From the NCBI GenBank assembly GCA_039794085.1, contig JBDIWC010000058.1, positions 1-20,841 of the forward strand: DNA of 20,841 bases, read 5' to 3'. A program made the position numbers and the translations under genes. Below the pieces are notes generated by a model. It was given only the letters and a program-made list of their open reading frames with translations. It did not search any database and was not told where the DNA came from. Position 1 is the stretch's first letter; each line of letters begins with the position of its first letter. This DNA is from Gemmatimonadales bacterium. Its GTDB lineage: Bacteria > Gemmatimonadota > Gemmatimonadetes > Gemmatimonadales > GWC2-71-9. This document shows, in pieces, positions 1-20,841 of this stretch.

Positions 1-210
1 AGGATGGGGGCCCCGCCACCCCCAACAACAAAATCCCAGTCTCGGCGCGCGAAGCGTGGAGCCATGGAGATCATACGGAGACCCTCTGTGACCTCCGTGT
101 TCTCTGTGGTGATTCCTTCCGACCTTACCCGATCCCGTGCGCCCGGGCATCGGCAGGATGGGGTGCCCCTCCGCCCCCATAAGAAAAGCTGCTGATCCCA
201 GCGCGCGAGG
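1..210. repeat. Array 1 (probably truncated by window edge): modular palindromic repeat, one reverse 30-bp core at 82-111 flanked by two C-rich linker modules
   Basis: CCCTCTGTGACCTCCGTGTTCTCTGTGGTG at 82-111 is identical to 2926-2955. Flanking GGGCATCGGCAGGATGGGG/CCCC linker and GCGCG..GCGTGGAGC modules match arrays 2 and 3 (array 3 as reverse complement). Confidence 0.85.
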
Positions 211-320
211 CGGGGGCGGGGACGTCACCCCGCCCTGGATCGAATCGGAGAGCGGTGGGGACGCAGGGGGTTTGCGATAAACTCCACCTGCCGCAAACCG
301 GTCGGTTATCTTGATGACAT

Positions 321-1355
321 GTGCCTTTCCTGCTCGACGTGAGCGGCTACCCTCCGCCCGATGAGGCCTTGCTGGCCTTGCTGGTCTGCCCCCGCTGCCA
401 CGGGTCCCTCGACCGTTCGCCCGACGCCCTGTCCTGCGGACCGTGCGATCGACGGTACCCGATCGTGCTCGGCATTCCCGATCTCCGGCTTCACGAGGAT
501 CCGCTCATCCCGCTGGAGGACGACTACCGCAAAGGCGAGGTCCTCCAGGCCGCGGCCGAGAGTCGTAGTTTCGCGGAGCTGGTGGCCTACTACTGGACCC
601 TGCCGACCTATCCGCCGACTCCACCCGACCTGGCCTCGCGGTTCATCGGGCACGTACAGGGTGATGCCGAGCGGATCGCGGCCTATGAGCATCGTCTGGG
701 CGGCGGGGAGATGATGCTCGACGTGGGATGCGGAGCGGGCGTCCTGGTGCAGGTTGCGCATCGCCACTACCGGCAGGTCATCGGCTGCGACGTGGGGTTC
801 CGATGGCTGGTGGTCGCCCGGAAAGGCCTCCTCGAAGCGGGACGGCCCGCGCATCTCGTCTGCGCCTGCGCCGACCACCTGCCCTTCCCCGATGGTCGAT
901 TCGACCTGGTGACCAGCGTGGCCCTTCTGGAACATGTGCCGGAGCCGTCCACGACCCTGGACCAGATGCGGCGGGTTCTCCGTCCCCGCGGGAAGATCTT
1001 CCTCTGGACCACCAACCGTTTTTCCCTGGCCCCGGAGCCTCACGTGGGCCTCTGGGGTGTGGGTTTTCTCCCCCGGCGCTGGCAGGCGCGCTACGTGCGG
1101 TGGAAACGGGGTCTCGCCTACGACCACAAGCGTCTGGTCGGTCGCGGGGAATTATCCCGCCTGCTGCGCCGTTCCGGATTCCGCTCCATGCGGTATCATG
1201 TTCCCGGCATCACCCGCGTTGACCTCCTCCACCGATCGCGAGGAGAGCGGATGGCCGGCGCAGTGGCCAACATCGCCCGGCAGGTGCCGGGTCTTCGGAT
1301 GCTCCTGACCTGGGTGGCCCCAGCCCTCCAGGTCGTGGGGCGCCCCAGGGAGTGA
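321..1355 (+). CDS. Class I SAM-dependent methyltransferase with N-terminal Trm112-like zinc-finger segment
   Basis: LVCPRCHGSL...CGPCDRRYPIVLGIPDL (Trm112-like), LDVGCGAG motif I, LPFPDGRFDLV and RVLRPRGK motifs. Start uncertain (GTG 321 or GTG 339). Confidence 0.85.
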   Translation: MPFLLDVSGYPPPDEALLALLVCPRCHGSLDRSPDALSCGPCDRRYPIVLGIPDLRLHEDPLIPLEDDYRKGEVLQAAAESRSFAELVAYYWTLPTYPPTPPDLASRFIGHVQGDAERIAAYEHRLGGGEMMLDVGCGAGVLVQVAHRHYRQVIGCDVGFRWLVVARKGLLEAGRPAHLVCACADHLPFPDGRFDLVTSVALLEHVPEPSTTLDQMRRVLRPRGKIFLWTTNRFSLAPEPHVGLWGVGFLPRRWQARYVRWKRGLAYDHKRLVGRGELSRLLRRSGFRSMRYHVPGITRVDLLHRSRGERMAGAVANIARQVPGLRMLLTWVAPALQVVGRPRE

Positions 1356-1374
1356 CCTTCCTTCCTCCCCACTT

Positions 1375-1464
1375 GTAGCGTCGGCACCACACCGAGTGGT
1401 GTGGTGGAGCCGAAAAGGGACCCGTCCGGCCGGGGGGCGATGGCATAGGGATTGCGCCCTCTAC
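1375..1464. repeat. Pair of inward-facing GTAG-type REP-like hairpins
   Basis: GTAG at 1375 precedes stem CACCACACC-GAGT-GGTGTGGTG (1385-1406, extended by TCGGC/GCCGA). A second element GGGCG...CGCCCTCTAC ends in CTAC (GTAG on the minus strand) at 1461-1464. Confidence 0.5.
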
Positions 1465-1502
1465 CATGCAACATCACCACACCACCGAGAGGCCTTCCGC
1501 CG

Positions 1503-2576
1503 ATGTCCACCGTTCTGGCCCGCGTCCAGCGTCACGCCCAGCTCACCCTGCGGGCACGGAAGCATCCGGAGGGGGAGACCCCTCCCTTCCTGATCGTCTT
1601 CATCAATTCGATCTGCAACCTGACCTGCGAGCACTGTTTCTACTGGCGCAACCTCAACCAGCGGAACGATCTGACCTTTGAGGAGTTCGACGCCCTGTCC
1701 CGGGACCTGGGCCGGGTGGAGATTCTCAACCTGTCGGGCGGTGAGCCGTTCATCCGGAAGGACTTTGCCGGGATCTGTTCCCTGTTCATCACCAACAACG
1801 GTGTCCGGCAGATCTACGTTCCGACCAACGGCTACTTCACGGACAACACGGAGACGCAGCTCCGTTCGGTGCTGACGCACACATCGCTCGACATCTTCGT
1901 TTGCGAGATCTCCCTCGACGGCACCGCCGAGTATCACAACCGGTTCCGGGGCAACCCGAAGTCGTTCGAGAAGGCGATGGAGACGTACGAGATGCTGGCC
2001 GCCCTGCAGCGGGAGGATCCCCGTCTCCGAATCCATTGCAACACGGTGGCGATGAGCGAGAACATGGATGAGATCCGCCAGCTCACCTCGTACCTGCACG
2101 AGCGGTGCCCCGCCATGGAACACCACAACCTGGCGGTCATCCGGGGGGACCGGAAGAACCCTTCCCTCACCGGCCCCGCCCTGGCGCAGTACGAGGATCT
2201 GTACCGGCACATCGCCGAGGTGTGGAGCGACCGGGAAAAGGGTCGTTTCGGGGCCTCGGTCGAACCGATGCTGCAGTGGGCCAAGGTTCAGACGATCAAG
2301 GCGGAGACGCAGGTGGTCCCCTGCCGGGCCGGGATCCTCTCCGGCGTGGTCTATGCCAACGGGGACGTCTCGGTCTGTGAGACCCACGAGCCGCTCGGCA
2401 ATCTTCGCGACCGGAGCTTCCGCGAGATCTGGAACTCGGAGGAGGCCAAGGCGCTTCGGGCGTCGATCGCGGCCAAGCAGTGCTGGTGCACCAACGAGGT
2501 GTTCCTCTGGCCGAGCGTTGTATTCCAGCCGGTGCAGCTGACCCGGGCCTTCCTGGGCGGTCGCGGAATGGTGTAG
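1503..2576 (+). CDS. Radical SAM protein with C-terminal SPASM/Twitch domain
   Basis: CNLTCEHC (CxxxCxxC), SGGEPF, TNG and ISLDG motifs; C-terminal VPCRAG...ANGDVSVCE...LGNL...IWNS...CWC. ATG 1503 preferred over TTG 1452. Confidence 0.92.
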
Positions 2577-2599
2577 GGGCGGGCATCACCACACCCCTG

Positions 2600-3732
2600 T
2601 CCCCCACCCCGGACTGAACCACAGAGAACACGGAGGACGCAGAGGGTTGACGGCATCCGCGATACGCTCCTCGTCTCGGATTGGTGGGCATCGGCCGGAG
2701 GGGGGCCACGCCACCCCCCACAAAAAAACTCCAGATCTCGACGCCCCCCCCTTCTCCCCGATTCAACCACAGAGAACACAGAGGACGCAGAGGGTTGACG
2801 GCATCCGCGACACGCTCCTCGTCTCGGATTGGCGGGCATCGGCAGGATGGGGGCCCTTCCACCCCCCAAAAACAAAATCCGGATCTCGACGCGCGAGGCG
2901 TGGAACTGCGGGAATCATGCGGAGACCCTCTGTGACCTCCGTGTTCTCTGTGGTGATTTCTTCCCGCCCTACCCGATCCCGTACGCCCGGGTATCGGCAG
3001 GAGAGGGGCCCCGCCACCCCCCCCAAACACAATCCGGATCTCGACGCGCGAGGCGTGGAGCTGCGGGAATCATGCGGAGACCCTCCGTGTCCTCCGCGGC
3101 CTCTGTGGTGACCCCCCACGTCCCCCCCGGATTGAACCACAGAGAACACGGAGGACACAGAGGGTGGACGGCATCCGCGACACGCTCCTCGTCTCGGACT
3201 GCGGGCATCTTCAGGAGGGGGGCCCCGCCACCCCCCAAAAACAAAATCCGGATCTCGCCGCGCGAGGCGTGGAACTGCGGGAATCATGCGGAGACCCTCC
3301 GTGTCCTCCGCGGCCTCTGTGGTGACCCCCCACGTCACCCCGGATTGAACCACAGAGAACACGGAGGACACAGAGGGTGGACGGCATCCGCGACACGCTC
3401 CTCGTCTCGGACTGCGGGCATCTCCAGGAGGGGGGCCCCGCCACCCCCCAAAAACAAAATCCGGATCTCGGCGCGCGAGGCGTGGAGCTGCGGGAATCAT
3501 GCGGAGACCCTCCGTGTCCTCCGCGGCCTCTGTGGTGACCCCCCACGTCCCCCCCGGATTGAACCACAGAGAACACGGAGGACACAGAGGGTGGACGGCA
3601 TCCGCGACACGCTCCTCGTCTCGGACTGCGGGCATCGGCAGGAGGGGGTCCCCGCCACCCCCCACAAAAAAAAAGCTCCTGATCTCGGTTCGCGAGACGT
3701 GGAGCGGTACTCCCGGGCATCGGCAGGAGGGG
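2600..3732. repeat. Array 2: modular palindromic repeat array with 9 cores, including three tandem ~213-214 bp units
   Basis: Forward cores AACCACAGAGAACACGGAGGAC(A/G)CAGAGGG at 2617, 2765 (one variant base), 3135, 3348, 3562; reverse cores CCCTC(C/T)GTG..CTCTGTGGTG at 2926, 3081, 3295, 3508. Lies between convergent genes. Confidence 0.95.
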
Positions 3733-3776
3733 CCCTCACCCGGCGCTACGCGCCACCCTCTCCCGGAGGGAGAGGG
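3733..3776. repeat. CCCTCACCC...CCCTCTCCC-GGA-GGGAGAGGG REP-like hairpin overlapping the 3' end of the DegT-like gene
   Basis: Perfect 9-bp stem 3756-3764/3768-3776; a related element sits in the opposite orientation at 16734-16774. Confidence 0.75.
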
Positions 3777-4953
3777 TTTCCCGGCACCCGTCGGCATCCC
3801 GTTCCGTGACCCGGGAATGGGTGGGCAGGGTGAAGAGCCGAGCGGGCAGATCCCGTGAGGTCGCATCCGCCGGAAGCGCCGCCACCACCGGAAAGCCCTC
3901 CAGGTCCTGCAGCGCCGCGGGGTACCCCGGCATGATGCCGAGCCGTCGGGCGGCGGGGCTCCGGAGCCGCCGGGCCACGCCCTCCGGCACCAGCACCGGA
4001 AGCCGGAGCCACCCCGCGGCGCATCCCTCACCCAATGTTGCACCCGGGGTTCCGACCTCCGGCACCGGAGCCAGCCGGGTGAGCCATCCCGCCCCCGTCA
4101 CCCTCCGATGGGCCGCTTCCCGCGCCGAGGCGGCACGCGTCGCCACCGCCACAGCGGCGGCCACTCCGGAGATCCCCCTTGGCGCATGCGGAGGGTGGAA
4201 GGGCGTCTCCCCAAGTCCCAGCGCCGGGATGGAGGCGGGAATACCATAGAGCGCGGGTCGCCCGAGAGCCCACTGCGCCAGGAGCCGCGGCCACACGCCC
4301 CATCCCCGGCCTCCCTCCCGGGGAAGGTCAAGCCGCGCCATCGCCTCCCTCCCCCGTGGGGTCACCGCCAGAAGCGCCCCTCCCCGTCCCCCTATCCATC
4401 CTTTCCCCCGTCCAAAACTCAGGATTCCCAGGTCCCCCGCCGTGCCCGCCGGTCCCCCGTCCACGATCGCGCCGATCCCCTGGGCGGCGTCCTCGATCAC
4501 CAGCCCCTCGGACCCCACCGTGGCGATCCGCTCCCGCACCGCGCGCACCGACACCGGCACGCCGTACAGGTGGGCCACCACGACCGCGTCCACGCCATGG
4601 GCGATCGCGCGGTCGAGCGAGCCAGTCTCGGGACCGAGAGTATCGGAATCGAGATCGTAGAGCACCACCTCCGCGCCGGCGCCGAGCGCCGCGGTGGCGA
4701 GGTCGAAACAGCCGTAGCCCGGGAGGGCCACGCGGGGAGGCCGTCCTGGATCGGCCCCGGCGGCCCTCATGGCGAGGGCCAGGGCGGAGGTACCGCTGTC
4801 CACCAGGAGAACGCCTTCCGTCCCCAGGTCCGCAGCGAGCAGCGTATCGAGCTCGGCGCGGGCGACGGCGGGCCGCAGGCCACCGACGAGTCCCCGCGCC
4901 AGCGCCCCGAGGGAGAGGGGCGACCAGGCGGGGAGCTGCCGACGGCCGATCAT
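3736..4953 (-). CDS. DegT/DnrJ/EryC1/StrS-family PLP-dependent aminotransferase-like protein
   Basis: DSGTSAL, VVVAHLYGVP, IEDAAQG, LSFGRGKG (candidate PLP lysine), LFTLPTH. ATG at 4953 overlaps the upstream stop (ATGA). Confidence 0.88.
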   Translation of the reverse strand: MIGRRQLPAWSPLSLGALARGLVGGLRPAVARAELDTLLAADLGTEGVLLVDSGTSALALAMRAAGADPGRPPRVALPGYGCFDLATAALGAGAEVVLYDLDSDTLGPETGSLDRAIAHGVDAVVVAHLYGVPVSVRAVRERIATVGSEGLVIEDAAQGIGAIVDGGPAGTAGDLGILSFGRGKGWIGGRGGALLAVTPRGREAMARLDLPREGGRGWGVWPRLLAQWALGRPALYGIPASIPALGLGETPFHPPHAPRGISGVAAAVAVATRAASAREAAHRRVTGAGWLTRLAPVPEVGTPGATLGEGCAAGWLRLPVLVPEGVARRLRSPAARRLGIMPGYPAALQDLEGFPVVAALPADATSRDLPARLFTLPTHSRVTERDADGCRETLSLRERVARSAG

Positions 4954-5984
4954 GGGATCGACCGGACGAGCAGGGGTCCGAGCCGGTTGGCCACGGGGAG
5001 CGGGAGATGCCGCCAGAGCCGGGGCCCGAGGGAGAGCGCCCCGCCCGCATCGGGGGACGGCGTGCCCGCCGCCCCGCGCGACGCCACCTGGTACCACCAG
5101 AGCGGACGATCCTCGCTCCCCCACTGTTTCTTGAAGCGGTGGGTGCCGCTCCCCGGCGTGCACCGTCCGAAGTCGAACTCCCGGACCCCGTCTCCAATCA
5201 CCCGCTCCATGAACGCCCGATAGAGCCCCATGTTGGCGGCGATCCGGTTGTGCTCGGCGAGGGCCGACGCCCAGGTGATCTCGAAGGTGTCGTGCCAGCG
5301 GAAGCCACATCCCGCCGCGATCGGCTCATCGCCGAGCCAGGAGACTCCGAAGAGCACCTCCGCGGGAAAGTGACGGACCAGGGCGTCGAAGAAGCGGCGC
5401 GGCAGCACGGGGGTGCCGAGATCGCGCATGTGGCGGCTGAAGACGCGGTAGAACCCCGCCACCTGGTCAGGTCCGAAGCGCACCTCGACCCCCTCCTTTT
5501 CCGCGCGCCGCACCTGGCTCCGGAGCTTGGCGGGAAAGCGGCCCACCAGGGCCATGGGGTCATCGGGAAGGGGAAGCACGACGGTGATCTTGCGATGGGA
5601 CACCTCGAGCGACACCGGGAGTTCGCGCACGCTCCGCAGCTCGAGGAGATCGACCCGGTCGGCCAGCGCCATGTCCCGCGCGTGGGCGGCCAGGGCCTCG
5701 ATCGCCTCCGGAGTCCCGACCGGTCCCCCGGCGTTCAGGAAGGGCATGGAGACGAGATAGTGCCCGAAGAGCCGGCTCCGGACCCGGACCAGGGGGAGGA
5801 TTCCCTGGAGGGAGCCCGCGTCGTCCCGCGCGGCGAGGGAGAAGCATTCGTGGCCGAAGGTCTCCTCGATAAGGGGTCGCCAGGCGAAGCGATGGCAGAG
5901 GGTGGCACCGGTCTCCCATTCCCTGTCCGCCACCGCATCCCACTCCGCCGGTGTCCCGTCGAATGGCGCGATCCGGAGACTCAT
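4950..5984 (-). CDS. FemAB-like GNAT-fold protein, XrtA/PEP-CTERM system-associated type
   Basis: GILPLVRVRSRLFGHYLVSMPFLNAGG, KLRSQVRR, HMRDLGTPV, FDFGRCTPGSGTHRFKKQWG. ATGA coupling at both ends. Confidence 0.9.
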   Translation of the reverse strand: MSLRIAPFDGTPAEWDAVADREWETGATLCHRFAWRPLIEETFGHECFSLAARDDAGSLQGILPLVRVRSRLFGHYLVSMPFLNAGGPVGTPEAIEALAAHARDMALADRVDLLELRSVRELPVSLEVSHRKITVVLPLPDDPMALVGRFPAKLRSQVRRAEKEGVEVRFGPDQVAGFYRVFSRHMRDLGTPVLPRRFFDALVRHFPAEVLFGVSWLGDEPIAAGCGFRWHDTFEITWASALAEHNRIAANMGLYRAFMERVIGDGVREFDFGRCTPGSGTHRFKKQWGSEDRPLWWYQVASRGAAGTPSPDAGGALSLGPRLWRHLPLPVANRLGPLLVRSIP

Positions 5985-6889
5985 GTGCCGGTCCGAGCCC
6001 GCCACGCAGCCACCGACTCGAACCGGAACTCGCCGAGGAGAGTGCCGAGCCGTGTCATCGTGTGCTTCAATCCCCCGTAGTGACGCCGCGTGGTGATCCA
6101 GGAGGCGGGGAGCCGCGGCTGGCCGGGGTCCACCTCCCAGGGGTGGACGTAGAACATCCCCGGCTGGCCGATCCGGCTGTAGCGCCGCAAGGCGTGCTGC
6201 AGGACCGACAACGGAAAGTGCCGGAGATACCCACCGCCCGCAGCGGGAATCCGCAGGCCGGCCACGGTGAGCGTGGCGGGAGGAATCTCGAGCAGGGTGC
6301 CGGCCGGCCGGGCAATGGACCAGGGTACGGTGCGGCCCGCCGGATAGCCATAGTCGGGGCGCCGGATCGGGAAGAGACTCGAATCGTACCGGTAGCCCTC
6401 CTCCAGCAACACGTCGAGGGCCCACTCCCCGCCCGGCCGGATCGAGAAGCTCGGCGCCCGGAACCCGGTCACCGCCGTGCCGCTCTGGTCCTCCAGGAGG
6501 GCCTTCGTGTCCCGCACCTCGGCCCGGAACTGATCCGGGGTCTGGGTGGAGACCCGCCGGTGCCACCAGCCGTGGGAGCCGAGCTCATGACCCGCGGCAG
6601 CGATGCGGCGGACCAGCGCGGGGTGCCGCTCGGCCACCCAGCCCACGGTGAAGAAGGTGCTGGTGGCGCCGTGCCGCGCGAGGAGGTCGAGCAGGAGATC
6701 GGTGTTCCGCTCGACGCGGCTGGGCAGGTCCTCCCACCGCTCGGGGGGAGCCACCCGCTCGAACACGGTGACCTGGAAGTGTTCCTCGACATCCACCGAG
6801 AACAGGTGACCCGGTGGAACTGGCGTCCCGGCTGAAGGCAGGGCATCCTCCCCAACAGTGATAGGTTTCGTCCCTTCAATCTTCGCCAT
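5981..6889 (-). CDS. XrtA-system-type polysaccharide deacetylase (DUF3473-like C-terminus)
   Basis: FSVDVEEHFQV, TFFTVGWVAE, HELGSHGWWH, GFRAPSFSI, YDSSLFP, AGGGYLR, FYVHPWEVDPGQPR. Start uncertain (ATG 6889, or CTG 6841 behind GGAGG). Confidence 0.9.
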   Translation of the reverse strand: MAKIEGTKPITVGEDALPSAGTPVPPGHLFSVDVEEHFQVTVFERVAPPERWEDLPSRVERNTDLLLDLLARHGATSTFFTVGWVAERHPALVRRIAAAGHELGSHGWWHRRVSTQTPDQFRAEVRDTKALLEDQSGTAVTGFRAPSFSIRPGGEWALDVLLEEGYRYDSSLFPIRRPDYGYPAGRTVPWSIARPAGTLLEIPPATLTVAGLRIPAAGGGYLRHFPLSVLQHALRRYSRIGQPGMFYVHPWEVDPGQPRLPASWITTRRHYGGLKHTMTRLGTLLGEFRFESVAAWRARTGT

Positions 6890-6896
6890 CCCTGGG

Positions 6897-6911
6897 GCAC
6901 ATTCCATGCCC
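6897..6911 (-). promoter_or_regulatory. Candidate sigma-54 (-24/-12) promoter for the deacetylase operon
   Basis: Minus strand GGGCATGGAATGTGC has GG-N10-GC spacing and resembles TGGCAC-N5-TTGC. Confidence 0.35.
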
Positions 6912-7086
6912 GGGATAGCCAGGGCCTCTCTGCAGCAGTGCCATCGCGATCCGGACGACGGGAAATACACCTGCGGCCTCCTCAGATCCCCTGCGTTGCT
7001 CGGGACGACTGCCGAAGGCCAGTGAATAATAGTCCGGGCGGTCATCCCGAAGCGGCAGGACCACCAGACGGAAAGAACGGCCTCAC

Positions 7087-8337
7087 GTGACAGATTCCGC
7101 GACATCCGCAGGACGCACGCACCGGGGGCGGGTCCTGATCGCCCTGGCCACCCTTCCGATCCTGCTGATCACCCTCTTTCCCCGGGACGACCCCTCGATT
7201 CCGCTTCATTCGTGGGGGCTTTGCCTGGCCTGCGGCGACTTCGGGGGAGTCGATTTCCTGCTCAATGTTGCCCTCTTCGGGCCGCTCGGGCTGGCGCTGC
7301 ACCACGGGGACCATTCCCTGCGGCGGGCTGCGGCGGTCGCCTTCGGGCTGACGCTCGGCATCGAGGTGTTCCAGTTCCTCTTCCTGCCGGGACGGTTCGC
7401 CGCCCTTGGCGACCTCGTGGCCAACACCTCGGGGGGAGTGCTGGGATGGATCCTGGGCCGCACCTGGCCCCTCATCGCCACTCCGGCACCCGCCATCGCC
7501 CGCCGACTCGCCGTGCTCACCCTGAGCGGGGTGGCGCTGATATTCTGGGTGACGGGGTGGCTGCTGCAACCCTCGCTTCCCGTTTCCACCTGGTTCGGGC
7601 AGTGGCGGCCGGAGCTCGGTCAGTTCGATCAGTTCATGGGCAGCGTGGATTCGGCGCGTCTCGGCTCCCGCCCCCTCCCCGGTCACATGCTGGTCGACAC
7701 CTGGGAGCGACGACTCGAGCTCCAGGAGGGGGGGGGACCGATCTCGATCCAGGCCTGCGGAACCCTCGGCCCGCCCCCGCGTCGTACCGCGCCGATCGTG
7801 AGCGTGTTCGACGATCGCCAGCGACAGATCGCCCTGCTCGGGCAGGAGGGGGAGGACCTGGTGGTGGCGATCCGCCTGCGGACGGCGGACGCCCGGCTCC
7901 GCACCCCGACCCTCCGGGTGCCCGAGGGTCTCGGCGCCCCGGTCGGCACCCGGTACGATGCCGCGGGATGGTGGGCGGACGGGACCCTTTCGGGGACCGC
8001 GGTGGGGACGGGAGCACTTCCCCTCACGGTTGGATTGGGATGGAGTTTCGTGCTCCCCTTCGGTGCCGATCTCGAGCCGGGGACACCGGTGTGGAGCATC
8101 CTCTGGCTGGCGCTGCTCGGGCTGGTGCCCGGGCGCTTCGTGGGGCGCGGGTGGCGATCCCCGCTGTCGAGCGTCACGGGCGTCGGAATCCTGGTGGGGA
8201 TGGCCCTGGTCGTGAGCGGGTTCTGGGCCTTGCCCCTCCCCTCCCTCGTCGAGCTCAGCGCGCTTGCCGTGGGTCACCTCCTCGGCTGGTCCGTGGCACG
8301 ACGGACCACGCCCTCCGTCACCCCCTCCGCCCACTGA
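7087..8337 (+). CDS. VanZ-like N-terminal domain membrane protein
   Basis: DFLLNVALFGPLG, LTLGIEVFQFLFLPGRFAALGDLVANTSGGVLG (VanZ-like), multiple hydrophobic segments, soluble middle region. Confidence 0.82.
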   Translation: MTDSATSAGRTHRGRVLIALATLPILLITLFPRDDPSIPLHSWGLCLACGDFGGVDFLLNVALFGPLGLALHHGDHSLRRAAAVAFGLTLGIEVFQFLFLPGRFAALGDLVANTSGGVLGWILGRTWPLIATPAPAIARRLAVLTLSGVALIFWVTGWLLQPSLPVSTWFGQWRPELGQFDQFMGSVDSARLGSRPLPGHMLVDTWERRLELQEGGGPISIQACGTLGPPPRRTAPIVSVFDDRQRQIALLGQEGEDLVVAIRLRTADARLRTPTLRVPEGLGAPVGTRYDAAGWWADGTLSGTAVGTGALPLTVGLGWSFVLPFGADLEPGTPVWSILWLALLGLVPGRFVGRGWRSPLSSVTGVGILVGMALVVSGFWALPLPSLVELSALAVGHLLGWSVARRTTPSVTPSAH

Positions 8338-8441
8338 CCACGATCCCCTGCGTTCAAAAACGCCTTCCGGCGTTGGGATGGTTAGCTCTCCGGCGTCACC
8401 AGGGGCCATCCTTGAGACGTCCCCAAACGGAAGGAGGGCTC

Positions 8442-8870
8442 GTGGCAGAAGCGAAACAGGATGGTGACACCACCGGGGAGATCATTGGAGCCGCGATCGA
8501 AGTGCACCGGCTTCTCGGACCCGGCCTGCTCGAATCGACCTACCAATCGTGTCTTGCCTGGGAGCTACAGGCACGTGGGTTGGATATCGTAACCCAGAAG
8601 CCCCTGCCCGTCATCTACAGGGGGAACCGGATCGACTGTGGGTACCGCATCGATCTCCTGGTGGAGGGCATTGTCATCGTCGAAGTCAAGTCGGTTCAGC
8701 GACTCGATCGGATCCATGCAGCTCAGGTGCTCACCTACCTTCACCTGTCCGGATGTCGCGTGGGTCTGCTCGTGAACTTCAACGTTCGCTACCTGCGTGA
8801 CGGCATCCGGCGCCTGATCAACGACCATCCGTGGGGCCACGATCACGAATTCCCTGGAGGCGACTCCTGA
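8442..8870 (+). CDS. GxxExxY protein (PD-(D/E)xK-like nuclease superfamily), 142 aa
   Basis: AAGGAGGG RBS at 8431-8438 before GTG 8442; IIGAAIEVHRLLGPGLLESTY, YRIDLLVEGIVIVEVKSV, HAAQVLTYL, GLLVNFN, GIRRLIN. Confidence 0.95.
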   Translation: MAEAKQDGDTTGEIIGAAIEVHRLLGPGLLESTYQSCLAWELQARGLDIVTQKPLPVIYRGNRIDCGYRIDLLVEGIVIVEVKSVQRLDRIHAAQVLTYLHLSGCRVGLLVNFNVRYLRDGIRRLINDHPWGHDHEFPGGDS

Positions 8871-8902
8871 CATCAGGGCTTCAATTGGGGTCGAGGGAGA
8901 TT

Positions 8903-10725
8903 CACCACAGAGAACACGGAGGTCGCAGAGGGTCTCCGAATGATTTCCGTCGCTCCACGCTTTGCGCGTCGAGATCTGGAAGTTTGTTGTTTGGGGGGGG
9001 TGGAGGGGCCCCCATCCTGCCGATGCCCGGGGGTATGGGATCGGGAAAGGCGGGAAGGAATCACCGCAGAGAACACGGAGGTCCCAGAGGGTCTCCGCAT
9101 GATTCCCGCGGCTCCACGTCTTGCACGCCGAGATCACGGATTGTGTTTGGGGGGGTGGAGGGGCCCCCATCCTGCCGGTGCCCGCCAATCCGAGACGAGG
9201 AGCGTGTCGCGGATACCGTCAACCCTCTGTGTCCTCCGTGTCCGCTGTGGTTCAACTCGGGCGGGGGGAGGAGGCACCACCATGCTTCGCCCGTCGAGTT
9301 CGGAAGTTTGTTGTTTGGGGGGGGTGGAGGGGCCCCCATCCTGCCGATGCCCGGGGGTATGGGATCGGGAAAGGCGGGAAGGAATCACCGCAGAGAACAC
9401 GGAGGTCACAGAGGGTCTCCGCATGATTCCCGCGGCTCCACGCCTCGCGCGCCGAGATCACGGATTGTGTTTTGGGGGGGGTGGAGGGGCCCCCATCCTG
9501 CCGATGCCCGGGGGTATGGGATCGGGAAAGGCGGGAAGGAATCACCGCAGAGAACACGGAGGTCCCAGAGGGTCTCCGCATGATTCCCGCGGCTCCACGT
9601 CTTGCACGCCGAGATCACGGATTGTGTTTGGGGGGGTGGAGGGGCCCCCATCCTGCCGGTGCCCGCCAATCCGAGACGAGGAGCGTGTCGCGGATACCGT
9701 CAACCCTCTGTGTCCTCCGTGTCCGCTGTGGTTCAACTCGGGCGGGGGGAGGAGGCACCACCATGCTTCGCCCGTCGAGTTCGGAAGTTTGTTGTTGGGG
9801 GGGTGGAGGGGCCCCCATCCTGCCGATGCCCGGGGGTATGGGATCGGGAAAGGCGGGAAGGAATCACCGCAGAGAACACGGAGGTCCCAGAGGGTCTCCG
9901 CATGATTCCCGCGGCTCCACGCCTCGCGCGCCGAGATCACGGATTGTGTTTGGGGGGGTGGAGGGTCCCCCATCCTGCCGGTGCCCGCCAATCCGAGACG
10001 AGGAGCGTGTCGCGGATACCGTCAACCCTCTGTGTCCTCCGTGTCCTCTGTGGTTCAATCCGGCGTGGGGTGGGGGCACGCGGCTCCACGCCTCGCGCGC
10101 CGAGATCACGGATTGTGTTTGGGGGGGGTGGAAGGGCCCATCCTGCAGATGCCCGGGGGTATGGGATCGGGAAAGGCGGGAAGGAATCACCGCAGAGAAC
10201 ACGGAGGTCACAGAGGGTCTCCGCATGATTCCCGCGGCTCCACGCCTCGCGCGCCGAGATCCGGATTCTGTTTTTGGGGGGTGGAAGGGCCCCCATCCTG
10301 CCGATGCCCGGGGACCGAGACTGGGAACGCCTCGTGGATGCCGTCAACCCTCTGCGTCCTCCGTGTTCTCTGTGGTTCAATCCGGCGTGGGGTGGGGGCA
10401 CGCGGCTCCACGCCTCGCGCGCCGAGATCACGGATTGTGTTTGGGGGGGGCGGAAGGGCCCATCCTGCCGATGCCCGGGGGTATGGGATCGGGAAAGGCG
10501 GGAAGGAATCACCGCAGAGAACACGGAGGTCCCAGAGGGTCTCCGCATGATTCCCGCGGCTCCACGTCTTGCACGCCGAGATCACGGATTGTGTTTGGGG
10601 GGGTGGAGGGGCCCCCATCCTGCCGGTGCCCGCCAATCCGAGACGAGGAGCGTGTCGCGGATACCGTCAACCCTCTGTGTCCTCCGTGTTCTCCGTGGTT
10701 GAATCCGGGGTGACGTGGGGGGTCA
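8903..10725. repeat. Array 3: 12-core modular palindromic repeat array directly downstream of GxxExxY
   Basis: Forward cores CACC(A/G)CAGAGAACACGGAGGTCnCAGAGGG at 8903, 9062, 9386, 9543, 9865, 10188, 10510; reverse cores CCCTCTG(T/C)GTCCTCCGTG..GTGGTT at 9223, 9704, 10026, 10348, 10671; a shared G-rich linker in each interval. Confidence 0.97.
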
Positions 10726-11715
10726 TCAGTTCAGGATCACGTCCTGCCCCACCCGCGGTTTCAGCGTCCATTGGCCAGTACCATCCGGGACCAGGACGCC
10801 GCGGGTGTTCATGAACCGGCCGGGGGCGAAGGCGGTGCGGAGGAACGGGATGTTGGCATCCAATACCACAATGAGATTTCCGGTGCCGTCGCTCACGGTC
10901 ACGTGAAAGTTGGGGGCCACGGTGACCGTGTCGGAGATGAGGGCACTGGTGATCTGGATCAGGGCCGCGTCGAGAAGCCCGTTGTTGGCCGACGCCGCCG
11001 TGGCGGTGCTGACTGGGGAGGGGATGGGCGCGGGGCGGGTGGCCAGGCGGATGACCCGCGACTGGGTCAGCACCGGTTGGGTGGCTCGCACGCCGGTGCG
11101 GCCGAGCACCACGACGCTGTCCCCGGGGTTGTTGCCGGTGAGGCCGCCCGCCAGCGACACCTCCGTCAGCCGCAGGGTGCCGGAGGTATCGGCGAGGTGC
11201 GAGGTCGTGTCGCTGAAGGACTGGACGCCGGCGAGAATGATCCCGCGCACGAACACGCGCTTGCCGCCCGGGAGCGACCGGACCTCCTTCAGACTCACCT
11301 CGGGGAAGGCCAGCCGGGCCACGACCCCGATCGCGGGGCCTCCATTCACGAGTTGGACGTTGCTGGAGTCGACCGCAGCCACCCGGATGGAATCACCGAT
11401 GCTGAGCGTGTCGATGGCCACCCGGTATTCCCCGATGGGGAGGGTGTCGAAGAGGGCGAACCCTGTCGCATCAGTCAGTTTGGTGGCGAGGGTGTCGTCG
11501 CTGCGTTGGCTCAGGAGGGCCACCCGTGCCCCGGCGAAGACGGTGTCGGCAGCGGAGGCGGAACCGTTGCCGTCCCGGTCGAGGAACACCAGCACCCCGA
11601 TCTGCCCGGTGGGGAAGGGTCCGAAGGTGACGTCGTCGCCCGCGTTGTTGCAGGCGGTGGGGAGGACGAGGGCCAGGAGCAGGGCCGGAAGGCCGAAACG
11701 AGAAACGTGGCGCAT
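10726..11715 (-). CDS. Predicted lipoprotein with SdrD-B-like beta-sandwich and probable OB-fold-like domains
   Basis: Signal peptide ending LVLPTAC (lipobox-like Cys); VFLDRDGNG..DTVFAGARVAL..TDATG..F..LPIGEYRV; PGDSVVVLG and VSDGTGNLIV..GVL segments. TGATG coupling to the receptor gene. Confidence 0.75.
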   Translation of the reverse strand: MRHVSRFGLPALLLALVLPTACNNAGDDVTFGPFPTGQIGVLVFLDRDGNGSASAADTVFAGARVALLSQRSDDTLATKLTDATGFALFDTLPIGEYRVAIDTLSIGDSIRVAAVDSSNVQLVNGGPAIGVVARLAFPEVSLKEVRSLPGGKRVFVRGIILAGVQSFSDTTSHLADTSGTLRLTEVSLAGGLTGNNPGDSVVVLGRTGVRATQPVLTQSRVIRLATRPAPIPSPVSTATAASANNGLLDAALIQITSALISDTVTVAPNFHVTVSDGTGNLIVVLDANIPFLRTAFAPGRFMNTRGVLVPDGTGQWTLKPRVGQDVILN

Positions 11716-14700
11716 CAGTCGATCCTGAGGCCGACCCGGAACAGCCGCGGATCATCGCGGCGGCTCAGGATGGAGCCAAAACGGGGGTTGGGAACGAGGG
11801 ACAGGTTGACGGTGCGGCTGCCGGGAGGCGAGAGCGTCCCCGCCGGATCCACGAGGAAGAGCGCCCGGTCCACCGGCCCCGACTCGGAGCTGGTCACGTT
11901 GTAGGCATCGACGGTGAGGGTGAGATGACGCCCCCCCGCCGAGACGGGAAGACCGATCCCGAAGGAGAGATCGACCCCGTACTGGGTGTCGGCGCGGCAA
12001 CTGTTCCGCTCGGCGAATCCGGTGACGAGGTCACAGCGGCTGGCGTCGAGCAGAGACCGGATGCCGGCGCTGTTCAGGTCGATGAAGGCGGGATCGTTGT
12101 TGCCCGATCCGTCTCCATTCAGATCCACCCCGGGCTGGAACCCGGGGGTGAAGGGGAGGCCGGACTGGACCCGGCCCCGCACCGCCAGCGTCACCGCCGC
12201 CCGCCCCGTGGACCGGTAGCGCAGGGTGGCGGCCGCCCGGTGCGGCACATCGAAGTCGGAGCGCCCCTCGGCCCAGTCGATTCCGTTCAGGCGGCCGGGA
12301 AAGGGGGAGAGCTGGTCGGCGGGATCGCCCGAGGAGAGACCGAGGACGTTGTCTTCCGTGTCGGAGAAGGTGTAGTTGGCCATGATCGACAGGTGACGCG
12401 ACACCTGGCGCTCGATCGCGGCGTTGAATTCGTAGTAGTCACTCTCTCCCGAGGGGAGGAGCGCATAGACCGCGTCGAAGCTGCCGAACCGGCGGTTGCT
12501 CCCCGGCTGCGGGGTAATCAGCGACCCCTGCTGTACCAGCGATCCAAAGACGGGCCGGCCTTCCGACGTGGTGGCGAGCGGCCCCGGCACCCGGTTCAGA
12601 TCCTCGCGGCGGAGGAGATAGTCGGTGTGGACGTACCGTCCGCCGAGAGAGATGTTGAATCCCCCCTCGACGTGCCGGGTGAGCCCCGCCTCGAGCTTGT
12701 AGGATTTGGGAGCCCGGTAGAGACTGTCGGGAAGGAAGGTGAGCCCCGGCGCCGACACCTGGGTCTGGGCCCCCGCGGGGAGGTTGGGCCAGTTGGTGAA
12801 GGAGCCGAGCCCGCGGCGGATCGACACGGTCCCGTCCATGGTCATCGCCTCGGCGAAGACCGCGGGGTCGAGACGCCCCACCTCGAGCCCGCCGCCGGCC
12901 CGCAGGATCCACTCTCCCCGATTCTGTACGTCCCAGACCAGGGCCGCGTGGGGGGAGAAGCCCTTACGATCACTGGGCCGCCCCCCGGTGGCAATCCCGG
13001 TGAGGGTCTGCCAGGCTGTGTTGTCGAGCACCTTGCGGGTGGGGAGAAACTGGGTCTCGTACCGGACGCCGTATTGGAGCTGGATTTCGGGAGTGGCCTG
13101 CCAGAGATCCTGCAGGAAGACCCCGACCTCGGTGCTGTTGAAGTCGATCGGCCGGGCCGGACCGCTCGCCTGGAAGAAGGTGCCGGTACCGGCGCCGAAC
13201 CGGTCGAGATCTCCGAAGGTGAAGATCCCGGCGGAGCCGAAGCGGTAATCCTGCTCATAGTTGGTGAGCCGCGCGTTCCCGCCGAACTTGATCACGTGCC
13301 TGCCGGCCCGGACCTGGAAGGCGTCGCTGATGTCGAAGGCCCGCTCCTCGAAGGAGCCGGGGAGCTCCCCCGAGGTCCCGAAGGCGACGCTGCTCCCGGT
13401 GATCACGGTTCCCGGCAAGGTGCTCCCGGTCCAGTTCCGCTCGGCCGAACTGAATCCGACCCGGAACTCGTTGGCGGTGCTGGACCCGGTCGAGGTGAGC
13501 CCGAAGGCGGCGGAGATGTCCCGGGCATCGAGCTTGGTGCCGGCGTTGTTGGACAGTCCGGTCCCGAGCCGGGGAGAGTCCTCTTCCCAATCGGCGCCCC
13601 CGACCCGGACCATCAACTCCTGGGTGCCGGAGAGGCGCCAGTCGACGCGGGCCAGGGCGCTTCCCCCCTCCCAGGTTCGCACGACGGGGGAAGTTTCCGC
13701 CGCGAGGCTCCGGCCGAAGGACTGGCCGATGGTGCGGATCCGGTCCACCGTGACCCCCGGACTGAATTGGGCAGGGTCCTCCGTCCACGGCTGGGCGGTG
13801 GGAAGTTCAACCGACTGGTACTGGGCCTGGATCAGGAAGTGGGCGGTGTCGGGCACGATGGCCCCGGAGAGAACGGCTCCCACGAGCAACGAGGTGCCGG
13901 AGCTGTCCCCGGGGTTGAGCTCGGTGCGGTCCCCGATCTTGGCGCTGCTGGCCCAGCCATAGGGCTCGAAGGAGACGGTGTTTCCTCCCCGGCGGGTGAG
14001 GGCGGAGAGGAGGGTCCCCGGGGTGCCGCGGAACTCATTGTCCATGCTGGTGCCGAGCACGTTGAGCTGCTCGGTGGCCTGACGGGCAAACCCTTCGGCC
14101 TGGAGCGGCTCGGCGGGAAGTCCGGGGTGACGGAGCAGCACCTCGGGGATGCCGTCCACCAGCAACCGGCTCCGCATGGCGGGAAGGCCGGAGCCGGCGA
14201 GACCGATCCCCCCCTGGCGATCATCGAAGGGGGAGACGAAGGCGCTGGTCCCCCGGAGGGCGTCGGTCGCCACCGGATTCCGGTCGAGTTCCCGCATCTC
14301 GAAATCGGTGAGGGTCCGGATCCGGCCCATTCCGGTCCGGGCCCCGTCGCCCCGGATCTCGGTGGGCGCACTGATCGGGGGAGGACGGCGTTCCAGGGCA
14401 AAGACGACGGTGGTGCGTTGACCGGCAGTCACCGCTATCCCGATCCGGCGAACCGGCTGGAACCCGATCTGCTCAGCCAGAATGTCGTAGACCCCAGGCG
14501 CCAGGAGCGGCACCGAGAAGGCGCCATCGAAGTCGGTTTCGAGTTCGAGCCGGAGTCCCCCCCGGGCGGACTCGAGGGTCACCGCCACCCCGGAGAGGGG
14601 AACACCCAACTCATCGTTCACCTGGCCCCGGAGGGAGCCCGACGTCAGACTCTGTGCCAGGAGCGGTGTGGGAAGGAACGCACAGACGCCCGCAAGAAGG

Positions 14701-14744
14701 AGTGGGCCTGCCAGGACGCGCGCTCGGCCAAAGACCGTCATCAT
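11715..14744 (-). CDS. TonB-dependent receptor (Oar-like) with N-terminal carboxypeptidase-regulatory-like domain
   Basis: Signal peptide; GSLRGQVNDELGVPLSGVAVTL..TDFDGAF..LAPGVYDI..GF; GVFLQDLWQATPEIQLQYGVRYE, FSPHAALVWD, GRSDFDVPHR, DLNGDGSGNND. GAGGGA RBS-like sequence before ATG 14744/14741. Confidence 0.88.
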   Translation of the reverse strand: MMTVFGRARVLAGPLLLAGVCAFLPTPLLAQSLTSGSLRGQVNDELGVPLSGVAVTLESARGGLRLELETDFDGAFSVPLLAPGVYDILAEQIGFQPVRRIGIAVTAGQRTTVVFALERRPPPISAPTEIRGDGARTGMGRIRTLTDFEMRELDRNPVATDALRGTSAFVSPFDDRQGGIGLAGSGLPAMRSRLLVDGIPEVLLRHPGLPAEPLQAEGFARQATEQLNVLGTSMDNEFRGTPGTLLSALTRRGGNTVSFEPYGWASSAKIGDRTELNPGDSSGTSLLVGAVLSGAIVPDTAHFLIQAQYQSVELPTAQPWTEDPAQFSPGVTVDRIRTIGQSFGRSLAAETSPVVRTWEGGSALARVDWRLSGTQELMVRVGGADWEEDSPRLGTGLSNNAGTKLDARDISAAFGLTSTGSSTANEFRVGFSSAERNWTGSTLPGTVITGSSVAFGTSGELPGSFEERAFDISDAFQVRAGRHVIKFGGNARLTNYEQDYRFGSAGIFTFGDLDRFGAGTGTFFQASGPARPIDFNSTEVGVFLQDLWQATPEIQLQYGVRYETQFLPTRKVLDNTAWQTLTGIATGGRPSDRKGFSPHAALVWDVQNRGEWILRAGGGLEVGRLDPAVFAEAMTMDGTVSIRRGLGSFTNWPNLPAGAQTQVSAPGLTFLPDSLYRAPKSYKLEAGLTRHVEGGFNISLGGRYVHTDYLLRREDLNRVPGPLATTSEGRPVFGSLVQQGSLITPQPGSNRRFGSFDAVYALLPSGESDYYEFNAAIERQVSRHLSIMANYTFSDTEDNVLGLSSGDPADQLSPFPGRLNGIDWAEGRSDFDVPHRAAATLRYRSTGRAAVTLAVRGRVQSGLPFTPGFQPGVDLNGDGSGNNDPAFIDLNSAGIRSLLDASRCDLVTGFAERNSCRADTQYGVDLSFGIGLPVSAGGRHLTLTVDAYNVTSSESGPVDRALFLVDPAGTLSPPGSRTVNLSLVPNPRFGSILSRRDDPRLFRVGLRID

Positions 14745-14818
14745 TCGAGGTTCCCTCGGTAGGAAATGAGGTTCAGAAGACGCCGGACAGCGGCGCTCCC
14801 GAGTGCCGGTGGAGCCGG

Positions 14819-14834
14819 TGCAGGATGAATGCCA
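14819..14834 (-). promoter_or_regulatory. Candidate sigma-54 (-24/-12) promoter for the TonB receptor-lipoprotein operon
   Basis: Minus strand TGGCATTCATCCTGCA: GG-N10-GC, two mismatches to TGGCAC-N5-TTGCW, ~75 bp before the ATG, with an AT-rich tract (14860-14935) just upstream. Confidence 0.6.
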
Positions 14835-15067
14835 CAACCACGAACGGGGCTGAGATACCACCAATCAACATTTGTGTGGTATTCCGATAAACTATTGTAT
14901 GTCGCTATTTTACAGTAACTTATGACATTACAACCGTCAGAGAACTGGATCTGCGTCGCAAGATCAGGGGTGCCCGGCTCCTGCGAAATCGGCGACTTTC
15001 CGGGTTCAATGCGGCGCTGAGGTTATCAGAATCGTTGCGGGGGAGCAACAGCCGGATGGGTCGGAGG

Positions 15068-15146
15068 CGTCATTCCGGCGAAAGCCGGAATCCATGCGAC
15101 GGACCAAGGGGAAGGAAAATGGACCCCGGCGTTCGCCGGGGTGACG
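15068..15146. repeat. CGTC-type REP doublet (inverted pair)
   Basis: CGTCATTCCGGCGAAAGCCGGAATCCAT (15068-15095) and ATGGACCCCGGCGTTCGCCGGGGTGACG (15119-15146); each is a hairpin and the two are inverted relative to each other. Confidence 0.85.
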
Positions 15147-15202
15147 TCCCGTTTGGGATCTGGCCTCGGGGTGCGCCCTGGCGGGGGGGCGTGGATTGTC
15201 GG

Positions 15203-15272
15203 TCATTGTTCATTGTTCATTGCTCATTGTTCATTGGTCATTGTTCATTGGTCATTGGTCATTGGTCATTGT
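15203..15272. repeat. Heptamer tandem repeat (TCATTGN)x10
   Basis: Ten contiguous TCATTG(T/G/C) units ending 15 bp before ATG 15288. Confidence 0.97.
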
Positions 15273-15287
15273 TACATTGAACCAGGC

Positions 15288-16649
15288 ATGGCCCAGACCT
15301 CCTTTCGCAACCGCATCCACCTGGCCTTGATTCTCCTGGGGGTTCTGCCGACCTCCGTGGTGATCGTGGCGCTGGTGATCTCGCTCCGGAGCAGCAACGC
15401 GCCGGCGGCGGTGTCGGCGGCGCTCACGCCGGTGGCGGCGACGGGACGGGAGCTGCTCCGGGTGATCGACACCACCGGCCTCTCCCTGCCGGAGCGCCGG
15501 GCCCTGCGCGACCACGCCGACAGCCTGAACCGCGCCCTGGGTCGCGCCGGATCTGCCCTGTCCTACAACCGCCGGCTGACCCCGACCCTGACCGCCGTGG
15601 TTCTCCTGGGTGGCGGCCTTCTTATCTACTTCACCTGGTATCTGGGTCTCAGTCTTTCCCGGCAGTTGAGTAGCCCGATCGAGGAGCTGATCGGCTGGAC
15701 CGATCGGATCCGTCACCACGAACCGCTCCCGCAGACCGACCGTGCCCCAGGCGCCCCGGAGTTCACCGCCCTGCGGGAGGCGCTCCGGGAGATGGCCGCA
15801 GCTCTCCAGCAGGCCCGGTCCGCCGAATTGGAGGCGGAGCGGTTACGGGCTTTCCGCGAGGTGGCCCGCCGGGTGGCGCACGAGATGAAGAACCCGCTCA
15901 CCCCGGTTCGTTTCGCCATCAGCCAGCTGGAACGGACCGCGACTCCGGCGCAGCGGGAGTCACTCGAGGTCCTGAGCATGGAGACGGCTCGTCTCGACCT
16001 GCTGGCCAAGGACTTCTCCAATCTGGGACGGCTCCCCGAGGGTCCCTCCGCCGAGGTGGACGTGGGGGAGCTGCTGGGGGAGATCCTGCGCACGACCCTC
16101 CCTCCGGGGATGACCCACACCCTCGAGGTCGATCCCCACACGCCGCTGTTGGTGGGGCACTACGATCCCCTGCACCGGGCCTTCACCAACCTGATCCGGA
16201 ATGCGGTGGAGGCGAGTGGCGGGGAGGGCCGGCTGGATGCGTCCGTGCGCATGGACGAGGGGGAGATGCTGGTGCGTATCGCCGATCACGGGGGGGGGAT
16301 CCCGGAGGCGCTCCGGGAGAAGATCTTCATGCCCTACGTCACCGACAAGCCCGATGGCACCGGACTCGGGCTCTCGATCGTCAAGCAGGCGATCGATCTG
16401 CACAACGGCACGATCTCGGTGGAGGACACACCGGGAGGCGGAGCCACCTTCGTTGTGCGCTTCCACGGGCGGGCCGACCGCAGCCGGCGGCTTCCCTACC
16501 TGGGAGTGGGACTGGGCCGGGGGGGGAGGGGGGGGGGACACGGAACCGAGAACCCACGGGATGGGCGGACCGACCTGGCCCGGCGGACGGGGGAGTACCG
16601 TTTTCCCCAGACGCTCCCCTCTCCCACCACCTCGTCGGACCGCGAGTGA
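15288..16649 (+). CDS. Membrane sensor histidine kinase (HAMP-HisKA-HATPase, NtrY-like)
   Basis: Two hydrophobic helices, ARRVAHEMKNPLTP H-box, NLIRNAVEA N-box, DHGGGIP, DKPDGTGLGL G-boxes. Confidence 0.93.
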   Translation: MAQTSFRNRIHLALILLGVLPTSVVIVALVISLRSSNAPAAVSAALTPVAATGRELLRVIDTTGLSLPERRALRDHADSLNRALGRAGSALSYNRRLTPTLTAVVLLGGGLLIYFTWYLGLSLSRQLSSPIEELIGWTDRIRHHEPLPQTDRAPGAPEFTALREALREMAAALQQARSAELEAERLRAFREVARRVAHEMKNPLTPVRFAISQLERTATPAQRESLEVLSMETARLDLLAKDFSNLGRLPEGPSAEVDVGELLGEILRTTLPPGMTHTLEVDPHTPLLVGHYDPLHRAFTNLIRNAVEASGGEGRLDASVRMDEGEMLVRIADHGGGIPEALREKIFMPYVTDKPDGTGLGLSIVKQAIDLHNGTISVEDTPGGGATFVVRFHGRADRSRRLPYLGVGLGRGGRGGGHGTENPRDGRTDLARRTGEYRFPQTLPSPTTSSDRE

Positions 16650-16733
16650 CCCGGTTCCCCCCCTGCCCCACGGGACCGGGTTCCCGCTACATTGTGCGGT
16701 TCTCCCGAGCGCCCGGACTTCGCACCGATCCCG

Positions 16734-16774
16734 CCCCTCTCCCCCCGGGTGGGAGAGGGGGTCGGGGGGTGAGG
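16734..16774. repeat. CCCCTCTCCC..GGGAGAGGGG...GGGTGAGG REP-like hairpin
   Basis: 10-bp stem 16734-16743/16751-16760 followed by GGGGGTGAGG; reverse-orientation relative of 3733-3776. Confidence 0.75.
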
Positions 16775-16865
16775 ACCCGGACATCCACCACCCGATGCGC
16801 ACTGTCTGTGCGGGATCATCCGGTCCCGGTCGTCATTCGGATGCAGGTTTCTCCGACGAGATCTC

Positions 16866-18242
16866 ATGAGCCGCATACTGATCGTTGACGACGAGGCCAA
16901 CATCCGCCGCATGCTCGGTGCCCTGCTGCGGGCCGAGGGGTTCAGCGTGACCGAGGCCCCGAGCGGCAACGGCGCGTTGCTCTCCATCGATGAATCGGCG
17001 CCCGACGCGGTGCTCCTCGACCTCATGATGCCTCCCGGCCCCGACGGGATCGACACCCTGGAGAAGATCCGCCAGCGGGAACCTCATGTTCCGGTGATCA
17101 TGATGAGCGGGAAGGCCCAGCTCACCGACGCGGTGCGGGCCATCAAGTTCGGGGCCTTCCAGTTTCTCGAGAAACCGCTGACGCCCGAGGCGGTGCTGGT
17201 GACCCTCCGGAGCGCCCTGGAGTTGACCCGGGCCCGCGCCGAGAACCGGGTGCTGCGCTCGCAACTCGGGATCCGCGAGGTGATGGTGGGCACCAGCGCC
17301 CCGATGCAGGCGGTCCGGTCGATGATCGACCAGGTGGGCCCGACCGAGGCGCGGGTCCTCATCCTCGGGGAGTCGGGCACGGGGAAGGAGCTGGTGGCCC
17401 GCGCCATCCACCGCGCCAGCCGGCGGTCGAGCAAGCCGTTCATCAGCGTCAACTGCGCCGCCATCCCGCGGGACCTGGTGGAATCGGAGATGTTCGGCCA
17501 CGAGCGCGGGGCCTTTACCGGGGCGGTGGAGCGCCGGCTCGGCCGGTTCGAACTGGCCAACGGCGGCACCCTCTTCCTCGACGAGGTGGGCGACCTTCAC
17601 CTCGAGGCGCAGGCCAAGCTGCTGCGCGTGCTGGAGACGGGAGAGATCGTGAGGGTCGGGGGCGAACGGGTGGTCAAGGTGGACATCCGGCTCGTGGCGG
17701 CAACCAACCAGCGGCTGGAACAGGCGGTGGGGGCCGGCACCTTCCGCGAGGATCTCTACTTCCGGCTGAACGTGTTCCCGGTCGAGATCGCCCCGCTGCG
17801 GGCCCGGCTCAGCGACCTCCCCGCTCTGGTGGGGCACCTGGCCGAACTGGTACGCCCCCACCAGGCCCCGCGCTTCACGGCCGAGGCGGTGGCCCTCCTT
17901 TCGGCCTACGACTGGCCCGGCAACATCCGGGAACTCGCCAACGTGGTGGAGCGGCTCGCCATCCTCGGCGGCCACGAGGTGGACGCGGCGCTGGTGCGCC
18001 AGGTGCTCCCCCGGGTGGCCTCGGTCCCGGTGGAGTCCGACGGGGCGGCGGGCGCCGAGGGGATCGCCGGTCCGGCTCCGGTGCCGGGGCGCTCCCTGCC
18101 CAATCTCCTCGACGACTACGAACGGTCGCTGATTGCCCGGGCGCTGGGCCGCACCAACGGCAACGTGGCGGAGGCGGCGCGGGAGCTGCAAACTGACCGG
18201 GCCAATCTCTATCGCCGGATGAAGCGTCTGGGGATGTCGTGA
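16866..18242 (+). CDS. Sigma-54-dependent response regulator (REC-AAA+-Fis HTH; NtrC/NtrX/AtoC family)
   Basis: ILIVDDE, LLDLMMP, GESGTGKE, GAFTGA, LFLDEVG, FREDLYFRLNV, WPGNIREL, GNVAEAAREL..RANLYRRM. Confidence 0.96.
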   Translation: MSRILIVDDEANIRRMLGALLRAEGFSVTEAPSGNGALLSIDESAPDAVLLDLMMPPGPDGIDTLEKIRQREPHVPVIMMSGKAQLTDAVRAIKFGAFQFLEKPLTPEAVLVTLRSALELTRARAENRVLRSQLGIREVMVGTSAPMQAVRSMIDQVGPTEARVLILGESGTGKELVARAIHRASRRSSKPFISVNCAAIPRDLVESEMFGHERGAFTGAVERRLGRFELANGGTLFLDEVGDLHLEAQAKLLRVLETGEIVRVGGERVVKVDIRLVAATNQRLEQAVGAGTFREDLYFRLNVFPVEIAPLRARLSDLPALVGHLAELVRPHQAPRFTAEAVALLSAYDWPGNIRELANVVERLAILGGHEVDAALVRQVLPRVASVPVESDGAAGAEGIAGPAPVPGRSLPNLLDDYERSLIARALGRTNGNVAEAARELQTDRANLYRRMKRLGMS

Positions 18243-19975
18243 CCCTTCGCCGGATACTCCTCTCCCTGCTCGCGTGGGGCACCCTCGCGGTCCTGCCCCT
18301 GGCGGCGCAGGACAGCCTGATCGTGATCGATCCCGATGCCCCCCTCACCGACACGCTCCGGTCGGGGCCGCCCCTCGTGATTCTGGAGGCGGTGCTCCGG
18401 GCCTACAACGATTCCCAGACGACCCGCCTGACGGGCAACTTCACGTTGCCCCGGGGGAGCGCCCTGACCGGGCAGCTCGGACTCTACCGCGGCGTCCTGC
18501 GGATTGCCGGCCGGGTGACGGGGCCGGTGACGGTGGTCAACGGAGACCTGATCGTGGAGGGAAGCGGAGTCATCACCGGCGACGTGCTCGTGGTTGGAGG
18601 ACGACTCACCGTGCTGGCGGGGGGACAGATCGAAGGCACCCGCCAGGTGTTCATCGAGTTCGCCCCGATGCTGCGCGCCCCCACCGGACTCCTCATCCCC
18701 CGCCCGCCCCGCCCCTCCTTCGCCGACATCGCCAGTGCCCGCACCACCTTTCGGGCCGGGCGGATCAACACGACGCTCTCGATCGAGACCGGGCGAACCT
18801 ACAACCGGATCGAGGGACTGCCCGTCGCGGTCGGACCGACGTTCACCCTGCCGACCCTCGGCGGGACCGAGGGGCGCCTCGAGGCCCGGGTGATCTTCCG
18901 CACCTCCGGACGGGGCTCCACCATCCGCGACGAGTTCGGCCTCCGCCTCGGATCGGAATGGGCGTTTTCCGGAAAGATCCGGGGCGGCCTCGGCGCCGAG
19001 TGGTCGAGCACGATCGTCCCGATCGAGGAGCAGCCGCTCTCCCTGGGAGAATCGGGGTGGTCGGCCTTTCTCCTCTCCCGGGATTTCCGCGACTACTACG
19101 AGGGCCGCGGTGTGGAGTTCTACGGCTGGCTCTTTCCGATCCGGGATCTCCGGCTGGAAGCGTCCTGGCGGCGGGACCGCCAGCGATCGGTCCAGGTGAC
19201 CGACCCGGTCCGCATCTTCCGCAACGACGACCCGTGGCGCCCCAACCCCCTGATCGACGACGGACACTACCGCTCCCTCCGTTTCCGGGCCGACCTCGAC
19301 ACCCGGAACAGCCGGGTCTCCGGAACGACCGGGTGGCTGGTCCAGGCGGAAGTGGAGCATGCCGAGAGCGACGACACCTCCCCGGTGGGCCTTCCCACCG
19401 AGGTGCGCTCCCCGATTCCGACCTTCCGGGAATTCCAGTTCACCCGACTCGCCTTCGACGTGAAGCGCTACACCCGGTTCAGCCCCGGCACCACGGTGAA
19501 CCTGCGGGTGGTGGGAGGGGGATGGATCGATGGGGACCCGCTCCCCTTGCAGCGCCGCGTGTCGCTGGGCGGTCCCGACCTTCTTCCCGGGTCGGGCTTC
19601 CGGGCCCTCACCTGCGCTCCCGCCACCTTCGTCGACGCGGCGCGCCCCGCCCTCTGCGACCGGTACCTCGCCACCCAGGTCGAGATCCGCTCCCGCCTCA
19701 ATCTGGGGCGGATTCTCCCGCCGCGGGACTTCTACGGGTTCGACCGTCTCATTGACCTGGAGAACGCCGAGCTCGTGCTCTTCGGCAACGCCGGCCACGC
19801 GTGGCTCACCGGCGACGGTCCGGGCCGGGTCCCGAACAACCGTCTCCCGAATTTCGGGGAGTGGCGCAAGGACGTGGGCGTCGGCATCGACACCGGCACG
19901 CTCGGCCTCTATCTCGCCAAGGGCACCAAGGGGGAGCCGGTCCGGTTCACCGTCCGCCTGGAGCGGAGGTTCTGA
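18239..19975 (+). CDS. Outer-membrane beta-barrel protein (BamA/TamA-surface-antigen-like C-terminus) with N-terminal bactofilin-like beta-helical repeats
   Basis: Signal peptide; GRVTGPVTVVNGDL..G.ITGDVLVVGG repeats; YNRIEGL; LPLQRRVSLGG; FGNAGHAW, DVGVG; terminal Phe. GTGA overlap with the regulator stop. Confidence 0.75.
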   Translation: MTLRRILLSLLAWGTLAVLPLAAQDSLIVIDPDAPLTDTLRSGPPLVILEAVLRAYNDSQTTRLTGNFTLPRGSALTGQLGLYRGVLRIAGRVTGPVTVVNGDLIVEGSGVITGDVLVVGGRLTVLAGGQIEGTRQVFIEFAPMLRAPTGLLIPRPPRPSFADIASARTTFRAGRINTTLSIETGRTYNRIEGLPVAVGPTFTLPTLGGTEGRLEARVIFRTSGRGSTIRDEFGLRLGSEWAFSGKIRGGLGAEWSSTIVPIEEQPLSLGESGWSAFLLSRDFRDYYEGRGVEFYGWLFPIRDLRLEASWRRDRQRSVQVTDPVRIFRNDDPWRPNPLIDDGHYRSLRFRADLDTRNSRVSGTTGWLVQAEVEHAESDDTSPVGLPTEVRSPIPTFREFQFTRLAFDVKRYTRFSPGTTVNLRVVGGGWIDGDPLPLQRRVSLGGPDLLPGSGFRALTCAPATFVDAARPALCDRYLATQVEIRSRLNLGRILPPRDFYGFDRLIDLENAELVLFGNAGHAWLTGDGPGRVPNNRLPNFGEWRKDVGVGIDTGTLGLYLAKGTKGEPVRFTVRLERRF

Positions 19976-20634
19976 TGGGAACCCCGCGCCTGCTGCTGCT
20001 CGCTCTCGGGCTCGGGCTCGCTCCCGTCACGGTGCTGGGCGCCCAGGAGCGCCTGTCCGTCTCCCTCACCCTCACGGCCAATCCCACCCCCGGGGGCCCT
20101 CCGACTCCGACCATCGCGACGCGCAACCTGGTCCGGGATCCGCGGTGGGTGGGTGTGCTGAACGAGCCGATCCCGGTGCGGATCCGCTACCGGCTGGAGC
20201 TCTGGCGGTCGCGCGCGTTGAACGACGCCCTGGAGCGGCCCTTCGAGTGGGAAGCTCTGGTGCGGATGGAGCCGCTCTACGAACAGTTCTCCCTGACGAT
20301 CATCAACCGGGGCCGGGTGACCGAGGAACGGCGACGGCCCACGCTGGAGGAGATCGGAACCTTTCTCGACCGGGGAATCCAGGTGCTCCTGCGGCCGAGT
20401 CAACCCGGGGTCTACTACTACACCCTCAACGTGACGGTCACGGCGCTGTCGGACCGGGAGCTGGAGGACTACGAGCGGCTGATCCAGGGCGAGCCGGCGG
20501 CGCCGGGCGGAGCGCGCAGTACCGTGCCGGGGCTGGGGAGATCGGCCCGGCGCTTGCTCCTCCGGGTCTCGGGGCTTCCCTCGACCGAACTGACCGAGCG
20601 GACCGGGACGTTCACGGTAGGGGGTAGGGAGTAG
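19975..20634 (+). CDS. Hypothetical exported protein (possibly DUF4390-like)
   Basis: TGATG coupling to the upstream gene, signal-peptide-like N-terminus, PVRIRYRLELWRSR segment. Family assignment is tentative. Confidence 0.7.
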   Translation: MGTPRLLLLALGLGLAPVTVLGAQERLSVSLTLTANPTPGGPPTPTIATRNLVRDPRWVGVLNEPIPVRIRYRLELWRSRALNDALERPFEWEALVRMEPLYEQFSLTIINRGRVTEERRRPTLEEIGTFLDRGIQVLLRPSQPGVYYYTLNVTVTALSDRELEDYERLIQGEPAAPGGARSTVPGLGRSARRLLLRVSGLPSTELTERTGTFTVGGRE

Positions 20635-20725
20635 GGAGTAGGGAGTAGGGGGTAGGGAGTAGGGAGTAGGGAGTAGGGAGTAGGGGGTAGGGAGTAGGGA
20701 GTAGGGAGTAGGGGGTAGGGAGTAG
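20617..20725. repeat. Heptamer tandem repeat (GTAGGGR)x15 plus a partial unit
   Basis: Fifteen GTAGGG(A/G) units at 20617-20721 plus GTAG; overlaps the stop codon of the preceding gene. Confidence 0.97.
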
Positions 20726-20841
20726 TCCCTTACGGACAAGATTGAACACAAAACGGCAACAATATTTGGGGCGCCCCCCGGACACCCGCTCCGGCCGTGC
20801 GTGTGACGGCGTCTGTGACGGCATCCCACTTGGGGCTCTTC

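Follow-up and report, generated by a model that had tools for sequence, protein, structure and literature searches.

A predicted PD-(D/E)xK nuclease of the GxxExxY family and its periodic repeat arms as a candidate nuclease-repeat pair

The closest experimental precedent for the locus described here is the SsnA-NTS system of Neisseria, in which, according to the publication, 71% of the Ssn genes are flanked by repeats on one side and 42% on both sides (PMC11893778). The second point of reference is the partnership between RAYT enzymes and REPINs, which shares with the GxxExxY repeats a unit of two inverted repeats with a spacer and arrays that grow locally (PMC8049555, PMC3733652, PMC8266576). 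GxxExxY proteins (PF13366) are listed as having no known function in a published table (PMC3424549), and comprise 22,031 clusters at 50% identity (E ≤ 0.001). In a literature search that covered mostly open-access journals, the name GxxExxY occurs in three papers, and we found no publication linking these proteins to repeats. Here, we analysed a 20,841-nt stretch of DNA (hereafter, the window) in which a GxxExxY gene is followed by a large repeat array (Table 1).

The GxxExxY gene and the array beside it

The earlier note had reported an intact GxxExxY gene with a ribosome-binding site and a D...EVK motif, and all of these are in place: the AAGGAGG sequence precedes the start codon, the protein matches PF13366 (E 6e-43, 146 bits versus a cut-off of 22) and TIGR04256 (E 3e-43, 147 bits versus a cut-off of 35), and the motif is D71...E81-V-K83. 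The G-x-x-E-x-x-Y motif corresponds to G28, E31 and Y34. D71, E81 and K83 are invariant in an alignment of 83 diverse homologs, and the predicted catalytic residues are E31, D71, E81 and K83, accompanied by a Q95-x3-Y99 motif. PF13366 was the sole family recovered in the profile search, with no DDE, HUH, recombinase or GIY-YIG domain. The top fold matches of the structure model (pLDDT 92) nearly all belong to the PD-(D/E)xK superfamily (best Z 8.2); Foldseek searches with this model gave no matches at E ≤ 0.001, and a sequence search of solved structures for GxxExxY homologs gave none at E ≤ 1. On the strength of the model, the window protein is predicted to have the PD-(D/E)xK fold, with its alpha-beta-beta-beta-alpha-beta core, and to be a nuclease. 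For this copy, purifying selection is weakly shown by a dN/dS of 0.28 over the gene core (4 non-synonymous versus 5 synonymous changes); the value is 0.84 over the whole gene and 0.06 for a neighbouring gene.

The fold neighbours include proteins of the Cas4/RecB/lambda-exonuclease type, such as the Cas4 protein SSO0001 (Z 8.1, rmsd 6.8, 108 aligned positions) and lambda-type matches (E 4e-3 to 2e-2). The order E...D...ExK...QxxxY is common to GxxExxY proteins and to this group. In contrast to this group, however, the window protein has only 142 residues, the conserved alignment columns include no set of Fe-S cysteines, and the gene has no cas neighbours. An equally good score is reached by a type IIG restriction enzyme (Z 8.2), and the fold therefore leaves the substrate unfixed.

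Table 1. Coordinates of the features in the window
Feature	Position	Strand	Remarks
Gene-less copy, same family	1-215	-	One L arm, 84-108; contig end cuts the copy
Gene-less array, same family	2600-3732	.	9 arms at 2620-3589
Left flanking gene, VanZ-like domain	7087-8337	+	Outside the system; site marker
AAGGAGG, Shine-Dalgarno-like	8431-8437	+	4 nt upstream of the GxxExxY GTG start
GxxExxY gene (PF13366/TIGR04256)	8442-8870	+	GTG start, 142 aa, single predicted PD-(D/E)xK domain
Triad-arm array, 12 arms	8904-10699	.	7 L on +, 5 R on -
First L arm, unpaired	8904-8932	+	Oriented away from the GxxExxY gene
Complete L-R unit, 188 bp	9063-9250	+	Identical to 9544-9731
Complete L-R unit, 188 bp	9544-9731	+	Identical to 9063-9250
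Complete L-R unit, 188 bp	9866-10053	+	98% identity with one unit of the array's ortholog in G001
L-R unit, 187 bp	10189-10375	+	98% identity with a unit on contig C49
Last complete L-R unit, 188 bp	10511-10698	+	Fifth of the five complete units
Right flanking gene, SdrD B-like domain	10726-11715	-	Convergent

The 1.8-kb non-coding array begins, as previously described, at position 8904, 33 bp past the GxxExxY stop codon; a codon-based (crude) gene caller found no gene within 8904-10699, and a coding repeat protein was rejected. Each arm consists of three periodic 7-mers, the arms being spaced by 157-164 bp, and inward-facing L and R arms together form a gene-less hairpin unit of ~187 bp. The array comprises five complete L-R units plus two L arms that lack a partner. 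The description of the repeat as palindromic holds for facing L and R arms, whereas the cores themselves are periodic direct repeats. Two segments 481 bp apart (8984-9283 and 9465-9764) are near-exact duplicates (99%), and because the units are more alike within an array (93% identity) than between arrays (80%), the array is likely to have grown mostly via local tandem duplication. The unit at 10189-10375, which as DNA folds into a single long hairpin (z -4.6), is 87-89% identical to its four array-mates; judging from the identities between units, a unit has recently been exchanged between loci. The orthologous array of genome G001 has 8 arms and a different unit make-up. Logan contigs from two studies, the best run of which may be the source sample, follow the order of upstream gene, GxxExxY gene and first arm; none of them spans the array, and the number of units rests on the assembly.

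Facing L and R arms mismatch at 11% of positions in the 7-mer cores and at 39% in the spacers, which is the pattern that a motif read by a protein would produce and is unexpected for a plain stem. This difference bears on the earlier suggestion that the array is co-transcribed as a structured RNA; in such a scheme, the arms would act as a long transcript stem that is bound or processed by the protein, in an intervening-sequence-like or regulatory capacity. As RNA, the unit at 10189-10375 likewise folds well (z -5.2), and promoter and terminator scans returned nothing, leaving the interval between the gene and the array without a terminator-like site. Moreover, differences compatible with G-U pairing outnumber A-C differences on the L-to-R strand of this family (70 versus 48; 57 versus 30 in the cores), and 9 of the 24 gaps carrying L/R arms lie between convergent genes, compared to 323 of all 3005 gaps (crude gene calls). 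However, the 44 arm pairs behind the G-U excess are related copies, a few of them mis-oriented, and 92 boxed cassettes taken from many taxa lack this asymmetry (55 versus 68). Only 3 of the 53 consensus pairs show compensatory change, Rfam produced no matches, and the two strands fold about equally well (L-to-R favoured in 33 of 55 cases). Given the lack of Rfam matches, the scarcity of compensatory change and the weak, non-independent G-U bias, the suggestion finds little support, and we consider an action of the arms in RNA quite unlikely.

The arm family in this genome and beside GxxExxY genes elsewhere

The L/R arm family is dispersed through this genome, its 112 arms being spread over 36 loci and 25 contigs, and the array at 8904-10699 is the largest. 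Matches to the strict arm pattern number 107, whereas the reversed pattern has none, and the arms are thus not due to chance. The nuclease-free recurrences noted previously at 1-210 and 2600-3732 hold, respectively, one and nine arms of the family; the latter array is located between convergent radical-SAM and DegT-like genes. A relaxed genome-wide pattern (668 matches versus 342 for the reversed pattern) served solely for listing subfamilies, and a motif-free triad finder missed the window arms because the spacers vary. The genome contains eight GxxExxY matches, including five full genes, each beside a different arm subtype, and these subtypes also occur as gene-less dispersed copies. Among the other genes examined (five of the Y1/RAYT type, three GIY-YIG, one DUF559 and three four-helix-bundle genes), none lies within 500 bp of an L or R arm, and they were ruled out as drivers of this family, on adjacency only. 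Each of these gene types is associated with its own repeat.

Across genomes, arms are found within 250 bp of 158 of the 190 GxxExxY genes, with similar frequencies upstream (143/195) and downstream (146/196), compared to 11/139 and 15/148 (8-10%) in a distal control 1.2 kb away and 31/975 and 31/980 in a shuffled control. Among the loci that were unseen when the arm pattern was written, arms are present at 137 of 153, so that the enrichment anticipated in the earlier note is borne out. The usual form is a gene boxed by two inverted, inward-facing arms (107/190; median cassette length 488 bp), and GxxExxY loci are not defined by a large array. The window gene, unlike most of its relatives, is not boxed and has no arm upstream. 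The two arms of a cassette share the same period in 108 of 113 cases (shuffle maximum 74) and the same anchor type in 110 of 112 (shuffle maximum 82). Mapped on the protein tree, the arm period requires 20 changes, compared to a mean of 49.1 and a minimum of 37 for shuffled labels; the predicted co-variation is therefore present, but such co-variation alone is expected from co-inheritance because the gene and the arms are physically linked. Among the 15 nearest non-orthologous relatives of the window protein, 8 of the 12 that could be typed carry the arm type of the array, compared to 37 of 142 overall. The prediction of arm type from the neighbour fades below 60% protein identity (period correct in 90/148; baseline 53%).

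The boxed organization is compatible with a minimal transposon, in which the protein would cut and join DNA, with the arms as its terminal inverted repeats and the unit of 187 bp as its MITE. The tight length of the gene-less units (31 of 33 are 185-190 bp), the internally deleted GxxExxY copies that keep both arms (three in G000 and one in G001) and the four L/R loci of G001 that are missing from G000 (~300 kb compared) are also in line with such an element. Nevertheless, target-site duplications show no consistent excess in 92 cassettes (k = 2-8, nine offsets), those of 3-8 bp not exceeding shuffles except at one offset (4 versus 0.4), conservation fades gradually outside the arms, and the array ends are ragged. 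Comparison of G000 with G001 (36 annotated of 47 junctions) revealed no clean empty-versus-filled sites for single units; instead, at most polymorphic sites the other genome harbours a different repeat family, replaced or nested, rather than a clean insertion. The fold includes no DDE, HUH or recombinase domain, and plasmids seldom carry the gene (8 of 72,556 records). It is absent from 50,697 phage records and represented by one locus in IMG/VR, and phage carriage was therefore rejected as the main route. Overall, a transposon in this sense appears unlikely.

At the level of the phylum, the earlier expectation that repeat load depends on gene presence is upheld. Among 301 genomes, related ones being non-independent points, at least 10 ACC-type arms occur in 41 of the 110 that carry GxxExxY and in 4 of the 191 that do not; the remaining 69 gene-bearing genomes have fewer than 10 arms of the searched type. 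In the congener G002, the matches of the two flanking genes are adjacent, 68 bp apart, and the GxxExxY gene, the array and the arms are all absent. Subtypes dissociate by protein clade: at least five TCA-type arms were detected in 8 of 10 genomes with a TCA-clade gene, in 7 of 100 with only other GxxExxY genes and in none of the 191 without the gene. In the four genomes whose only GxxExxY genes belong to the TCA clade, TCA arms number 32-71 and ACC arms 0-2, and 34 of the 41 ACC-rich genomes without the TCA clade have no TCA arms at all, although four genomes outside the broad TCA clade contain at least five such arms, one of them 136. The tracking of the TCA protein clade by TCA arms speaks against an explanation by repeat-tolerant genomes. 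This dissociation could, however, also arise if an arm family entered together with its gene and host processes then multiplied it. In its full form, such passive linkage would mean that the gene and the arms arrive together and that host slippage, gene conversion or further mobile elements then multiply the arms, with no part played by the protein. It would be consistent with the intergenic hotspots of this genome, where many unrelated repeat families gather, with the local duplication within arrays, with another arm family that is carried within a longer unit (~300 bp) whose own ends are conserved, and with the at least three arm families that have no matching gene in this 95%-complete assembly (CACGAAA-, CACAGAT- and TCA-CGCGAAG-type; 20-66 copies). 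Yet it leaves unexplained the clade-specific 7-mer pattern in both arms (proteins 50-70% alike), the invariance of the catalytic residues and the finding that generally repeat-rich genomes do not have the subtype whose gene is missing from them (34 of 41), and we view it as rather improbable.

A proposed role for the GxxExxY protein

We lean, by a modest degree, towards a role in which GxxExxY nicks the triad arms and host repair then copies or swaps arm-bearing DNA. The predicted nuclease would bind, recognize and nick the thrice-repeated 7-base arms beside its gene and at 35 other places, and repair of the nicks by the host would copy or exchange arm-bearing DNA between intergenic sites, through recombination or gene conversion and without a transposase reaction. 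If SsnA and the Cas4/RecB-like fold neighbours are taken as analogues, the protein may prefer single-stranded DNA, the putative substrate being a single-stranded hairpin of two facing arms. The idea in the earlier note that GxxExxY is the cognate enzyme of the repeat family thus holds as far as adjacency, co-variation with the protein tree and load by gene presence and subtype are concerned, and a repeat-spreading, arm-cutting role is likely from these sequence patterns. More tentatively, GxxExxY proteins might constitute a library of tiny nucleases with clade-specific 7-mer-triad codes, that is, a third, PD-(D/E)xK self-spreading class, with orthogonal pairs coexisting in this genome.

A further possibility is that the host keeps the system for a function of its own, the arms serving as tags and the nuclease cutting incoming or exposed single-stranded DNA and tuning recombination or horizontal transfer, with spread as a by-product. 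SsnA of Neisseria provides a precedent (PMC11893778), and the window gene is chromosomal, is not boxed and keeps its synteny between G000 and G001. The patchy distribution (110/301), with up to 12 matches per genome, and the turnover (three of the five full genes of this genome are shared with G001) look more selfish; nothing ties the organism to competence, and PADLOC models returned nothing above weak Cas4 matches (E 0.004). We consider a host-kept function very unlikely.

Should the favoured role of nicking and repair be correct, a common class of intergenic repeats would be explained, and nuclease-repeat partnerships would gain a third enzyme fold. PF13366 now has a candidate substrate named gene by gene, and its function is testable with short oligonucleotides; this genome, in which five genes are paired with five arm subtypes, lends itself well to such tests. 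The repeats found at GIY-YIG, Y1, DUF559 and four-helix-bundle genes would then point to a general principle, and a nuclease of 125 residues that occurs in many natural specificities could serve as a tool, like Ssn.

Comparison with known repeat systems

Several familiar types of element could be set aside. A CRISPR array is ruled out, given that the arms alternate in strand, the inner sequence is repeated, Rfam has no match and no cas families were found among the neighbour genes scanned. In ORF-bearing intervening sequences of 23S rRNA, a small gene occupies the loop of a long stem, as in the boxed GxxExxY relatives; however, there is no rRNA in the window, the gene is unboxed, and the boxed cassettes show no G-U strand bias. 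MITEs resemble the GxxExxY units in being short and gene-less, with inverted ends, tight length and deleted gene copies that keep the ends. Those of classical IS differ in that here there is no transposase fold, no target duplication, ragged boundaries and replacement at sites, and a classical IS/MITE is ruled out by the lack of target-site duplication, fixed ends and clean insertion.

RAYT and GxxExxY systems have in common that repeats are more abundant in gene-bearing genomes, that enzyme and repeat groups co-evolve and that both are rare on plasmids; the window gene lies unboxed beside gene-less units, as RAYT genes do beside REPINs. RAYTs, however, are HUH tyrosine transposases (PF01797), single-copy and vertically inherited, whereas GxxExxY genes encode no HUH domain, often occur in several copies, are patchily distributed and are themselves boxed by arms. 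The GTAG tag of RAYT/REPIN palindromes is absent from both strands of 8871-10725, and the five PF01797 matches of the genome are in other places, with other repeats and no L/R arm within 500 bp.

The likeness to Ssn and its SRM repeats extends to a small nuclease of one domain, encoded by a gene that has its own repeat at its flanks, to gene-less intergenic copies in arrays and to repeat variants that follow protein clades, Ssn repeats reaching hundreds of copies. Ssn is a GIY-YIG protein (cd10448), whereas GxxExxY is a PD-(D/E)xK protein by prediction without a GIY-YIG match, and the PF01541 genes lie elsewhere. SRMs are self-contained hairpins of 20-50 nt, whereas a GxxExxY arm is made of periodic 7-mers and forms a stem only in a facing pair; the published SRM pattern has no match in the array and 181 in the genome (reversed control 33). 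The activity of SsnA, a site-specific cleavage restricted to ssDNA, has been measured, and that of GxxExxY is predicted from sequence and model. The best reading of the system is that of a nuclease-repeat pair similar to Ssn/SRM or RAYT/REPIN, built on a third fold and a member of neither.

Linkage of triad arms to GxxExxY genes

The GxxExxY gene and the array downstream of it are a real feature. They form the gene-bearing locus of a repeat family found throughout the genome and represent one case of a widespread partnership between GxxExxY genes and arms, that is, triads of periodic 7-mers. Linkage was assessed on 214 loci from relatives in the phylum, the GTDB (16 loci from several phyla), metagenomes (80) and a virus (1), of which 213 had a match and 208 approached full length; dropping those 90% alike left 203. 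Being best matches to the window protein or its profile, these loci are biased towards its part of the family. Upstream, 143/195 loci have a degenerate triad within 250 bp, and downstream 146/196 do, compared to 11/139 and 15/148 at positions 1.2 kb off and 31/975 and 31/980 in shuffles. The enrichment of repeats next to GxxExxY homologues for which the earlier note proposed a test is thus found: among the 190 loci with both flanks, 158 carry an arm within 250 bp, and inward-facing arms box the gene in 107. The arm pattern was devised after viewing the source genome (G000) and loci L001–L046; among loci met after it was written, 137/153 have an arm and 93/153 are boxed. A relaxed pattern, with many arms having 7-mers that end in T, fits 31 of the 50 loci without a typed arm (21/287 in the distal control).

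Repeat load likewise follows the gene. PF13366 matches are present in 110 of the 301 genomes of the phylum, and at least ten ACC-type arms are found in 41 of these 110 versus 4 of the other 191, related genomes in these counts not being independent. Repeat abundance is therefore not independent of GxxExxY presence; such independence was among the outcomes that the earlier note named as refuting its proposal. One of the gene-bearing genomes without arms, G172, is unpublished. The TCA subtype was examined to check whether some genomes merely tolerate all repeats. At least five TCA-anchored arms occur in 8/10 genomes with a TCA-clade gene (at least 60% identical to the TCA-type paralogue), in 7/100 whose GxxExxY genes all lie outside that clade and in 0/191 without any; for a broader clade, the counts are 11/17, 4/93 and 0/191. 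Four genomes with TCA-clade genes only carry 32–71 TCA arms and 0–2 ACC arms, and the TCA arm is absent from 34/41 ACC-rich genomes outside the broad clade. Exceptions include G297 (136 TCA arms), G203 (33) and G316 (18). The near-complete G297, an exception at the threshold used, is the richest genome in the phylum sample, with 372 ACC-type arms besides its 136 TCA-type arms and nine PF13366 matches. G000 itself has five full GxxExxY genes, each adjoining a different, also dispersed arm subtype, and at least three further arm families without a gene in the assembly. No arms of the window's two kinds (L and R) adjoin other candidate mobilisers of G000, which carry other repeats.

Within a cassette, the two arms match in period (108/113), anchor (110/112) and first 7-mer (76/103) far more often than in 2000 shuffles. 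Repeat type also co-varies with protein phylogeny, a test suggested in the earlier note: mapped on a FastTree phylogeny (204 proteins, 125 columns, 100/201 forks open), arm period requires 20 changes versus 49.1 with shuffled labels. The three nearest neighbours below 70% identity predict period in 122/148 cases, and those below 60% in only 90/148 (baseline 53%). The arm type of the array recurs in 8 of the 12 typed among the 15 nearest non-orthologues of the window protein, compared to 37/142 overall. Co-inheritance of arms and gene means that co-variation alone does not show recognition.

The window gene and its array

G000 is a 4.16 Mb draft (66.8% GC, 94.7% complete) with the window as contig C58. 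The window protein scores well over the PF13366 and TIGR04256 cut-offs, and its AlphaFold model (83 sequences, pLDDT 92) has the PD-(D/E)xK topology. Foldseek gave no match at E 0.001, its matches being lambda-type exonucleases, Cas4 and AdnA (E 4e-3 to 5e-2), and VIA-align gave BpuSI (Z 8.2) and Cas4 SSO0001 (Z 8.1). Residues G26, G28, E31, D71, E81, K83 and F113 are invariant, with Q95 and Y99 nearly so. The family comprises 22,031 clusters at E<=0.001; a sequence search found no solved structure. A 2012 survey, in the part consulted, lists PF13366 as of unknown function with many transfers (PMC3424549). Among the 12 best matches of the family search (P0001–P0012), most have 240–295 aa and two matched stretches and are likely tandem double-domain GxxExxY proteins, a hint of a possibly dimeric enzyme.

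Compared with its orthologue L031 (Gemmatimonadales; protein 91% identical), the gene differs in its core by 5 synonymous and 4 non-synonymous substitutions (dN/dS 0.28); dN/dS is 0.84 for the whole gene and 0.06 for a neighbour gene, weak evidence of selection on the window copy. Synonymous divergence (0.06–0.07, from small counts) is about one third of the neighbour's (0.19) and could reflect recent exchange between lineages.

The first arm begins 33 bp past the GxxExxY stop, as previously claimed, and the array reaches 10699 with 12 arms. Each arm consists of ACC and three 7-mers C-R-C-N-G-A-G with a 9-bp period, L and R being distinguished by the bases after the arm. An L on the + strand with an R on the - strand forms a unit of 187–188 bp that folds into a single long hairpin (z of -4.6 as DNA, -5.2 as RNA); the array comprises five of these units together with two unpaired L arms. 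Unusually, the window gene lacks an arm on its upstream side, and the first arm downstream faces away from it. Contigs from two studies connect GxxExxY with both the upstream gene and the first arm; none covers the whole array.

At the same site, the congeneric G001 has the gene and an array of 8 arms in a different order. In G002 (same genus, 90% complete), neither gene nor arm was found, and the matches of the two flanking genes lie 68 bp apart versus 2.4 kb in the window. Since 12 further genomes carrying the right-hand flanking gene have no PF13366 match near it, the simpler interpretation is that the G000/G001 line gained the gene.

Coordinates of the gene, cassette remnants and neighbouring repeats
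Feature	Location	Remarks	Basis
GxxExxY gene	window 8442-8870	intact; GTG start; AAGGAGG 4 nt ahead of GTG	sequence; PF13366/TIGR04256 matches
Internally deleted GxxExxY cassettes	G000 C76:1268-1500; C37:10865-11070 and 11531-11750	both arms kept	
Locus L263 (G001) versus G000 counterpart	G000 C62:1867-1931	third of gene left in G001; in G000 gene lost, arms kept	
Tandem 7-mer arrays	window 15203-15279 and 20617-20725	TCATTGT-type, GTAGGGA-type	
End of ~300-bp dispersed unit	window 20724-20841; many G000 contigs	ends conserved, non-inverted	
CCCTCACCC...CCTCTCCC hairpins	window ~3736-3785 and 16600-16800; G000 C15:22645-22968		pattern
Three small GIY-YIG genes	G000 C3:120469, C38:8690, C22:47757	GTCA-type hairpin beside each	

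Dispersal of the repeat family

The genome-wide count gave 112 L/R arms, spread over 36 loci and 25 contigs of G000, with none inside called genes (0/53 and 0/54 under a crude codon model). Complete units measure 185–190 bp in 31/33 cases. Arrays grow locally, since units are more alike within arrays (93% identity, 23 pairs) than between them (80%, 505 pairs). One array unit shares 98% identity with a unit on contig C49, against 87–89% with its array neighbours, which shows a recent exchange between the two loci. Across an alignment of G000 and G001 covering ~300 kb, with 36 of 47 length-changing junctions annotated, five L/R loci are common to both with differing unit content, and four are present in G001 only, with another repeat family there in G000.

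No target duplication is prominent among 92 boxed cassettes, and beyond the arm the information content fades within ~5 bp. Array ends are ragged, and polymorphic sites have the appearance of replacement or nesting. These traits make cut-and-paste movement less apt, and nick-stimulated recombination fits better: the GxxExxY protein would recognise and nick the arms, and spread would then be host-mediated. In internally deleted gene copies, the common sequence runs past the arms, and comparison of L263 with its G000 counterpart shows a way in which a gene cassette can become a hairpin without a gene. Another G001 locus, L264 (C55:14300-15240), has a GxxExxY gene with divergent CAGGAT-type arms; its G000 counterpart (C79:5346-5464) is a short remnant with one arm.

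The alternative of a structured RNA, also raised in the earlier note, is weakly suggested by a G-U asymmetry among related copies of the L/R family (70 vs 48 overall, 57 vs 30 in cores), but boxed cassettes lack it (55 vs 68), compensatory change affects 3/53 pairs and Rfam gave no match. Facing arms mismatch less in cores (11%) than in spacers (39%), the pattern expected of a protein-read motif.

Other gene–repeat pairs and known systems

Related 7-mer arrays flank, by pattern, two of the three four-helix-bundle (PF05635) genes of G000, and the third has another 7-mer array recognised by eye; this is a candidate parallel gene–repeat pair. The ~300-bp dispersed unit lies inside 7-mer arrays, bears two paired triad arms of the CACAAAA type (142 arm matches in G000) and is present in G000 and missing from G001 at two sites. 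The CCCTCACCC...CCTCTCCC hairpins (46 pattern matches across G000) box a DUF559 gene on C15, another putative nuclease–repeat pair. Given the GIY-YIG genes with GTCA-type hairpins and 181 SRM-pattern matches versus 33 in the control, Ssn/SRM pairs are probably also present in G000.

We found no link of GxxExxY to repeats in the published literature searched. Linkage, co-variation and load support the proposal that GxxExxY is the cognate enzyme of the repeat family; its membership in RAYT/REPIN fails, as the fold differs and the array lacks GTAG, and so does membership in Ssn/SRM, with another fold and no SRM. We consider cognate recognition of the arms by the protein probable, and the full model of nicking followed by host-mediated spread only somewhat favoured. 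Ssn, a 94-aa GIY-YIG nuclease with a repeat on its flank, cuts ssDNA near that repeat, according to the part of the source consulted (PMC11893778). To judge from the consulted parts of these reports, the GxxExxY–arm pair would work in like manner to both Ssn/SRM (PMC11893778) and RAYT/REPIN (PMC8049555, PMC3733652, PMC8266576).
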